A DNA stretch of 64,000 nucleotides from an uncultured Bacteroidales bacterium (GTDB lineage: Bacteria; Bacteroidota; Bacteroidia; Bacteroidales; Bacteroidaceae): contig CADAJV010000005.1 of NCBI GenBank assembly GCA_902788275.1, positions 40,609 through 104,608 on the forward strand. Direction: 5' to 3'. Shown here piece after piece: positions 1-64,000 of this stretch (the stretch's first letter is position 1; every line of letters starts with the position of its first letter). The position numbers were made by a program, and so were the translations under genes. The notes beneath the pieces were generated by a model that searched no databases, was not told the origin of the DNA, and saw nothing but the letters and a program-made list of their open reading frames with translations.

Positions 1-1149
1 GGAATACCCAAGGAGATTATGCACGACGAGGCTCGTGTAGCAGCAACGCCCGAAACAGTGGGCAAGTTTGTAAAGGATGGTTTTGAGGTGCTTGTAGAGT
101 GCCATGCCGGCGATGGTGCCCTCTTTCATGACGAGGACTACGTAAGCGAAGGTGCCACTATGGTCAGCGACCCGCAGGAAATATACGATCGTGCCGAGAT
201 GATACTGAAGGTGAAGGAGCCGCTCTTCAATGAGCAGAAGCAGACGCACGAGGTCGATATGATGCACAGCGGGCAGGTGCTCATTACCTTTATCCACCCT
301 GCATCGCCCGTCAATCACGAGATGGTGCGCCTACTCACCGCCAAGGGAGTCACTGCCATCACCCTCGATGGTATTCCCCGCATCTCCCGCGCACAGAACA
401 TGGACGCCCTCACCTCTATGTCCACCTGCGCCGGCTACAAGGGTATCCTGATGGCTGCCAATCACCTGACCACCTTTGTGCCGTCGATGTTTACCGCCGT
501 AGGCCAGATCAAGCCTGCCAAGGTAATGGTTATCGGAGTGGGTGTGGCAGGCCTGCAGGCCCTGGCCACCGCCAAGCGTCTGGGTGCCATCACCTACGCT
601 GCCGACATACGTCCTATGGCAGTAGAGAACGCTTCCTCGCTCGGTGCCAAGACCGTTGACACCACCGTACCCCCCGAGCTGGCAGTGGCTGAGGGCGGCT
701 ACGCCAACCGATTGCCGGCCGATGTGCTCATCAAGGAGCAGGAGGCCCTGTGCGAGACCATCCAGCAGATGGATATCGTCTTCTGCTCAGCCCTCATTCC
801 GGGCAAGGTGGCCCCCATCATCATCACCGAGCAGATGGTCAAGGGCATGAAGAAGGGCTCCGTCATAGTGGATATCTCCATCGACCAGGGTGGCAACTGC
901 GAGCTTACCCCCAAGGGCGGCATCGAGACCAAGTACGGCGTTACCCTGATGGGCGTAAAGAATATTCCTGGCCTGCTGCCTACCAGCTCTACGTGGATGT
1001 TCTCTAACAACATGTACAATCTTGTGAACTATCTGGTGAAGGACGGCACACTCGTCCTTGACCGCAGCGACGAGATAGTCCAGAAGTCGCTAGTCTGCAT
1101 CGACGGACAGCTCGTTCACCAGGGAGCCCGTGAGGCAATGGGCTTGTAG
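1..1149 (+). CDS. pntAA: NAD(P) transhydrogenase alpha subunit, dI domain (5' end cut by window edge)
   Basis: Frame is open from base 1 (GIPKEIMHDEARVAATPE...), so the ATG at 19 is internal. AlaDH/PNT fold with VIGVGVAGLQA Rossmann motif. Followed by pntAB and pntB. Confidence 0.9.
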   Translation, partial: GIPKEIMHDEARVAATPETVGKFVKDGFEVLVECHAGDGALFHDEDYVSEGATMVSDPQEIYDRAEMILKVKEPLFNEQKQTHEVDMMHSGQVLITFIHPASPVNHEMVRLLTAKGVTAITLDGIPRISRAQNMDALTSMSTCAGYKGILMAANHLTTFVPSMFTAVGQIKPAKVMVIGVGVAGLQALATAKRLGAITYAADIRPMAVENASSLGAKTVDTTVPPELAVAEGGYANRLPADVLIKEQEALCETIQQMDIVFCSALIPGKVAPIIITEQMVKGMKKGSVIVDISIDQGGNCELTPKGGIETKYGVTLMGVKNIPGLLPTSSTWMFSNNMYNLVNYLVKDGTLVLDRSDEIVQKSLVCIDGQLVHQGAREAMGL

Positions 1150-1152
1150 GTA

Positions 1153-1257
1153 AGAATTGAAGAATGGAAGAATTGAAGAATTGAAGAATGGAAGAATGGA
1201 AAAGTTGAAAAGTTGAAAAATTGCAATTTCAATCCTTCCGTTCTTCAACTTTTTAAA
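1153..1257. repeat. GAATTGAA/GAATGGAA tandem array folding back on its own reverse complement (centre TTGCAA at 1221-1226)
   Basis: Direct reading: gaattgaagaatggaagaattgaagaattgaagaatggaa...ttgcaa...ttcaatccttccgttcttcaac. Confidence 0.85.
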
Positions 1258-1267
1258 CTCTGTAATA

Positions 1268-1585
1268 ATGCTTAGTCCAGTCATTCTCATATTAGTCTTT
1301 GTGGCCAGCACCGTTGTAGGCTACTTCATTATCCGCCAGGTGCCGAGCCTGCTGCATACGCCGTTAATGTCGGGCATGAATGCCCTGTCGGGAGTTACCA
1401 TCGTGGGGGCCATAGCCGCCACGGGCATAGCCCTGCTCAGCGGCGACGGAGTGCTGGCGCAGGTGGCCGGCGGACTGGCCATAGTGCTGGCGGCCGTCAA
1501 TGTGTTTGGCGGCTTCGGTGTTACCCACCGCATGCTGATGATGTTTCATAAAAAAGGTAAGAAACCGTTAGCCAGTAACAGTTAA
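1268..1585 (+). CDS. pntAB: NAD(P) transhydrogenase alpha subunit part 2 (small membrane subunit)
   Basis: 105-aa hydrophobic protein with 3 predicted TM helices between pntAA and pntB, the typical split-alpha arrangement. Confidence 0.85.
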   Translation: MLSPVILILVFVASTVVGYFIIRQVPSLLHTPLMSGMNALSGVTIVGAIAATGIALLSGDGVLAQVAGGLAIVLAAVNVFGGFGVTHRMLMMFHKKGKKPLASNS

Positions 1586-1592
1586 AAAAGTA

Positions 1593-1713
1593 GTTAAGAA
1601 GTTAAGCCAATAGTCAGATTTCTGAAAAATTTTTGGTAACTCCTAACTCCTAACTCCTAACTCCTAACTCCTAACTCCTAACTCCTAACTCCTCACTCCT
1701 CACTCCTCACTCC
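1593..1713. repeat. GTTAAGAA short array plus junction (1593-1615), then 8x TAACTCC + 3x TCACTCC heptamer array (1637-1713) ending 6 nt before the pntB ATG
   Basis: Counted directly: 11 consecutive heptamers, 77 bp. Confidence 0.9.
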
Positions 1714-1719
1714 TTAGTC

Positions 1720-3243
1720 ATGGACATCTATCAAGTAATTATTAGCAGCATCCTTGCTCTCACTGTCTTGCTGGGCATCTCGATGATGAGCCGCGTCAAG
1801 ACCGCCGTGGCTGGCAACTTCCTGTCGGCGGTAGCCCTCCTTACGGGAGTCGGCGTTACCCTGCTGTTCAATGAAGTTATCTCCGCCTGGACCGTATGGG
1901 TGGCCCTCATCATCGGAGCCCTTATTGGCAGCGTCATGGCCCGGCGTGTCAAGATGATACAGATGCCGCAGACCGTGGCACTCTTCAATGGCCTGGGCGG
2001 CGGGGCCTCCGCACTGGTGGGCCTGCTCTCCGTTATGGGCATAGGTTTCAGCGGCACACAGCTGGCCGCCATCGAGGCCGGCGGCTACTGGCCTTTTGTG
2101 CGGCTCACCGGGTTGCTGGCCATTGCCGTGGGCGTCATCACGCTGGTAGGCTCGCTGGTGGCTGCCGGCAAGCTTCACCGCCTGTTGCCGCAGCGCCCCA
2201 TCGTGTGGCCCTTCCATTCCGTGCTTACGCTAGTCTTCCTGTTGCTTACCCTGGCAGGCATAGTCGTTGGGACCCTCAATTATCCATTTGCTCCTCTTGC
2301 CACCGCCTTGGCTTCGGCCCTCTTCGGCCTCTACTTCTCCGTCAGGGTGGGTGGGGCCGACATGCCCATCACCATCTCGCTGCTCAACTCGCTCTCAGGA
2401 GTGGCCGGCTCCATAGCCGGCATGGCCATAGGTGATGTCTTCCTGGTGGCCGTGGGCGGCATAGTGGGAGCCTCCGGCCTGCTGCTCACGCAGATAATGA
2501 GTCGCGCCATGAACCGCAGCCTCCTCAGCATACTGGCAGGAGGAAAAGAGCAGAAGGCCAATAAACATATTGTCGATTCAGAAAAATACATACAACGCAT
2601 TATGGACTTGGAAAAGAAAATAAAAGAACTCGAGGAGATGGTCAAGAACCTTGAGGGGCGTGTGCAGACCCTCACGCTGCAGGTGGATAAGGCAGAGGAA
2701 AAGAATGCGCCAACCACCGCCCCCCAATCTCCAGCCAAGACAGCAGCCTCCGTACTCTCTGAGGCTAAGGATGTCATCATAGTGCCTGGCTACGGCATGG
2801 CCTTGGCCCAGGCGCAGCACCAGGTGCGCCAGCTGGCCGACAAGCTGGAAAGCCGCGGTGCCCGCGTGCGCTACGCCATCCATCCCGTGGCAGGCCGTAT
2901 GCCTGGCCACATGAACGTGCTGCTGGCCGAGGCCGATGTGGACTATGAGCAGCTCTACGAGATGGAGGCCATCAACGATGACTTCAAGAGCTGCGATGCT
3001 GCCGTGGTCATCGGTGCCAACGACGTGCTCAACCCCGCCGCCCGCAATGCCGAGGGCACGCCCATCTACGGCATGCCCGTGCTCAGCGTTGACGAAGCCC
3101 CCGAGGTGATAGTGTGCAACTACGACCTCAAGCCCGGCTATGCCGGAGTGGAGAATCCCCTCTACAAGCGCCAGCAGGGCGTTTACCTGGAGCTCGGCGA
3201 TGCCAAGGAGACCCTTATGCGCCTGATAGGCGAGATAGGGTAG
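1720..3243 (+). CDS. pntB: NAD(P) transhydrogenase beta subunit with extended coiled-coil linker
   Basis: Multi-TM dII domain followed by dIII (VIIVPGYGMALAQAQH, HPVAGRMPGHMNVLLAEA). About 45 extra residues lie in the dII-dIII linker. Confidence 0.9.
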   Translation: MDIYQVIISSILALTVLLGISMMSRVKTAVAGNFLSAVALLTGVGVTLLFNEVISAWTVWVALIIGALIGSVMARRVKMIQMPQTVALFNGLGGGASALVGLLSVMGIGFSGTQLAAIEAGGYWPFVRLTGLLAIAVGVITLVGSLVAAGKLHRLLPQRPIVWPFHSVLTLVFLLLTLAGIVVGTLNYPFAPLATALASALFGLYFSVRVGGADMPITISLLNSLSGVAGSIAGMAIGDVFLVAVGGIVGASGLLLTQIMSRAMNRSLLSILAGGKEQKANKHIVDSEKYIQRIMDLEKKIKELEEMVKNLEGRVQTLTLQVDKAEEKNAPTTAPQSPAKTAASVLSEAKDVIIVPGYGMALAQAQHQVRQLADKLESRGARVRYAIHPVAGRMPGHMNVLLAEADVDYEQLYEMEAINDDFKSCDAAVVIGANDVLNPAARNAEGTPIYGMPVLSVDEAPEVIVCNYDLKPGYAGVENPLYKRQQGVYLELGDAKETLMRLIGEIG

Positions 3244-3299
3244 GCGTCAGAAGCTCAGCACAAATTTCTACGGGCTCAGTATTATTTTCCTTGGGTCTT

Positions 3300-3356
3300 A
3301 GATAGAGGGGGGGAAGTATTACACGAAAAAATGTAATACTTCCCCCCCCTCTATCT
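3300..3356. repeat. Long perfect-like hairpin AGATAGAGGGGGGGAAGTATTACA / TGTAATACTTCCCCCCCCTCTATCT
   Basis: About 24-bp arms with one G/C bulge and an 8-9 nt A-rich loop. Shares the CCCCCTCTA/TAGAGGGGG word with other elements in the window. Confidence 0.85.
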
Positions 3357-3357
3357 G

Positions 3358-3505
3358 AGAGCCTTGAAAAAAAATTTAACTCCGTGGAAAAATAATCTAA
3401 CTCCGTGGAAAAAAAATCTAAGAGCCTTGAGCCGTCATTTTCAAGGCTCTTAGATTTCATTTCGAGGCTCTTAGTTTGCGTTTCGAGGCTCTTAGTTTGC
3501 GTTTC
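3358..3505 (+). repeat. 'TCTAAGAGCC word' element, copy 1
   Basis: 2x CTAACTCCGTGGAAAAA, a central palindrome TCTAAGAGCCTTGAGCCGTCATTTTCAAGGCTCTTAGA, and 2x TTTCGAGGCTCTTAGTTTGCG (3460-3480, 3481-3501). About 85% identical by eye to the reverse complement of 54192-54313. Confidence 0.85.
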
Positions 3506-3510
3506 CTTGG

Positions 3511-3563
3511 GGTTAGTTTAGAAGTTTAGAAGTTAAGAAGTTAAGCCGTTAGTCAAGACTATG
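3511..3563. repeat. GAAGTTWA array plus junction motif GCCGTTAGTCAAGACTATG
   Basis: ggttagtttagaagtttagaagttaagaagttaagccgttagtcaagactatg. Confidence 0.85.
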
Positions 3564-3640
3564 TCGCTTCGCTCTCACCTCCGCTTTTCGTGCTCCGCTT
3601 CGCGACAGCACTGCTTCGGTTCGCGATACCTTCGGCATTC
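3562..3640 (+). repeat. GCTTCGCTCTC...CCTTCGGCATT core element, copy A (candidate structured RNA)
   Basis: Shares its 5' end TGYCGCTTCGCTCTC and 3' end TCGCGATRCCTKCGGCATT with 14954-15141 and 54881-54962. Contains CTTCGG and GCTTCGC motifs. Confidence 0.75.
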
Positions 3641-3644
3641 GTCC

Positions 3645-3765
3645 TCTATCTCCTTCTATCTCCTTCTATCTCCCTCTATCTCCTTCTATCTCCTTCTATC
3701 TCCTTCTATCTCCTTCTATCTCCTTTTATCTCCTTTTATCTCCTTAACTTCTTAACTACTAAACT
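3645..3765. repeat. About 10x TCTATCTCCT decamer array (3645-3745), then CTTAACTTCTTAACTACTAAAC, which is the inverse of the 3511-3546 array
   Basis: Counted directly. The outer arms 3511-3546 and 3744-3765 are reverse complements and enclose the core element. Confidence 0.9.
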
Positions 3766-3866
3766 TTTTTCTTGGATTGCCATGTAAGGTTGCTGAAAAT
3801 TGCACATCTTTGGCGGTAAATGTGTAATTCCTTGGTGTTTTTTACGTGTGTATGAGAATTTATTCC

Positions 3867-3874
3867 TATTTTTG
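3867..3874 (+). promoter_or_regulatory. Candidate Bacteroidota -7 box TATTTTTG (TAnnTTTG) upstream of etfB
   Basis: Exact match to the TAnnTTTG consensus, 79 nt before the etfB ATG. Confidence 0.4.
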
Positions 3875-3952
3875 CACTTCATGGTGCGTGTACGCGCGCG
3901 TAATATGATAATGTGGTAAAAATTATTAACCTTAAATAAACTATAGAAGATT

Positions 3953-4834
3953 ATGAGTTTGAAAATCGTTGTCTTAGCCAAGCAGGTGCCCGACACGCGC
4001 AATGTGGGCCCCGACGCTATGACCCCTGAGGGCACTGTCAACCGTGCTGCCCTGCCCGCTGTGTTCAATCCCGAGGACCTCAACGCCCTTGAGCAGGCCC
4101 TGAGGCTGAAGGAGCAGTTCCCCGGCTCCACCATCAGTGTGCTGACTATGGGTCTGCCCAAGTCGGCCGAGGTTATCCGCGAGGCTCTCTACAGGGGTGC
4201 CGACCAGGGCTATGTGGTTACGGACCGTCCGCTGGGTGGTGCCGACACGCTGGCTACGAGTTACACTCTTTCGCAGGCCATAAAGAAGATTGGCGATTAT
4301 GACATTATCCTCGGTGGCCGTCAGGCTATCGACGGTGATACTGCTCAGGTGGGTCCGCAGATTGCCGAGAAGCTGGGCTTGACGCAGGTGACTTACGCTG
4401 AGGAGATTCTCAGCCTGGATCCCGAGAAGAAAAAGATTGTGGTGAAGCGTCATATTGACGGTGGCGTGGAGACTGTTGAGGCTCCGCTGCCGCTGGTGGT
4501 AACGGTCAACGGTTCTGCTGCCCCCTGCCGTCCGCGCAATGCCAAGCGTGTGATGAAGTATAAGAACGCCACTGCCGCTGCTGAGCGTACTCCTGAGCAG
4601 GCTGAGGCGCTGGCACCGCTATTGGAGAAGAAGCCTTACCTTGACATCACCCAGTGGGGTGCTGCCGATATTGATGCCGACCCGGCCCAGATAGGCAAGA
4701 CGGGCTCGCCTACCAATGTAAAGGCTGTGCAGAACATTGTGTTCAAGGCGAAGGAGAGCCGCACCATGACTGGCAGCGACGAGGAGATAGACTCCCTGAT
4801 TCAGGAATTGTTGAACGAAAAGATTATTGGCTAA
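3953..4834 (+). CDS. etfB: Electron transfer flavoprotein beta subunit
   Basis: MSLKIVVLAKQVPDT N-terminus and GGRQAIDGDTAQVGP motif. Immediately followed by etfA. Confidence 0.9.
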   Translation: MSLKIVVLAKQVPDTRNVGPDAMTPEGTVNRAALPAVFNPEDLNALEQALRLKEQFPGSTISVLTMGLPKSAEVIREALYRGADQGYVVTDRPLGGADTLATSYTLSQAIKKIGDYDIILGGRQAIDGDTAQVGPQIAEKLGLTQVTYAEEILSLDPEKKKIVVKRHIDGGVETVEAPLPLVVTVNGSAAPCRPRNAKRVMKYKNATAAAERTPEQAEALAPLLEKKPYLDITQWGAADIDADPAQIGKTGSPTNVKAVQNIVFKAKESRTMTGSDEEIDSLIQELLNEKIIG

Positions 4835-4840
4835 ACGACT

Positions 4841-5881
4841 ATGAATAACGTATTTGTATATTGCGAGATTGAGGGCCAGACGGTGGCTGATGTTAGTCTG
4901 GAGCTCCTCACTAAGGGCCGCAAGTTGGCTAATACCTTGGGCGTGCAGTTGGAGTGCATCTGCGCCGGCAGCGGGCTTGACGGGGTGGAGAGGCAGGTGC
5001 TGCCTTACGGTGTTGACAGGGTTCACGTGTTTGACGCTGAGGGTCTGTTCCCTTACACTTCCAATCCCCACACGGCTCTGGTGGTAAACCTCTTTAAGGA
5101 GGAGAAACCGCAGATTTGTCTGCTGGGCGCCACGGTGATTGGCCGCGACCTCGGTCCGCGTGTCAGCTCTGCCCTGTTCAGCGGCCTTACTGCCGACTGC
5201 ACTGAGTTGGAGATTGGCGACTTTGATATGAACGTAAAGAATGCCGACGGTCAGATGGAGAAGAAGCACTACGTGAATCAGCTCTATCAGATTCGTCCTG
5301 CATTCGGCGGCAACATCGTGGCTACCATCGTCAATCCCGAGCATCGTCCGCAGATGGCTACCGTCCGCGAAGGCGTTATGAAGAAGGAGGTGCTCGACCC
5401 CAACTATAAGGGCGAGGTTATCCGTCATGACGTGGCCAAGTATGTGCCCGAGACGGAGTATGTGGTCAAGGTGCTTGACCGCCATATTGAGAAGGCCAAG
5501 CACAACCTCAAGGGTGCTTCCATCGTGGTGGCCGGCGGCTACGGCATGGGCAGCAAGGAGGGCTTTGACATGCTCTTCGACCTGGCCAAGGAGCTGCACG
5601 CCGAGGTAGGTGCCAGCCGCGCTGCCGTGGATGCAGGCTTTGCCGACCATGACCGCCAGATTGGCCAGACGGGTGTTACCGTAAGGCCCAAGGTGTATAT
5701 CGCCTGCGGTATCTCCGGCCAGATTCAGCACATAGCCGGTATGCAGGACTCTGGCATCATCATCTCTATCAACAGTGACCCCAATGCCCCCATCAACACC
5801 ATTGCCGACTATGTCATCAATGGCACCGTGGAGGAGGTTGTTCCGAAGCTAATTAAGTATTACAAGAAAAACAGCAAGTAA
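4841..5881 (+). CDS. etfA: Electron transfer flavoprotein alpha subunit
   Basis: C-terminal FAD-binding region (VVAGGYGMGS, YIACGISGQIQHIAGM). Confidence 0.9.
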   Translation: MNNVFVYCEIEGQTVADVSLELLTKGRKLANTLGVQLECICAGSGLDGVERQVLPYGVDRVHVFDAEGLFPYTSNPHTALVVNLFKEEKPQICLLGATVIGRDLGPRVSSALFSGLTADCTELEIGDFDMNVKNADGQMEKKHYVNQLYQIRPAFGGNIVATIVNPEHRPQMATVREGVMKKEVLDPNYKGEVIRHDVAKYVPETEYVVKVLDRHIEKAKHNLKGASIVVAGGYGMGSKEGFDMLFDLAKELHAEVGASRAAVDAGFADHDRQIGQTGVTVRPKVYIACGISGQIQHIAGMQDSGIIISINSDPNAPINTIADYVINGTVEEVVPKLIKYYKKNSK

Positions 5882-5885
5882 AATG

Positions 5886-5917
5886 TAGTTAAGAAGTTAA
5901 GAAGTTAAGCCGATAGT
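5886..5917. repeat. GTTAAGAA x3 array plus junction GCCGATAGTA abutting the four-helix-bundle gene start
   Basis: gtagttaagaagttaagaagttaagccgatagt. Its inverse partner is at 6301-6400. Confidence 0.85.
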
Positions 5918-5918
5918 A

Positions 5919-6296
5919 ATGACTAACCAATTTCAGAATATTGTTGCATGGCAGAAGGCGCATGAATTTGTTCTTGTTGTGTATAAGACAACTGGCGCTT
6001 TTCCTGACAGTGAGCGTTTCGGGCTTTGTTCGCAGTTCCAGCGTGCAGCTGTCTCCATAGCAGCGAATATCGCTGAAGGGTACAAAAAACTAAGTAGGCA
6101 AGACAAGTTGCGTTTTTATAATATTGCACAAGGTAGTCTGGAGGAATGCCGATACTATATTATTCTTTCCAAAGACCTTGGTTATGTCAACGAATCAACT
6201 TACCTCTGTTTGTATACGACTCTTGAAGAGTGCAGCAAAACTCTCAATGCGTATTGCAAAGGTGTTGTTGACAATAATTTCAGCAATATTTTATAA
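5919..6296 (+). CDS. Four helix bundle protein (23S rRNA intervening-sequence protein / Avd-like family), copy 1
   Basis: AWQKAHEFV..., QFQRAAVSIAANIAEGY, GSLEECRYY motifs typical of TIGR02436/PF05635. Visibly more AT-rich than its neighbours. About 65% identical by eye to 22716-23084. Confidence 0.85.
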   Translation: MTNQFQNIVAWQKAHEFVLVVYKTTGAFPDSERFGLCSQFQRAAVSIAANIAEGYKKLSRQDKLRFYNIAQGSLEECRYYIILSKDLGYVNESTYLCLYTTLEECSKTLNAYCKGVVDNNFSNIL

Positions 6297-6300
6297 TTTT

Positions 6301-6400
6301 GACTAACTTCTCAACTTCTTAACTTCTAAAATCTCAAGCCTCAAACATAAAAACGGTAATGGCTTAACTTCTTAACTACTTAACTTCTTAACTTCTAAAC
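6301..6400. repeat. TTAACTTC arrays (two blocks) with CTCAAGCCTCAAAC spacer; inverse of 5886-5917
   Basis: gactaacttctcaacttcttaacttctaaaatctcaagcctcaaac...ggcttaacttcttaactacttaacttcttaacttctaaac. Confidence 0.85.
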
Positions 6401-6421
6401 TTTAAAAAAACCCAACCAACT

Positions 6422-8128
6422 ATGGCCAACTATTATAACGATGAGATAAAGTTTCAGCTTAACCACCCGCTGATGAAGCGTATCGTGGAGCTGAAGGAGC
6501 GCAACTTCGCTGACAAGGACCAGTTTGACTATGCTCCGCAGGACTTTGAAGACACTATGGACAGCTACGACCGCGTCATTGACCTGGCCGGCGACATAGC
6601 TGAGAATATCATTGCCCCCAACGCTGAGGACGTGGACGCTGAAGGCCCCCACTGTGAGAACGGTGGCGTGCGCTATGCCAGCAAGACCTACGAGAACCTT
6701 GACGCCACCGTCAAGGCTGGCCTCAACGGTGTGACTATGCCGCGTCGCTACGGCGGTCTCAACTTCCCGTGTACTCCCTACACAGCTATCAACGAGATCA
6801 TCGCCGCTGCCGATGCCGGCTTTGAGAATATCTGGTCGCTGCAAGACTGCATCGAGACTCTCTATGAGTTTGGCGACGAGGACCAGCGTCAGCGCTTCAT
6901 CCCCCGTGTATGCCAGGGCGAGACGATGTCTATGGACCTCACCGAGCCTGATGCCGGCAGTGACCTGCAGAGCGTGATGCTCAAGGCTACCTTCGACGAG
7001 AAGGAGAACTGCTGGCGCCTGAACGGCTGCAAGCGTTTCATCACCAATGGTGACAGCGATATTCACCTGGTGCTTGCTCGCTCGGAAGAGGGTACCAAGG
7101 ACGGCCGCGGCCTCTCCATGTTTATCTACGACAAGCGTCAGGGCGGTGTAACAGTACGCCGTATAGAGAATAAGCTCGGCATCCACGGCTCACCTACCTG
7201 CGAACTTGTATATAAGAATGCCAAGGCAGAGCTCTGCGGCGACCGCAAGCTTGGTCTTATCAAGTATGTGATGGCACTGATGAACGGCGCACGTCTAGGC
7301 ATCGCTGCCCAGAGTGTGGGTATCAGCCAGGCAGCCTACAACGAGGCTCTCGCCTATGCCAAGGACCGCAAGCAGTTTGGTCAGGAGATTATCAAGTTCC
7401 CTGCCGTCTATGAGATGCTGGCCAACATGAAGGCCAAGCTTGACGCCGGCCGTTCGCTGCTCTATATGACAGCCCGCTACGTAGATATCTATAAGGCACT
7501 GGAGGACATTGCCCGTGAGCGCAAACTCACTCCCGAGGAGCGTCAGGAGCAGAAGAAGTACTCCCGTATGGCTGACGCTTTCACTCCGCTGGCCAAGGGT
7601 ACCAACTCCGAGTATGCCAACCAGAACGCTTACGACTCTATCCAGATACACGGCGGCAGCGGCTTCATGCTGGAGTATGCCTGCCAGCGTCTCTACCGCG
7701 ACGCCCGTATCACCTCCATCTATGAGGGTACCACCCAGCTGCAGGTAGTGGCTGCCATCCGCTACATCACCAACGGCACCTACCTTAATATTATACGCGA
7801 GCTGGAGCAGGAGAGCGTAAGCGCTGAGATGCAGCCGCTGTTTGACCGCGCCAAGACTCTTGCCGACAAGCTGGAGGCATGCGTCAACGCTGTCAAGGAG
7901 GCTCAGAACCAGGAGCTGCAGGACCTTGCTGCACGCCACCTCTACGACATCACTGCCAACGCTATGATGGCTCACCTCATCACCCTCGATGCCAGCCGCG
8001 CACCCGAGCTCTTTGGCAAGAGCGCTCAGGTGTTCCTCAACCTGGCAGAGGCAGAGGTAGCAAAGAATGAGAAGTATATTGCCAACCTCAGCATTGAGAA
8101 GGTAGAACTGTATAAGCAGGAGGCTTAA
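6422..8128 (+). CDS. Acyl-CoA dehydrogenase (long form with C-terminal helical extension)
   Basis: ACAD N, middle and C domains (TEPDAGSDL, IYEGTTQLQ). Its conserved partners etfBA are upstream. Confidence 0.85.
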   Translation: MANYYNDEIKFQLNHPLMKRIVELKERNFADKDQFDYAPQDFEDTMDSYDRVIDLAGDIAENIIAPNAEDVDAEGPHCENGGVRYASKTYENLDATVKAGLNGVTMPRRYGGLNFPCTPYTAINEIIAAADAGFENIWSLQDCIETLYEFGDEDQRQRFIPRVCQGETMSMDLTEPDAGSDLQSVMLKATFDEKENCWRLNGCKRFITNGDSDIHLVLARSEEGTKDGRGLSMFIYDKRQGGVTVRRIENKLGIHGSPTCELVYKNAKAELCGDRKLGLIKYVMALMNGARLGIAAQSVGISQAAYNEALAYAKDRKQFGQEIIKFPAVYEMLANMKAKLDAGRSLLYMTARYVDIYKALEDIARERKLTPEERQEQKKYSRMADAFTPLAKGTNSEYANQNAYDSIQIHGGSGFMLEYACQRLYRDARITSIYEGTTQLQVVAAIRYITNGTYLNIIRELEQESVSAEMQPLFDRAKTLADKLEACVNAVKEAQNQELQDLAARHLYDITANAMMAHLITLDASRAPELFGKSAQVFLNLAEAEVAKNEKYIANLSIEKVELYKQEA

Positions 8129-8147
8129 TACGCCGAGCTGTATAGAC

Positions 8148-8185
8148 TTAGCCGCGGCTTCACTCTGACGTGAAGCCGCGGCTAA
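8148..8185 (+). terminator. GC-rich hairpin after the acyl-CoA dehydrogenase gene
   Basis: TTAGCCGCGGCTTCAC-loop-GTGAAGCCGCGGCTAA, a 16-bp stem. The downstream T tract is weak. Confidence 0.5.
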
Positions 8186-8190
8186 TTCAA

Positions 8191-8306
8191 TATAGAGGGA
8201 GATAGAAGGAGATAGAGGGAGATAAAGGGAGATAGAGGGAGATAGAGGACGATAGTCATGACTAACGGCTTAACTTCTTAACTTCTTAACTACTTAACTT
8301 CCAGAC
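8191..8306. repeat. About 6x GGAGATAGAG array, junction GATAGTCATGACTAACGGC (8251-8269), then TTAACTWC array ending CCAGAC
   Basis: Direct reading. 8251-8306 is the reverse complement of 8538-8575. Confidence 0.9.
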
Positions 8307-8308
8307 TA

Positions 8309-8501
8309 ACTCATACATCTCCGACTACGTTATCATACGCCCCCGCCCTTTCAGGGCACCCCCTCTATAGAGGGGGTGCCGCAAGCCGTTCTGCTCTTAG
8401 TTTGCCGGGAGCCGACTCCCCCTCTAAGATAGAGGGGGTGGCCCATCGGGCCGGGGGCGTATGATAACACAGGAGTATGATAACGAGGGGCGTATGATAA
8501 A
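8309..8501. repeat. MITE-like palindromic element with TATCATACGCCCCCG / CGGGGGCGTATGATA termini, copy 1
   Basis: Terminal inverted repeats are reiterated 2-3 times. Internal hairpins CCCCCTCTATAGAGGGGG and CCCCCTCTAAGATAGAGGGGG. Related copies at 10272-10487 and 43729-43908. Confidence 0.8.
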
Positions 8502-8520
8502 TCTCAAAGTTCAAATGAAT

Positions 8521-8636
8521 GGAGATAGAGGGAGATAGTCTGGAAGTTAAGAAGTTAAGTAGTTAAGCCGTTAGTCTTTCTTCTTTCGAACATTTCAAAT
8601 CTGTAAACGGTAAACGGTAAACTGTAAGCCGTAAAC
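8521..8636. repeat. GGAGATAGAG x2, GAAGTTAA array + GCCGTTAGTC junction, TTTCTTCTTTCGAAC spacer, 5x GTAAACG array
   Basis: Direct reading. 8563-8602 recurs as its reverse complement at 49598-49636. Confidence 0.9.
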
Positions 8637-8657
8637 TAAACTCCTAGTTTTCTATTT

Positions 8658-9044
8658 TCATTTGCGTTTCCCCTGTATGTCCTGCACGATGTTGGTGACG
8701 GCTATGATGCCCCAAGCCATGAGAGAGGATGTGATGGCGAGGGCAATCATGCGGCTGTTCTCCTCCAGCAGGCGGAGCGGCATGATGTTGCTGTTGAAGG
8801 AAAAGAGTCTTACCCCTTCGGGCAGTGCGCTGACGATGGCGAAGAGAGCCAGACCTGCCAGTACGCTGAGGCATATGGTCAGGGTCATCACTATGCGGCA
8901 GCGGCGCAACTGTGCCTGCTGTTTGCGCTTGATAAACTCCACGGCTTCGAGTTTGCGCTCCAGGGTGGTCATGAAGTTGGTGCTGTCGTTCAGTGACGGA
9001 TGGTAGTCGCTGAAGAGTTGTTGGAGTTCGGTGTCTTTATCCAT
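8658..9044 (-). CDS. Putative anti-sigma factor (single-pass membrane protein)
   Basis: Overlaps the stop of the upstream ECF sigma gene by 8 nt. One central TM helix. No recognisable domain beyond context. Confidence 0.5.
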   Translation of the reverse strand: MDKDTELQQLFSDYHPSLNDSTNFMTTLERKLEAVEFIKRKQQAQLRRCRIVMTLTICLSVLAGLALFAIVSALPEGVRLFSFNSNIMPLRLLEENSRMIALAITSSLMAWGIIAVTNIVQDIQGKRK

Positions 9045-9522
9045 GGTGCTGTAGTTTTTGCTTGAGGTGCAGTCGTCCGCGTGAGAGCTGTTGTCTTACA
9101 GCGGCTTCCGTAGTGTCGATTATCTGGGCTATCTCCTTGGTAGAGCGGTCGTCCATATAGAAGAGCACAAGGGCTGTGCGCTCCTTGGGCTGCAGTTCGC
9201 GCAGTGCGGCATAGAGATGCTGGTAGCGGTAGTTGCGGTCGGGGGACAGCGAGGTGTCGGGTCTGTCGGTCAGCTCGTCAAGGCTGGTGGTCTGGCTGGC
9301 TTGACGGCGCGAGCTTATAAAGGTATTATAGGCGATTTTGTAGAGCCAGGAGTGGAACTTGCCTTTGTCCTTGTAGTCGGCAGATGAGAGATAGGCCTTG
9401 ACCAGAGATTCCTGTGCCAGGTCGTCGGCCTCGTCTGCATTGCCGCAACAGAGGGTAAGCAGAAAGCGGCGTAGTGCTTCCTGCTCGGCCTTGACAAGTT
9501 CGATGAATTGCTCGCGGGTCAT
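9037..9522 (-). CDS. RNA polymerase ECF-type sigma-70 factor
   Basis: Region 2 (FHSWLYKIAYNTFIS) and region 4 (ERTALVLFYMDDRSTKEIAQIIDTTEAAVRQQLSRGR). Confidence 0.85.
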   Translation of the reverse strand: MTREQFIELVKAEQEALRRFLLTLCCGNADEADDLAQESLVKAYLSSADYKDKGKFHSWLYKIAYNTFISSRRQASQTTSLDELTDRPDTSLSPDRNYRYQHLYAALRELQPKERTALVLFYMDDRSTKEIAQIIDTTEAAVRQQLSRGRLHLKQKLQHHG

Positions 9523-9655
9523 CTGATGCAGATAAAGGGGACTGTATAGAGGCAGGACGAAAGAGGGGGAGTAAGGATTGTGATGTCTTTGTGCTTAAAC
9601 ATTGTGATCATGAGTACATTATTCCTCCTCTGCTCCTCCCTCCTGTAAGGTGATG

Positions 9656-10120
9656 CTATTCGTGGTCTTCCTCCGTCTTTGCCAGTGACTTCTTGGCTGC
9701 CCTGTAGGCCAGCAGCATGCCTATGCCGAAGGCCAGGGCGGGCACGCCAAGGAAGCAGATAACATTTATAGCTTGGAAGATGACGATATATCCCATGATG
9801 GCGGATATCAGGTAGGCTGTTATGATGGCTGCACCTATTACCGTGAGTGCCGTGCCACACATAAGGTTGCTCTGCATCCTTCTCTTAGCTTTTTGCTCGG
9901 GGCTTTCCTGCGGGGGAGTCAACCCTTTGAGGATTTCCTCCATGTTGCCTACGTCGGCGTTTTTCTCTATTGCCGCCAGCATGATTTCTGTCTTGCGGTT
10001 GGTCTCGTTCTTCTTTCTCTTGTTGACTATCCACACCACCATGACGGGCAGGACTACGCATGTTCCGATGGTGATAATCCACGACGTGATGATGCCTAAT
10101 GCGGGAATTAACTGTTCCAT
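9656..10120 (-). CDS. Hypothetical membrane protein
   Basis: Two hydrophobic segments flank a charged linker. Sits upstream of the sigma/anti-sigma pair on the same strand. Confidence 0.5.
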   Translation of the reverse strand: MEQLIPALGIITSWIITIGTCVVLPVMVVWIVNKRKKNETNRKTEIMLAAIEKNADVGNMEEILKGLTPPQESPEQKAKRRMQSNLMCGTALTVIGAAIITAYLISAIMGYIVIFQAINVICFLGVPALAFGIGMLLAYRAAKKSLAKTEEDHE

Positions 10121-10271
10121 ATTCTTTTGTTTTTAGATGTTAGACTGCGTGTTTTCTGAGCTCGCTCATATATATAACGCGTAAACAGGGCAAAATGTGA
10201 CATAGGTGTCTTACTTTTTTTCGGACATCCTTATACCTTTATATATTATTATAGGTTTTTGGGGGAAGTTA

Positions 10272-10487
10272 GTATCATACGCTCCGTTTATTTTATCATA
10301 CATCCCCGTCTACGTTATCATACGCCCCCGGCAGCAAGCTGCCACCCCCTCTATCTTAGAGGGGGAGTCGTCTCCCTGCTTACCTTAAAGGCAGAATGGC
10401 GTGTCAGGCAAATAGGCAGAATGGCGTGTCAGGCTCCCCCTCTAAGATAGAGGGGGTGCCCTGAAAGGGCGGGGGCGTATGATGGTG
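10272..10487. repeat. MITE-like TATCATACGCCCCCG-terminus element, copy 2
   Basis: Three left-end reiterations, GCAGCAAGCTGC and CCCCCTCTATCTTAGAGGGGG hairpins, an internal 2x GGCAGAATGGCGTGTCAGGC direct repeat, and right end CGGGGGCGTATGATGG. Confidence 0.8.
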
Positions 10488-10521
10488 ACTATTATTTTCA
10501 GCGGCCGGGCAGATAAAGCAA

Positions 10522-10549
10522 GCCCGCAGTGAGCGTACTCACTGCGGGC
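10522..10549 (-). terminator. Hairpin GCCCGCAGTGAG-loop-CTCACTGCGGGC downstream of the LRR gene
   Basis: 12-bp GC-rich stem 35 nt after the stop codon. On the minus strand it is followed by TTGCTTTAT. Confidence 0.5.
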
Positions 10550-10583
10550 CTTGTCTGTCAGACAGGTGTCTGAGGTTATTCTC

Positions 10584-13577
10584 TTACTCTTCGCTGAGGA
10601 TGATGTTGCTCAGTACAAGGCGAAGACCGAGATAGTTATAAGGGTAGGACGGGAGTGATGCACCACGGTTACTTGGCCTAAACCGAAGGGCAGGATTAAT
10701 ATAACTACCTCCGCGTGCTACTTTCTGAGATTCTGTGGCAGGTCCAGTGGGGTCGGTCTGTGAGGTTGAGGGATAATCGCCGTACCAGTCCCAGCACCAC
10801 TCCCAAACATTGCCGGCCATGTCGTATATGCCAAGCTCGTTGGGCTTCTTCTGGGCAACGGGGTGAGTTTCATAATTACCATTAGTGTCATACCACGCCA
10901 CCTCGTCAGGATCATCACCACCTATATATTTATATTCCTTGCTCTGCTGGCCGCCGCGGGCTGCATACTCCCACTCAGCCTCGGTGGGCAGGCGGAACTG
11001 CTTGTCGCCGAGCTTGTCGCCAAAGTCCTCGTTGAGTTTCTTGATAAACTTCTGGCAATCGTCCCAGTTTACCATTTCTACAGGATTGTCTTCTCCTTCA
11101 AAGTAGCTGGGATTGCTGCCCATCACGGCAGTCCAGAGCTTCTGCGTTACCTCGGTGGCGCCGATGGCGAAGGGGCTGAGGGTTACGCGGTGCTGCGGCT
11201 TTTCGTAGTCATAGGAATCGCTGTCGTCATCGGGAGAACCCATGATGAAGGGACCGCCCTCTACATTGACCATCGGAATCTCGATTCCGTCGTAGGAGAA
11301 CTGATAGTTGGCGCCGTCGATGATATAGTTGTAGATAGCCACCACGTCGGCAGAGTTAACGTTGCCGTCGGTATCGCCGTCCACATTGGCAGCGGTCTTG
11401 TCAACGCCGCTTGCATCGCCATCGATGATATAGTTGTAAACACTTACCACGTCGGCAGAGTTGAGCAGGCCGTTGCCGTCAACATCGCCGTCGGGAGTAG
11501 CCTTGGTGATGTGGAAAGTGTAGCTGATGGTAGCCTCGTGGCAGCGGCCGGTGGCATCGGTCTCGCCTCGGATGAGCTGAGCGCTCTTGCCGTTGACGGT
11601 AGGCACGAGGTCCTCGCTGAAAGTGTAGTCCTCGCCGCAGGAAACCTTAATCTTGGCAGTGTAGACAACGTCCTCGCGGAAGCTGACGTGGAGCGGAGTC
11701 CAGGTAATCTGGCCGCCATACTTGCCGAAGTAGGTGCGGGCAAAGTATCTGCCGGAGGGATTGGGATAGGTGATATAGTCTGCCGGTACCTCGCCAACCA
11801 CTGGAGCGGGCAGCTCGCAGCTCAGGCTCTCCACGGGCACACCGTCGGCGGGGATAATCGGCGTGGCTTGCCAGCCAAAATGCTGCTCGTCATCGCGTCC
11901 GCTGCGGGTGATTCGAACGTCCTGTATTTTTCCGTCGATATAGGTTTGGGGCAGTTCAAACACATAGCCGTTGTCGAGAAATACATCCATCCTTACAAGC
12001 CATGACTCGCTGGGAGCGAACTTCTCGTCATGCATGTCAAGCACTCTGCTGAACATGATATACTTTACTGCCACATTCTTCACGCCAGTGGTGGTGGAGG
12101 TTACGTCGTAGTCGCCTACCTTGCCTGCCGTGGGCCACTCGTAGTCGGTGATGTCAACGCGATTGACAACGGTGTAGGTCTTGACATTGGCAAAGAAGGA
12201 GCTCATGGCCTTGGTGTCGTCGCTATAGAAGGTCTGGTTATACCATTGTACGGAAGGTACATAGAGTGTAACCTTTTCCATGCCTACGAAGGAGCTGGCA
12301 AGGGTGGTCCTTGGCGGATACTGGTGATGTATATGGATGGCCAGCTTGGTGTCTACTCCCGGGCTAAGGTGGAAGGCCTTTATGCCGAGCTTGAGGTTAT
12401 GGCCGTCGCCGTAGATGTCAACGCGCTCAAGGCTGTCGCAGTACTCGAAGGCGGAATTCTCTATGGAGGTTACATTCTCGGGGATGAGCAGATGCTTGAT
12501 GCTGGTGCCCTGGAAAGCGCCTGCTCCGATGGTTGTGAGGTCGGAATAGAAGTACAGCTGCTTGCTAAAGGCGGAGATGTCTGTAAAAGCCCACATGCCA
12601 ATCTTTACGGTAGAGGAGGGAATGGCTGAGTTCTTGCATCCCGCCACGAGGGTGTTGGTGGTGGCATCGTAGATTACATTGCAATTCATGTCTGAGTATG
12701 TGGTGTTGGCAGCATCCACCTTGATTACGCTGAGGTTGTTGCACCCTTGGGTAAGGCCTTCGCCTATGGAAGTTACATTGGCGGGAATGTTGAGGGTGTC
12801 GATATTGGTATAGGCAAATGCATTTCCTCCGATGGTCTGGAGTGCGTCAGGCAGTTTGATCTTGCTTATGCCAGTCTTGTAGAAAGCCGCAGTGCCGATT
12901 TTGGTAAGGCCGTTGGGCAGGTTAATCTCGGTGAGGGGCGTCTGGTAGAAGGCATTGCTATATATCTCGGTGAGAGTGGAGGGCAGTTTTACTTCGGTAA
13001 TCTTGGTGTTCTTGAAGGCGAAGTCGCCTATTGTAGTCAGACCTTCGGCCAGTTCGATGGCAGAGAGTGTACTGCCACTGAAAGCAGAGACTTGGATTGC
13101 AGTAACGCTGCCGGGCAGCACTACCTTGTTGACCCGGGAGTTGGCAAAGGACTGAGACTGAATAGCCGTCATGGTTGCCGGAATCTGCAGCACGTCGACA
13201 AAGACGGGCTTGGAGTTGGCTTCGCTTTGCGAAACAAAGGCGAAGTTCCTGATGTACTCCAGGTGCTCGGGCAGCTTCGCAATCCTGCACCGGGTGTTGG
13301 TAAAGGCGTAGCGTTCAATGCCCGTCACGGTGTAGCCGTCAATCTCCGAAGGCAGGTCAATGTCGCCGCCAAACGTATAGGGCACCGTGCCCTTGGCATC
13401 GGCCTGGTCCTGGGCTACGAGCGAGCAGGTCTTGTCTGTTTCACTCAGCACCTTGTAGCTGATCGTGACATTGCCCCCATAACCGGTGGGTACACTGGCA
13501 GACTTCACTGTCTGCGCCATCGTCTTGCCGCCTGCCGTCAGCAGGGCAGCAACCATAAGGAATAAAAACTTTTTCAT
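10584..13577 (-). CDS. Secreted BspA-type leucine-rich-repeat protein with dockerin-like repeats and a C-terminal FGE-sulfatase (SUMF1-like) domain
   Basis: Signal peptide. About 10 LRR_5-type repeats (IPxxVTSIGxxAF). Two DVDGNGxxNSADVVxxYNYII calcium-loop repeats. C-terminus contains GGPFIMGSP...HRVTLSPFAIGATEVTQ...NVWEWCWDWY. Confidence 0.8.
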   Translation of the reverse strand: MKKFLFLMVAALLTAGGKTMAQTVKSASVPTGYGGNVTISYKVLSETDKTCSLVAQDQADAKGTVPYTFGGDIDLPSEIDGYTVTGIERYAFTNTRCRIAKLPEHLEYIRNFAFVSQSEANSKPVFVDVLQIPATMTAIQSQSFANSRVNKVVLPGSVTAIQVSAFSGSTLSAIELAEGLTTIGDFAFKNTKITEVKLPSTLTEIYSNAFYQTPLTEINLPNGLTKIGTAAFYKTGISKIKLPDALQTIGGNAFAYTNIDTLNIPANVTSIGEGLTQGCNNLSVIKVDAANTTYSDMNCNVIYDATTNTLVAGCKNSAIPSSTVKIGMWAFTDISAFSKQLYFYSDLTTIGAGAFQGTSIKHLLIPENVTSIENSAFEYCDSLERVDIYGDGHNLKLGIKAFHLSPGVDTKLAIHIHHQYPPRTTLASSFVGMEKVTLYVPSVQWYNQTFYSDDTKAMSSFFANVKTYTVVNRVDITDYEWPTAGKVGDYDVTSTTTGVKNVAVKYIMFSRVLDMHDEKFAPSESWLVRMDVFLDNGYVFELPQTYIDGKIQDVRITRSGRDDEQHFGWQATPIIPADGVPVESLSCELPAPVVGEVPADYITYPNPSGRYFARTYFGKYGGQITWTPLHVSFREDVVYTAKIKVSCGEDYTFSEDLVPTVNGKSAQLIRGETDATGRCHEATISYTFHITKATPDGDVDGNGLLNSADVVSVYNYIIDGDASGVDKTAANVDGDTDGNVNSADVVAIYNYIIDGANYQFSYDGIEIPMVNVEGGPFIMGSPDDDSDSYDYEKPQHRVTLSPFAIGATEVTQKLWTAVMGSNPSYFEGEDNPVEMVNWDDCQKFIKKLNEDFGDKLGDKQFRLPTEAEWEYAARGGQQSKEYKYIGGDDPDEVAWYDTNGNYETHPVAQKKPNELGIYDMAGNVWEWCWDWYGDYPSTSQTDPTGPATESQKVARGGSYINPALRFRPSNRGASLPSYPYNYLGLRLVLSNIILSEE

Positions 13578-13613
13578 ACGCGTATAGTATTGGTTTTGTT
13601 AATATTTCCAGAG

Positions 13614-13621
13614 CAAAATTA
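13614..13621 (-). promoter_or_regulatory. Candidate -7 box TAATTTTG for the LRR gene
   Basis: The reverse complement of caaaatta matches TAnnTTTG, 37 nt upstream of the ATG at 13577. Confidence 0.5.
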
Positions 13622-13667
13622 CACATTTGTGCAAAAATGCCAAAGAATTACATAAAAAAAACGGGTC

Positions 13668-13867
13668 CTCTATCTCCTTCTATCTCCTTTTATCTCCTTT
13701 TAACTCCCTCTATAACCTATAACCAATAACCTATAACCAATAACCTATAACCTTTCATCTATCTCCTTTTAACTCCCTCTATAACCTATAACCAATAACC
13801 TATAACCTTTCATCTATTTCCATAATTATCTATAATTTCATTTCTCAAATTTCAAGTTTCAAATTTA
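13668..13867. repeat. Composite array block: TCTATCTCCT, two tandem copies of a 55-69 bp module (13691-13759, 13760-13814), then AAATTTC-type array
   Basis: The module TATCTCCTTTTAACTCCCTCTATAACCTATAACCAATAACCTATAACCTTTCATC is read twice in tandem. Related copies at 49821-49857, 51989-52032, 52060-52089 and 55636-55672 (reverse complement). Confidence 0.9.
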
Positions 13868-13873
13868 TTTGTG

Positions 13874-13881
13874 TAATTTTG
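13874..13881 (+). promoter_or_regulatory. Candidate -7 box TAATTTTG for the lyase gene
   Basis: Exact TAnnTTTG overlapping the TTG at 13879 that opens the tracked ORF. This argues the real start is the ATG at 13909. Confidence 0.5.
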
Positions 13882-13908
13882 CACAAATTTTTTAACTTGT
13901 CTGTTACC

Positions 13909-14880
13909 ATGGAAAGAATTCACGGACTTATTGATGCCCCGTTTACGCCGTTTCTTCCTGACGGCGAAGTTAACTATGAGATTATCCCCCGCTATGCCGA
14001 GCTGCTGGCTCGCAATGGCCTGAAGGGGGTGTTTATCAACGGCTCCTCGGGCGAGGGCTATATGCTGACTGAGCATGAGCGCATGAGCCTGACCGAGGCT
14101 TGGGTGAAGGCTGCCAAGGAGGTCAAGACCCTCGACGGCGAGCCCTTCAAGGTGATAGTACACGTAGGCAGCTGCTGCGTGAAGAACAGTCGCATGCTGG
14201 CAGAGCACGCCCAGAGCCGCGGTGCCTGGGGCATAGGCGCCATGGCCAGTCCGTTCCCAAAGATAGGACGCGTGGAGGAGCTGGTGAAGTATTGCGAGGA
14301 GATTGCCTGCGGCGCTCCGGACTTGCCGTTTTATTTCTACCATATCCCGGCCTTCAACGGTGCTTATATCTCGATGTATGACTTCCTTAAGGCTGTGGAT
14401 GAGAGCGGCCGCATTCCCAACCTGGCGGGCATCAAATATACTTTTGAGAGTCTCTACGAGTTTAACCGCTGCCGCCGCTATAAGGACGGCAAGTATGATA
14501 TGCTGCACGGCCAGGACGAGACTATCTTGCCCTGTCTCTCCATGGTGGGCAGCCCCGAAGAGTTTGCTCAGGGCAAGGTTGCGCTGGGCGGCATTGGCGG
14601 CACTACTAACTATAACGGCAGGGTGCTGACGGGCATCATTGATGCCTGGAAGGCCGGCGACATGGAGGGCGCACGCCGCCTGCAGAACTATGCGCAGGAC
14701 GTAATTGACGTGATCTGCTGCTTCCGTGGCAACATTGTGGGCGGCAAGCGCATCATGAAACTCATCGGCTACGATATGGGTCGCAACCGAACTCCGTTCC
14801 AGAACATGACTGACGAGGAGGAGGTACAGCTCCGACAGAAGCTGGAGGCTATCGATTTCTTCAACCATTGCAACCGTTAA
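13909..14880 (+). CDS. nanA: N-acetylneuraminate lyase (DHDPS/NAL family)
   Basis: GVFINGSSGEGYMLT, YHIPAFNG and AGIKYT (Schiff-base Lys) motifs. Neighbours are sialic-acid genes. Start moved to the ATG at 13909. Confidence 0.75.
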   Translation: MERIHGLIDAPFTPFLPDGEVNYEIIPRYAELLARNGLKGVFINGSSGEGYMLTEHERMSLTEAWVKAAKEVKTLDGEPFKVIVHVGSCCVKNSRMLAEHAQSRGAWGIGAMASPFPKIGRVEELVKYCEEIACGAPDLPFYFYHIPAFNGAYISMYDFLKAVDESGRIPNLAGIKYTFESLYEFNRCRRYKDGKYDMLHGQDETILPCLSMVGSPEEFAQGKVALGGIGGTTNYNGRVLTGIIDAWKAGDMEGARRLQNYAQDVIDVICCFRGNIVGGKRIMKLIGYDMGRNRTPFQNMTDEEEVQLRQKLEAIDFFNHCNR

Positions 14881-14882
14881 CA

Positions 14883-14947
14883 ATTGATAGTTGATAGTTG
14901 ATAATTGATAGTTGATATTGATAGTTAGCGTTTCCTCCGGACTTGGC
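14883..14947. repeat. TTGATAG array followed by half-site TCCGGACTTGGC
   Basis: attgatagttgatagttgataattgatagttgatattgatagtta...tccggacttggc. Confidence 0.9.
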
Positions 14948-14953
14948 TAAATT

Positions 14954-15141
14954 TGCCGCTTCGCTCTCAAAGGCTCCTGCAAGTTTCGCTCCGGCTTCGC
15001 CGACGGCAAAAGAGCCGCTCTCTCAAAGAGAGCATTGATCAAGAGCAATTTTTCGCTCAAAGAGAACATTGCTCGAAGAGCAACTTCTCGCTCAAAGAGA
15101 ACATTGCTCGAAGAGCAACTTCTCGCGATGCCTGCGGCATT
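14954..15141 (+). repeat. GCTTCGCTCTC...GCCTGCGGCATT core element, copy B, expanded by about 3 copies of a 35-bp internal tandem repeat
   Basis: The ends match copies A and C. TCGCTCAAAGAGAACATTGCTCGAAGAGCAACTTC occurs at 15053-15087 and 15088-15122, with a diverged copy at 15019-15052. Confidence 0.8.
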
Positions 15142-15172
15142 CAAATTTCAAATTTCAAATTTCAAATTTCAA
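15142..15172. repeat. CAAATTT heptamer array abutting the ATG at 15173
   Basis: tcaaatttcaaatttcaaatttcaaatttcaa ATG. Confidence 0.9.
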
Positions 15173-17764
15173 ATGAAATCAGTTGTCCGCCTTTTTTTGA
15201 TTGCTGTTTTTGCGCTGTTGTGCCTCGGCATGCAGGCTGCTGCCGACAGGACTTTCAACAGTGCCAGGTTTGGAGCGCTGCCGCAGTTGCAGGTCAACGG
15301 TTCGCAGGGCGTGTCAGCCCCCTTTGCCGGGGTAAGCAACGGTCATGTGCTTGTGGCCGGTGGCTGCAATTTTCCCGGTGTGCCGGCTGCCGAAGGCGGC
15401 AGGAAGGTGTTCTATAGTGATGTTTATCTGCTTCAGGGCGACAGGGGATGGCAAAAGGTAGGCTCTCTGGCCGACAGCGTAGCCTACGGCGTAAGCGTGA
15501 GTGTGCCGGAGGGCGTGGTGATGATTGGCGGCACTAATGGCCGACAGAGCCTGTCGGCGGTTACCCTGCTCAGCTATGACGGCAGCAGGGTGGTGACGGC
15601 TGCGCTGCCCAAGCTGCCTGTGGCTCTCGACAATATGGCCGGTGCCTACGGCGGAGGCTACATCTATGTGGCTGGCGGCCAGACAGACGGTGTGGCTGCT
15701 AACAGGGCTTACCGCCTCAGGTATCCTGATGGCGGGCAGTGGGAGCGGCTGCCCGATTTTCCGGGCAAGCCCAGGCTGCAGCCGGTGGCTACGGTGCAGA
15801 ACGGCAGCGAGCGAGCACTCTTCTACCTGCTTGGCGGATACAGCGCTGACGGCACTGACGACGGCGGGGTTTGCTATGACCCGCTCTATAATACATGGCG
15901 CACCACGGCCCCTATCGTGGCTGGCGGTAAGCCGGTGGCTCTGGTGGGTGCCAATGCTGTGAATAGCGGCACGTCGTTTGTTGTCTGCATAGGCGGTGTT
16001 GACAAGGGCATCTTCGACCAGGCTCTTAAGGGCGCTGAGGCTGACTATATGACTCATGAGCCGTCGTGGTATAAGTTCCGTACTACCTTATTAATATATA
16101 ATACCATCACCGATACCTGGAGCGAGATGGAGGGTGACACTGCCCTGGCCCGCGCCGGCAGTGCCGTGGTGGACTATGTCAGCAACGGCAAGCACCGCTG
16201 GCTGGTGATTGACGGCGAGAGTAAGCCGGGTGTGCGCTCTGCTGAGGCTACCGAGGTGAGCGTAGATTATGATGCCAGCTTCGGGTGGCTCAACTGGGTG
16301 GTGCTCATTGTCTATCTGCTGGCTATGCTCGGACTGGGTTTCTACTTTATGCACCGCGAGAAGAACTCCGACGATTTCTTCACCGGCGGTGGCCGCATAC
16401 CGTGGTGGGCTGCGGGCATGAGCATCTTTGCCACCATGCTAAGCGCTATCACCTATATGTCCATCCCCGCCAAGGCTTACGCTACCGACTGGAAGTATTA
16501 TCCTATGCAGATTTTTATCCTCATAGTGGCCTTCCCCGTGATTACCTACTTCCTGCCCTTCTTCCGCAGACTTAAGATCAGCACGGCTTACGCCTACCTG
16601 GAGCAGCGTTTCTGCTACGGGGTGAGGGCTATGGCCAGTGCACTGTTTATCATCTTCATGGTAGCCCGTATGGCTCTGGTGCTCTTTCTGCCGTCGTTGG
16701 CTATGTCGGCAGTTACTGGCATAGACATCTTTGTGTGCATCATCCTTATGTCAGTCATCACCATAGCCTACTGCACCATGGGCGGTATGGAGGCTGTGGT
16801 GTGGGGCGACGTGGTGCAGGGCTTCATATTGATAGGCGGTGCATTGTTGGCAGCGGTCTTCCTTGTTACCCAGACGGAGGGCGGCTTCTCCGGATTCTGG
16901 GATATCGGTATGGCCAACGATAAGTTTGTGCTCTTTGATTTCAGCTTCGACTTCCGCTCAGCCACATTCTGGGTAATCGTGCTGGGCGGACTGGCCAACA
17001 ACCTCATCTCCTACACCTCCGACCAGACGGTAATACAGCGCTATATGACCACCAGCAGCGAGAAGGCTGCCTCCAAGAGTATTATCACAAACGGATTTCT
17101 GAGCATCTTCGTGAGCATCATCTTCTACACCATCGGCACGGGTCTCTACACCTTCTTCAAGACCCACCCGGAGTCTGTGGACATCACCATGCAGAAGACA
17201 GATGCCATCTTCCCCTTCTTCATGATGAGCCAGTTGCCCGCCGGATTGGCCGGACTGCTCATTGCAGCTCTCTTTGCCGCCACCATGAGCACTATCTCAA
17301 GCAATATCAACTCCATATCCACAGCCTTCACGATGGATATGTACAAGAAGATGCGCCCCAATATCAGCGACAAGAAAACCCTCAGCGTAGCCCGCTGGAC
17401 TGGTATCGTGTCAGGCCTTATAGGCACATTGATAGCCATCGTAATGGCGGTAGTGGATATCCAGTCGCTGCTCGACTACTTCAACACTATCCTCGGCCTG
17501 CTGACCGGAGCCATAGGCGGTCTCTTTATCATGGGTATCTTCTTCAAGCGCATCAATGCCACCACGTCGCTCATTGGCTTTATTGCCGGCACACTGGCGG
17601 TATTCTATATGAACTACTTTACCGATGCCAACTTCCTGCTGTTCGGATTTATCAGCATGTTTGTGTCGGTAGTGGTTGCACTGGTGCTCTCCCTCTTCTG
17701 GCATAACAAGAAAGACATCAACGGACTTACCTGGAAGACACTCGAAAAGGAAGCCGATGAATAA
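15173..17764 (+). CDS. Fusion protein: Kelch-repeat sialic acid mutarotase-like domain (NanM/YjhT-like) + sodium:solute symporter
   Basis: Start set at MKSVVRLFLIAVFALL (signal peptide). The 46 upstream codons of the tracked ORF are translated repeat DNA. The N-terminal ~370 aa carry Kelch-like GG/W repeats; the C-terminal ~490 aa form a multi-TM SSS fold. Confidence 0.75.
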   Translation: MKSVVRLFLIAVFALLCLGMQAAADRTFNSARFGALPQLQVNGSQGVSAPFAGVSNGHVLVAGGCNFPGVPAAEGGRKVFYSDVYLLQGDRGWQKVGSLADSVAYGVSVSVPEGVVMIGGTNGRQSLSAVTLLSYDGSRVVTAALPKLPVALDNMAGAYGGGYIYVAGGQTDGVAANRAYRLRYPDGGQWERLPDFPGKPRLQPVATVQNGSERALFYLLGGYSADGTDDGGVCYDPLYNTWRTTAPIVAGGKPVALVGANAVNSGTSFVVCIGGVDKGIFDQALKGAEADYMTHEPSWYKFRTTLLIYNTITDTWSEMEGDTALARAGSAVVDYVSNGKHRWLVIDGESKPGVRSAEATEVSVDYDASFGWLNWVVLIVYLLAMLGLGFYFMHREKNSDDFFTGGGRIPWWAAGMSIFATMLSAITYMSIPAKAYATDWKYYPMQIFILIVAFPVITYFLPFFRRLKISTAYAYLEQRFCYGVRAMASALFIIFMVARMALVLFLPSLAMSAVTGIDIFVCIILMSVITIAYCTMGGMEAVVWGDVVQGFILIGGALLAAVFLVTQTEGGFSGFWDIGMANDKFVLFDFSFDFRSATFWVIVLGGLANNLISYTSDQTVIQRYMTTSSEKAASKSIITNGFLSIFVSIIFYTIGTGLYTFFKTHPESVDITMQKTDAIFPFFMMSQLPAGLAGLLIAALFAATMSTISSNINSISTAFTMDMYKKMRPNISDKKTLSVARWTGIVSGLIGTLIAIVMAVVDIQSLLDYFNTILGLLTGAIGGLFIMGIFFKRINATTSLIGFIAGTLAVFYMNYFTDANFLLFGFISMFVSVVVALVLSLFWHNKKDINGLTWKTLEKEADE

Positions 17765-17788
17765 TATGTAAAACAAACCTCAAAACTT

Positions 17789-18961
17789 ATGATAGATTTC
17801 AAGCAACTGGCTCAGCAGTATAAGAGCGAGCTACTCGACAAAGTGTTGCCTTTCTGGCTCAACAACTCTCAGGACCGTCAGTTTGGCGGCTACTTCTCCT
17901 GCCTCGACCGTGACGGAAGTGTATATGACACCGACAAGTTTATATGGCTGCAGTGTCGCGAGGTGTGGATGTTTGCCAAACTCTACAATACTGTGGAGAA
18001 GCGTCAGGAGTGGCTTGACTGTGCCGTGCAGGGAGCCGGGTTCCTCAAGAAGTACGGTCACGACGGCAACTACAACTGGTACTTCGCCATTGACCGCGAG
18101 GGTCGTCCGCTGGTGGAGCCTTACAATATCTTTTCCTACACCTTTGCCGTCATAGCCTATGGCCAGTTGAGCATTGCCACCGGCTCGCAGGAGTATGCCG
18201 ACATTGCCCGCAAGACTTTTGACATCGTCCTTTCCAGGGTAGATAATCCCAAGGGACGCTGGAACAAAGCCGCTTCCGGAGCACGCGCCCTCAAGACCTT
18301 TGACCTGCCGATGATACTCTGCAATGTGTCGCTTGAGATAGAGCCGCTTATCGACCCCGATTTCCTACAGAAGACCATCGACGACTGCATCCATGAGGTG
18401 CTGGATGTGTTCTATCGCCCCGAACTCGGACTCATCGTGGAGGCTCTTGGTAAGGATGGTCAGCTTGTGGACTGCCTTGACGGTCGCAAGATGAACCCCG
18501 GTCACGCCATTGAGTCCACTTGGTTCCTTATGGACCTCGGCAAGCGTCTCAACCGCCCCGAACTTATCCAGAAAGCAGTAGAGATATCCTTGGCAGAGGT
18601 TAAGTATGGTTGGGACGAGAAGTACGAAGGCATCTTCTATTTCATGGACCGTCTGGGCAAACCGCGCCATGAGCTGGAGTTTGACCAGAAACTCTGGTGG
18701 GTGCATATTGAGACACTCATCTCGATGCTCAAGGGTTATCAGCTTACCGGCAACAAGGAGTGCCTAGAGTGGTTTGAGCGTATCCATGACTACACTTGGA
18801 GCCATTTTGCTGATCCCGAATATCCCGAATGGTACGGATATCTCAACCGTCAAGGCGAGGTGCTGCTGCCCCTTAAGGGCGGTAAGTGGAAGGGCTGCTT
18901 CCATGTGCCCCGTGGTCTGATGAACTGCTGGCTGATGCTTGAAGAAATAGCAAACAGATAA
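17789..18961 (+). CDS. N-acylglucosamine 2-epimerase (AGE/renin-binding-protein family)
   Basis: Alpha/alpha-barrel AGE motifs (FWLNNSQDRQFGGYF, HAIESTWFL, GKWKGCFHVPR) in a sialic-acid locus. Confidence 0.8.
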   Translation: MIDFKQLAQQYKSELLDKVLPFWLNNSQDRQFGGYFSCLDRDGSVYDTDKFIWLQCREVWMFAKLYNTVEKRQEWLDCAVQGAGFLKKYGHDGNYNWYFAIDREGRPLVEPYNIFSYTFAVIAYGQLSIATGSQEYADIARKTFDIVLSRVDNPKGRWNKAASGARALKTFDLPMILCNVSLEIEPLIDPDFLQKTIDDCIHEVLDVFYRPELGLIVEALGKDGQLVDCLDGRKMNPGHAIESTWFLMDLGKRLNRPELIQKAVEISLAEVKYGWDEKYEGIFYFMDRLGKPRHELEFDQKLWWVHIETLISMLKGYQLTGNKECLEWFERIHDYTWSHFADPEYPEWYGYLNRQGEVLLPLKGGKWKGCFHVPRGLMNCWLMLEEIANR

Positions 18962-18964
18962 GTT

Positions 18965-19426
18965 ATGATTATTGCAAGAATAGACGATGCCGAACGCTAT
19001 AATGCGCTCCATCCGTTGCTTAAGCCATTGTTTGACTATGTGCGGGAGCATGATTTGTTACACGCTCCGGCAGGGCGCATAGAGTTGCGGGGCGACGATC
19101 TCTTTATCAATGTTAACGACTCAGTACTTGTCAGTCGTGAGGAACAGAAACTGGAGGTGCACCGCCGCTATATCGACGTGCACTTCCCCCTCAGCAGTGC
19201 CGAGGACTTCGGCTGGCGCCACCTCTCCACATTGGGAGAGAGCGATGCGCCTTTTGACGAAACCAACGACTTTGCGCTTTACACTGCTCCTGCCGACAAG
19301 TGGTTTACGCTTTGTCCTGGTGAGTTCTGTATGGTGTGGCCTGATGATGCCCATGCCCCGGTGGTCAAGCCAGCTGATGCTGCTGGCTCAGACATCCGCA
19401 AGCTGGTGGCCAAGATACGCATCTGA
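18965..19426 (+). CDS. YhcH/YjgK/YiaL family protein (sialic acid anomerase-like, DUF386)
   Basis: 153-aa beta-barrel family signature (HRRYIDVHFPL..., PGEFCMVWPDDAHAP) and nan context. Confidence 0.7.
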   Translation: MIIARIDDAERYNALHPLLKPLFDYVREHDLLHAPAGRIELRGDDLFINVNDSVLVSREEQKLEVHRRYIDVHFPLSSAEDFGWRHLSTLGESDAPFDETNDFALYTAPADKWFTLCPGEFCMVWPDDAHAPVVKPADAAGSDIRKLVAKIRI

Positions 19427-19442
19427 TAACTCCCAATTCCAA

Positions 19443-19519
19443 GCCTCTCCCTAACCCTCCCCTCAAGGGAGGGAACCCTGGCGCCAGAGTTCTCCCCTTG
19501 AGGGGGAGTTAGAGGGGGC
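19443..19519. repeat. Triple-hairpin element with CTGGCGCCAG core, copy 1
   Basis: Outer arms GCCTCTCCCTAAC / GTTAGAGGGGGC enclose CCTCCC-CTCAA-GGGAGG, CTGGCGCCAG and CTCCCC-TTGA-GGGGAG. Related copies at 54082-54158 and 59973-60049. Confidence 0.8.
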
Positions 19520-19551
19520 CCTCCTAACTCCTAACTCGTAACTCCTAACTC
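19520..19551. repeat. TAACTCC heptamer array directly upstream of the AraC-family gene ATG
   Basis: cctcctaactcctaactcgtaactcctaactcaa ATG. Confidence 0.85.
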
Positions 19552-19553
19552 AA

Positions 19554-20402
19554 ATGACACTTGACCCGCGCAGTGTGGTGATGGCCGACACCCTTGAGGG
19601 GTTAGGCACTGATGCCTTATCTCGTTATTATGTCTTGATTCTTTGTCTTAAAGGCACTGCCTGCTTTATGTTTAACAAAAGCAAGTACGTCATCCGCAAG
19701 GGTGATGCCGTTGCCATCGTGGTGGGAGAGATGGTGCATGATGTGACATGGAGTGCCGACCTCATGGTCAAGGTGGCGTATATCAGTCCTGAGCTGATAG
19801 CCCTCAGTACACCGTCGCAAACCAATTTTGGCATGAGTGGTTTTGTGACCCTTTTCCATCACCCTGTGGCCCATCTGATGGAGAGAGAGCAGAAATCATG
19901 CCTCCGGCAATTCATGGAGCTGGAGCGCCGGTTGAAGATGACCTATCACTACTTCTACTGGGAGTGTGTGATAATGGTTCTTCAGGGATTCTATTACGAT
20001 ATCTACAATGTGCAGTACAGAATTTACGGCGATGAAATGATGCCGCTGCAGAGTGCCAATATAGTCGGGCAGTTCATCGATATGTTGCGCAACGGCGATT
20101 ACCGTAAGTATCGCCAGATGGCCTATTATGCCGACAAGTTGAACATATCTTCCAGGCATCTGTCGGAGGTGGTTAGCAAAAACACCGGCATCACCCCAAA
20201 CCGCTGGATAAACATGATGGTAAGTCTTGACATCTCCCACGAACTGCGCAATTCCACCATTTCCATTAGTGAAATAGCATATAAGTTTCATTTCTCTTCG
20301 CTGTCTTACTTCGTTCGTTTTGTGCAGAAGAATCTCGGTGCAACTCCCACGGATATCAGGGGGCGCCATCATGTAAAACAGGAGGAAAAATATTGCAAAT
20401 AA
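19554..20402 (+). CDS. AraC family transcriptional regulator
   Basis: N-terminal cupin-like region and a C-terminal double HTH (YADKLNISSRHLSEVV..., IAYKFHFSSLSYFVRFVQK). Confidence 0.8.
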   Translation: MTLDPRSVVMADTLEGLGTDALSRYYVLILCLKGTACFMFNKSKYVIRKGDAVAIVVGEMVHDVTWSADLMVKVAYISPELIALSTPSQTNFGMSGFVTLFHHPVAHLMEREQKSCLRQFMELERRLKMTYHYFYWECVIMVLQGFYYDIYNVQYRIYGDEMMPLQSANIVGQFIDMLRNGDYRKYRQMAYYADKLNISSRHLSEVVSKNTGITPNRWINMMVSLDISHELRNSTISISEIAYKFHFSSLSYFVRFVQKNLGATPTDIRGRHHVKQEEKYCK

Positions 20403-20490
20403 GACTCTTGACAGTATTAAAAAATCTTAAGCGGTCAAAAAATGAAATAAAAACCGAAAAATGTGAAAATTCGCTTAGGCAAAATTTAGG

Positions 20491-20498
20491 TACTTTTG
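20491..20498 (+). promoter_or_regulatory. Candidate -7 box TACTTTTG
   Basis: Exact TAnnTTTG 33 nt before the ATG at 20531. Supports the shorter start. Confidence 0.5.
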
Positions 20499-20530
20499 CA
20501 CCGAAAGTTCTTTTTTTATCAAATACAACC

Positions 20531-20929
20531 ATGAATACTTTCGGAAAATTGCCGCACGGTCTTGAGCCGGAGAGCAGAAATAGCGTCTTGGAAGAGAGGC
20601 TCGACAAGCTCGCTAAGGAAACGGATTTTTATTTGCAGCCAGACATTAACATGGACGAGGTGGCTCTTCGTCTTGCCACTAATCGCACCTATCTGTCGCG
20701 CATGATTAATCAGAAGAAAGGATGCAGTTTCAGTGACTACATCAACGAACTTCGTTTGGAAAAGGCCTATAGCCTCTTCTCTACGCCCGGCTATATGCGT
20801 AGCCACAGCATTGGTGACCTGGCAGAGGGTAGCGGCTTTGCATCGGTGGCTACGTTCCGTCGTGCCTTTGTTAAGAAGTATGACGAGACACCGCTTTTCT
20901 ATATAAACAAATACGGTTTCAAGAAATAG
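20531..20929 (+). CDS. AraC-type HTH domain protein (no sensor domain)
   Basis: MNTFGKL... start. AraC HTH motifs (VALRLATNRTYLSRMI, DLAEGSGFASVATFRRAFVKKY). Confidence 0.65.
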   Translation: MNTFGKLPHGLEPESRNSVLEERLDKLAKETDFYLQPDINMDEVALRLATNRTYLSRMINQKKGCSFSDYINELRLEKAYSLFSTPGYMRSHSIGDLAEGSGFASVATFRRAFVKKYDETPLFYINKYGFKK

Positions 20930-20962
20930 CGTGGTGCAGGTTTAGGCCTGTGTATGCCGAAA

Positions 20963-21006
20963 CGGCGAGGGAGTACCCGTACACGGTGCGCCTTCGCTGT
21001 TTTTTC
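20963..21006 (+). terminator. Imperfect hairpin plus T7 tract
   Basis: CGGCGAGGG ... CCTTCGCTG (7 of 9 positions pair) with an inner CCGT-ACA-CGG, followed by TTTTTTC. Confidence 0.45.
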
Positions 21007-21098
21007 TTTCTCTGTGTAATATTTTGCCAGCAAGGGTTTTATTGCTAACTTCGCACCTGCAATGTATATAGCATGACACATGTTAATAATTTGCCATT

Positions 21099-22289
21099 AT
21101 GAAAAAGAATGCAGTTAAAGTGCGAAAGAGATTACTCCTTGTTTTTTTGTCGCTCTTTCTGTCCATCGGTGCTACGGCGCAGCAGTCTTTGGTCAGTCCG
21201 CTGCGTATGATAGAGGCAGACAGCGTGGAGCTGTATGACTTTTTCTGGTGCGATGCCGCCAGGTGGGCTGACACCGTAGCATGCGACAGCGTTAGGGCTT
21301 GGCCGTGGCAGCCTGCAAAGTTGGACTCCGTGCAGCTTACAGCCAGAGTGGCAGAGTGGGAAGGTAGGCTTCGTACTATGAGACTGCAGGGCACTATGAC
21401 TGACACATTGCGCAGTGTGAATGATGTCTTGCCGATGCTGTGCGAAAGTGTAGAGCTGGGCCTGCAAACCCGCGAGGCACGTTTTTTTGACGTGGCGGAG
21501 AGGATTCTGGCAAATCCCGTGATGAGAATGAAGAATTTCTACGAGTCGTGGAAAACCGGCCATAGTGAGTTGGCTGGTGTGCTGCGTTCGGTGGGCAGCG
21601 TGGCCTACGCCACTCAGGCTCACGATGTATATATAAATATGTTTGTGCGTAGCAATGTCCATGTGGTTAACGACGACATAGATTTCTATATGCAGGTGTT
21701 CAACGGAAGCCCGTGGTATAACGACACTAGCATCCGCATCACCAAAGATATGAACCCCATTGAGGCGACTGCTGACACGGTGCTGTCGCACTATCAGCGT
21801 CTGATAGTGAGAGAGGAGGCCGCCCCTGACAGTGTTGACATCAATTTCCACATACGCATACCCTCATGGGCTAACAGCCAGAACATGCTGCCCCGTTACA
21901 CGGTCAGGGCAAAGAGGCAACCGGTGATCTTCTATGTCAACGGCTCAGTGGTAATGCCCCAGATGGAGAAAGGCTATGCCGTCATTCGTGGTCGCTGGGC
22001 TGTGCATGATCTTATCACTATCAAGATGCCCACCCCCATATTGCGAGTGTCAGACCGTGAGACTCCCGGTATGGTAGCCTTGCAGCGGGGACCGATAGTG
22101 TATAACTCCACTAGCATGTTAAGCGACATAGTGTTTGATGCCGCCAGTCCTGTCAGACATTATTTTGACCGTGACGTCAACGCTATCGTGCTTCAGGGTA
22201 ACATTGAAAGCCGATATGGTAAGGTAAAGAACGACTTCGTTCCTTACTACGGGATATTACATGACAGAATTTTTGTGCAAGCTAAATAG
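21099..22289 (+). CDS. Secreted protein resembling the C-terminal beta-sandwich part of DUF1680/GH127 enzymes
   Basis: Signal peptide. VYINMFVRSNV, HIRIPSWA, GYAVIRGRWAVHDLITIKMP and VALQRGPIVY resemble the GH127 C-terminal pattern. The N-terminal catalytic barrel appears short or absent. Confidence 0.4.
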   Translation: MKKNAVKVRKRLLLVFLSLFLSIGATAQQSLVSPLRMIEADSVELYDFFWCDAARWADTVACDSVRAWPWQPAKLDSVQLTARVAEWEGRLRTMRLQGTMTDTLRSVNDVLPMLCESVELGLQTREARFFDVAERILANPVMRMKNFYESWKTGHSELAGVLRSVGSVAYATQAHDVYINMFVRSNVHVVNDDIDFYMQVFNGSPWYNDTSIRITKDMNPIEATADTVLSHYQRLIVREEAAPDSVDINFHIRIPSWANSQNMLPRYTVRAKRQPVIFYVNGSVVMPQMEKGYAVIRGRWAVHDLITIKMPTPILRVSDRETPGMVALQRGPIVYNSTSMLSDIVFDAASPVRHYFDRDVNAIVLQGNIESRYGKVKNDFVPYYGILHDRIFVQAK

Positions 22290-22313
22290 GTTTGGCATAC
22301 TTCTTGCTTAAAG

Positions 22314-22346
22314 TTTGTTTGCAGCGTTGAGTTCGCTGCAAACAAA
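22314..22346 (+). terminator. Hairpin TTTGTTTGCAGCG-loop-CGCTGCAAACAAA between the GH127-like gene and groES
   Basis: 13-bp perfect stem with no clear T tract. Does not match CIRCE. Confidence 0.35.
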
Positions 22347-22380
22347 TGGAAAAACTTATAAACCTAAAAAACAATAAGCA

Positions 22381-22653
22381 ATGAAACTAAAACCATTAGC
22401 AGACAGAGTTCTGATTAGTCCGGCTCCCGCTGAGACCCAGACTGCAAGCGGTATCATCATTCCCGATACTGCAAAAGAGAAACCCCTTCAGGGCACGGTA
22501 GTTGCCGCCGGTGAAGGCAAGGAAGACGAGAAGATGATTCTCAAGGCAGGTGACCAGGTGCTTTATGGCAAGTACGCCGGCACCGAGATAGAATTTGAGG
22601 GCGAGAAATACCTCATCATGCGCCAGAGTGACGTAGTGGCAGTAATTGAATAG
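22381..22653 (+). CDS. groES: Co-chaperonin GroES
   Basis: MKLKPLADRVLI...GIIIPDTAKEKP... Confidence 0.95.
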   Translation: MKLKPLADRVLISPAPAETQTASGIIIPDTAKEKPLQGTVVAAGEGKEDEKMILKAGDQVLYGKYAGTEIEFEGEKYLIMRQSDVVAVIE

Positions 22654-22704
22654 AAGAGAAGTAAGGAAAAAAGGAGAAAAAGGAGTAAGGAGTAAGGGAG
22701 TAAG
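22654..22704. repeat. GGAGTAAG-type array (SD-like UAAGGAG reiterated) upstream of the four-helix-bundle gene
   Basis: gaagagaagtaaggaaaaaaggagaaaaaggagtaaggagtaagggagtaag. Its inverse partner is at 23112-23160. Confidence 0.9.
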
Positions 22705-22715
22705 TTATTTAGTCA

Positions 22716-23084
22716 ATGACTAGTTCTTTCAAAGATATCATCGCGTGGCAGAAGGCTCACCAGTTTGTCCTGCTTGTTTACAAGGCAACAGCGTGCTTTC
22801 CCGATTGCGAGAAGTTTTCTTTGGTCTCTCAGTTTCAGCGTGCCGCGGTTTCAATACCTGCCAATATTGCAGAGGGATACCGCAAGGATGGTGTGGGAGA
22901 CAAACTCCGTTTCCTTAATATATCTCAAGGTAGCCTTGAAGAGTGTCGCTATTATATTTTGCTTTCCAAAGACTTGGGATACATCTCCGAAGAAACTTAT
23001 AATATTCTACAGGAAAACATAGAAGAGACAAGCAAACTACTAAACGCCTATTATACTGCAATACGCAGTAATCATGGAAGATAA
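22716..23084 (+). CDS. Four helix bundle protein (23S rRNA IVS protein / Avd-like family), copy 2, inserted between groES and groEL
   Basis: AWQKAHQFV, QFQRAAVSIPANIAEGY and GSLEECRYY motifs. AT-rich relative to groES and groEL. Confidence 0.85.
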   Translation: MTSSFKDIIAWQKAHQFVLLVYKATACFPDCEKFSLVSQFQRAAVSIPANIAEGYRKDGVGDKLRFLNISQGSLEECRYYILLSKDLGYISEETYNILQENIEETSKLLNAYYTAIRSNHGR

Positions 23085-23097
23085 TCAATCAACTTTG

Positions 23098-24807
<1,710 letters not shown>

Positions 24808-24811
24808 ATGA

Positions 24812-24878
24812 TAAGGAGTAAAGGAGTAAGGAGTAAAGGAGTAAAGGAGTAAGGGAGTAAGGGAGTAAAGGAGTTAAG
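24812..24878. repeat. GGAGTAAR array (about 8 units) immediately after the groEL stop
   Basis: taaggagtaaaggagtaaggagtaaaggagtaaaggagtaagggagtaagggagtaaaggagttaag. Confidence 0.9.
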
Positions 24879-24931
24879 TCGATACTCCGCGACTCCGCAA
24901 CTTTGCAACAATAAAAAACTCTGAGTCGAGT

Positions 24932-24971
24932 CCCCTCTATCCCCCCTCACGGGGAGGCAGAGGGGGCTTTT
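24932..24971 (+). terminator. CCCCTCT...AGAGGGGGC hairpin + TTTT (partial member of the triple-hairpin family)
   Basis: cccctctatcccccctcacggggaggcagagggggctttt. Plausible groEL terminator. Confidence 0.45.
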
Positions 24972-25145
24972 GTTCTCTTTTCTCTTTTCTCTGTTATCTG
25001 ACTCAGACAGGAACCCCTGCGGAGCCGGGTTAGGGACGGGGCTTGGAGTCAGAGGGGCTTCCCTTCCAAAAGAGTGCCGGCAAGAAAAATTAAACAGTGT
25101 AGATTAATTTTGGCTGTAAGACTGCGGAGTTATGAAAATAATCCG

Positions 25146-25153
25146 TATCTTTG
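25146..25153 (+). promoter_or_regulatory. Candidate -7 box TATCTTTG about 200 nt upstream of rubrerythrin
   Basis: Exact TAnnTTTG. If it is used, the two 48-bp CTTACTCC modules lie in the 5' leader. Confidence 0.35.
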
Positions 25154-25196
25154 CCCAAAGTTAATCACTGTTTTAATCCTCGGGTAGGGCAGTATC

Positions 25197-25327
25197 GGAG
25201 CAGCGAGTAATCAACTTACTCCTAACCTCCTTACTCCTTACTCCTAAAAAATAAGAACCAACTGGAGTTGAAGTCAGGAATTGCAGCGAGTAATCAACTT
25301 ACTCCTAACCTCCTTACTCCTTACTCC
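25197..25327. repeat. Two further copies of the 48-bp GGAGCAGCGAGTAATCAACTTACTCCTAACCTCCTTACTCCTTACTCC module (25197-25244, 25283-25327)
   Basis: Near-identical to each other and to 23112-23159. Confidence 0.9.
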
Positions 25328-25355
25328 AATAACTAATCACTAACCCCTAACAACT

Positions 25356-25904
25356 ATGAACAAGAAATTTATTTGCACCGTGTGCGGCTATGTACACGAA
25401 GGACCCACCCCCCCCGAGCGCTGCCCCCAGTGCGGCGTGCCCGCAGCCAAGTTTAAGGAACTCAAGGAAGACGCCGTCAACTATGCTGCAGAGCATACTT
25501 TGGGCGTAGCTAAGGGTTGCGATGATGAGATGATTACTGATCTCAATGCCCATTTCAAGGGCGAGTGCAGTGAGGTAGGCATGTATCTGGCCATGTCGCG
25601 CCAGGCCGACCGCGAGGGCTATCCCGAGATTGCCGAGGCTTTCAAGCGCTACGCTTTTGAGGAAGCCGAGCATGCTGCCAAGTTTGCCGAGCTGCTGGGC
25701 GATGTCGTTTGGGACACAAAGACCAACCTGGAGAAGCGTGCCGCTGCTGAGGCCGGAGCTTGCGAGGACAAGACCCGCATCGCCAAGCGTGCCAAGGCTC
25801 TCAATCTCGATGCCATCCACGACACCGTACACGAAATGGCCCGCGATGAGGCACGTCACGGACAGGGCTTTGCCGGCCTCCTCAAACGCTACTTCGGCAA
25901 GTAA
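25356..25904 (+). CDS. Rubrerythrin family protein with N-terminal rubredoxin-like domain (reverse rubrerythrin layout)
   Basis: CTVCGY...CPQCG at the N-terminus, then a ferritin-like four-helix domain with EEAEHA and DEARHG motifs. Confidence 0.85.
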
Positions 25905-25930
25905 GAGACAGGGAGAGACATACACTTGGG

Positions 25931-27169
25931 ATGAAACATCTGCTTGCTATAATAACAATGGCCGTGACTATCCTGGCCCAGGCAGATGATATCTACAGGG
26001 AAGACGTAAATGCTGACAATGCGGTTAACAGTGCCGACATTGTCAGCATTTATAATTATATTCTCAGTGGTGAGGGGCTCACCTTCGATGCCGCCGATGT
26101 TAACGGCGATGGCAGTGTCAATAGCGCCGACGTGGTCAGCATATATAATGGTATCATCTCCGGCCGCAAGATAGTCAATGACTTTAAGCCCCATTATGAG
26201 ACCGCCGCTGCCACCCTGGCTCCAGGCGGACGGTTGCGGCTCTCCGAGCACTATGTGCGCAAAAACTCCCATATCCATGCCACCCTGCGCCTCACTGAGG
26301 GCTGCCTTTCTGAAGGGACAGTCACCGTAGGGCGAGGCTACGATGCATGGTATGGTGCTTACCTGCAGATAGATGCCGACAGTGTGCGTCTCTTTCGTCG
26401 CACTGAGAGCGAGGAAATACGGGTGCGCACAGAGGCCCACGGCCTGATACTGGCCGATAGTCTCAGTGTCAGCATTGACTGCATAGACACCAAGGCGACC
26501 ATAGTCCTGAGTGCCGGAGGCCGCACCTACACTTTCACCCATAGCTGGAATGGCGGCGGCGCCCCCTTTCTGCTCAACCAGACCGGCCACCCTCTGCAGG
26601 CAACCATCCTCTATGCCAACCCCGACTTCCTCTGCGATATCTGGCTGCTGGGCGACAGTTACCTTACCACCTCTGGCAACCGCTGGATTTATTATATCGG
26701 GCAGCATGGCTTCGGCCCTTGGCTGGCTGATCACTGTGCCGCCAACACCGGCGAAAAGGCGCTGCGCGACTTCAAGGCTGCCCTCCGTATGGGCACACCC
26801 CGCTATGCCCTCTGGCTGATAGGTATCAACGACCGCGGCGACATTGACGCTCCCACCAGCCGCTGGCTTGCTGCAACAAAGGAGTTTATCTCCATCTGTG
26901 AGGCCAACGGCATTACCCCCGTGCTCCAGACCATTCCCAATACCTTTATCACCAGTCTCCAGCAGCTAAAGACTCATCAGTATAAGACAGACTGGATTCG
27001 TTCCAGCGGCTACCGCTATATTGATATCGCCGCCGCCATAGGTTCAAAGCCCGATGGCACTTGGGCAGAGGGCATGCAGGGTCCCGACGGCATCCATCCC
27101 ACAGCTGAGGGTGCCATGGTCATGGCGGAGCAGGTGCTCAAGGATTTTCCCGAAATCGTTAACCAATAA
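25931..27169 (+). CDS. Secreted SGNH/GDSL hydrolase with N-terminal dockerin-like repeats
   Basis: Signal peptide. DVNADNAVNSADIVSIYNYIL and DVNGDGSVNSADVVSIYNGII repeats. SGNH blocks LLGDSY, GINDRG, DGIHPT. Confidence 0.75.
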   Translation: MKHLLAIITMAVTILAQADDIYREDVNADNAVNSADIVSIYNYILSGEGLTFDAADVNGDGSVNSADVVSIYNGIISGRKIVNDFKPHYETAAATLAPGGRLRLSEHYVRKNSHIHATLRLTEGCLSEGTVTVGRGYDAWYGAYLQIDADSVRLFRRTESEEIRVRTEAHGLILADSLSVSIDCIDTKATIVLSAGGRTYTFTHSWNGGGAPFLLNQTGHPLQATILYANPDFLCDIWLLGDSYLTTSGNRWIYYIGQHGFGPWLADHCAANTGEKALRDFKAALRMGTPRYALWLIGINDRGDIDAPTSRWLAATKEFISICEANGITPVLQTIPNTFITSLQQLKTHQYKTDWIRSSGYRYIDIAAAIGSKPDGTWAEGMQGPDGIHPTAEGAMVMAEQVLKDFPEIVNQ

Positions 27170-27230
27170 CCGTTAACCATTGACCATTGACTATTGACCA
27201 TTGACCGTTAGCCGTTAACCGTTAATCGTT
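27157..27230. repeat. CGTTAACC/CATTGACC array overlapping the last 4 codons and stop of the SGNH gene
   Basis: cgttaaccaataaccgttaaccattgaccattgactattgaccattgaccgttagccgttaaccgttaatcgtt. Confidence 0.9.
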
Positions 27231-27258
27231 TGCCGGTGGATTTCCTTACTTGGCGTGT

Positions 27259-27455
27259 GGCCGTAATCTGATCGCGTGCAAGTTTGTGCTGAGCCCGTCA
27301 AAGCAAAAACTAATCGCGTCGAGCCGTAATCTAATTGCGCTGAAATGAAATCTAATCGCGCTGAAATGAAATCTAATCGCGCCGAAACTGACCATTTCTG
27401 CGCGATTAAAATTTTTGTCTGCGGATTTATTTGCTTTTTTTGTGTGATTAAAATA
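27259..27455. repeat. 'TAATCGCG word' element, copy 1
   Basis: At least 5 forward TAATCGCG-like words, including a 21-bp tandem CTGAAATGAAATCTAATCGCG x2 (27340-27381), followed by the inverted GCGCGATTAAAAT and GTGTGATTAAAAT. Related block at 62593-62745. Confidence 0.8.
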
Positions 27456-27695
27456 AGTATCGCCAGTTTTCTTACACTTTATTGACGTTAGATTAGCTTT
27501 TGTGATATCTTGGTTCAGAGGGATATTGCTATCCGTTTTTGATTTCTTTGCCTAATAATCAACAAGCCCATGCGAGTAGCAAAAGTTTGCTCGCTGATGT
27601 GCATCTTTCCCCGACAAATCGACGTGGGGGAGCGGAAAAAAGGATGAAAACGAAAAAAAAATATAAAGAAATACCTTTGAAACAGAAAAATGACG

Positions 27696-27703
27696 TAATT
27701 TTG
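27696..27703 (+). promoter_or_regulatory. Candidate -7 box TAATTTTG for the T9SS cargo locus
   Basis: Exact TAnnTTTG 92 nt before the ATG at 27795. Confidence 0.45.
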
Positions 27704-27794
27704 CAAAAATGTTTCTGCTAATAAAGTCTCAGTGCGTGACGGGGGTGTAATGAAAAGCCGCTAACCGGTTACTCGCTGGGTCAACCGTCAAACT

Positions 27795-29312
27795 ATGAGA
27801 AAAAATCTATTTTGCCTGAAGATTTCAGCCGTTCTTTTTGTTCTCGCTCTTATGTCACAGTGGGGTAGGGCTGAGATTGTTACTTCCATCGACTCTAAGG
27901 CAGCCCTGTTAGCTTTTGCCGCCTCTGTCAATGGCGGTGAAGATTATGGGAATGTCAATGTCTATATGGCTGCCGATGTTGATTTGAATAATGAGTCGTG
28001 GACTCCCATCGGCACCCCCTCCCATCCTTTCAAGGGCCATTTTGAGGGGTGGGGGCATAAGGTCAGCAATCTGACTGTCAGTGGTGGTGTCACCGATTAT
28101 GTGGGGTTGTTCGGCTATGTTGACGGCGGCAGCATCCGCGATGTGGCGGTAGTGTCAGGCGCAGTCAGCGGCGGCAGTTACATAGGCGGTATCTGCGGCT
28201 ATGTTGCCAACAGCGGCGAGATCAGCAGCTGCTACAGCGAGGCCAGCGTCAGCGGCTCTCAGTATGTGGGCGGCATCTGCGGCTATTTTGCCGGCTATGA
28301 GATTAGCGACTGCTATAGCACCGGCGATGTTAAGGCCAGCGTCAGCGGCTCTCAGTATATGGGCGGTCTTGTAGGTCAGGTTTATCTGGGTGATGTAAGG
28401 TTCTGCTATTTTTCCGGTAGTATAGATTACCGTCCCAGTGTTCAATACTACGGCTCCTTGGTGGGTGATGTGAAGAATTCCAACGCTTCTACGATAGATG
28501 TTGAGAACTGTGCGTACAAGACTGACGACGCAAACCCTGACTATACCCCGCTTGCCATTGGGTGCAATGAAGCCGAGTCCCCCACCGATGGCGACAACAA
28601 GCAATTTGACGCCACCCAGATGCAGAAGGCAGAGAGCTGGGCAGGGATACTGAACACCGTGACATACAACGCGGCATGGAAGATTGCCGACGGCAGCTAT
28701 CCGCAGCTAAGCTCTTTCCTTAAGAACGAGCCTATTACCTTTAACTTTACCAGCGAGAAGAAATGGCTGACCATCGTGCCCAATGGCAACTATGCCGTGC
28801 CTGCTGGCATGAAGGCGTATATCGTGACCGGCGTTGATGTGGCAAGCAGCACAGTTTCGCTGCGCAGTGTGAGCACTCTCAACGAGGGACGTGCGGCGCT
28901 GGTGTGGAGCGACGGCGGTGAAAGCATCACGGTCAGCAGCACCCAGGGTGCTCTGTCTGACTACAGCGCCGACCAGTGGCTGAAAGGGTCCCACGTGAGC
29001 CCCGTCGTGTTGAAAGGCGACAAGACTGAGTATGTGCTGAGCGGCGGAATTTTCCAGAGGGCAAAATCCGGCACCCTCGCCCGCGGCAAGGCCTACCTGA
29101 AGGTGGGCGCCAGCGTCAGCGGCAGCAGCAGCCTCAAGGTAACCATCGAGGATGACGACCCCACAGGTGTAAGTCAAGAATCAATGGTCAATGGTCAATG
29201 GTCAATGGTCAATGGTCAATCAATTTACGACCTCAGCGGACGCAAAGTCAGTGGCCAGCCGGCAAAGGGCCAGGTATATATCAAGAACGGAAAGAAAATC
29301 ATAATACGATGA
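27795..29312 (+). CDS. GLUG-motif repeat protein with T9SS-type C-terminal sorting tail
   Basis: Signal peptide. Reiterated GSQYVGGICGY / YMGGLVGQ GLUG-like repeats. C-terminus IYDLSGRKVSGQPAKGQVYIKNGKKIIIR. Confidence 0.75.
   Translation: MRKNLFCLKISAVLFVLALMSQWGRAEIVTSIDSKAALLAFAASVNGGEDYGNVNVYMAADVDLNNESWTPIGTPSHPFKGHFEGWGHKVSNLTVSGGVTDYVGLFGYVDGGSIRDVAVVSGAVSGGSYIGGICGYVANSGEISSCYSEASVSGSQYVGGICGYFAGYEISDCYSTGDVKASVSGSQYMGGLVGQVYLGDVRFCYFSGSIDYRPSVQYYGSLVGDVKNSNASTIDVENCAYKTDDANPDYTPLAIGCNEAESPTDGDNKQFDATQMQKAESWAGILNTVTYNAAWKIADGSYPQLSSFLKNEPITFNFTSEKKWLTIVPNGNYAVPAGMKAYIVTGVDVASSTVSLRSVSTLNEGRAALVWSDGGESITVSSTQGALSDYSADQWLKGSHVSPVVLKGDKTEYVLSGGIFQRAKSGTLARGKAYLKVGASVSGSSSLKVTIEDDDPTGVSQESMVNGQWSMVNGQSIYDLSGRKVSGQPAKGQVYIKNGKKIIIR
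29181..29220 (+). repeat. 5.7x TCAATGG heptamer array in frame inside the CDS (encodes SMVNGQWSMVNGQ)
   Basis: Codon phase checked: 29181 is a codon start. The same unit forms intergenic arrays at 27157-27230 and 54972-54990 (reverse complement). Confidence 0.9.
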
Positions 29313-29464
29313 AAAGGAAATATTTCACCCCCTCGGCAGAGGAAGTTAAGATACAGGCATTGTCTTACCTCGCTGCGTCGGGAGAGACTATACGAATGAA
29401 GACTTACACCCAGGCAGAAGACGATGATGATCAATCATGGTTTAACCCCAATTTCGCCGACTGA
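29309..29464 (+). CDS. Hypothetical 51-aa acidic protein, start overlapping upstream stop (ATGA)
   Basis: MKRKYFTPSAEEVKIQALSYLAASGETIRMKTYTQAEDDDDQSWFNPNFAD. The ATG at 29309 overlaps the TGA at 29310-29312. No family recognised. Confidence 0.35.
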   Translation: MKRKYFTPSAEEVKIQALSYLAASGETIRMKTYTQAEDDDDQSWFNPNFAD

Positions 29465-29538
29465 CGGCGGCGCTCCGACTCCTTCTGCCCCGACAATAAC
29501 AGAATAACAGGAAAAAAGAAATAAAAAACAATAACATC

Positions 29539-32500
29539 ATGAGACATTTCAGACATTTGCTGTGGCTATGGCTGCCTCTGCTGCTGGCCGCCCCTAAGAG
29601 TGCCCAGGCATCCGACGGATTTGAGACGGATGCCAACTTCATGGTTACCTACATGGGCAACGGAGTGATTCACTTCCGACTCCTGTTCCTCGACTGCGGT
29701 AAACTCAACTACTACATGACACGCAAGGACGGCGTGCGCAACGACGGTGTGCTGGTATATATGACCTACAACGACGCCAACGGCACTGCAAGAACAGTCA
29801 ACGCGTTTCAGCTCTATTGTCCGTCAAACCCCTCCGACGATAACAGCTATGCGAACATGAAGATTAAGAACATCCAGAAGGATGCCGTCTTGGTGATGAC
29901 TAACCCCCACTCTGGCAACCAAGACGCATACGGCGGATGTCCTATCACGGCCGACAACCAGCCTCACGACTATCAGGTGAAGAAGAGCACGGGCTACGGA
30001 CTGAAATACATAGAGTTTGATTACTACCTGCCCCCCTCGTATGCAGGACTTAGCATCAACTTCAACATCGACGGACCTACCGCCTCGTATGGCAAAGACC
30101 TGACCTACCAGCCATTGGTGGGCAATCCCGTGGTTATGCCCCATCTGCCCGACACATACATCAGCGACCCCGTGTTTATGCCCAGCGGAAAGAACATGGG
30201 ATACTACCAGATGATAGCATCCAACTCCACGGGCGAGAAAATGAAAATCACCAGTGTGACGGAGCTCGACAAAAACGGTAACACAGTGAAGGACATCACC
30301 AGCCAATGCCAAGCCGATGAAGATGGCTACGGCATACTGCTGCCCGCCAGATACTACACCTACTGGGCACAGGTGGATGCGCAGATACCATACAGCAAAT
30401 TCCATTTTGTCAACGTGAGGACTCAGCGCGTGACGCTGCAGGCATTCCACAACCCCGCCGACTTCAACCTAAGAGCCAACTGGGGCAACAACGGTTCATC
30501 GGTACTTACATGGAGTGTGCCCCACCCCGAAGAAGATGACGCCCTCTCTACCGACGTGCTCGCCGTAGAGCGACAGCTATATGACAGCAACACAGGCAAG
30601 GTAGACGACTGGGAGGTGCTCGACCAGGTAGTGATGGAGAAAAACAAGAGCAACTACCAATACACCGACTCCACCACGGGCTGCTACGGCACACCCGACT
30701 TTAACAGCGTGCGCTACCGCCTATACCGATACAGCATAGGCCCCGAGGAGAAATACATCTCCACTGCCGATATGGGCAGAAAGAGCACGCAGGTCAGCTA
30801 CAGGCCCATCAAGATAACATCTGCCACAGGCAGGGAAGGCAAGGTGACCATCAAATGGAGTGAGACAGGCAACGAATACGACGGCGTGAAGCGATTCCTG
30901 CCCAAGGATGCCAGGCTCACGCTTATACGCACAGCCCACTACTTCCGCAACGGGCAGAGAGAGAGTATTGAGACAGAGAAAGACATCACCGACAGCCTGA
31001 AAGCCGGGGCGCACACCATCATCGACATGGGCTTTGCGCCATGCGCGCAGTATGAATACGCCATGGTCATTACGCCCAACGACCCCGCCAGAGTGATGAA
31101 GCCCGATACCGTGAGGGTGCCCACCGTGATGGAACCCGTGACAGAGGTATACTCTTTAGGCAACTTCGAGGCTTCGATAGGCTATCAGGACAAGATACAC
31201 CTGACGTGGGACATCGACCGCACGGCATTCAGCGACGTGAAGCTGTACCGCAACACAGCCAACAGCAACTTTGACAATAACGACGAATGGGAGGAGATAC
31301 CGTTTGACAACAAGCTGATGTACTACGACGACTTCAGCGTCACTGCCGGCCTGACCTACCAGTATAAGTTGTCAGCCACATACGAGTGCACCAACGGAAT
31401 ACACACCCTCTCAGTCAAAGCCAAGGGCTCGCGCCGCACCACAGGCCGCATCTCTGGCTACGTTACGTATACCGACGGCACGGCACTCAGCGGCCGTACC
31501 GTATTGCTGCTCAACAACTACGGCACTACCGTAGGCAGGATGACCACCGACGATGCCGGCTTCTACGAATTCCCTGACGTGGAATACAGCAACAAGGCTT
31601 ACACCGTCAGTGTGCAGGGCAACAGCTCCGACTACATTCAGTCCTCCTTCAAGGTGTTTGTGAACGCCGACGAGCCGTTCCACACCGAGAAGAACTTTAT
31701 CTACACCAACTCCGTTGACATTGACGGATATGTATATTTCGAAAAGACCACAGTGCCTGTGTATGGCGCCGTGTTCAAGGCCGACGGCAAGGTAATCACC
31801 GACAAGAGTGGCAAGCCCGTCACCTCCGACAACGACGGCCATTTCACCTTCAAGGTTATCCCGGGCACCAAGAAACTGGAGGCATCTAAAGAAGGACACA
31901 TCTTCATGTTTGACGGCGTATACTCCGACAACAAGGGCAATGCCATCACCATCAAGGAGAACGTGGCAAGCCTCTACTTCTGGGACCAGACCAAGGTACG
32001 CACCGTAGGACGAGTGGTGGGCGGCCAAGACCAGGGCGACAAGCCGTTGCTGCTTGGCAAGTCGCAGAATAACCTCGGCGACGAGCTGCGCATAGTGCTG
32101 GAGCTGGAAGGCAACCAGCGTTCGTGGATGGTGAAAGACCCGCTGGATGCCACCTACGTCATTAAGCGCGACACCTTCCAGCACGAGGCAGCCGGCGCCG
32201 ACCATCTCAGCCGCATGATTACCGAGCGCCACCGCGTGGTGATAGAGCCCGACAAGCAGACAGGCGAATATATCGCCGACCTGCTGCCCACTCGCTACAA
32301 GGTGATAGAGGTATCGGCCAACGGCTATCCATCACTCTTCCAGGGCGGCAAGGTGTCGGAGATACTCGACCTCACCGACAGTCTCACCACACGCCAGATA
32401 GACGGCGACGCCAAGCGACCCTACCGCGCCATCTACTCGCGCATTTACAGATGCGAGCCCTCGGTGAGCATCTGCGAGACTACAGCCAAAAACGAGACGC

Positions 32501-35500
32501 TGCCCTATGTGGGCCGCAGCTCCTACGTGGAGAGCACTGAGCAGGGCGGCACAGTCACCGTGCCCATCTACGACGCTGCCACCAAGACCTATACCTTCGG
32601 CTATCCCGTGCTCGACGTAGGCAACCACTACTTCCGCATCAAGGCAACTGAGAACTATTACTACAACGGCATAGCCTCCGGAGTGTGCGACTCAGTGCCA
32701 CTGCGCGGCGGCAAGGTGAAGATATACGACGACTTCGCCGCTGAGCAAAGCGACACCCTCTGCGACCTCGCCCAGGACGGCACCGTAACGCTGCTCATCG
32801 ACGTGGCCAACACCGTGTATGACGTGGAGGGCACCAACGCCCTGCGCCACCTCGATGTTACTCTCGAGCATGACGGCCAGTTCATCGACGGCCAGAGTCT
32901 CAAGGCATTCGTGATGGGCTCTCAGAGCGTCACCGACGACGTGGTGAGTGCCGACTGCGTGCTGCAGCTGCAGGGAGTGCTGCGCGACCCACCGGGTAGC
33001 AAGAGCTACTCGTGGATTGACAGCGAGACAACCTACACCAGCGACTTCAAGTATGAAGCCTACGGCAAGATAAACCTCTCGATAGGCGTTGACATCACCA
33101 AGGGCGTCGACCTCATGAACGGTGCATACGCATCAAGCATCTGGACGGGCACGCAGAACAGCAGCGGCACAGCCATATCCATTTCGCCTAAGACAATACC
33201 CATCATCGGCGTAGGACGCACCTACGAGGGACACTCTCAGTTCACCCTCAATGAGCGGCTCCAGACAAGCGACGAGCCCGACCACGTGGGCGCAGGTGCC
33301 GACATCTACTACGGCTACGAACTCGTGGCAGCAGCCCGCTGCATACGCAATGTGAGGGCTGTCAACGAGACAACGTATAAGTATCTGAACAGCCTCGGCC
33401 TGTTCGACGGCTCAGAGGGAGCATGCCATCTCATACAGAAAGGCCAGAACGCCAACGGCATACCCTACTACCTCATCAGCGACTACGACTACTCGATAGG
33501 CCCCAAGGCAAAGTCCAACTTCCACTACACGCAGGACTACATCCTCAACACCCTCATACCCAAGCTGACGCAGATACGCAACAGTTATATATATAAAGGT
33601 ACGCGCGCGGAGGCTCAGGCCAAGGCCAACGCCACTATGAGCAATGTGTTCCTCTCGCTGCGCGACGAGAGCGACCCGCGCTTTGCACAGGACAACCTCG
33701 ACGACACGCTGCAGTATATCTCCATCGACCGCTACGACCAGTATCGCGACCGCCTCAACTACGAGGTCATCACTCCGGAGTATGTGCAGATACTCGGTCT
33801 GCAGAGCCAGCTGGCCGACAGGGCTATGATGCAAGACTCGGTGCGCATCATGAACCGCAAGATTACTCAGTGGCAGTATCTCATCGCACTCAACGAATAC
33901 GAGAAACTCAATGCCATCCAGACCATCGACCGCGTTGACCGCAGCACCATGGACTACACTTCCGGCACTCCCTACGAGGTGAAGGACAACAACTTCTATC
34001 TGGAGAACCACAGCGTATCGGGCGGCACAATGATTAACCACAGCGAGTCGCTCGCCACCCAGGTCATCGACGACTGGCAGGTGCCGCTGTTTGGATACGA
34101 CATCACCAATGTGGGGCAGGAAGAGAGCGACAAGTTTATCAGCAACCTGGTGAGCGGCATCATGAGTGTCGGCTCCGACGCCACCAACTCGATGGCTAAG
34201 AATATCAAGGCTATCGAGAAGAAGTTTGGCAGCGACCAGATAGCGCTCTATAATCAGGATACGATGAAGGTGTCGTTCAATCGCGACGACCTAGGCAAGC
34301 TCGACAAGATGAAAGACCTTGCCGAAAGCCTCAGCGGCAAGACTGACGTGCATGTCAAGGCGGGAGGCTTTGTGCTGAACGTGAAGATTTACCCGCAGGT
34401 AGAAGCTAACTACAATGTCACCAACAACGAGAACACCAGCACCACCGTCCACCGCGGTTATCAGCTGCAGACAGGTCCCGACGAACACCTAAGTGTCGAT
34501 GTATATCACGACGTGACGTCCATAGTGAGCTCCACCACCACTTCGGGCAAGGCGAAGGCGTCCAGAAAACTATCGTGCGGCAACTATATCTTCCGCACCC
34601 TCGGCGGCGCCACCCGATGTCCGCATGAAGCACAAGAGGTGACTCACTTCTACGTCCAGGGCAGCCCCATATCCAATGCCACGGCACAGGTGGAGAAGCC
34701 ACGTATCACCGTGGAGAAACATATCATCAGCGGCGTGCCCTACGGCGAGACTGCCAAGTTTAACCTCGTGCTCAGCAACGAGGGCACCGTGAGGGATGAG
34801 GGCAGCTTCGACCTCGTGCCTATCGACGCCACCAACCAGCTCGGTGCCTCGCTCTACATCGACGGTGCACCGCTGGGCAGCGGACGCTCGGTAGTAGTGC
34901 CTTTCGGCACCGGTATGGTGAAGGTGCTCGAGGTAGCCACAGGCCTTGTAGATGACTACGAGAACATACGTCTGGCGCTGCGCTCACAGTGCGACCCCTC
35001 GGTGGCCGACACTGTAAGTCTGTCTGTGCACTTTACACCCATTGCAAGCCCCATAGCCGTGATAACACCGCAAAACAAATGGGTGCTCAACACCAACTCC
35101 GCTCAGGACAGCCGCGGACGCTACTACCTGCCTGTGAGCCTCAATGGATTTGACGTCAACTTCCGCAACTTCGACCACGTGGAGTTGCAGTATAAGCAGA
35201 CCAACGAGCCCGAGGCCAGATGGACCAACCTCTGCAGCTACTATAGTAACGACAGCCTCTTTGCCAAAGCCGCGGGCACCAAGGCAATGATTGACGGCGG
35301 CACCATCACTACGTCGTTCTTCGGCGATAGCGACCCCGTGGAGCTCAACTACGACCTCAGAGCCGTGACATACAGCCGCCTGGGCAATGACTTCGTTACC
35401 AACAGTTCCGCTGTGCTCTCAGGCATCAAGGACACTCGCCGACCTGACATATTCGGCTCGCCACTGCCTGCCAATGGCATCCTCGGCGTAGGCGATGACC

Positions 35501-38500
35501 TCAAGCTGGTGTTCAGCGAGCCTATCAATGCTAACCGACTGCTCAGCACCAATAACTTCCGCGTGACGGGCGTGCCTAACAATACGGACATCAATATATC
35601 TACCTCCGTGGTGTTCACATCCACCGGCGGCTACCTCACCACCGAGGCCGAGCGTAACTTCGCCGGCGGCGACTTCACCGTTGATATGATGGTGAGGCCC
35701 GTCCTCAGGGAGAATACGCCCATGGAGCTGTTCCACTACGGCCCCGAGGATGACGGGTTCTCCTTCTTCCTGAACAAGAACGGGGCTCTGGCGGCCAGAT
35801 TCTACAATATCACCAGCGGCAAGACTGAGAGCAAAGTATTCACCGCCAGTGGACCGAAGGTTGACTGGAGCGTGTTCCGCCGAGTGGTGATGACCTACAA
35901 GGCCGAGGAGGGCGCGCCCCGCTTCTATATCGACGGGGTGGAGCAGAAGCTGACCGCCGCCGACCGCATTGAGACCTATACGGGTAAGGGTGTGCTCACC
36001 TTCGGCAAGGGCAACCGCTATGCCGTACCCTATGAGGGTAGCATGGTAGAGGCACGCCTGTGGACCAAGGCGCTGACGGACGAGGAGATAGCCGTCACCG
36101 ACAAGACGCTCTACGGCTACGAGGTGGACCTCTGTGACTACTATCCCATGAACGAGGGCATCGGCGAAGAGATAGAGGACAAGGCGCAGGGTGCCACACT
36201 CATCATGAAGAACGGCGTAAGCTGGGCTACACCCGAGGGACGCTCCCTCTATGTCAACGGCCGCAGCAACGTCCGACTCAAGCCCGAGATATTTGAAAAC
36301 TGCACCGCCACCAAGAGTTACACCCTGGGTCTCTGGTTCAGGGCAAACGAAAGCCTCAACAGCAACTTCGCCATCATGGCCTCAGGCATCGGCGACACCA
36401 CTGAGGTGGAGCCTGTCGACAAGCTCTTTATCGGTGTGAAGGACCATAAGCTCACGGTCAGCAACAATACTACTGCAATAACGATGGACCGCAGCTACTG
36501 CGACGACCAGTGGCACCAGCTCACCCTCGTGGTGGACCGCCCCGCCAACCTCGCCTCAGTGTACGTGGACGGTCAGCTCACCGGACAGGCGGCGGCCGCC
36601 AATATTGGCAACCTCTTCGGCAGCTTCTATCTCGGCTCATGCCAGTATCAGACCGACAGCACCTCCACCAATATCTACCGCATGATGGGCTATATCGACG
36701 AGATAACCCTGTGGGATATGGCCCTGCCGCAGAATATCGTGCGCCAGCGGTTCAACGAGGGCTGCGACGGCACCGAGCCCGGGCTGCTGGTCTACATTCC
36801 GTTTAGCGTGCAGGAAGACCAAATCATGGGCGGCGGCACCCGCATGGAGTTCTCCTCCAACTATTACCGCAACGCGTGGGACACCGAGACCCGGCAATAT
36901 ATGGTGGTAAGCAAGCCTGCCCTCATGGAGGAACCTGACGAGTTCATGAGATCCACCGCTACTTATGCTCCCGTCAAGGAGAAGGGCAAGGTGCGCGATC
37001 TCCGCTATAAGTTCATCACCAAGGACAACGAACTGATAATAGCCCTTGCCGAGCCAGCCAAGGACATCGAGCGCACCACCGTCAACATCACCGCTATGGG
37101 CATAGAGGACCTCAACGGCAATGAGATGTTGCAGCCCGTGCAGTGGTCAGCATTCATCAATCGCAACATGGTGCGCTGGTCGCAGCCCAGGAAGCGCGTG
37201 GAGATACCAAGCGGTATGGAAGAGGACTATGTGTTCACCGTCGATGTCCGCAACCAGGGCGGCTCCTATAAGAGCTATACCATCGAAGGCCTTCCTTCAT
37301 GGATAACCATCGACGAGGGTACCGAGGGCGACCTGGAGCCTGAGGAGGAGCAGACCTTCACCATCAGCATAAGCAAGGATATCAACTACGGCACATACGA
37401 TGAGGTGCTATATATCCGCAATGACGAGGGCCTCGTTGACCCCCTTGCCATCACCGTAGTCAAGAGCCCCGAGTCGCCCGACTGGACATTCAAGAAGGGG
37501 CAGCTGCGCAATATGCAGCTCTGCGCCCAAATAAAGATGGGCGATGCACTGGTAACCGACAAAAACAATATCATTGCCGCCTTCGACTATAACAACAACT
37601 GCCTCGGCACCGGCCATATCACCACCGACCGTGAGGGCAAGCCGATACTCTACCTCACCATATACGGTCAGGTGGATCAGGAGAACTACCTCCGCTTCCG
37701 CATGTGGGATTCGCAGAGTGGCATCACCTACCGGCTGCATACGCCCGAGCAGATATATTATATGCCCGACACCATCTGCGGCACTTACAAGGAGCCACTG
37801 ATATTCACCACCACGCCAGGCATCACGCAGAGCCTCACTCTCGTGCCTACATGGTCATGGATATCACTTAACGTGCGCAGTGAAAAGGCGGGCGACATCA
37901 ACCAGCTGTTCAAGCGCGGCAAGTGGCTAGGTGGCGACCAGCTCAAAGACCCCGAGAGCAAGGAGTTCTACAACTACGACCGCGGCACATGGTTCTACAG
38001 CAAGCCCGACAAGCCTGACTCGCTCACCTGTGAGCGCATGTACTTCCTCAAGAGTCAGAATGCCCAGACACTGCAAATAGAGGGTGAGGTGCTGACAGAG
38101 CCTGCCGACCGCACCATCGACATACACCCCGAGTGGAATTATATCGGATTCACGCCCGTGGTCAATGTGCCGCTGGAGGAAGCGCTGGCTGACTTCCTCA
38201 GCAAGGCGTCGGAGGGCGATATCATCAAGTCGCAGGACGAGTTTGCCTACTTCCACAAGGGTACCGGCTGGAAAGGCAATCTGCAGTACATGAAGCCCGG
38301 CAAGGGATATATGCTCTACCACACCCGCACCGCCGCCAGTCCCGACAGCCTCGTAACCTTTACCTATCCTAACAAGAACGCAACCGCTGGAGTAAAGTCC
38401 AAGGCATTCAATTCAGAGGACAGGGAACAGAGGAAAGACGATGCTCCGCTATTCTCCTGCCACAAGCTCACCACCATGAATATGATACTGCGTGCTGAGG

Positions 38501-38883
38501 GAGTGACTGCCGAGCCGGGCGACTTGCTATACGCCTATGCCGACGGTGAACTCTGCGGCTTGGCAGAGGCCGAGGCAGATGATGCGCTGGAGCAGACAGT
38601 ATTCTACATGTCGGTAGGGTGCGATAAGCCGTCACCCATCACCTTCACCCTGGAGCGCAACGGCCAGCTGCTGGGCACCGCTGCCGAGGCAGCCACCTAT
38701 CAGGCCAATGCGGTGGAGGGAACTCCCGACAGTCCCGCTACGCTGCGATTCGGTATCACGGCAGCCGCCTCTGCCTATGAACCCGATGTTTGGTATACTG
38801 TGAGCGGCATTCGCCTCGGTGAGAGCCGTCCTGCCACTCCAGGCATCTATCTGCGCAATGGCCAGAAAATCGTGGTAAGGTAA
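29539..38883 (+). CDS. Giant (3114 aa) secreted protein with carboxypeptidase-regulatory-like and two LamG-like jellyroll domains and a T9SS-type C-terminal tail
   Basis: Signal peptide. GRISGYVTYTDGTALSGRTVLL...DDAGFYEF (CarboxypepD_reg-like). FTVDMMVRP...MVEARLWTKALTDEEI and YTLGLWFRAN...IDEITLWDMALPQNIV (LamG-like). C-terminus WYTVSGIRLGESRPATPGIYLRNGQKIVVR. Confidence 0.8.
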   Translation: MRHFRHLLWLWLPLLLAAPKSAQASDGFETDANFMVTYMGNGVIHFRLLFLDCGKLNYYMTRKDGVRNDGVLVYMTYNDANGTARTVNAFQLYCPSNPSDDNSYANMKIKNIQKDAVLVMTNPHSGNQDAYGGCPITADNQPHDYQVKKSTGYGLKYIEFDYYLPPSYAGLSINFNIDGPTASYGKDLTYQPLVGNPVVMPHLPDTYISDPVFMPSGKNMGYYQMIASNSTGEKMKITSVTELDKNGNTVKDITSQCQADEDGYGILLPARYYTYWAQVDAQIPYSKFHFVNVRTQRVTLQAFHNPADFNLRANWGNNGSSVLTWSVPHPEEDDALSTDVLAVERQLYDSNTGKVDDWEVLDQVVMEKNKSNYQYTDSTTGCYGTPDFNSVRYRLYRYSIGPEEKYISTADMGRKSTQVSYRPIKITSATGREGKVTIKWSETGNEYDGVKRFLPKDARLTLIRTAHYFRNGQRESIETEKDITDSLKAGAHTIIDMGFAPCAQYEYAMVITPNDPARVMKPDTVRVPTVMEPVTEVYSLGNFEASIGYQDKIHLTWDIDRTAFSDVKLYRNTANSNFDNNDEWEEIPFDNKLMYYDDFSVTAGLTYQYKLSATYECTNGIHTLSVKAKGSRRTTGRISGYVTYTDGTALSGRTVLLLNNYGTTVGRMTTDDAGFYEFPDVEYSNKAYTVSVQGNSSDYIQSSFKVFVNADEPFHTEKNFIYTNSVDIDGYVYFEKTTVPVYGAVFKADGKVITDKSGKPVTSDNDGHFTFKVIPGTKKLEASKEGHIFMFDGVYSDNKGNAITIKENVASLYFWDQTKVRTVGRVVGGQDQGDKPLLLGKSQNNLGDELRIVLELEGNQRSWMVKDPLDATYVIKRDTFQHEAAGADHLSRMITERHRVVIEPDKQTGEYIADLLPTRYKVIEVSANGYPSLFQGGKVSEILDLTDSLTTRQIDGDAKRPYRAIYSRIYRCEPSVSICETTAKNETLPYVGRSSYVESTEQGGTVTVPIYDAATKTYTFGYPVLDVGNHYFRIKATENYYYNGIASGVCDSVPLRGGKVKIYDDFAAEQSDTLCDLAQDGTVTLLIDVANTVYDVEGTNALRHLDVTLEHDGQFIDGQSLKAFVMGSQSVTDDVVSADCVLQLQGVLRDPPGSKSYSWIDSETTYTSDFKYEAYGKINLSIGVDITKGVDLMNGAYASSIWTGTQNSSGTAISISPKTIPIIGVGRTYEGHSQFTLNERLQTSDEPDHVGAGADIYYGYELVAAARCIRNVRAVNETTYKYLNSLGLFDGSEGACHLIQKGQNANGIPYYLISDYDYSIGPKAKSNFHYTQDYILNTLIPKLTQIRNSYIYKGTRAEAQAKANATMSNVFLSLRDESDPRFAQDNLDDTLQYISIDRYDQYRDRLNYEVITPEYVQILGLQSQLADRAMMQDSVRIMNRKITQWQYLIALNEYEKLNAIQTIDRVDRSTMDYTSGTPYEVKDNNFYLENHSVSGGTMINHSESLATQVIDDWQVPLFGYDITNVGQEESDKFISNLVSGIMSVGSDATNSMAKNIKAIEKKFGSDQIALYNQDTMKVSFNRDDLGKLDKMKDLAESLSGKTDVHVKAGGFVLNVKIYPQVEANYNVTNNENTSTTVHRGYQLQTGPDEHLSVDVYHDVTSIVSSTTTSGKAKASRKLSCGNYIFRTLGGATRCPHEAQEVTHFYVQGSPISNATAQVEKPRITVEKHIISGVPYGETAKFNLVLSNEGTVRDEGSFDLVPIDATNQLGASLYIDGAPLGSGRSVVVPFGTGMVKVLEVATGLVDDYENIRLALRSQCDPSVADTVSLSVHFTPIASPIAVITPQNKWVLNTNSAQDSRGRYYLPVSLNGFDVNFRNFDHVELQYKQTNEPEARWTNLCSYYSNDSLFAKAAGTKAMIDGGTITTSFFGDSDPVELNYDLRAVTYSRLGNDFVTNSSAVLSGIKDTRRPDIFGSPLPANGILGVGDDLKLVFSEPINANRLLSTNNFRVTGVPNNTDINISTSVVFTSTGGYLTTEAERNFAGGDFTVDMMVRPVLRENTPMELFHYGPEDDGFSFFLNKNGALAARFYNITSGKTESKVFTASGPKVDWSVFRRVVMTYKAEEGAPRFYIDGVEQKLTAADRIETYTGKGVLTFGKGNRYAVPYEGSMVEARLWTKALTDEEIAVTDKTLYGYEVDLCDYYPMNEGIGEEIEDKAQGATLIMKNGVSWATPEGRSLYVNGRSNVRLKPEIFENCTATKSYTLGLWFRANESLNSNFAIMASGIGDTTEVEPVDKLFIGVKDHKLTVSNNTTAITMDRSYCDDQWHQLTLVVDRPANLASVYVDGQLTGQAAAANIGNLFGSFYLGSCQYQTDSTSTNIYRMMGYIDEITLWDMALPQNIVRQRFNEGCDGTEPGLLVYIPFSVQEDQIMGGGTRMEFSSNYYRNAWDTETRQYMVVSKPALMEEPDEFMRSTATYAPVKEKGKVRDLRYKFITKDNELIIALAEPAKDIERTTVNITAMGIEDLNGNEMLQPVQWSAFINRNMVRWSQPRKRVEIPSGMEEDYVFTVDVRNQGGSYKSYTIEGLPSWITIDEGTEGDLEPEEEQTFTISISKDINYGTYDEVLYIRNDEGLVDPLAITVVKSPESPDWTFKKGQLRNMQLCAQIKMGDALVTDKNNIIAAFDYNNNCLGTGHITTDREGKPILYLTIYGQVDQENYLRFRMWDSQSGITYRLHTPEQIYYMPDTICGTYKEPLIFTTTPGITQSLTLVPTWSWISLNVRSEKAGDINQLFKRGKWLGGDQLKDPESKEFYNYDRGTWFYSKPDKPDSLTCERMYFLKSQNAQTLQIEGEVLTEPADRTIDIHPEWNYIGFTPVVNVPLEEALADFLSKASEGDIIKSQDEFAYFHKGTGWKGNLQYMKPGKGYMLYHTRTAASPDSLVTFTYPNKNATAGVKSKAFNSEDREQRKDDAPLFSCHKLTTMNMILRAEGVTAEPGDLLYAYADGELCGLAEAEADDALEQTVFYMSVGCDKPSPITFTLERNGQLLGTAAEAATYQANAVEGTPDSPATLRFGITAAASAYEPDVWYTVSGIRLGESRPATPGIYLRNGQKIVVR

Positions 38884-38916
38884 CTGTTAACCGTTAACCA
38901 ATAACCGTTAAACGTT
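38881..38916. repeat. CCGTTAAC array starting at the stop codon of the giant gene
   Basis: taactgttaaccgttaaccaataaccgttaaacgtt. Confidence 0.9.
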
Positions 38917-38942
38917 CTAAATAGTACATAAATCGTACATTG

Positions 38943-39006
38943 TAAATAGCGAAAGCGTGTTAAGAGTAAAAAGGCTTTACTCCTTTACTCCTTACTCTTA
39001 AAAAAC
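38943..39006. repeat. TAAATAGCGAAAGCGTGTTAA word plus TAAGAGTAAA / CTTTACTCC...TTACTCTTA hairpin array
   Basis: The 20-nt word recurs at 54046-54066. The CTTTACTCC units belong to the GGAGTAAG family. Confidence 0.8.
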
Positions 39007-39041
39007 TTGACTCGTCAACTTAAAACTAATAGATTATTAAT

Positions 39042-39848
39042 ATGAAAAGGTCGTCTTCAATACTTCGATACTTCAATATCTCAATATTGACAGCAGTGTG
39101 CGCGCTGGCAATGGGCAGCTGCAGCTCGTCCGATGATGATAATACGGGCCCCGTTCCGTTTGGTGGAGAGGCTCCCGACTGGAAGGTAGAGTTCAGTATG
39201 CCCAAGGGAGATATCCAAGGCTGTCCCAACTGGCAGGAAGAGAACTTCTTTGAGTTTGAAAATACCATGACCGCCATGATATTCTTGCCGGATGAGATGG
39301 GCCCCTATGTCAGCCAGGATGATCGCCTCGCCTCCATCATCGACGGAGAGGTGCGCGACATAGCCGTGCCCGTAAAGTATCTTAACGACGAGTATATCTT
39401 CATGGCCATGGTTCCCTTTGAGAGCGATGATCAGATGGTGGAACTGCAGTATTATAACGCCAAGGCCAATCAGACCTACGTGTTTAAGGATGCCTTCAAT
39501 GTATGGGATGATACTGTGGGCAGTCAGGACACCGGGATATACGTGCTGATGATGAAGCGTTTCTGCAGTATGTATATAGATCTGGCACTAAATCAGCCCT
39601 TCCCCCTCGACAGCGGCGATATGCTTGCCATCTTTAATGGCGATGCATGCTGCGGCGTGGGCGAGGCGGGCCCCGGAGGTCAGTGGGTTGTGGATGGCGT
39701 CATTCCATGGGATTGGAAGAGTCCCTCCACTGACTGGCCCAAGCTCAGTCTGCGCTACTACAGCGCAAAGAAGAAGGCCATCTATACCATTTCCGACCTT
39801 ATCGATCTCGGGGTAGATGACTCTACCTACAGCAACATTCAGTTCTAA
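39042..39848 (+). CDS. Hypothetical lipoprotein
   Basis: Lipobox LAMGSC followed by SSSDDDN. No recognised domain. Last gene of the T9SS cargo locus. Confidence 0.6.
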   Translation: MKRSSSILRYFNISILTAVCALAMGSCSSSDDDNTGPVPFGGEAPDWKVEFSMPKGDIQGCPNWQEENFFEFENTMTAMIFLPDEMGPYVSQDDRLASIIDGEVRDIAVPVKYLNDEYIFMAMVPFESDDQMVELQYYNAKANQTYVFKDAFNVWDDTVGSQDTGIYVLMMKRFCSMYIDLALNQPFPLDSGDMLAIFNGDACCGVGEAGPGGQWVVDGVIPWDWKSPSTDWPKLSLRYYSAKKKAIYTISDLIDLGVDDSTYSNIQF

Positions 39849-39968
39849 GGCGCTTTGCGTGATAGGAAGGTCAGGGCCCGCATTGCCCGGAGGCCGTTTG
39901 CGCATTGCTGTTTAGAGCTCGCACTTCACGGCTGATAGCTGACATTCACTTCAACCATCAATAATAGT

Positions 39969-40018
39969 GCCGGACACTCTGCATGAAGAGAGTGTCCGGC
40001 GCTATCTTCTTTCTTTGC
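39969..40018 (+). terminator. Hairpin GCCGGACACTCT-loop-AGAGTGTCCGGC followed by a T-rich tract
   Basis: 12-bp perfect stem, then gctatcttctttctttgc. Confidence 0.6.
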
Positions 40019-40311
40019 AAGTAAAGAGAATCTCTGCCGGGAAAACGATGGAAGTCGGTTTCATACAAAAAAATGAAGGAATAACATCATGGATAATGTT
40101 AAATGGATAGTAAATTGCGTCGGGAAGATGGCTTCTCTACGCGCGGAGTCCTCTTTTTGATGTGGAGGCTTGGCCTTTGCTCTGAATAAGACAGGTATAT
40201 AGCTCCCATAAGACAATGCGCACATCATAAGACGGGAGCTGTGCGCGCATTGTTGATCGGCTAAAAAAGAATTAAAAGATTGAAAAATAGAAAAGGATAA
40301 TAAGGTATTGT

Positions 40312-40935
40312 CTATTTTATGCTGTACCTTGCGTTGTACCCGTGGGTGCTGAGTCGGCTGAGCAGTTGGTCTATTTGTGGTGTGAGGGGCGTGATGCCGT
40401 CGTTGGTGATGGTGTGGTCGGCGAGGTCTGCTTTTTCTTCTTGGGGCATCTGGAGGCCAATCCACTCGAGGGCTTTGTCGCGGGTTATATGGTCGCGGCG
40501 CATGATGCGGCTGACGCGTACCTCAAGGGGGGCGACGACGGCGAGTGTGGCGGTGCAGTCGGTATTGAAGCCTGATTCAAAGAGCAGGGCGCTCTCGACG
40601 GCGAGCAAAGGCGAAGCTCCCTCTGACTCTCTTTTTATCCAGCGGCGCATACGCTCGCGTACACGCGGGTGTACTATTTTATTTATATTGTCGGCATACT
40701 CCGGGCCACGGCAGATATAGTCGGCGAGCACTGCCTTGACAGGACGGCCGTCTGGGCTGATGGCCTCGGGACCGAGCAGGGCGATGAGTTCGCGGTGGAT
40801 GTCGGCGTTGTCGCGCATCTCAGCCTTGGCTTCGTCATCGGTGTAGAAGACGGGGATGCCGCGCTCCTCAAGCAGGGCGCAGACGAGGCTCTTGCCGCTA
40901 CCAATGCTGCCAGTAATGCCGAGAACGTGTTTCAT
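40312..40935 (-). CDS. coaE: Dephospho-CoA kinase
   Basis: GITGSIGSGKS P-loop at the N-terminus and the usual length. Confidence 0.9.
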   Translation of the reverse strand: MKHVLGITGSIGSGKSLVCALLEERGIPVFYTDDEAKAEMRDNADIHRELIALLGPEAISPDGRPVKAVLADYICRGPEYADNINKIVHPRVRERMRRWIKRESEGASPLLAVESALLFESGFNTDCTATLAVVAPLEVRVSRIMRRDHITRDKALEWIGLQMPQEEKADLADHTITNDGITPLTPQIDQLLSRLSTHGYNARYSIK

Positions 40936-40937
40936 TA

Positions 40938-41060
40938 GAATTGAAGAATTGAAGAATTGAAAAACTAAAGAATTAAAAATTGAAGAATTAAAGAGTTGAA
41001 AAATTGAAGAATTTAAGGATTTAAGAATTGAAGTTCATTTTTCCATTCTTCAACTTTCCT
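40938..41060. repeat. GAATTGAA/GAATTAAA array with short inverted 3' arm (TTCCATTCTTCAAC)
   Basis: agaattgaagaattgaagaattgaaaaactaaagaattaaaaattgaagaattaaagagttgaaaaattgaagaatttaagg... Confidence 0.9.
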
Positions 41061-42040
41061 TAAAAGTCGCTGTCCTCGATGATAAACTCTACCTCGTCGG
41101 GCTGGATGCGGACATGGCTGATGCCCTCAGGCTTGGTCTTGAGGGTAAGGTGGAGGCGGCCGGTGTTGTTGTTGGCCACTTCGTCGTAGCTGACGACGAT
41201 GGCAAATTTGTCAGCCGTGATGTCGCGATATTGCTTGAGGCCTACTTGGAAGACAACGTTGACTATGCCGGGGAATGTCTTGAGGGTTTTGCCTGCGGGG
41301 AAGTTGATGTGGTCAACGCGCACGGGCAGTGTCTTCTCGGTCATCTGGTCAACATTGATGGTGGCCTTGACTTTGGCGGGCATGGCTTTCGCTCCGCGTA
41401 TTGGGGCGAGGTCTGCGCTGACGGTCTTGCGTTCGCTGAGGTTTTCAAGGGTGAGGGGCTTGGTATAGACGGCACGCAGGGTGTCGAGTATCTCCTTGGC
41501 GGCATATACCTTGACGGTGGCAGGGGAGGCGGTGATGCCTGTGATGCAGTAGAGTGAGTCGGCGGTGATGTCGCCAGTGACTCTGACAGGCACGCTCTTG
41601 TTGAGACCGAAGTTGTAAAAGTATTCCACGGTGTCGGGGCTGAAACCTGCCACGCTGGTGGTGCCCTGCAGACGGCTGATGATGTTGCGTGTGAGGTCGC
41701 TGGTGAGCAGGGCTACGTGGCCGGAGCGGGTGTCGTAGTCCTTAAAGTCGAGGGTGATGCTGCCCAGGCTGTGGGTGTATTTGTAGCGCAGCAGCAGTCC
41801 GCCGTGGTCGCGGACGCGGATTTTTATCTCCTTGGGCGGCGGGGTGGTGAGCACCACGTTGTCAGGCACGTTTTTGAGCTTGACGGGCACGGGTATCTCT
41901 ACCTCATATACATCTTCTAGGGTGAGGAAGAGCCAGAAGCCTGCCGAGAGGGTCAGAAAAAACAGAAAAGCCCAAAAGTTTCTGTTGAGCTGACTCCTCA
42001 GAAACTTCAGGGATTTTCCTATCTTGCCTGATGTGGACAC
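41060..42040 (-). CDS. YbbR-like domain-containing protein
   Basis: N-terminal TM helix plus repeated YbbR-type beta domains. Conserved position between yajC and coaE. Confidence 0.7.
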   Translation of the reverse strand: MSTSGKIGKSLKFLRSQLNRNFWAFLFFLTLSAGFWLFLTLEDVYEVEIPVPVKLKNVPDNVVLTTPPPKEIKIRVRDHGGLLLRYKYTHSLGSITLDFKDYDTRSGHVALLTSDLTRNIISRLQGTTSVAGFSPDTVEYFYNFGLNKSVPVRVTGDITADSLYCITGITASPATVKVYAAKEILDTLRAVYTKPLTLENLSERKTVSADLAPIRGAKAMPAKVKATINVDQMTEKTLPVRVDHINFPAGKTLKTFPGIVNVVFQVGLKQYRDITADKFAIVVSYDEVANNNTGRLHLTLKTKPEGISHVRIQPDEVEFIIEDSDF

Positions 42041-42052
42041 GAGGCTTTTTTT

Positions 42053-42147
42053 ATTTCACGATTTGACAATTTCACGATTTGACAATTTGGCCAAGTCCAG
42101 AATAATAAACAGGACTTCGCTAAACCTCAAATCTCAAACCTAAAATC
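42053..42147. repeat. 2x ATTTCACGATTTGACA, split palindrome GCCAAGTCCAG...CAGGACTTCGC, then CTCAAAC array
   Basis: Direct reading: 42053-42068 and 42069-42084 are identical. Confidence 0.85.
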
Positions 42148-42497
42148 TACTTGCCTTGCTGTGCCTCGGCAGCACTGCCGGCGTTGGCGTAGATGGAGGA
42201 CTTCTCGATGGTTATCTTGACGTTTTGGGCAATCTCCAGTACGACGGTGTTGTTGGCATCGTTGACCTCGCGGATAGTGCCGTGGAGGCCGCCTGCGGTG
42301 ACTACCTGGTTGCCTACGCCGAGGTTGCGGCGGAATTCCTCGATTTTTTTCTGCCTATTCTTCTGCGGGCGAATCATGAAGAAGTACATGATGGCGAAGA
42401 TGGCGATAATCATGATCCAGAAGCTCCACTGGCTTCCCTGGGGATTCTGCTGGGCTGCTCCCTTGGCTGCCTGCAGTAATGTGATTGAAAGTAACAT
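42147..42497 (-). CDS. yajC: Preprotein translocase subunit YajC
   Basis: Single TM helix followed by MIRPQKNRQKK...GNQVVTAGGLHGTI. Confidence 0.9.
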   Translation of the reverse strand: MLLSITLLQAAKGAAQQNPQGSQWSFWIMIIAIFAIMYFFMIRPQKNRQKKIEEFRRNLGVGNQVVTAGGLHGTIREVNDANNTVVLEIAQNVKITIEKSSIYANAGSAAEAQQGK

Positions 42498-42501
42498 TTT
42501 T

Positions 42502-42592
42502 TATTTGAAATTTGAAATTTGAAATTTGAAATTTAGCCAAGTCCGGACTTGGGGAGTATAATACCTCTAACCTATAACCTATAACCTATAAC
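42502..42592. repeat. TTTGAAA array, perfect 16-bp palindrome CCAAGTCCGGACTTGG (42536-42551), CTATAACC array
   Basis: Direct reading. Confidence 0.9.
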
Positions 42593-42610
42593 CATTTACA
42601 CGTTTATTGC

Positions 42611-43540
42611 TTATTTCAGCAGCTTGCCCTGGGCGCGCAGTTCGCGAACGATGCTGTCGAGGGTGCCGTTGATGAACCTGACGCTTTTGATGGCGCAGTA
42701 TAGCTTGGCTATGTTGATGTACTCATTGAGTGAGACGTTGACGCTGATTTCGGGGAAGCGCGTTATCTCGGCCAGTGCTGTAAGCATGACGGCTACGTCC
42801 ATCTTGGCCAGGCGGTCGAAGTCCCAGTTGCGTATGTGGTCGGTGATGAGCTGCTGGTTGGCCTCGCGGTCGCTCAGGGCGCGGAGCAGCAGGTCGGTGC
42901 CGAAGCGGTGGTCGTCGTCGTTGTTGTACTGCTCCAGCAGTGGCTGCTTGTCGCCGTTGGCTTCCTCAAAGCGTTTGATGGTCTTGAGCACGAAGGTGTC
43001 GATGACGTAGCGGTCGCAGTTCCAGTAGATGCTCCACTCCTCAAGGGCCTCGTCCACCATGTCATTGTCGAGGATGAACTTCTTGTATGCTGTGCGCCAG
43101 AACTCGCGGTCGGCCTCATAGCTGTCGTCGTCGCTGGCCATGTATGCTTCGTACTCGGGGCTTGCCACAATCAGGTTGTAGATGTTGTGGACCACGTCCT
43201 CATGGTCAGTCCACTGCAGGTCCTTGTGGTTGAGAGTGAATGTCTCCAGTTTGCGGTTGCTCTCCAGCTGGGAGACGAAGCGGTTTCTTACGAAGCGGTC
43301 ACTGGGCAGCTTGGCATGCTTGTTTCGCTCCAGCAGCTGCTGGCAGGTAATCTCATACTGGCGGTCGGCGTAGTCGGTGACCTCGCAGATGAGATTGAGC
43401 ATATGGTGGTACAGATAATACGCCTGGGAGAGGCTCTCGTCCATCTCCTTGAGCACGTCGTCAAGATCCTTGCCTCCGTTGACGAGGTTGGCATAAACCA
43501 ACTGTACCGCCTTAATCCTTATCAATTCTCTGTTAATCAT
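42611..43540 (-). CDS. nusB: Transcription antitermination factor NusB (long Bacteroidota form)
   Basis: MINRELIRIKAVQLVYA start. The C-terminal NusB fold includes FPEISVNVSLNEYINIAKLY. The tracked ORF start at 43585 overlaps the predicted -7 box. Confidence 0.85.
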   Translation of the reverse strand: MINRELIRIKAVQLVYANLVNGGKDLDDVLKEMDESLSQAYYLYHHMLNLICEVTDYADRQYEITCQQLLERNKHAKLPSDRFVRNRFVSQLESNRKLETFTLNHKDLQWTDHEDVVHNIYNLIVASPEYEAYMASDDDSYEADREFWRTAYKKFILDNDMVDEALEEWSIYWNCDRYVIDTFVLKTIKRFEEANGDKQPLLEQYNNDDDHRFGTDLLLRALSDREANQQLITDHIRNWDFDRLAKMDVAVMLTALAEITRFPEISVNVSLNEYINIAKLYCAIKSVRFINGTLDSIVRELRAQGKLLK

Positions 43541-43582
43541 GCATATATAGCTTTGGCGGCTCCGCATGAGCCGAATGGTATG

Positions 43583-43590
43583 CAAAAATA
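43583..43590 (-). promoter_or_regulatory. Candidate -7 box TATTTTTG for nusB operon
   Basis: The reverse complement of caaaaata matches TAnnTTTG, 43 nt upstream of the ATG at 43540. Confidence 0.5.
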
Positions 43591-43728
43591 GGAATAAAAA
43601 ATGAATTATGAGGATTGTGGCTGCCGAAATCTGCTATTTGGCAGTTAAAACAGGCGGTCTTGGCAGCATAATCTGCTAAAATTGGCAATGATATAGATGT
43701 TGGCACAGATTACACCACCTGCGAAATG

Positions 43729-43908
43729 GTCATACGCACCTGTTACTGTTAAGTTTGTATCATACGCCCCCGGCAGCAAGCTGCCACCCCCTCTATCTTA
43801 GAGGGGGAGCCGTCTCCTTGCCATCAAAAGCCTCGCGGAGCGAGGGAGTACCCCGAAGGGGGGAGGGCGTATGAAAGTAACTATGACCGACAGGGGCGTA
43901 TGAAATAA
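43729..43908. repeat. MITE-like TATCATACGCCCCCG-terminus element, copy 3 (right end degenerate)
   Basis: The left half GTATCATACGCCCCCGGCAGCAAGCTGCCACCCCCTCTATCTTAGAGGGGGAG is nearly identical to copy 2. Flanked by 20-bp inverted repeats at 43686-43705 and 43927-43946. Confidence 0.75.
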
Positions 43909-43946
43909 CAGTGATTGCCATATTAATGCCAACTGCTATATCATTG

Positions 43947-44321
43947 TCAAATTTTATATAAATTGTAAGCTATGCTGCATACGACATAAATGTATATAAT
44001 AGTTCCTATATGCCGTTCTATGAAAGTCCGGTCGTATGCGCTGTTGTCATGCACTGCAATGACAAGGTCGTGAATTTCTTTCTTTGCTTCCTCTGCCGGC
44101 AATGATGTTATGGCAGTCAGTTCTTCGTCAGTGAAGTCGTACATCCCTAATAGTTTTCGAGGGAATCTGCGGAATCTCCCCATAAGTCTTATGACAGCCT
44201 GCTCTTTCAGCTCTTGGTCGTCGAAGACAAACGCAATGTGCAGTTTTTCAATGCTGTATCGCTTTATCCATTGGTTAATACGCCCTCTAAATCTTTTCAG
44301 TTTTCGTAGGAAGTTGTTCAT
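43947..44321 (-). CDS. Hypothetical protein (AT-rich gene)
   Basis: 124-aa ORF overlapping the 3' end of the GNAT gene by 35 nt. No recognised motif. Composition differs from the neighbours. Confidence 0.4.
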   Translation of the reverse strand: MNNFLRKLKRFRGRINQWIKRYSIEKLHIAFVFDDQELKEQAVIRLMGRFRRFPRKLLGMYDFTDEELTAITSLPAEEAKKEIHDLVIAVHDNSAYDRTFIERHIGTIIYIYVVCSIAYNLYKI

Positions 44322-44775
44322 TGCTGGTCGTAATTTGTTGTTTGGTAATATTAGGATGCAGCTGATAGACGTTGGTCTGCTTGGTTTCCATCAGCTGTGA
44401 GTAGATGTGGTTGGCAGCGTGGCGCGAGGGCCGCGAGGTGAGCATCAGCTTGGCGGTGGGGTAGAGGTGGTGGGCTTCGCTGATGGCGGCCTTCACCAGC
44501 TGGCGGCCGAGCCCCTGCCCCTGGTGGCTGTGGGCAATGACCACGTCCTCCAGCCATACGGTGAGGCCGCAGGGGTGGAGGGTGGTGCAGAGGGTGAACA
44601 TGCCGATGGCTTCGTCGCCCTCGCGTATTATATAAAGGTGGGTGTGGCTGTCGCTGACTATCTGGCTCAGCTGTCCGATGGTGAGGGGTTGAGCGGTGGC
44701 GCTGAGCCCGGGCAGCAGCCTGTTGACGGCGGCAAGAGCCTCGGTGGTGGCGGTGGTCTGTTCGGTTATCTGCAT
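44287..44775 (-). CDS. GNAT family N-acetyltransferase
   Basis: Acetyl-CoA motif VIAHSHQGQGLGRQLV. Start set at MQITEQ, 24 nt downstream of a -7 box. Confidence 0.75.
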   Translation of the reverse strand: MQITEQTTATTEALAAVNRLLPGLSATAQPLTIGQLSQIVSDSHTHLYIIREGDEAIGMFTLCTTLHPCGLTVWLEDVVIAHSHQGQGLGRQLVKAAISEAHHLYPTAKLMLTSRPSRHAANHIYSQLMETKQTNVYQLHPNITKQQITTSNEQLPTKTEKI

Positions 44776-44798
44776 GGCATGGGCCTTATTACGTGGTG

Positions 44799-44806
44799 CA
44801 AAGTTA
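44799..44806 (-). promoter_or_regulatory. Candidate -7 box TAACTTTG for the GNAT gene
   Basis: The reverse complement of caaagtta matches TAnnTTTG. Confidence 0.5.
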
Positions 44807-44919
44807 GTGAAAAAGATGCATATGTCTGCCAATATGGCAGACTGTTTCTTTGGTACAAGAGTTGAAAATAGGGTAGTCAGACACACACGAAGACAATAAC
44901 AAATTAAAAAAGAGATACT

Positions 44920-47523
44920 ATGAACTTAGACAAATTTACAATCAAAGCAAGCGAGGCCCTGCAGAAGGCTGTGCGCAAGGCGCAGCAGATGGGCCAGCAG
45001 GCCGTGGAGCCTGAGCACCTCTACTGGGGCATCCAGGAGGAGGGCGACAATGTGCTGGGCTTTGTCTATGGCAAGCTCGGCGTTAACGGCGACGGCCTGC
45101 GTCGTGCCGTGGAGGCACAGATCAGCTCGCTGCCCAAGGTCAGCGGCGGCGAGCCTTACCTGAGCCGCGACACCCAGAAGGTGGTGGAGCAGGCTGAGAC
45201 TCTGGCCCAGAAGATGGGTGATGAGTTTGTGGGCATCGAGGTGCTGCTGCTGGCTATCATCGACACCGGCTGCACCATGAGCCGCCTGATGAAGGATGCC
45301 GGCATCACCCGCGACGGACTGTTGAAGGCCGTGCAGGAACTCCGTGGCGGCGAGAGCGTCAAGTCGGCCAGTGCCGAAGAGAACTACCAGTCGCTGGAGA
45401 AATACGCCCGCGACCTTGTGAAGGCTGCCCGTGAAGGTAAGCTCGACCCGGTCATCGGCCGCGATGAGGAGATAAGGCGTGTGCTCCAGATACTGAGCCG
45501 CCGCACCAAGAACAATCCTATCCTTCTTGGAGAGCCTGGCACCGGCAAGACTGCCATTGTGGAGGGCCTGGCCGAGCGTATCATGAAGGGTGATGTGCCC
45601 GAGAACCTTAAGAACAAGCGTCTGCTTTCGCTCGACATGGGTGCGCTGCTGGCCGGCGCCAAGTATAAGGGCGAGTTTGAGGAGAGGCTCAAGAGCGTAG
45701 TCAAGGAGGTGGAGCGCAGCAACGGTGAGATAATCCTCTTTATTGACGAGATTCACACCCTGGTAGGTGCCGGTGGTGGTCAGGGTGCCATGGATGCGGC
45801 CAACATACTGAAGCCGGCCCTCAGTCGAGGCGAACTGCGCAGCATCGGCGCCACTACCCTCGATGAGTATCAGAAATACTTTGAGAAGGACAAGGCCCTG
45901 GAGCGCCGATTCCAGATGGTGATGGTTGACGAGCCGTCGGCAGAGGACAGCATCTCCATCCTCCGCGGACTGAAGGAACGATACGAGAACCACCACAAGG
46001 TGAGGATACAGGACGATGCCGTCATAGCCGCCGTAACACTGAGTGAGCGCTATATCACCAACCGCTTCCTGCCCGACAAGGCCATCGACCTGATGGATGA
46101 GGCTGCCGCCATGCTGCGCATAGAGCGCGACTCGATGCCGCAGGAGCTGGACGAGGTAAAGCGTCGTCTGGGTCAGCTGGAGATTGAGCGCGAGGCCATC
46201 AAGCGCGAGAATGATGAGGCCAAGCTGCGTCAGCTCTCTGCCGAGATTAGCAACCTGCAGGAGCAGGCCAGCTCGATGCAGGCCAAGTGGCAGCATGAGA
46301 AGGACCTGGTGAATAAGATTCAGCAGAACAAGCAGCAGATAGAGACCTTGCGCTTTGAGGCCGACCGCGCTGAGCGCGAGGGTAACTACGCCCAGGTGGC
46401 TGAGATTCGCTACGGCAAGCTCAAGGCCCTGGAGGACGAGATACACAGCGTGCAGGCTGAGCTGGCTACGGCCCAGGGCGGCCAGGCCATGATCAAGGAG
46501 GAAGTGACCGCCGACGATATTGCCGAGGTGGTGAGCCGCTGGACCGGAGTGCCCGTGCAGCGCATGCTGCAGAGTGAGCGTGAAAAGCTGCTGCATATGG
46601 AGGAAGAACTGCACCGCCGCATTGTGGGACAGGACGAGGCCATCCAGGCAGTGAGCGATGCCGTAAGGCGCAGCCGTGCCGGAGTGCAGGACCCCAAGCG
46701 ACCGATTGGCTCCTTCATCTTCATGGGCACCACCGGCGTGGGTAAGACCGAGCTGGCCAAGGCACTGGCTGACTACCTCTTTAACGACGAGACAATGATG
46801 ACCCGTATCGATATGAGCGAGTATCAGGAGAAGTTCAGCGTGAGCCGACTGATTGGTGCGCCTCCGGGCTATGTGGGCTATGATGAGGGCGGTCAGCTGA
46901 CCGAGGCCGTAAGGCGCAAGCCCTATAGCGTGGTGCTCTTCGATGAGATAGAGAAAGCCCATCCCGATGTGTTTAACATCCTGTTGCAGGTGCTCGACGA
47001 CGGCCGTCTTACCGACAACAAGGGTCGCACCGTCAATTTCAAGAATACCATTATCATAATGACCAGCAACCTGGGCAGCCACTATATCCAGGAGCGCATG
47101 GCCGAGATGGAGGGTAAGAGCGACACCGAGCGAGCCAATATTATGGATCAGACGCGCCAGAAGGTGCTGGAGATGCTGAAGCAGCAGATAAGGCCTGAGT
47201 TTATCAATCGTATTGACGACATTATCCTATTCCAGCCGCTCACCCGTCAGCAGGCTGACGACATAGTGCGTCTGCAGGTGGCTGCTGTCAACAGGAATCT
47301 CAAGGAGAACGGCATAGAGCTCCGCGTCAGCGATGCTGCCGTCCATGCCCTTGGCGAGCTGGGCTTCGACCCCGAGTTTGGTGCCCGTCCTATCAAGAGG
47401 GCCATCCAGCGCTACCTGCTCAATGACCTGAGCAAGAGTCTGCTGGCTAACACTGAGCTGGATAAGACTAAGCCTATCCTTGCAGACTGGCAGGAAGGCA
47501 AGATAGTGTTTAGCAATGAGTAA
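44920..47523 (+). CDS. clpB: ATP-dependent chaperone ClpB
   Basis: Clp N domain, two AAA+ modules ([26 protein letters not shown]) and a middle coiled-coil domain. Confidence 0.97.
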
Positions 47524-47548
47524 AACTTTTGAAAGACTATATTTGATT

Positions 47549-47595
47549 AGGGCCTTTCCGTGATAAAAAACGGAAGGGCCCTTTTCTTTTTTTTG
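47549..47595 (+). terminator. Intrinsic terminator after clpB
   Basis: AGGGCCTTTCCG-loop-CGGAAGGGCCCT followed by TTTTCTTTTTTTT. Confidence 0.85.
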
Positions 47596-47660
47596 TATGA
47601 GTTTGGATGACAAGGAACAGTTTTTTCAGTGAGAAAGTTGGTCGTTTCGTGAAAATGTGC

Positions 47661-47668
47661 TAATTTTG
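47661..47668 (+). promoter_or_regulatory. Candidate -7 box TAATTTTG for the L25-pth operon
   Basis: Exact TAnnTTTG 86 nt upstream of the ATG at 47754. Confidence 0.45.
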
Positions 47669-47753
47669 CACCCGCTTTTTAGGCTACATATACGTGTGAT
47701 GGCAGATTAAGCTAGAGAAAACCTTAATTTAGAGTAACACAAAACTTAAAGAA

Positions 47754-48356
47754 ATGAAGACTTTTGAACTCAAGGGCACAGCCCGTGTTGCCGGCGGCAA
47801 GAGAGCTGCCAAGATTCTTCGCGCCACTGGCGCAATCCCCTGCAACCTCTACGGAGTAGAGAAGGATGCTGACGGCAAGGCCGTAGCTAAGAGCTTCAGC
47901 GTAACCTTCGAGGCTGTACGCAAGCTCATCTACACTCCTGAGATTTACGTTGTCAACCTTGACATCGACGGCAAGGTATGCAAGGCCGTTATGAGGGAGC
48001 TGCAGTTCCACCCCGTTAAGGACAATGTGCTGCACATCGATTTCTACCAGATTACCGACGACAAGCCCATCGTGATGGCAGTGCCTGTTACCTTCAGCGG
48101 TCACGCTGTCGGTGTTCGCGAGGGTGGTGCTTTCCGCTCACTCATCCGCAACCTCAAGGTTAAGGCCACTTACGACAAGATTCCCGAGCGTCTGGATATC
48201 GACATCACCGAGCTGGGTATTGGCAAGTCTATCATCGTTGGCGACCTGGAGTTTGAAGGTCTCGAGATAGTTACCCCCAAGCAGGCATTGGTTTGCACCG
48301 TCAAGGCTACCCGCAACTCCAAGGCTGCTGAGGAGGAGGAGACTGCTGAGGCATAG
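47754..48356 (+). CDS. rplY: 50S ribosomal protein L25 / general stress protein Ctc
   Basis: Long Ctc form: LRATGAIPCNLYG, LQFHPVKDNVLHIDF, and an acidic C-terminal tail. Confidence 0.9.
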   Translation: MKTFELKGTARVAGGKRAAKILRATGAIPCNLYGVEKDADGKAVAKSFSVTFEAVRKLIYTPEIYVVNLDIDGKVCKAVMRELQFHPVKDNVLHIDFYQITDDKPIVMAVPVTFSGHAVGVREGGAFRSLIRNLKVKATYDKIPERLDIDITELGIGKSIIVGDLEFEGLEIVTPKQALVCTVKATRNSKAAEEEETAEA

Positions 48357-48456
48357 TAACCACTCCCTGTTGACAAGGATCAGGACTATGTTGAGCTTTC
48401 TGAAGAAGCTGTTTTCCTGTCCCTGCCATAAGGAGGAAACCTCTAATCCCCAAGAG

Positions 48457-49020
48457 ATGAACTATTTGGTTGTTGGGCTCGGCAATATCGGCAACGAGTA
48501 TGCGGGCACACGCCACAATATTGGATTTATGGTATTGGATGCCCTTGCCGGGGCATCCAATACTGCTTTTGAGGATAAGCGTTACGGTTTCGTGGCAGAG
48601 ATGAGGCTGAGGGGGCACAGGGTGACTCTCCTCAAGCCCTCCACATATATGAACCTCAGCGGCAATGCCGTGCGCTACTGGGTGAAGCAGAAGAAGATAG
48701 AGCCCGAACGCCTGCTGATAGTCAGCGACGACCTTGCCCTGCCTTTTGGTACACTGCGTATGAAGCCCTCCGGCAGTGAGGGCGGCCACAACGGGCTTAA
48801 GAGTATCACCCAGTGCCTGGGCTCCAATCATTATGCCCGCCTGCGCTTTGGCATCGGCAATGAGTTTGCCAGAGGCCATCAGGTAGATTTTGTGCTCAGC
48901 AAGTTTACCGATGAGGAGAATGCAGCCATGGCCGAGCGGCTGCAGCAGGCTGGCGAGGCCATAAAGGCCTTTGTGCTCAGCGGCGTACAGTTTGCCATGA
49001 ACAATTTCAATGGAAAGTAA
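48457..49020 (+). CDS. pth: Peptidyl-tRNA hydrolase
   Basis: MNYLVVGLGNIGNEYAGTRHNIGF start is typical of Pth. The upstream 29 codons of the tracked ORF are probably untranslated. Confidence 0.85.
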   Translation: MNYLVVGLGNIGNEYAGTRHNIGFMVLDALAGASNTAFEDKRYGFVAEMRLRGHRVTLLKPSTYMNLSGNAVRYWVKQKKIEPERLLIVSDDLALPFGTLRMKPSGSEGGHNGLKSITQCLGSNHYARLRFGIGNEFARGHQVDFVLSKFTDEENAAMAERLQQAGEAIKAFVLSGVQFAMNNFNGK

Positions 49021-49039
49021 AAGATAGGGGGCATTTACT

Positions 49040-49101
49040 CCTTCAATTTTTCAACTTTTCAACTTTTCAATTCTTTAACTTTTTAATTTTTTAATTCTTC
49101 A
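49040..49101. repeat. TTCAAYTT array between pth and the S4-domain gene
   Basis: ccttcaatttttcaacttttcaacttttcaattctttaactttttaattttttaattcttca. Confidence 0.9.
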
Positions 49102-49103
49102 CA

Positions 49104-49511
49104 GTGGAGGCAAGAATAGACAAATGGTTGTGGGCAGCGCGCATATTCAAGACGCGCACCATTGCTGCCGACGCCTGCAAGAACGGGCGTGTCACCAAGG
49201 ATGGTGCGCGCCTTAAGGCCTCCCATATGGTGAAGGAGGGCGATGTTATAGATGTGCGCAAGCCGCCCATCACCTACTCCTTCCGCATACTCAGGGCCAT
49301 TGAGAAAAGGGTAGGGGCGAAGGTGCTGCCTGAGATTCTGGAGAATGTGACAGCGCCCGAGCAGTATGAGCTGCTGGAGATGAGCCGCATGAGCGGATTT
49401 ATCGATAGGGCGCGGGGTACCGGCCGTCCTACCAAGAAAGATCGTCGTGCCCTTGACGATTTCAATACCCCAATATTTATTGACACAGACTTCGATTTTG
49501 ATGAAGATTAG
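49104..49511 (+). CDS. hslR: RNA-binding S4 domain protein (Hsp15-like)
   Basis: GTG start. RIDKWLWAARIFKTRTIAADACKNGRV S4 motif. Confidence 0.75.
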   Translation: MEARIDKWLWAARIFKTRTIAADACKNGRVTKDGARLKASHMVKEGDVIDVRKPPITYSFRILRAIEKRVGAKVLPEILENVTAPEQYELLEMSRMSGFIDRARGTGRPTKKDRRALDDFNTPIFIDTDFDFDED

Positions 49512-49541
49512 CCGGAGATTCTTGAAATTTCCGGCTTTTTT
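49511..49541 (+). terminator. Intrinsic terminator after the S4-domain gene
   Basis: GCCGGAGATT-loop-AATTTCCGGC followed by TTTTTT. Confidence 0.8.
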
Positions 49542-49543
49542 GT

Positions 49544-49551
49544 TACTTTTG
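49544..49551 (+). promoter_or_regulatory. Candidate -7 box TACTTTTG about 315 nt upstream of the ABC-ATPase gene
   Basis: Exact TAnnTTTG directly after the terminator. The whole repeat block 49570-49849 would then be leader RNA. Confidence 0.4.
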
Positions 49552-49569
49552 CAAACGGAATTGAAAATT

Positions 49570-49849
49570 GTTTACAGTTTATAGTTTACAGTTTACGGTT
49601 TGAAAAGTTCGAAAGAAGAAAGACTAACGGCTTAACTTCTTAACTACTTAACTTCTTAACTACTAAAACGTTTACGGTTTACCGGACTTGGCTTCTATAA
49701 CCAATAACCAATAACCAGTTGATAATTGAAAGTTGATAATTGAGAATTACTTTCCGGACTTGGCTTCTATAACCTATAACCAATAACCTATAACCTTTTT
49801 ATTTTGTCAAGGTATAATATCTATAACCTATAACCAATAACCTATAACC
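49570..49849. repeat. 280-bp concatenation of six array types with two CCGGACTTGGC half-sites
   Basis: GTTTACR (49570-49601), junction + TTAACTWC (49631-49669), CCGGACTTGGC (49682-49692, 49754-49764), ATAACCAA (49695-49716), GTTGATAAT (49718-49748), CTATAACC (49767-49795, 49821-49849). Confidence 0.9.
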
Positions 49850-49864
49850 TTTCATTCATCACCC

Positions 49865-50701
49865 ATGGTTGCCAATTACATAGAGCAAATAGAGATTGAT
49901 AGTCTCTGGAACGGGCGCCGCCACATATGCTGGCAGTTGAAACCCGATGTCAACATCCTTAGCGGAGTTAACGGCATGGGCAAGACCACCATCCTCAATC
50001 GCGTGGTCGGCGAGCTCAAGGCCATCAACAATGCCGTGCCCAGCACCTCGCTAAGGGAGCCGCGCACCTCAACGGTGCATATCACCCTTGCTCCGCACGA
50101 AGCTACCGAGGTGAGGTTTGACGTGGTACGCAGTTTCGACAACACCATGATACCCACTTCGCTGGCCGCCAAGATTACCGATGGCTTCATCCGCTCGGAG
50201 CTCGACTGGCATCTTTATGAGTTGCAGCGTCGCTATCTGGACTATCAGGTCAATGTCGGCAACCGCATGATAGAGATACTCACTGCCGGCGGCGCCAATG
50301 CCCAGCAGGAAGCAATGCAGGCTAGCAGCGCCAAGACGGAGTTCCACGATATAATCGACTCCCTCTTCAGCGAGACGCTCAAGACCATCGACCGCAGCAG
50401 CAACGAACTGGCCTTTGTGCAGTATGGTGAGCGCCTGTCGCCCTACCGACTCTCCTCGGGCGAGAAGCAGATGCTCATCATCCTGCTTACCGTGCTCCTG
50501 CAAAACCAGCAGCCCTACATCCTGCTGATGGACGAGCCCGAGGCCAGTCTCCACGTGGAATGGCAGCAGCGGCTGGTGAGCATCATACGCAAGATGAACC
50601 CCAAGGTGCAGATAATCCTAACCACCCACTCGCCGGCCCTCATCATGGACGGATGGCTCGACTCCGTGACCGAGGTAAGCGATATAGTCGTGGACCAGTA
50701 G
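49865..50701 (+). CDS. Compact ABC-type (SMC/AAA_21-like) ATPase
   Basis: Walker A GVNGMGKTT, signature LSSGEKQ, Walker B ILLMDEPEASLH, H-loop TTHSP. Only 278 aa. Confidence 0.8.
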   Translation: MVANYIEQIEIDSLWNGRRHICWQLKPDVNILSGVNGMGKTTILNRVVGELKAINNAVPSTSLREPRTSTVHITLAPHEATEVRFDVVRSFDNTMIPTSLAAKITDGFIRSELDWHLYELQRRYLDYQVNVGNRMIEILTAGGANAQQEAMQASSAKTEFHDIIDSLFSETLKTIDRSSNELAFVQYGERLSPYRLSSGEKQMLIILLTVLLQNQQPYILLMDEPEASLHVEWQQRLVSIIRKMNPKVQIILTTHSPALIMDGWLDSVTEVSDIVVDQ

Positions 50702-50702
50702 A

Positions 50703-50850
50703 AAAAAATTAAAAAATTAAAAAGTTAAAAAATTAAAAAATTGAAGAACCATGAAAAATTGAAAAATTAAAAAATTGAAGGACTGAAGAGTTGTATTTTC
50801 GTTTTTTCTACTTTTCCGTTTTTCCGTTTTTCCATTCTTAAAATTCTTTT
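50703..50850. repeat. AAAAATTR/GAAAAATT array followed by its imperfect inverse (TTTTCCGTTTTTCC)
   Basis: Fills the 162-bp gap between the ATPase and DUF4435 genes. Confidence 0.85.
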
Positions 50851-50863
50851 TTTAGAAAAAGAA

Positions 50864-51856
50864 ATGTCTTCTCGTCTCAACAAATACGTAACCAGCAATT
50901 ATGTCAGCGCAATGCAGCGGCTGCGTGGTCAGAGCAAGCGGCGCAAGGTGGTGGCCTATGTGGAGAGCTACGACGATATCTACTTCTGGCGCACCCTGCT
51001 GAGTGAACTGGAGACCAGTCAGATGTACTTTGAGGTGATGCTCCCCTCGCGCACCACACTGCAGAAAGGCAAGAAGACTGCCCTGCTGGAGGGCCTTGCC
51101 AAGGGGCTCGGTCGCGACATGATAGTCTGCGTGGATGCCGACTACGACTATCTGCTGCAGGGTTGCACCCGTTCGTCGCAGGAGGTGTGCAGCAATTCCT
51201 ACGTATTCCACACCTACACCTACGCCATAGAGAATTACCAGTGTTACGCCCCCTCGCTGCACAGCGTGTGCGTGATGGCCACCCTTAACGACGACCATTC
51301 ATTGATTGACTTTGAGGCCTTCATGGAGGAATACTCGCGCATAATCCATCCCCTCTTTGTATGGAATGTGTGGGCCTACCGCTACGGCCGGTTCAAGGAG
51401 TTTTCAATGGCCGACTTTGCCACCGTCGTCACCCCCGGCAGTATAGACATTTTCAACCCCTCCGCAGCCCTGGGCAGGCTGCAGCACAAGGTCAACGTGA
51501 CCATTTCGCGGCTGCAGCAGAAGTTTCCCGAAGGCAAGGAAACATACAAGCCGTTTATGGACCGGCTGGCCGCCCTGGGCCTCACCCCCGAGACCACCTA
51601 TCTCTATATGCGCGGCCACGACCTGGTGGACAAGGTGGTAGCCCCCCTGCTGGATAACGTGTGCAACATACTGCGCCGCCGCCGTCAGAGAGAGATAAAG
51701 AGCCTGGCCGTCCACTCCACCCAGCGCCAGAACGAGCTGGCGGGCTATCAGCACTCCAGTGCCGAGCCCCTTGAGATGCTGCGCAAGCATTCCGACTATC
51801 GCCGCTGTGCACTGTACAAGCAGGTGCAGCAGGACATCAGGGAAAGAGTGATATAG
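50864..51856 (+). CDS. DUF4435 (Toprim/OLD-like) domain protein
   Basis: VAYVESYDDIYFW (Toprim Glu) and IVCVDADYDYLL (DxD), plus YTYAIENY. The family assignment comes from motif memory and is not searched. Confidence 0.65.
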   Translation: MSSRLNKYVTSNYVSAMQRLRGQSKRRKVVAYVESYDDIYFWRTLLSELETSQMYFEVMLPSRTTLQKGKKTALLEGLAKGLGRDMIVCVDADYDYLLQGCTRSSQEVCSNSYVFHTYTYAIENYQCYAPSLHSVCVMATLNDDHSLIDFEAFMEEYSRIIHPLFVWNVWAYRYGRFKEFSMADFATVVTPGSIDIFNPSAALGRLQHKVNVTISRLQQKFPEGKETYKPFMDRLAALGLTPETTYLYMRGHDLVDKVVAPLLDNVCNILRRRRQREIKSLAVHSTQRQNELAGYQHSSAEPLEMLRKHSDYRRCALYKQVQQDIRERVI

Positions 51857-51869
51857 GTAGTGAAAATTT

Positions 51870-52104
51870 GTTTACGGTTTACAGATTAGTAGTTAAGAAG
51901 TTAAGAAGTTAAGAAGTTAAGAAGTTAAGCCGTTACTCTGGAAGTTAAGAAGTTAGGTAGTTAAGTAGTTAAGCCGTTACTCTTGACTATCTCCCTCTAT
52001 AACCTATAACCAATAACCTATAACCTTTCATCTGTCCTCTATCTCCCTTTATCTCCCTCTATCTCCTTTTAACTCCCTCTATAACCTTTCCTCTATCTCC
52101 CTCT
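51870..52104. repeat. Concatenated arrays: GTTTACR, 2 blocks GTTAAGAA + GCCGTTACTC junctions, CTATAACC module, TCTATCTCCY array
   Basis: Direct reading. Shares modules with 13668-13867 and 55555-55725. Confidence 0.9.
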
Positions 52105-52217
52105 TTTTTGTAATCTCTACTTTTCATTTAGCGGTATATCCGGGCCGTTTGAAAATAAACTGCGTCAGTTATGTACGCTTTTTTCCTTGTAAGCATTACG
52201 GATTAAGCAAAAATGCT

Positions 52218-52225
52218 TACATTTG
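52218..52225 (+). promoter_or_regulatory. Candidate -7 box TACATTTG
   Basis: Exact TAnnTTTG 49 nt before the ATG at 52274. It overlaps the tracked ORF start at 52223, favouring the downstream start. Confidence 0.5.
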
Positions 52226-52273
52226 CAGATGTATTACAAAAAGCAATCAATTTTAATAAAACTAACAAGCAGA

Positions 52274-53914
52274 ATGAAGATTAACACATTGTTTAGGAGC
52301 GTAGTGATTGCCGCTTTGGCAGGCGGCATGTTCGCCTCATGTAACAGCGAGAGCGGCTATGATGAGCCAGTAGTAAACCCCAACAGCGCCATCAAGCTGG
52401 CCAAGGCCCCCGACTTTATCCTCTACTCAGGCGGCAACGTGCTGGCCAATACCAGCGCCGTCAAGACCAACGGCATGCGCGGCGTGGCCATCATGGTAGG
52501 TAGCAACTATTATAAGGTACAGGACTATAATGCCGACAAGAGCAAGTGGTCAGACTGGGAGAAGACCTACCGCGCCGTGCTCTATCAGTATATCGACAAC
52601 GCCCCCGCCAAGACCGACCGCGGCGAGCAGGTGTCGCAAGCAGAGTATGAGTATGTGATGAACTACCTCAAGAACCACCCCAACGAGGGCGGCACAGTCT
52701 GCAACCTCACCACCTACTACATACAGAACGTCGGCTCCAGCAAGGACGCCTACACCGTGGCCTTCACCAACGGCAGCTCCGTACACCACACCGCCACCAT
52801 CATCGGCGGCAACCAGATGGACTATTTCCAGATTGACGGAGTTCATGTCAACGACTACAACGCCAGCAACGGCCCCCGCGCCCTGCTGGTTGACATACCC
52901 ATGGTCAACCCCAGCTACCATGAGTCATGGGGCACCATCGATCAGATCAAGACCAATGCCTACCGCTACTACTACATAGAATATAACGGCAAGACAGCCT
53001 GCTACCTCTGCTTCGACTATCAGGTCAAGAAGTGGGACAACGGCAACCTCGACTTCCAGGGCGACGGCGTTTACAGTGACTGGGTCATCAAGCTCACCCC
53101 CGCCGACGGCACCGATGCCGTTGATCCCGACAAGAAGCCCGTTGACCCCATCGTGGAGCCCACAGAGCCCGGCTTGGGCAACATAGAGGTCAACCTCTCC
53201 GTCAATGAGGAGAAGACCACCGACGACTACATCGCCACCAAACTCTCCATCCACGTGCGCGACACCAGCGACGTAGAGGTCTTCATACCCGTCAGCTCAG
53301 AGTATTACTGCGACAAGGACGACATGTATATCGTCAAGTCACACCAGTATGACCAGTACCTCTACAACGAGAACGCCACCAGCAGCATGACCTACAACAT
53401 CAACGGCACCGATATCACCCTGACCGTCAAGTATGAGGCCGGCGGCATCCGCGTGACCACCCAGGGCATCAATGCCGACGTGCTCAAATACCTGCGCGAG
53501 AACTACAACGACGGCCTCACCTTTGAGGTATGGAACTATTTCAACAGCACCATAACCCGTCCGCAGCTCAAGACCCTCCTCGACCAGTCCACCGTCACCT
53601 TCACCGCCAACCCCGGCACCTATGTCAACGCCTTCGCTAAGATAGCCGACTATGAGAAAGACGGCATCGACGTTTGGGAGAAGGCCGGCGACGACGGCGT
53701 ATGGCGCCCCTACACCGATGAGGCATGCACCCAGCTCCTCGATCAGAAATACTGGCGCATATCGCCCGAGCTGGAGGACGGCCAGGCCATCTACTATTAC
53801 TTCACCGGCGAGGTCAACCCCTGGGACTGCACCGTGACACCCCCTGCAGCCTATGGCAACAAGACCACCGACGAGCTGGCCATCCGAAACTACAACGTCT
53901 ATTACACGATGTAG
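52274..53914 (+). CDS. Hypothetical lipoprotein
   Basis: MKINTLFRSVVIAALAGGMFASC lipobox. No confidently recognised domain. Confidence 0.6.
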   Translation: MKINTLFRSVVIAALAGGMFASCNSESGYDEPVVNPNSAIKLAKAPDFILYSGGNVLANTSAVKTNGMRGVAIMVGSNYYKVQDYNADKSKWSDWEKTYRAVLYQYIDNAPAKTDRGEQVSQAEYEYVMNYLKNHPNEGGTVCNLTTYYIQNVGSSKDAYTVAFTNGSSVHHTATIIGGNQMDYFQIDGVHVNDYNASNGPRALLVDIPMVNPSYHESWGTIDQIKTNAYRYYYIEYNGKTACYLCFDYQVKKWDNGNLDFQGDGVYSDWVIKLTPADGTDAVDPDKKPVDPIVEPTEPGLGNIEVNLSVNEEKTTDDYIATKLSIHVRDTSDVEVFIPVSSEYYCDKDDMYIVKSHQYDQYLYNENATSSMTYNINGTDITLTVKYEAGGIRVTTQGINADVLKYLRENYNDGLTFEVWNYFNSTITRPQLKTLLDQSTVTFTANPGTYVNAFAKIADYEKDGIDVWEKAGDDGVWRPYTDEACTQLLDQKYWRISPELEDGQAIYYYFTGEVNPWDCTVTPPAAYGNKTTDELAIRNYNVYYTM

Positions 53915-53957
53915 CCGCTCCGCGCTAACCAGACAAGAAACAAACACTCTTTAGAAC

Positions 53958-54012
53958 ATTCGTGGTAATTTGTGTTGTACCCTTACAACATGAGTTTCCA
54001 CGAATTTTTTTT
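53958..54012 (+). terminator. Compound hairpin + T8 tract
   Basis: ATTCGTGG ... CCACGAAT encloses TGTTGTA-CCCT-TACAACA and is followed by TTTTTTTT. Confidence 0.65.
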
Positions 54013-54081
54013 CATGTCGCTGCGCGACTTATGTCCAATGGCCTGCTAATAGCGAAAGCGTGTTAATCGTAAAATATCTGC

Positions 54082-54158
54082 GAGCCCCCCTCACCCCCTA
54101 AAGGGGAGGCCCCTGGCGCCAGAGTTCTCTCCCCTTTAGGGGGAGTTAGAGGGGGCTC
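54082..54158. repeat. Triple-hairpin CTGGCGCCAG element, copy 2
   Basis: gagcccccctcaccccctaaaggggaggcccctggcgccagagttctctcccctttagggggagttagagggggctc. Confidence 0.8.
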
Positions 54159-54191
54159 CTTCAATTTTTCAACTTTTCCATTCTTCAATTA

Positions 54192-54313
54192 TTCTGAGAG
54201 CCTTGGCGGCAATTCTAAGAGCCTTGAAACCAAATCTAAGAGCCTTGAAAATGACAGCTCGAGGCTCTTAGATTTTTTTTCCACGGAGTTAGTTTATTTT
54301 TCCACGGAGTTAG
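54192..54313 (-). repeat. 'TCTAAGAGCC word' element, copy 2 (inverted relative to copy 1)
   Basis: Its reverse complement aligns along the whole length with 3372-3478. Confidence 0.85.
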
Positions 54314-54368
54314 ACCACAGCTAAAAGTGTGGTCTTTTTGTATGTTTTTTTGCAGGCTGCCTTTTTTC

Positions 54369-55547
54369 CTACAGCAAATCGATGAGGCGGTCGATGTCTT
54401 CTGAGCGGGTGGCCCACGAGGTGGCGAAGCGTATGGTTACGCGGTCGCCATGTGGTGGTTCCCACTGGTCGTAGGTGAGGTGCTCCTTGAGCCGGGCGGC
54501 CTGCTCAAGGCTTACCTCTACGAACTGCTGGTTGGTGGGGGAGTGGTAGGGCAGCCGGTAGCCCTTGTCTATAAGGGCCTGCCTCAGGCGCATGGCTTCC
54601 ACTATGGCGTGGCGGCAGCCTTGGTAATAGGGGGTGGCGGTCAGGGTGTCGCCTTCCAACAATGTGTCGAACTGGAGGGCTGTAGTCCATCCCTTGGCGA
54701 TCAGGGCACCGTGACGCTTGATATGGGTGAAGAAGCGTGAGTCGGCCGCGGGACGCGGTATGATGGCTGCCTCGCCAAACATTGTGCCGCACTTGGTGCC
54801 TCCGATATAGAAGGCGTCACACAGGCGAGCAATGTCGGGCAGGGTGGGCAATTGAGAATTGATAGTTGATAGTTGATAATTGCCGCTTCGCTCTCGCGGC
54901 TCTTTGAAGTCGGCACCGGCTCCGCCGACAGCCGACGAGCCGCTCGCGATGCCTTCGGCATTGAGAATTGCCCATTGACCATTGACTGACACGCCTGAGG
55001 CTCCGAGGCCGTAGCCGAGGCGTGCGCCGTCGAGGTAGAGGGGTAGGTGGTGCTTGCGGCATACGGCGCTGATGGCCTCCATCTCGGAGAGGGTATAGAG
55101 GGTGCCGTACTCAGTGGGATGGGTGATATACACCATGCCGGGTGGCACGATGTGGGGCCAGTTGGGGTCGGTGTAGTAGGTGGTGACGTAGTTGTCCACC
55201 TGCTCAGCTGTTATCTTGCCTTGGGTGGAGGGCAGGGTGAGCACTTTGTGGCCGGTAAACTCTATGGCTCCCGACTCATGGATGGCTACGTGAGCGCTGT
55301 CGGCACTCAGCACTCCCTCAAAGCTGCGCAGGAGGTAGTTGACCATGACCATGTTGGTCTGTGTGCCGCCGCAGAGAAACTGTACCTCGGCATCGGGGCA
55401 CTGGCAGAGGCGGCGCACTTTCTCGCGTGCCGACTGGCTGATGGGGTCGGTGCCGTAGCCTGGCATCTGGCAATCCTGCATCTGCTGCATACGTTGCAGT
55501 ATGAGCGGATGGCAAATATTCATGTAGTCGCTGTCAAAATGTAGCAT
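54369..55547 (-). CDS. Threonine aldolase / beta-eliminating lyase family PLP enzyme carrying a ~48-aa in-frame repeat-element insertion
   Basis: DSDYMNICHP, GGTQTNM, LYLDGARLGYGL and FYIGGTKCG (PLP Lys) motifs. The residues GVSVNGQWAILNAEG...SGNYQLSTINSQ are encoded by repeat DNA. Confidence 0.8.
   Translation of the reverse strand: MLHFDSDYMNICHPLILQRMQQMQDCQMPGYGTDPISQSAREKVRRLCQCPDAEVQFLCGGTQTNMVMVNYLLRSFEGVLSADSAHVAIHESGAIEFTGHKVLTLPSTQGKITAEQVDNYVTTYYTDPNWPHIVPPGMVYITHPTEYGTLYTLSEMEAISAVCRKHHLPLYLDGARLGYGLGASGVSVNGQWAILNAEGIASGSSAVGGAGADFKEPRERSGNYQLSTINSQLPTLPDIARLCDAFYIGGTKCGTMFGEAAIIPRPAADSRFFTHIKRHGALIAKGWTTALQFDTLLEGDTLTATPYYQGCRHAIVEAMRLRQALIDKGYRLPYHSPTNQQFVEVSLEQAARLKEHLTYDQWEPPHGDRVTIRFATSWATRSEDIDRLIDLL
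54849..54990 (+). repeat. Core element copy C with TTGATAG and CATTGAC flanking arrays, located inside the aldolase CDS (antisense to it)
   Basis: 54881-54962 matches copies A and B at both ends. ATTGAGAATTG occurs as a direct repeat at 54851-54861 and 54960-54970. Confidence 0.85.
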
Positions 55548-55554
55548 GGTAAAA

Positions 55555-55725
55555 GGTTATTGGTTGTAAATGAAAGGTTATAGGTTATAGGTTATTGGTT
55601 ATAGATATTTTAGTCGGGTGAGTCTTCATATGAATGGTTATAGGTTATTGGTTATAGGTTATAGAGGGAGATAGTCATGAGTAACGGCTTAACTACTTAA
55701 CTACTTAACTTCTTAACTTCCAGAG
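55555..55725. repeat. GGTTATWG arrays (two blocks), AGAGGGAGATAGTCATGAGTAACGGC junction, TTAACTWC array
   Basis: Direct reading. It is the reverse complement of modules at 13691-13814 and 51989-52032. Confidence 0.9.
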
Positions 55726-55741
55726 CTCAAATCTCATTGGT

Positions 55742-56518
55742 TTACCTCAGTGCATTGGCTTTTATTCTTTTTATGAAGGCGTTGAGGCGGTCAGCGTCTT
55801 TGTGGTCAATGATGTCGATGAGGCTTTTTAGTTCCTCGCGTATCTTGCTCACCTGGGGCAGGGTGTGGGGATTGAAGAGTATCTCACGCAGCAGGGTCTC
55901 GTCTTCGTTGAGCACTCCCTTGGCTATGGCCATGTGGCGCTTGAAGGTGGTGCCGGGTGCATCCTGCGGCTTCATGACGGCTGCAAAGACGAAGGTGCTG
56001 ACAAAGGGTATGCTGAGTGAGTAAGCCACTATCTCGTCGTGCTCCTCAAAGGTGTACTCACAGATGTGGAGGCCGAGCTTTTGGTAGAGGTCTTTAAAGA
56101 ATATGCGCCCCATATAGTCGCCGTCAGAGATAATGATGGCGTTCTCATTGCTCAGCGCACCGAGGTTGGCAAAGGTGGGGCCGAACATGGGGTGGGTGCT
56201 GACGTAGGGGTGGCCGCACTGCTGATAGTAGGGGAAGAAGTCTGTCTTTACGGAGGCTATGTCGCTCAGTATGCAGTGGCTGGGCAGGTGGGGCTCCACC
56301 TGACGGAAGACGTCAAGGGTATGCTTGAGCGTAACGGCGTTTATGACGAGATCGGGCTGGAAGGCGTCTATCTCATCGAGTGAGGTGAAGCGCTGGGTGT
56401 TGTACATAAAGCGCAGCCTTTTGGCGTCGATGTCGAAGACTGCTGTCTCATGCTCAAAGCTGAGCAGGTCAACAAAGAATGAGCCCATCTTGCCGGCTCC
56501 AAGAATAAGGATTTTCAT
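55742..56518 (-). CDS. tyrA: Prephenate dehydrogenase
   Basis: MKILILGAGKMGSFF Rossmann start, HPMFGP motif, aromatic amino-acid operon context. Confidence 0.85.
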   Translation of the reverse strand: MKILILGAGKMGSFFVDLLSFEHETAVFDIDAKRLRFMYNTQRFTSLDEIDAFQPDLVINAVTLKHTLDVFRQVEPHLPSHCILSDIASVKTDFFPYYQQCGHPYVSTHPMFGPTFANLGALSNENAIIISDGDYMGRIFFKDLYQKLGLHICEYTFEEHDEIVAYSLSIPFVSTFVFAAVMKPQDAPGTTFKRHMAIAKGVLNEDETLLREILFNPHTLPQVSKIREELKSLIDIIDHKDADRLNAFIKRIKANALR

Positions 56519-56538
56519 GAAAGGATGTTAAGGGAAAA

Positions 56539-56584
56539 GGTCGGACAGGTCAGACAAGTCGGACAGGTCAGACGTGTCGGACAT
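56539..56584. repeat. 5x GTCRGACAR nonamer array
   Basis: ggtcggacaggtcagacaagtcggacaggtcagacgtgtcggacat. Ends at the stop codon of the DAHP synthase gene. Confidence 0.9.
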
Positions 56585-56585
56585 A

Positions 56586-57650
56586 TTATTTGTTTATTAT
56601 CTCCATCTGCTGACGTACACTCTCTTCGTGGATGTGCTCAAAGATATTCTTTACACACTCGGGGGCTATGCCGAGCAGCGAGCCCTGGGCACCGCGCTTG
56701 TCGAGGATCTCGGTGTAGCGCTTGGGCTGCACGATGGTCATACCTTTTTCTTTCTTATACTCGCCTATCTGGCGCGAGATGCGCATACGCTTGGCCAGAA
56801 GGTCGATGAGGTCGTTGTCCACTTCGTCGATATTCTTACGCAGGGAGGCAAGTGAGTCGGAGAGTTCTACCTTTTCGCGGATGACGAGCATGGAGAGGAT
56901 ATAGTCGAGTATGTCGGGTGTAACCTGCTGGGAAGCATCGCTCCAGGCATCATCGGGCGAGCAGTGGCTCTCTACGAGCAGTCCGTCGAAGCCGAGGTCC
57001 ATGGCCTGCTGGCAGAGCGGGGCTATGAGGTCGCGGCGTCCGCCTATGTGGCTGGGGTCGCAGAAGATGGGCAAGTGGGGCAGACGGCGGTGAAGCTCGA
57101 TGGGTATCTGCCACATGGGAGCGTTGCGGTAGAGCTTTTTTTCATAGCTGGAGAAACCGCGGTGGATGGCAGCGAGGCGCTGTATGCCTGCACCGTTGAT
57201 ACGCTCGAGGGCTCCTATCCATAGTTCAAGGTCAGGGTTGACAGGGTTTTTGACCAGCACAGGATTGGGTATGCCGCGCATGGCATCGGCCAGCAACTGC
57301 ATGGCGAAGGGGTTGGCGCTGGTGCGGGCACCTATCCAGAGTATATCAACATCGTATTTGAGGGCAAGTTCCACATGCTCGGGTGTGGCTACCTCGGTGG
57401 CAACGAGCATGCCGGTTTCTTCTTTTACGCGCTTGAGCCATGGCAGGGCTTTCTCGCCGTTGCCTTCAAAGCCGCCGGGCTTGGTGCGCGGTTTCCATAC
57501 TCCGGCTCGGAACATGTGGCAGCCCTTGCCGGCAAGCTGCATGGCGGTGGTAAGTGTCTGCTCCTCAGTCTCAGCGGAGCAGGGACCTGCAATTACGAAC
57601 GGACGAATATTGTCGCTGGGCAGGTTGAGGGGTTGTAATGTGAGTTCCAT
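56586..57650 (-). CDS. Bifunctional 3-deoxy-7-phosphoheptulonate synthase / chorismate mutase type II
   Basis: N-terminal KDO8P/DAHP synthase I-beta fold (FVIAGPCSAE, FCDPSHIGGRRD) and a C-terminal CM_2 helix bundle (LRKNIDEVDNDLIDLLAKRMRISRQIGEYK). Confidence 0.9.
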   Translation of the reverse strand: MELTLQPLNLPSDNIRPFVIAGPCSAETEEQTLTTAMQLAGKGCHMFRAGVWKPRTKPGGFEGNGEKALPWLKRVKEETGMLVATEVATPEHVELALKYDVDILWIGARTSANPFAMQLLADAMRGIPNPVLVKNPVNPDLELWIGALERINGAGIQRLAAIHRGFSSYEKKLYRNAPMWQIPIELHRRLPHLPIFCDPSHIGGRRDLIAPLCQQAMDLGFDGLLVESHCSPDDAWSDASQQVTPDILDYILSMLVIREKVELSDSLASLRKNIDEVDNDLIDLLAKRMRISRQIGEYKKEKGMTIVQPKRYTEILDKRGAQGSLLGIAPECVKNIFEHIHEESVRQQMEIINK

Positions 57651-57658
57651 ATATGAAT

Positions 57659-57925
57659 ATAGTTGATAGTTGATAGTTGATAATTGATAATTGTTTACGG
57701 TTTACGGATTTGAAATTGAACATTTAGGAGATAGAGGGAGATAGAGGGAGATAGAAGGAGATAGAAGGAGATAGAGGACGTTAGTCTTGACTATTTAGAA
57801 GTTAACTTCTTAACTTCTTAACTACTAAAACGTTTACGGTTTACCGGACTTGGCTAAATCTCAAACCTCAAACTATTCATTTAATTTTTTCAATTTTTTA
57901 ATTTTTTAATTTTTCAATTTTTTGC
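57659..57925. repeat. Concatenated arrays: GTTGATAR, GTTTACG, GGAGATAGAR x5, junction, TTAACTWC, GTTTACG + CCGGACTTGGC, CTCAAAC, TTTTTYAAT
   Basis: Direct reading. The last array (57877-57925) extends into the 3' end of the aminotransferase CDS (QKIEKLKN*). Confidence 0.9.
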
Positions 57926-59088
57926 AGTGCTTCTTGCATTTTTTCCTTCTTGGCGCAGAGCGAGATGCGTATGTAGCGTTGTCCGTTGCTGCCAAAGATA
58001 AAGCCTGGAGTGATGAAGACGTGGGCTTCGTTGAGCACACGCTCAGTCAGCTCCTCACAGTCCTTATAGTGGTCGGGTATGCGTCCCCAGAGGAACATGC
58101 CTGCCTGATTGGGATTGAATGTGCAGCCGAGGGTGCGCATAATCTGCTCGGCTATATTGCGGCGCTCTTGGTAGAGGGTTATGTTGGCCTGCCGATGCCA
58201 TTCGGCACTGTTGGCGTAGGCCTGAGCAGCGGCCAGCTGCAGGGGGCGGAAGGTGCCGGAGTCGATATTGGACTTCACTTTGAGAATCCACTGCACGAAC
58301 TGGCTGTTGGTGGCCAGCATTCCCACTCGCCAGCCGGGCATGTTGTGGCTCTTGCTCATCGAGTTGAACTCAATGCAGCAGTCCTTGGCACCGTCCACCT
58401 GCAAGAGGCTGAGTGGACAGTCATTGAGTATGAAGGAGTAAGGATTGTCGTTGACAACGACTATATTGTGGTCTTGTGCAAAGCGTACGAGCCGTTCGTA
58501 AGTCCGCATTTGGGCCTTGGCTCCGGTAGGCATGTTGGGATAGTTGGTCCACATCAGCTTGACACCGCTGAGGTCCATCTGCTCCAGTTGGTCGAAGTCG
58601 GGCTGGTAGTCGTCGGCCTCGCGTAAGTCGTAGTTGACTACCTGGCAACCCAGCAGGCGGGTGAGCGAGGTGTAGGTGGGGTAGCCGGGGTTGGGTACCA
58701 GCACCTTGTCGCCCACGTTGGCCAAGGCCAGGGTGACATGCAGGATGCCTTCCTTGGAGCCTATGAGGGGCTGAATTTCGGTCTTGGGGTCGAGGGTAAC
58801 TCCATACCACCGTTTATACCATGCGGCCATGGCCTCCCTGAGTTCGGCAATACCTACCGTGGGCTGATAGCCGTGAGCGTCGGCGCGCTGTGCTTCGCGG
58901 CAGAGAGTCTGGATTGTCTCCGGTGATGGTGGCATGTCGGGGCTGCCAATGGCCAGACTGATGATATTCTCGCCCTCGGCATTGCGTCGGGCAACCTCCT
59001 TGAGCTTGCGGCTGAAGTAGTATTCGCTGACCAGGTTGAGGCGGTCGGCGGGTATGAACTCAAATGTTTTATTATTTGTAGGCTTCAT
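57898..59088 (-). CDS. Class I/II PLP-dependent aminotransferase (aromatic/prephenate aminotransferase candidate)
   Basis: NPGYPTY, WTNYPNMPTG and SMSKSHNMPGWRVG (PLP Lys) motifs. Overlaps the pheA stop by 17 nt. Confidence 0.85.
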   Translation of the reverse strand: MKPTNNKTFEFIPADRLNLVSEYYFSRKLKEVARRNAEGENIISLAIGSPDMPPSPETIQTLCREAQRADAHGYQPTVGIAELREAMAAWYKRWYGVTLDPKTEIQPLIGSKEGILHVTLALANVGDKVLVPNPGYPTYTSLTRLLGCQVVNYDLREADDYQPDFDQLEQMDLSGVKLMWTNYPNMPTGAKAQMRTYERLVRFAQDHNIVVVNDNPYSFILNDCPLSLLQVDGAKDCCIEFNSMSKSHNMPGWRVGMLATNSQFVQWILKVKSNIDSGTFRPLQLAAAQAYANSAEWHRQANITLYQERRNIAEQIMRTLGCTFNPNQAGMFLWGRIPDHYKDCEELTERVLNEAHVFITPGFIFGSNGQRYIRISLCAKKEKMQEALQKIEKLKN

Positions 59089-59905
59089 ATTCTCCGAGGA
59101 TTTTGATTTGTTTGATTAATGGACGTATGGCGTTGATGCTCTGCTGATAGCGGCTGTAGTTGTCGTAGGTGAGGTCAACGTAGAAAAGGTATTCCCATTC
59201 GTGTCCTATGATGGGCAGCGACTGGATCTTGGTCAGGTTGATATGGTAGAACGAGAAGATGCTCAGCACTTGGCTCAGGCTGCCGCTCTCATGGGGTACG
59301 GAGAATACCAGACTGCTCTTGTTGGAGTGGTATTTGTCTCTAAGGTTGTCGGCTACGTAGGGGTCTGCCAGTACCAGGAAACGGGTGAAGTTGTGTTTGT
59401 TATCCTCAATGGCTTCCTCCAGCACCTTCATGCCGTAGATGGGGGCGGCGTGCTTTGAGCAGATGGCGGCGTGGCCCTTGAGCTGCTGGCGACTGATGTC
59501 GGCGGCGGCACCGGCGGTGTCGTCAGTCTCCACAACCTTCCAGTTCGGATGCTTTTGCAGGAAAGAACGGCACTGCATCAGTGCCACGGGGTGGGAGTTG
59601 ACCTCAGTGATGTCGGCAATGGTCTCGCCCGGCAGGGTTAGCAAGCTGTGTTCTATGTGCAGTTTGTGCTCACCCACAATGGTCATGTTGCTGTCGCGCA
59701 GTAGCTCATAGTTATGCAGCAGACTGCCGGCAATGGTGTTCTCTATGGCCACCACGGCCAGCATCTCCGGGTCTTTCCTTGCAGCTTCAAAAACCTGTTC
59801 AAAGGTATCGCAGCAGGTTAGGCTTATCTCTTCATCTTTAAAATAAAGGTGGGAGGCAATATCATGGAATGACCCTTCGATTCCTTGTATGGCGATATTC
59901 TTCAT
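59072..59905 (-). CDS. pheA: Prephenate dehydratase
   Basis: PDT domain (IENTIAGS) and a C-terminal ACT domain (GSLSQVLSIF, ESRP-like region). Confidence 0.9.
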   Translation of the reverse strand: MKNIAIQGIEGSFHDIASHLYFKDEEISLTCCDTFEQVFEAARKDPEMLAVVAIENTIAGSLLHNYELLRDSNMTIVGEHKLHIEHSLLTLPGETIADITEVNSHPVALMQCRSFLQKHPNWKVVETDDTAGAAADISRQQLKGHAAICSKHAAPIYGMKVLEEAIEDNKHNFTRFLVLADPYVADNLRDKYHSNKSSLVFSVPHESGSLSQVLSIFSFYHINLTKIQSLPIIGHEWEYLFYVDLTYDNYSRYQQSINAIRPLIKQIKILGEYEAYK

Positions 59906-59972
59906 GATTTTATCTGAAATTTAAGGTTTGATGTTTGAGCGTAACGGCTTCGCCGTGGTAGTTAAGCTGGAA

Positions 59973-60049
59973 GACCCCTATAACTCCCCTAAGGGAGGAC
60001 ACTGGCGTCGGGGATTAATTTTCCCCTTTAGGGGGATAAGAGGGGGCTC
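59973..60049. repeat. Triple-hairpin element, copy 3 (core degenerated to CTGGCGTCGG)
   Basis: gacccctataactcccctaagggaggacactggcgtcggggattaattttcccctttagggggataagagggggctc. Confidence 0.7.
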
Positions 60050-60061
60050 GTTATCTTAAAC

Positions 60062-60098
60062 CAAAAGTCCTGCTTCCTTATGTGAAGCAGGACTTTTG
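60062..60098 (-). terminator. Candidate attenuator terminator in the pheA leader
   Basis: CAAAAGTCCTGCTTC-loop-GAAGCAGGACTTTTG, a 15-bp perfect stem, followed on the minus strand by GTTT. The 5' arm CTGCTTC can alternatively pair with GAAGCAG at 60140-60146. Confidence 0.6.
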
Positions 60099-60144
60099 TT
60101 GTCTTTCTATTGTGTGTGTTAGGTTACTGCACAGCCTTACTGCT

Positions 60145-60207
60145 TCACTTCTTTGAGGAGGTAAAGTAATAAAAGTAAAAGCCGAAAAACTGTGACTGAG
60201 GATTCAT
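60145..60207 (-). CDS. Phe/Tyr-rich leader peptide MNPQSQFFGFYFYYFTSSKK
   Basis: Translated by hand codon by codon. 8 of 9 consecutive residues are Phe or Tyr. It lies between a -7 box and a terminator hairpin upstream of pheA. Confidence 0.6.
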   Translation of the reverse strand: MNPQSQFFGFYFYYFTSSKK

Positions 60208-60240
60208 ATTGATTTAATCTCGGATGTTTTGATTCGGCTG

Positions 60241-60248
60241 CAAAGTTA
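60241..60248 (-). promoter_or_regulatory. Candidate -7 box TAACTTTG for the pheA leader transcript
   Basis: The reverse complement of caaagtta matches TAnnTTTG, 34 nt upstream of the leader ATG at 60207. Confidence 0.5.
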
Positions 60249-60352
60249 AACAAATGTTCGTAAACGCAAGCCTTTTTCTGAAAAAAATCATACTTATGCC
60301 TCAAAAAAAATAATTCGTTGCCCCAAGTTTGCCAGTTATGCTCCAAAATATG

Positions 60353-60360
60353 TACATTTG
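60353..60360 (+). promoter_or_regulatory. Candidate -7 box TACATTTG for the CDP-alcohol phosphatidyltransferase gene
   Basis: Exact TAnnTTTG 132 nt before the ATG at 60492. Confidence 0.45.
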
Positions 60361-60388
60361 CACCCCAATATCAACAGATCTGAAATTT

Positions 60389-60424
60389 GTTTACGGTTTC
60401 AGTTTACGATTTACCGGACTAGGC
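60389..60424. repeat. GTTTACG array + degenerate half-site CCGGACTAGGC
   Basis: gtttacggtttcagtttacgatttaccggactaggc. Confidence 0.85.
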
Positions 60425-60491
60425 AGATTAGAAACAATAATTGTGAAATCGTTAAATATTGAGGCTTTCGAACTCTCGAACTTTTAAAATC

Positions 60492-61394
60492 ATGCCATCA
60501 CTCAAACAGCAGGTAATAGCCACCATGAAGTCGCGCGACACCGAGGGGCCCTTTGAGCTCTATGTAACGCGTACCCCCGGCTATCTGTGGGCCCTGCTGT
60601 TTCGCAGGCTCAGGGTGCACCCCATAGTGGTGACGGTCGTCTCCATGCTCATAGGTTGCGCCAGCGGCTACTTCTTCTACCTGCCTGAGCTGAAGTATAA
60701 CTTGGTAGGCATGCTGCTGCTCATCTGGGCCAACTGGTACGACTGTGCCGATGGCCAGCTGGCTCGCATGACAGGCAAGACCAGCCAGATAGGCCGGGTG
60801 CTCGACGGATTTGCAGGCGACCTCTGGTTCTTCTGTATCTATTCAGGCATAGCCGAACGTCTGCGTCCCGAGTGGGGATTGTGGAGCTGGCTGCTGGTGG
60901 TAGTGGCAGGAGTGTTTTTCCATGCCCGCCAATGTTCGCTGGCCGACTATTATCGCAATGCCCACCTCTACTTCATTGGCGCGGCAAACGAGCTGGAGCG
61001 TTCAGCTGACATTGAGGCCGAGTACCGCTCACTGCGATGGATTTCCAAGGACTGGTTTCACAAGCTCTACCTGATGTGCTACGCCAGCTACACCCGCGGA
61101 CAGGAAAACCCAACCCCGCAGTTTCAGAAACTATATAATAATGTTCGCGAGCGATACGGCCACAGCCTGCCATCCGAGCTGCGCACCCAATACCGCACTC
61201 TCAGCCTGCCGCTCATGCCGCTTTGCCAGATACTGACATTCGATGCCCGCGTAGGCGTACTCTTCCTCTCTATGGTGGTGGGTCTGCCGTGGTTATATCC
61301 CGTCCTTGAAATCACCGCCTTCGAGGCCCTGCGCATCTACGTCAACCGCCGCCACGAGAAAGGATGCAAGACAATCTTAGGATTGAAGGATTGA
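60492..61394 (+). CDS. CDP-alcohol phosphatidyltransferase family protein
   Basis: DCADGQLARMTGKTSQIGRVLDGFAGD matches D-x2-DG-x2-AR-x8-G-x3-D-x3-D. Multi-TM protein. Start set at MPSLKQQ. Confidence 0.8.
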   Translation: MPSLKQQVIATMKSRDTEGPFELYVTRTPGYLWALLFRRLRVHPIVVTVVSMLIGCASGYFFYLPELKYNLVGMLLLIWANWYDCADGQLARMTGKTSQIGRVLDGFAGDLWFFCIYSGIAERLRPEWGLWSWLLVVVAGVFFHARQCSLADYYRNAHLYFIGAANELERSADIEAEYRSLRWISKDWFHKLYLMCYASYTRGQENPTPQFQKLYNNVRERYGHSLPSELRTQYRTLSLPLMPLCQILTFDARVGVLFLSMVVGLPWLYPVLEITAFEALRIYVNRRHEKGCKTILGLKD

Positions 61395-61440
61395 AAAATT
61401 GAAAAATTGAAAAATTGAAAAACGGATTGAAAAATTGAAG
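61380..61440. repeat. GGATTGAA/AAATTGAA array; its first units encode the C-terminus (LGLKD*) of the upstream CDS
   Basis: ggattgaaggattgaaaaattgaaaaattgaaaaattgaaaaacggattgaaaaattgaag. Its inverse partner is at 61854-61888. Confidence 0.9.
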
Positions 61441-61451
61441 TTGAGACAGCG

Positions 61452-61808
61452 ATGAAGGATATTGTTATTGCAAATCTAAGCATTGAATTTGCCCTACGCA
61501 TAGTCAATCTATACAAAAACCTTTGCAACGAGAAAGGAGAATTTACGATGTCTAAGCAATTGCTTCGGTGCGGAACAAGTATTGGGGCAAACGTGGCAGA
61601 AAGCGAACATAGTCAAAGTAAAGCAGATTTCATAACAAAACTATATATCTCCCTCAAAGAAGCTAATGAAACAAAATATTGGCTCACACTTCTATCGAGA
61701 GCCCAGTATCTAACGGATACAGAATATGAGTCGCTGATGAAGGACTTGCGAATTATTATAGGTACATTAGTAAACACCATTAAGAAAACAAAAGAAAACC
61801 TGACTTGA
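61452..61808 (+). CDS. Four helix bundle protein (23S rRNA IVS protein / Avd-like family), copy 3 (divergent subfamily)
   Basis: SKQLLRCGTSIGANVAESEHSQSKADFITKLYISLKEANETKYWL is typical of TIGR02436. AT-rich. Confidence 0.85.
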   Translation: MKDIVIANLSIEFALRIVNLYKNLCNEKGEFTMSKQLLRCGTSIGANVAESEHSQSKADFITKLYISLKEANETKYWLTLLSRAQYLTDTEYESLMKDLRIIIGTLVNTIKKTKENLT

Positions 61809-61853
61809 CAAGGACTGAAGAACACAAGGAGTGAATAGATTGCCCATTTTAAC

Positions 61854-61888
61854 TCTTCAATTCTTCAATTTTTCAATTTTTCAATTTT
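61854..61888. repeat. TTCAATTY array, inverse of 61380-61440
   Basis: ctcttcaattcttcaatttttcaatttttcaatttt. Ends 4 nt before the next ATG. Confidence 0.9.
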
Positions 61889-61892
61889 AATC

Positions 61893-62591
61893 ATGCGAAA
61901 CATAGCACTCATTTTAGCCGGTGGCAGGGGCACACGCTTCAACTCCATGCGCCCCAAGCAGTACATAGAAGTGGACGGCAAGCCCGTCCTCTCCTACACC
62001 ATGCAGGCCTTTCAGCAGCACCCGCATGTAACTGACATCTACGTGGTATGCTCGCCCGAGTGGAACAGCTATGTCGAGGCCCAGGCCGGCCACAACAGGT
62101 TCACCAAGTTTCGCGCCTGCATATCCTCTGGCAACACCTCCTACCGCTCCATGTATAACGGCATAAAGGCCCTCACCACTATGGGAGTGGAGCCCGATAG
62201 TGTCATCATGGTGCACGATGCCGTGAGGCCCTTGGTCTCCGCCGACACCATCAGCAACAATATATCAGTGTGCCGTGAGTATGGCAACGCCATCACCGTC
62301 ATATACAGCAACGAGTCCTATATGCGCGTTGACGGCTCCATAGAAGCCGCCGGCTTTGCCATGCGTGAGGAGTACATGCGCGCACAAACACCCCACACCT
62401 TTCTGCTGGAGACACTCAGTGCACTCATCGACAAGGCCGACGGGCAGGGCATCGACTGCTCGCAGTCACTCTTCACCCTGGCCAATGAACTAGACTACAA
62501 GCCCCTCTACCTCGCCCAGGGCAACATGGAGAATTTCAAGATTACCCAGCCCCAGGATCTCAAATTTTTCCGGGCGCTGAAAAACCTGTAA
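61893..62591 (+). CDS. IspD/TarI-family cytidylyltransferase
   Basis: LILAGGRGTRF...PKQY N-terminal motif and the usual length. The substrate cannot be assigned from sequence alone. Confidence 0.7.
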   Translation: MRNIALILAGGRGTRFNSMRPKQYIEVDGKPVLSYTMQAFQQHPHVTDIYVVCSPEWNSYVEAQAGHNRFTKFRACISSGNTSYRSMYNGIKALTTMGVEPDSVIMVHDAVRPLVSADTISNNISVCREYGNAITVIYSNESYMRVDGSIEAAGFAMREEYMRAQTPHTFLLETLSALIDKADGQGIDCSQSLFTLANELDYKPLYLAQGNMENFKITQPQDLKFFRALKNL

Positions 62592-62592
62592 G

Positions 62593-62745
62593 AGAGAGAT
62601 TTACGGGAAGCCAAAAATAATCGCGAGAAGCCGAAATTTAATCGCGCAGGGACAGACCCTCCCTTCGATTATTTTTTGCCTCCTCGCAATAATGTCACGG
62701 CTCCTCGAAATATTGCGTTGGTTTCTTGCAATTATTATCCGTCTC
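62593..62745. repeat. 'TAATCGCG word' element, copy 2 (looser)
   Basis: AAAAATAATCGCGAGAAGCCGAAATTTAATCGCGCAGG, then TCGATTATTTTTT, CGCAATAATG and TTGCAATTATTAT inverted words. Confidence 0.6.
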
Positions 62746-62816
62746 TTCGCAGTGAAACGGGGGCCGGGGGGGTAACGAACGTTACCTCGTTGCCAGATGA
62801 ACTTTTCTGTGTGTTC

Positions 62817-63518
62817 CTACACGCCCTCGTAGTCGTCGATGGTGTCGTTGAGGAAGTCGATAAAAGGTTTGCCGCTCTCAAAGCGGCGGGCCAGCTGGTC
62901 GAGCCAGTCGGGGGCCTGGAAGAAGTCAACGGGCAGGGCGCATCCACTGGCGTACATTCGCGGCTGTAGATAGTGAGGGTAGGGGAAGTCCTTGGGAAAT
63001 CCCTTGGGCATGGTCTTGAGCAGATCGTAGCCAAGGGTGGGGAACGCCTTGCGGAAACGGGGCTCCTCGGCTATCTCGCGGAAGGTGGTGAGGTCTTCCA
63101 CGATGGACATGCGCACCTCGCGCAGGATGTTTGACGGCAGATACCATGTGCCGGCGGCCATGAACGGGCCGTTGAGTCCCTCCCATTGGTCGTCGGTGTC
63201 CGGCGAGGGCGGCTGCACGTGAAAGTAGTAGCCGGCGTGGAAGCTCTGCTTGCCCTTGGCGCTGATATAGCAGCCCAGGTGGGTCTTGTAGGGCGACTTG
63301 TCCTGCGAGAAGCGTACGTCGCGGTAGATGCGGTAGGTGCAGTCTTTTACGTCGAGGTGACTGACGGTGGGGTCAAACTGGCTGATGCGCACCAGCAGAG
63401 CTTTCACTATTTCGTTGAATTGCGAGCGCACTTGGTCGTACCAGGCGCGGTGGGACTGAAACCACTCTCTATTGTTGTTGGCTGCCAGCTCACGGAGGAA
63501 TTGGAATATTTCTTGCAT
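62817..63518 (-). CDS. DUF2461 (TIGR02453) family protein
   Basis: MQEIFQFLRELAANNNREWFQSHRAWY start, YRIYRDVRFSQDKSPYKTH motif. Confidence 0.8.
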   Translation of the reverse strand: MQEIFQFLRELAANNNREWFQSHRAWYDQVRSQFNEIVKALLVRISQFDPTVSHLDVKDCTYRIYRDVRFSQDKSPYKTHLGCYISAKGKQSFHAGYYFHVQPPSPDTDDQWEGLNGPFMAAGTWYLPSNILREVRMSIVEDLTTFREIAEEPRFRKAFPTLGYDLLKTMPKGFPKDFPYPHYLQPRMYASGCALPVDFFQAPDWLDQLARRFESGKPFIDFLNDTIDDYEGV

Positions 63519-63547
63519 GAATGTTGGGGTTTGCGGTTAACGCTCAG

Positions 63548-63682
63548 TCATGAGTCGAGAGTCAAGGGTCGTGAGTGTTAAACGGTTATTGTTTAACGAT
63601 TATTGGTCATTGGTTATCGGTTAACGGTTAACGGTTATGGGTTATAGAATTTCTCTAACCTCTAACCTATAACTTCTAACCT
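63548..63682. repeat. GTCRWGAGT short array, GGTTAWCG/GGTTATTG array, CTCTAACC array
   Basis: Direct reading. Lies between a candidate -7 box (63706-63713) and the DUF2461 start, so it is probably leader RNA. Confidence 0.85.
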
Positions 63683-63705
63683 TTCCGCGTTATTGGTCTG
63701 TGCTG

Positions 63706-63713
63706 CAAAGGTA
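63706..63713 (-). promoter_or_regulatory. Candidate -7 box TACCTTTG about 190 nt upstream of the DUF2461 gene
   Basis: The reverse complement of caaaggta matches TAnnTTTG. Confidence 0.35.
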
Positions 63714-63869
63714 GCAAAATTGTCGGTAGGCAAGAGCGAATCAAGGCAAAAAGAGACAAAAGGTTGCTGCGGGGCAATAATTGTGCGCCTATTATATAAG
63801 GTATTAGGAAAAAAATGTTTAATTTCGCGGCGCAAATTGATATATTTTAACTTTACTAATACCAGAGTT

Positions 63870-64000
63870 ATGAACTTTACTTTATTTTTGACCGTCTTGC
63901 TTACAGGCATCCTGTTTGTGGGGCTGGTGGTGGTACTGGCCGGCTGGCTGGCTCCCCGCTCGTTCAACAAGCAGAAACTGGAGGCTTACGAATGCGGTAT
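63870..64000 (+). CDS. nuoA: NADH-quinone oxidoreductase subunit A (3' end beyond window)
   Basis: MNFTLFLTVLLTGILFVGLVVVLAGWLAPRSFNKQKLEAYECG, hand-translated. Absent from the ORF track because it runs off the window. Confidence 0.8.
   Translation, partial: MNFTLFLTVLLTGILFVGLVVVLAGWLAPRSFNKQKLEAYECG

Follow-up and report, generated by a model that had tools for sequence, protein, structure and literature searches.

A predicted leader-peptide attenuator with Phe and Tyr codons upstream of pheA in an uncultured Bacteroidales bacterium

The minus strand of the window (the whole 64,000-nucleotide stretch of uncultured Bacteroidales DNA that was analysed) carries a set of genes for phenylalanine and tyrosine synthesis whose identities, as claimed in the initial annotation, are borne out by Pfam. 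The first gene of the putative regulated set is pheA (59072 to 59905), which encodes prephenate dehydratase with an ACT domain (PF00800 at 1e-56, and PF01842). It is followed, on the same strand, by genes for a class I/II aminotransferase (59088-57898), a DAHP synthase/chorismate mutase (DAHPS/CM) fusion (57650-56586), and a prephenate dehydrogenase (56518-55742). That the last two genes are co-transcribed with those ahead of them is an assumption, because a 247-nt gap full of repeats precedes the DAHPS gene. PheA shares 93% identity with its counterpart in an uncultured rumen Bacteroidales genome, and the other near relatives of the protein are from Bacteroidaceae and Prevotellaceae. The next gene upstream of the leader described below encodes a CDP-alcohol phosphatidyltransferase and lies on the opposite strand. 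The hairpin in front of pheA is thus in a divergent intergenic region and therefore cannot be the terminator of an upstream gene.

Direct reading of the minus strand upstream of pheA confirmed a series of elements that had been reported there, namely a -7 box, a 20-codon open reading frame (ORF), a 15-bp hairpin, and an additional copy of the heptamer GAAGCAG, all of which are real and lie exactly where they had been placed. The -7 box, TAACTTTG (60241 to 60248, minus strand), is of the Bacteroidetes type (consensus TAnnTTTG) and ends 33 nt before the leader ATG; a TTG 18 nt farther upstream (60267 to 60269, minus strand) is a candidate -33 element, both assignments being made from the sequence. 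The promoter is of the Bacteroidetes -33/-7 type, and the leader lacks a Shine-Dalgarno sequence. The mini-ORF (60145 to 60207, minus strand; ATG at 60207, TGA at 60147-60145) consists of 20 codons plus the stop and encodes the peptide MNPQSQFFGFYFYYFTSSKK. This peptide contains the run FFGFYFYYF (60163 to 60189, minus strand), with 5 Phe and 3 Tyr in 9 residues, such that Phe and Tyr take up eight of nine consecutive codons close beside a promoter. Across both strands of the 64-kb window, this is the only mini-ORF of 8 to 45 codons that has at least six F/Y in 9 residues. A 69-codon ORF (60137-60346, minus strand) overlaps the leader in another frame and spans the promoter; we treated it as a mechanical ORF.

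A spacer of 46 nt (60144-60099, minus strand) separates the stop codon from the hairpin (60098-60062), which has a perfect 15-bp stem, a 7-nt loop, and a folding energy of -24.8 kcal/mol and was also detected by a terminator scan. The initial annotation had a U-rich stretch following this hairpin. Such a tract is indeed present (UUUUGGUUUAAG; 60055 to 60066, minus strand, again read from the sequence), but part of it lies inside the stem, which makes it a weaker tail than the textbook kind: the first four U and one G of UUUUGGUUU (60066-60058) belong to the stem, so the free tail is only GUUUAAG. In relatives the U run is cleaner (GGGAUUUUUUU; UUUUUUU immediately after the stem), and the interrupted tract of the window is weak by comparison.

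The leader region as a whole folds at -44.2 kcal/mol (z = -4.4 relative to dinucleotide-preserving shuffles), and its predicted pairings define four segments, all on the minus strand. In the minimum-free-energy fold, the first Phe/Tyr codons together with the bases preceding them (60196-60171) pair with 60152-60129, a stretch that overlaps the TGA stop. In this model the pairing corresponds to a classical 1:2 helix, which was absent from the initial annotation, with 60171 to 60196 as segment 1 (the 5' strand) and 60129 to 60152 as segment 2 (the 3' strand). Segment 2 contains the antiterminator strand GUGAAGCAG (60148-60140) and, a little farther on, GGCU (60136-60133); within it, GAAGCAG (60146-60140) comprises the same 7 bases as the start of the hairpin 3' arm (60076-60070). 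Segment 3 (60082 to 60098) is made up of the terminator 5' arm (60098-60084) and two loop bases, and segment 4 (60062 to 60076) is the 3' arm that pairs with it. Most of segment 3 (60094-60082) can alternatively pair with segment 2 in an antiterminator in which GUGAAGCAG plus GGCU is matched with AGUC plus CUGCUUCAC, at -11.6 kcal/mol.

The initial annotation had made its reading depend on the conservation of an F/Y-rich ORF in related genomes, and on this point the comparative data are decisive. Our comparison set consisted of 80 pheA loci, one per species, of which one had no upstream sequence, leaving 79 that were testable. An F/Y-rich mini-ORF lies upstream of pheA at 77 of these 79 loci, each from a different Bacteroidales species. 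At 76 of them the mini-ORF has at least 7 F/Y in 9 residues and lies no more than 600 nt upstream of pheA; at the 77th, L054, the leader mini-ORF is displaced farther upstream. The two loci where no F/Y-rich mini-ORF was found upstream of pheA are L068 and L072. Cultured species that carry the element include Phocaeicola plebeius (L026), P. massiliensis (L052), and Paraprevotella xylaniphila (L049). Control sequence from the loci of the comparison set, 824 kb in all, contains 6,888 mini-ORFs, of which just 3 reach 7/9 F/Y; two of these three are the L054 leader, and without that leader the background comes to about 1 in 6,900. The promoter is conserved as well. Of 78 leaders, 74 have an exact TAnnTTTG in the 83 nt ahead of the ATG, usually at a distance of 18-36 nt, and the window -7 box aligns with TAATTTTG in L001 and TAAATTTG in L002.

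All 78 aligned leaders (alignment A2) share the ATG, and all of them carry an in-frame F/Y run. Each leader has at least three Phe and at least three Tyr codons (medians of 5 and 4.5, respectively), while a Trp codon occurs in only four. Runs such as YFYFYFYF are typical of the relatives, and Phe and Tyr exchange freely through second-position T/A changes that keep the aromatic character. Outside the F/Y run the leader peptides, which are 16-34 amino acids long, vary freely in length and sequence. The element invariably precedes pheA and is on the same strand. Besides the ATG, the conserved blocks of the alignment are the end of the F/Y run (TAC TTT TAC TTT), GTGAAGCGGGA, TCCCGCTTC, and GAAGCGGGA followed by TTTTT. 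Membership of the window leader was assessed with a profile of 71 leaders from which the window and its 6 closest relatives had been left out. The window leader scores 44.9 bits against this leave-clade-out profile over model positions 8-166, compared to 5.2 bits for the best of 5,000 shuffles. Judged by its sequence, it is a clear member of an uncurated Bacteroidales pheA leader family. A chance co-occurrence of a U-rich mini-ORF and a hairpin, which has nothing in its favor beyond the small size of the parts, is already refuted by these comparative data: the 77 of 79 species set against a background of about 1 in 6,900, the score against the leave-clade-out profile, and the covariation described below leave it a vanishingly small probability.

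Rfam returned no match at gathering thresholds in the whole window. Within 59500-60700, even a cutoff of E <= 10 brought up neither Phe_leader (RF01859) nor any T-box or riboswitch family. Three kinds of sub-threshold match were rejected: Thr_leader (RF00506), at 24.6 bits against a threshold of 55, with an alignment that covers the terminator hairpin only; sraL, at 30.4 bits on the plus strand against a threshold of 39, which is hairpin-driven; and miRNA families, likewise sub-threshold and hairpin-driven. These results bear on the possibility that the ORF is incidental and that the terminator is under the control of an RNA switch that needs no translation (a T-box, riboswitch, or protein-bound leader, for instance). 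A terminator/antiterminator pair, taken alone, fits any such mechanism. Yet no Rfam family reaches its gathering score and no T-box or riboswitch is found among the weak matches to E = 10; moreover, the ATG and the in-frame F/Y run are kept in 78 of 78 aligned leaders, and the interchange of Phe and Tyr by second-position T/A changes fits codons and not a ligand pocket. We therefore regard a switch of this type as extremely improbable.

The most conserved block of the alignment is the core of segment 2, GAAGCGGG. Across the 78 leaders this core is kept in all three reading frames relative to the ATG. The stop codon precedes the core in 9 leaders, coincides with it in 24, the window among them, and follows it in 45. 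Its distance from the end of the F/Y run is nearly constant, with one spacing in 61 of the 78 leaders and all of them within 3 nt; the anchor of this count, column 58, is one base short of the codon that manual reading later identified. Counted from the start of the last Phe codon, the core of the window begins 19 nt downstream. In the alignment, the F/Y run of the window and of its six nearest relatives is two bases longer than elsewhere; by manual reading of the codons, this is why AAG TGA AGC is read there with the TGA in frame. Most other species read the same bases as GTG AAG CGG GA., that is, Val-Lys-Arg followed by Glu or Asp.

This drift of frame and stop bears on a second alternative, according to which the F/Y-rich peptide is a functional small protein (e.g., a membrane peptide) encoded by its own small gene, with the hairpin as a plain terminator. 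The terminator does come after the ORF, and the peptide is conserved, with the tail SNKVKREFVCV recurring in many relatives. That tail, however, is the antiterminator strand translated in one frame, and the nucleotides are kept in the other two frames; it is best read as a shadow of the RNA, because the same nucleotides are retained where they are untranslated or contain a stop. The free variation of the peptides in length (16-34 amino acids) and sequence outside the F/Y run also speaks against a small protein, as does the constant position of the element ahead of pheA on the same strand. Furthermore, the terminator 5' arm has a conserved, covarying alternative partner, for which a plain terminator has no need. 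A small-protein gene is thus highly improbable in our estimation, and the pattern of conservation indicates that the switch strand is under RNA-level and not peptide-level selection.

The three helices appear from the alignments to have been maintained through compensatory changes. The terminator helix (3:4) is paired in 91% of alignment cells, and 8 of its 12 pairs have changed on both sides; none of 500 shuffles reaches the observed values, and slid controls are at most 55% paired. A perfect-stem terminator finder missed the hairpin in 18 relatives, but the alignment shows that all 18 have one, either mismatched or bulged. The antiterminator helix (2:3) is paired in 84% of cells, versus 37-49% when slid, and 6 of its 11 pairs have changed on both sides. 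Changes are also coordinated among three strands: columns 77, 161, and 177 are A/T/A in 33 leaders and G/C/G in 16, and at columns 81, 157, and 181 the window has A/T/A and 69 leaders have G/C/G. Species by species, the strongest pairing that the upstream RNA can make with the terminator 5' arm has a median energy of -18 kcal/mol and a median z of -4.5 relative to shuffles. The pairing between GAAGCAG and CTGCTTC that had been proposed from the window alone is therefore conserved; it extends to the longer duplex given above and covaries with both partner strands.

The 1:2 helix required a separate treatment. When the 78 leaders are folded to minimum free energy, region 2 typically finds upstream partners for nearly all of its 10 bases (median 9), and the z-scores of these folds are only moderate (median -2.2). 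The outer stem varies among species (CACAG/CUGUG, ACAUAC/GUAUGU, and ACGC/GCGU are examples), and column-wise covariation is unsuited to it because MAFFT puts its 5' strand in different columns for each leader class. In place of that test we compared cognate with non-cognate duplexes. Cognate strands of the outer stem pair at -8.4 kcal/mol versus -6.6 kcal/mol for non-cognate ones (P = 1e-7), and cognate pairing is also stronger for 3:4 (P = 3e-12) and 2:3 (P = 4e-8), all of these being P values that ignore relatedness. The covariation statistics are drawn from related sequences, so the P values overstate independence and are indicative only.

We also asked how the predicted structures respond to a ribosome, for which the stand-in was a 30-nt block forced to be unpaired, the size of this footprint being part of the model. 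In these masked folds the window RNA, transcribed as far as the terminator loop, forms the 2:3 helix when codon 7, 11, 14, or 15 occupies the A site and lacks it when codon 20 or the stop does. Within the limits of the model, this is exactly the outcome that the initial annotation had predicted, with a stalled ribosome favoring the antiterminator and a ribosome at the stop favoring the terminator. At equilibrium, no masked state of the full-length RNA lets the antiterminator (-11.6 kcal/mol) prevail over the terminator (-24.8 kcal/mol), so the choice between them has to be kinetic and co-transcriptional, as in the classical systems.

Taken at the level of sequence, the evidence supports the attenuation interpretation first offered for this locus: the leader is very probably a transcription attenuator of the ribosome-mediated (leader-peptide) type, one that senses the charging of tRNA-Phe and tRNA-Tyr and governs pheA together with the genes that follow it. 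Transcription would start a few bases after the -7 box at 60248-60241, and the nascent RNA would carry, in order, the Phe/Tyr codons as segment 1, GUGAAGCAG..GGCU over the stop as segment 2, and the two terminator arms as segments 3 and 4. On a leader without a ribosome, 1:2 and 3:4 would both form, the 1:2 helix sequestering the antiterminator strand for as long as the leader is untranslated, and transcription would stop near 60060. When Phe and Tyr are plentiful, the ribosome would reach the TGA at 60147 and cover segment 2, allowing 3:4 to form and transcription to stop. When either Phe or Tyr is scarce, the ribosome would stall in the run at 60189-60163 and melt 1:2, leaving segment 2, which begins 17 nt past the start of the last Phe codon, free. 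Free segment 2 would then capture segment 3 before segment 4 has been made, the terminator would not form, and RNA polymerase would enter pheA. In this scheme we infer translation of the mini-ORF, ribosome stalling, close coupling of transcription and translation, and termination at the hairpin; the literature that we searched contained no demonstration of ribosome-polymerase coupling in Bacteroidetes.

A translated mini-ORF might also regulate by a route other than competition between terminator and antiterminator, namely through Rho-dependent polarity or translational control of pheA. The weak U-tract of the window is compatible with this, as are the invariable win of the terminator at equilibrium and the fact that we found no report on intrinsic terminator efficiency in this group. 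Several observations nonetheless make such a route distinctly improbable. Across 78 species the hairpin and its U-run have been kept, with compensatory changes; the 3' arm has another conserved copy at a fixed distance after the regulatory codons; and the distance from the hairpin to the pheA start ranges from 7 to 156 nt across relatives, which makes masking of the pheA start unlikely. Attenuation by competing helices remains our preferred reading.

The closest described element is the pheA leader of Flavobacterium psychrophilum. In the 5' region of pheA of that organism the start site has been mapped, and a 171-nt 5' transcript occurs as a separate RNA (2021, PMC9723704, supplementary Table S7, Appendix D9); the supplementary text reports read-through under specific conditions and maximal expression of the operon in minimal medium (PMC9723704). 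This condition-dependent read-through offers an experimental analogy for the response proposed for the window leader. Like the window, it belongs to the Bacteroidetes phylum and has pheA followed by an aminotransferase gene. Its mini-ORF, MNTNNTFYSNNSFYFYWNIGRDCYMVI, has mixed aromatic codons, as in the window; its terminator, AATCCCGTC..GGCGGGATTTTTTTTT, resembles the Bacteroidales ATCCCGCTTC..GAAGCGGGATTTTT; and the 3' arm recurs upstream in a copy that can base-pair with the 5' arm (-14.4 kcal/mol), in the same layout as in Bacteroidales. The peptide differs in having fewer and more scattered F/Y codons and one Trp, and similarity to the Bacteroidales leaders is marginal (14.9 bits, covering the terminator only). 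Common descent with the Bacteroidales leaders is at most plausible. The F. psychrophilum element was published in a supplement only, without covariation analysis or mutational tests (PMC9723704). In Bacteroides thetaiotaomicron, an attenuator has been predicted before pheA > hisHb > aroA-aroQ > tyrA (Merino database; Song et al. 2005, PMC1173090, Table 7). This prediction concerns the same operon architecture in the same bacterial order, with a terminator and antiterminator flagged. The entry (PMC1173090) is a structure-based prediction in which neither a leader peptide nor any evidence of conservation or covariation is listed, and we liken it to the window by operon and not by sequence.

The window leader shares its four-segment logic with E. 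coli pheL and would work alike, but it has no detectable similarity to pheL and falls outside RF01859. The pheL-pheA system has a short leader ORF with a regulatory codon run and a choice between terminator and antiterminator that follows the 1:2 / 2:3 / 3:4 logic. The regulatory codons of pheL are for Phe only, whereas those of the window leader are for Phe and Tyr, and pheL controls a chorismate mutase/prephenate dehydratase gene, whereas the window leader precedes a Phe+Tyr operon. Attenuators that respond to more than one amino acid are known in E. coli, where the thr leader has Thr and Ile codons and the ilvGMEDA leader has Leu, Val, and Ile codons. In these leaders a shortage of any one of the amino acids relieves termination, as proposed for the window; the amino acids and the phylum are different, and the Phe and Tyr pair of the window matches an operon that makes both. 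The curated family to which the E. coli pheL-pheA leader belongs, Rfam Phe_leader RF01859, is gamma-proteobacterial (Gurvich et al. 2011, PMC3082878). A curated leader from the same phylum as the window, the Bacteroid-trp leader (Rfam RF01692), is tied to tryptophan genes (Weinberg et al. 2010, PMC2864571). It thus belongs to a different operon and is likened to our leader by description only; RF01692 has no match in the window.

Our full-text literature search found no experimental study of a Bacteroides pheA leader. The abstract of a 2004 study by Vitreschak et al. reportedly mentions attenuators in Bacteroidetes/Chlorobi. A B. thetaiotaomicron transcriptome paper refers to leader-peptide-like small ORFs in general terms, and its supplementary Phe_leader matches are weak. 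Naville and Gautheret (2010) did not cover Bacteroidetes.

The kind of element described here is textbook and has been noted previously in the phylum, in F. psychrophilum and in the 2005 prediction for B. thetaiotaomicron; the window leader leaves the textbook picture of attenuation unchanged. What modest value it has lies in its codons for both Phe and Tyr, in its wide conservation, and in the absence of a curated family. The alignment of 78 species with covarying helices is enough to seed such a family, which would keep the mini-ORF from being overlooked or mis-annotated. A broader reading, to which we give even odds, is that the Bacteroidales and F. psychrophilum elements together make up a phylum-wide, uncurated family of dual Phe+Tyr-sensing attenuators. 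We entertain it because all 78 leaders keep at least three Phe and at least three Tyr codons and because the switch strand has been kept while the frame and the stop position have drifted. If it is true, dominant gut and rumen bacteria would possess a natural two-input switch that responds to a shortage of Phe or of Tyr, and Rfam would gain a new family.

To our knowledge, transcriptional control in Bacteroidales is poorly charted, and the classic rules based on Shine-Dalgarno sequences and sigma-70 are inapplicable there. The leader provides a testable regulatory mechanism for aromatic amino acid biosynthesis in gut and rumen Bacteroidales and a candidate Phe/Tyr-responsive part for Bacteroides engineering. 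A working leader-peptide attenuator would in addition imply tight transcription-translation coupling in Bacteroidetes. In Sinorhizobium the attenuator RNA rnTrpL acts in trans and, by analogy, the terminated transcript of about 175 nt might do the same.

TTT accounts for 79% of the Phe codons in the leaders versus 26% of those in the pheA genes of the same loci. This high TTT usage could slow decoding, or it may be a mere consequence of the pairing of the U-rich run with the purine-rich segment 2.

The spacer between terminator and pheA in the window is unusually long, at 156 nt. About 100 nt of it (59950 to 60050, minus strand) is extra sequence, absent from the nearest relatives in an alignment with L001 and L002. 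This extra sequence contains an imperfect inverted repeat (59972-59995 / 60025-60048), and no further copies of it were found elsewhere in the window; it is outside the switch but lengthens the 5' untranslated region. A near-match to the -7 box, TAAATTTC, lies within the same 156-nt spacer at 59923-59916 and could in principle bypass the attenuator.

In the alignment of 78 leaders, the predicted attenuators group into architectural classes according to where the stop codon of the Phe/Tyr-rich mini-ORF falls relative to the antiterminator strand, preceding it in 9 leaders, lying on it in 24, and following it in 45. Among these leaders, drawn from the window and from the pheA loci of relatives (L001 to L080, one per species), the antiterminator strand is found in all three reading frames. 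Relative to the other aligned leaders, the Phe/Tyr run is two bases longer in the window and in six relatives (L001 to L004, L006, and L007), and this difference appears to explain the reading frame of these seven. Phenylalanine codon choice also sets the leaders apart, as TTT makes up 79% of their Phe codons versus 26% in the pheA genes that they precede; this excess could arise from slow decoding or from RNA pairing.

In some relatives the leader lies far from pheA, is degenerate, or is missing. More than 340 nt lie between leader and pheA in L054 and L071, a separation probably caused by insertions. A search for a Phe/Tyr mini-ORF found none in L068 and only a degenerate one (MAFMYTFTLATSKSEAVCVKKDDINKK) in L072, and attenuator loss may have occurred at both loci.

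The spacer from terminator to pheA measures 156 nt in the window, compared to 7 to 90 nt elsewhere, being lengthened by an extra stretch of about 100 nt rich in G/C runs (59950-60050, minus strand) that is missing from the aligned sequences of the nearest relatives, L001 and L002. This stretch contains an imperfect inverted repeat on the minus strand (59972-59995/60025-60048, 75% complementary), has no second copy within the window, and may be a small inserted element. A match to the enterobacterial sRNA sraL (Rfam) on the plus strand at 59957-60097 scores 30.4 bits, below the threshold of 39. It aligns best where it covers the terminator hairpin, read as its reverse complement, and the G/C hairpins within the extra stretch, and was regarded as an artefact.

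Transcription might also begin downstream of the attenuator. A candidate -7 box, TAAATTTC (59916-59923, minus strand), matches the Bacteroidetes-type consensus TAnnTTTG at 7 of 8 positions and lies 10 nt upstream of the pheA ATG; if active, it would render pheA transcription independent of the attenuator. Farther along, 247 nt separate the aminotransferase gene from the DAHPS/CM gene (57651-57897), and nearly all of this gap is built from short tandem repeats (CAACTAT, 5 copies; CTCCYTCTAT, 5; GTTAAGAA, 2.8; TTTAATTT, 5). An internal promoter might lie there, so DAHPS/CM and tyrA are not necessarily co-transcribed with pheA. In Flavobacterium psychrophilum, the DAHP synthase gene is preceded by its own SigA start site, according to a supplementary table (PMC9723704).

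The motif CCGGTAAAYCGTAAAC occurs six times in the window (0.02 expected), at 8607, 49670, 51870, 57693, 57832, and 60402, with five of the six copies on the minus strand. It may be a dispersed repeat or a binding site. The copies at 49670 and 57832 have about 45 nt of flanking sequence in common, and another of the six precedes the leader promoter by about 150 nt.
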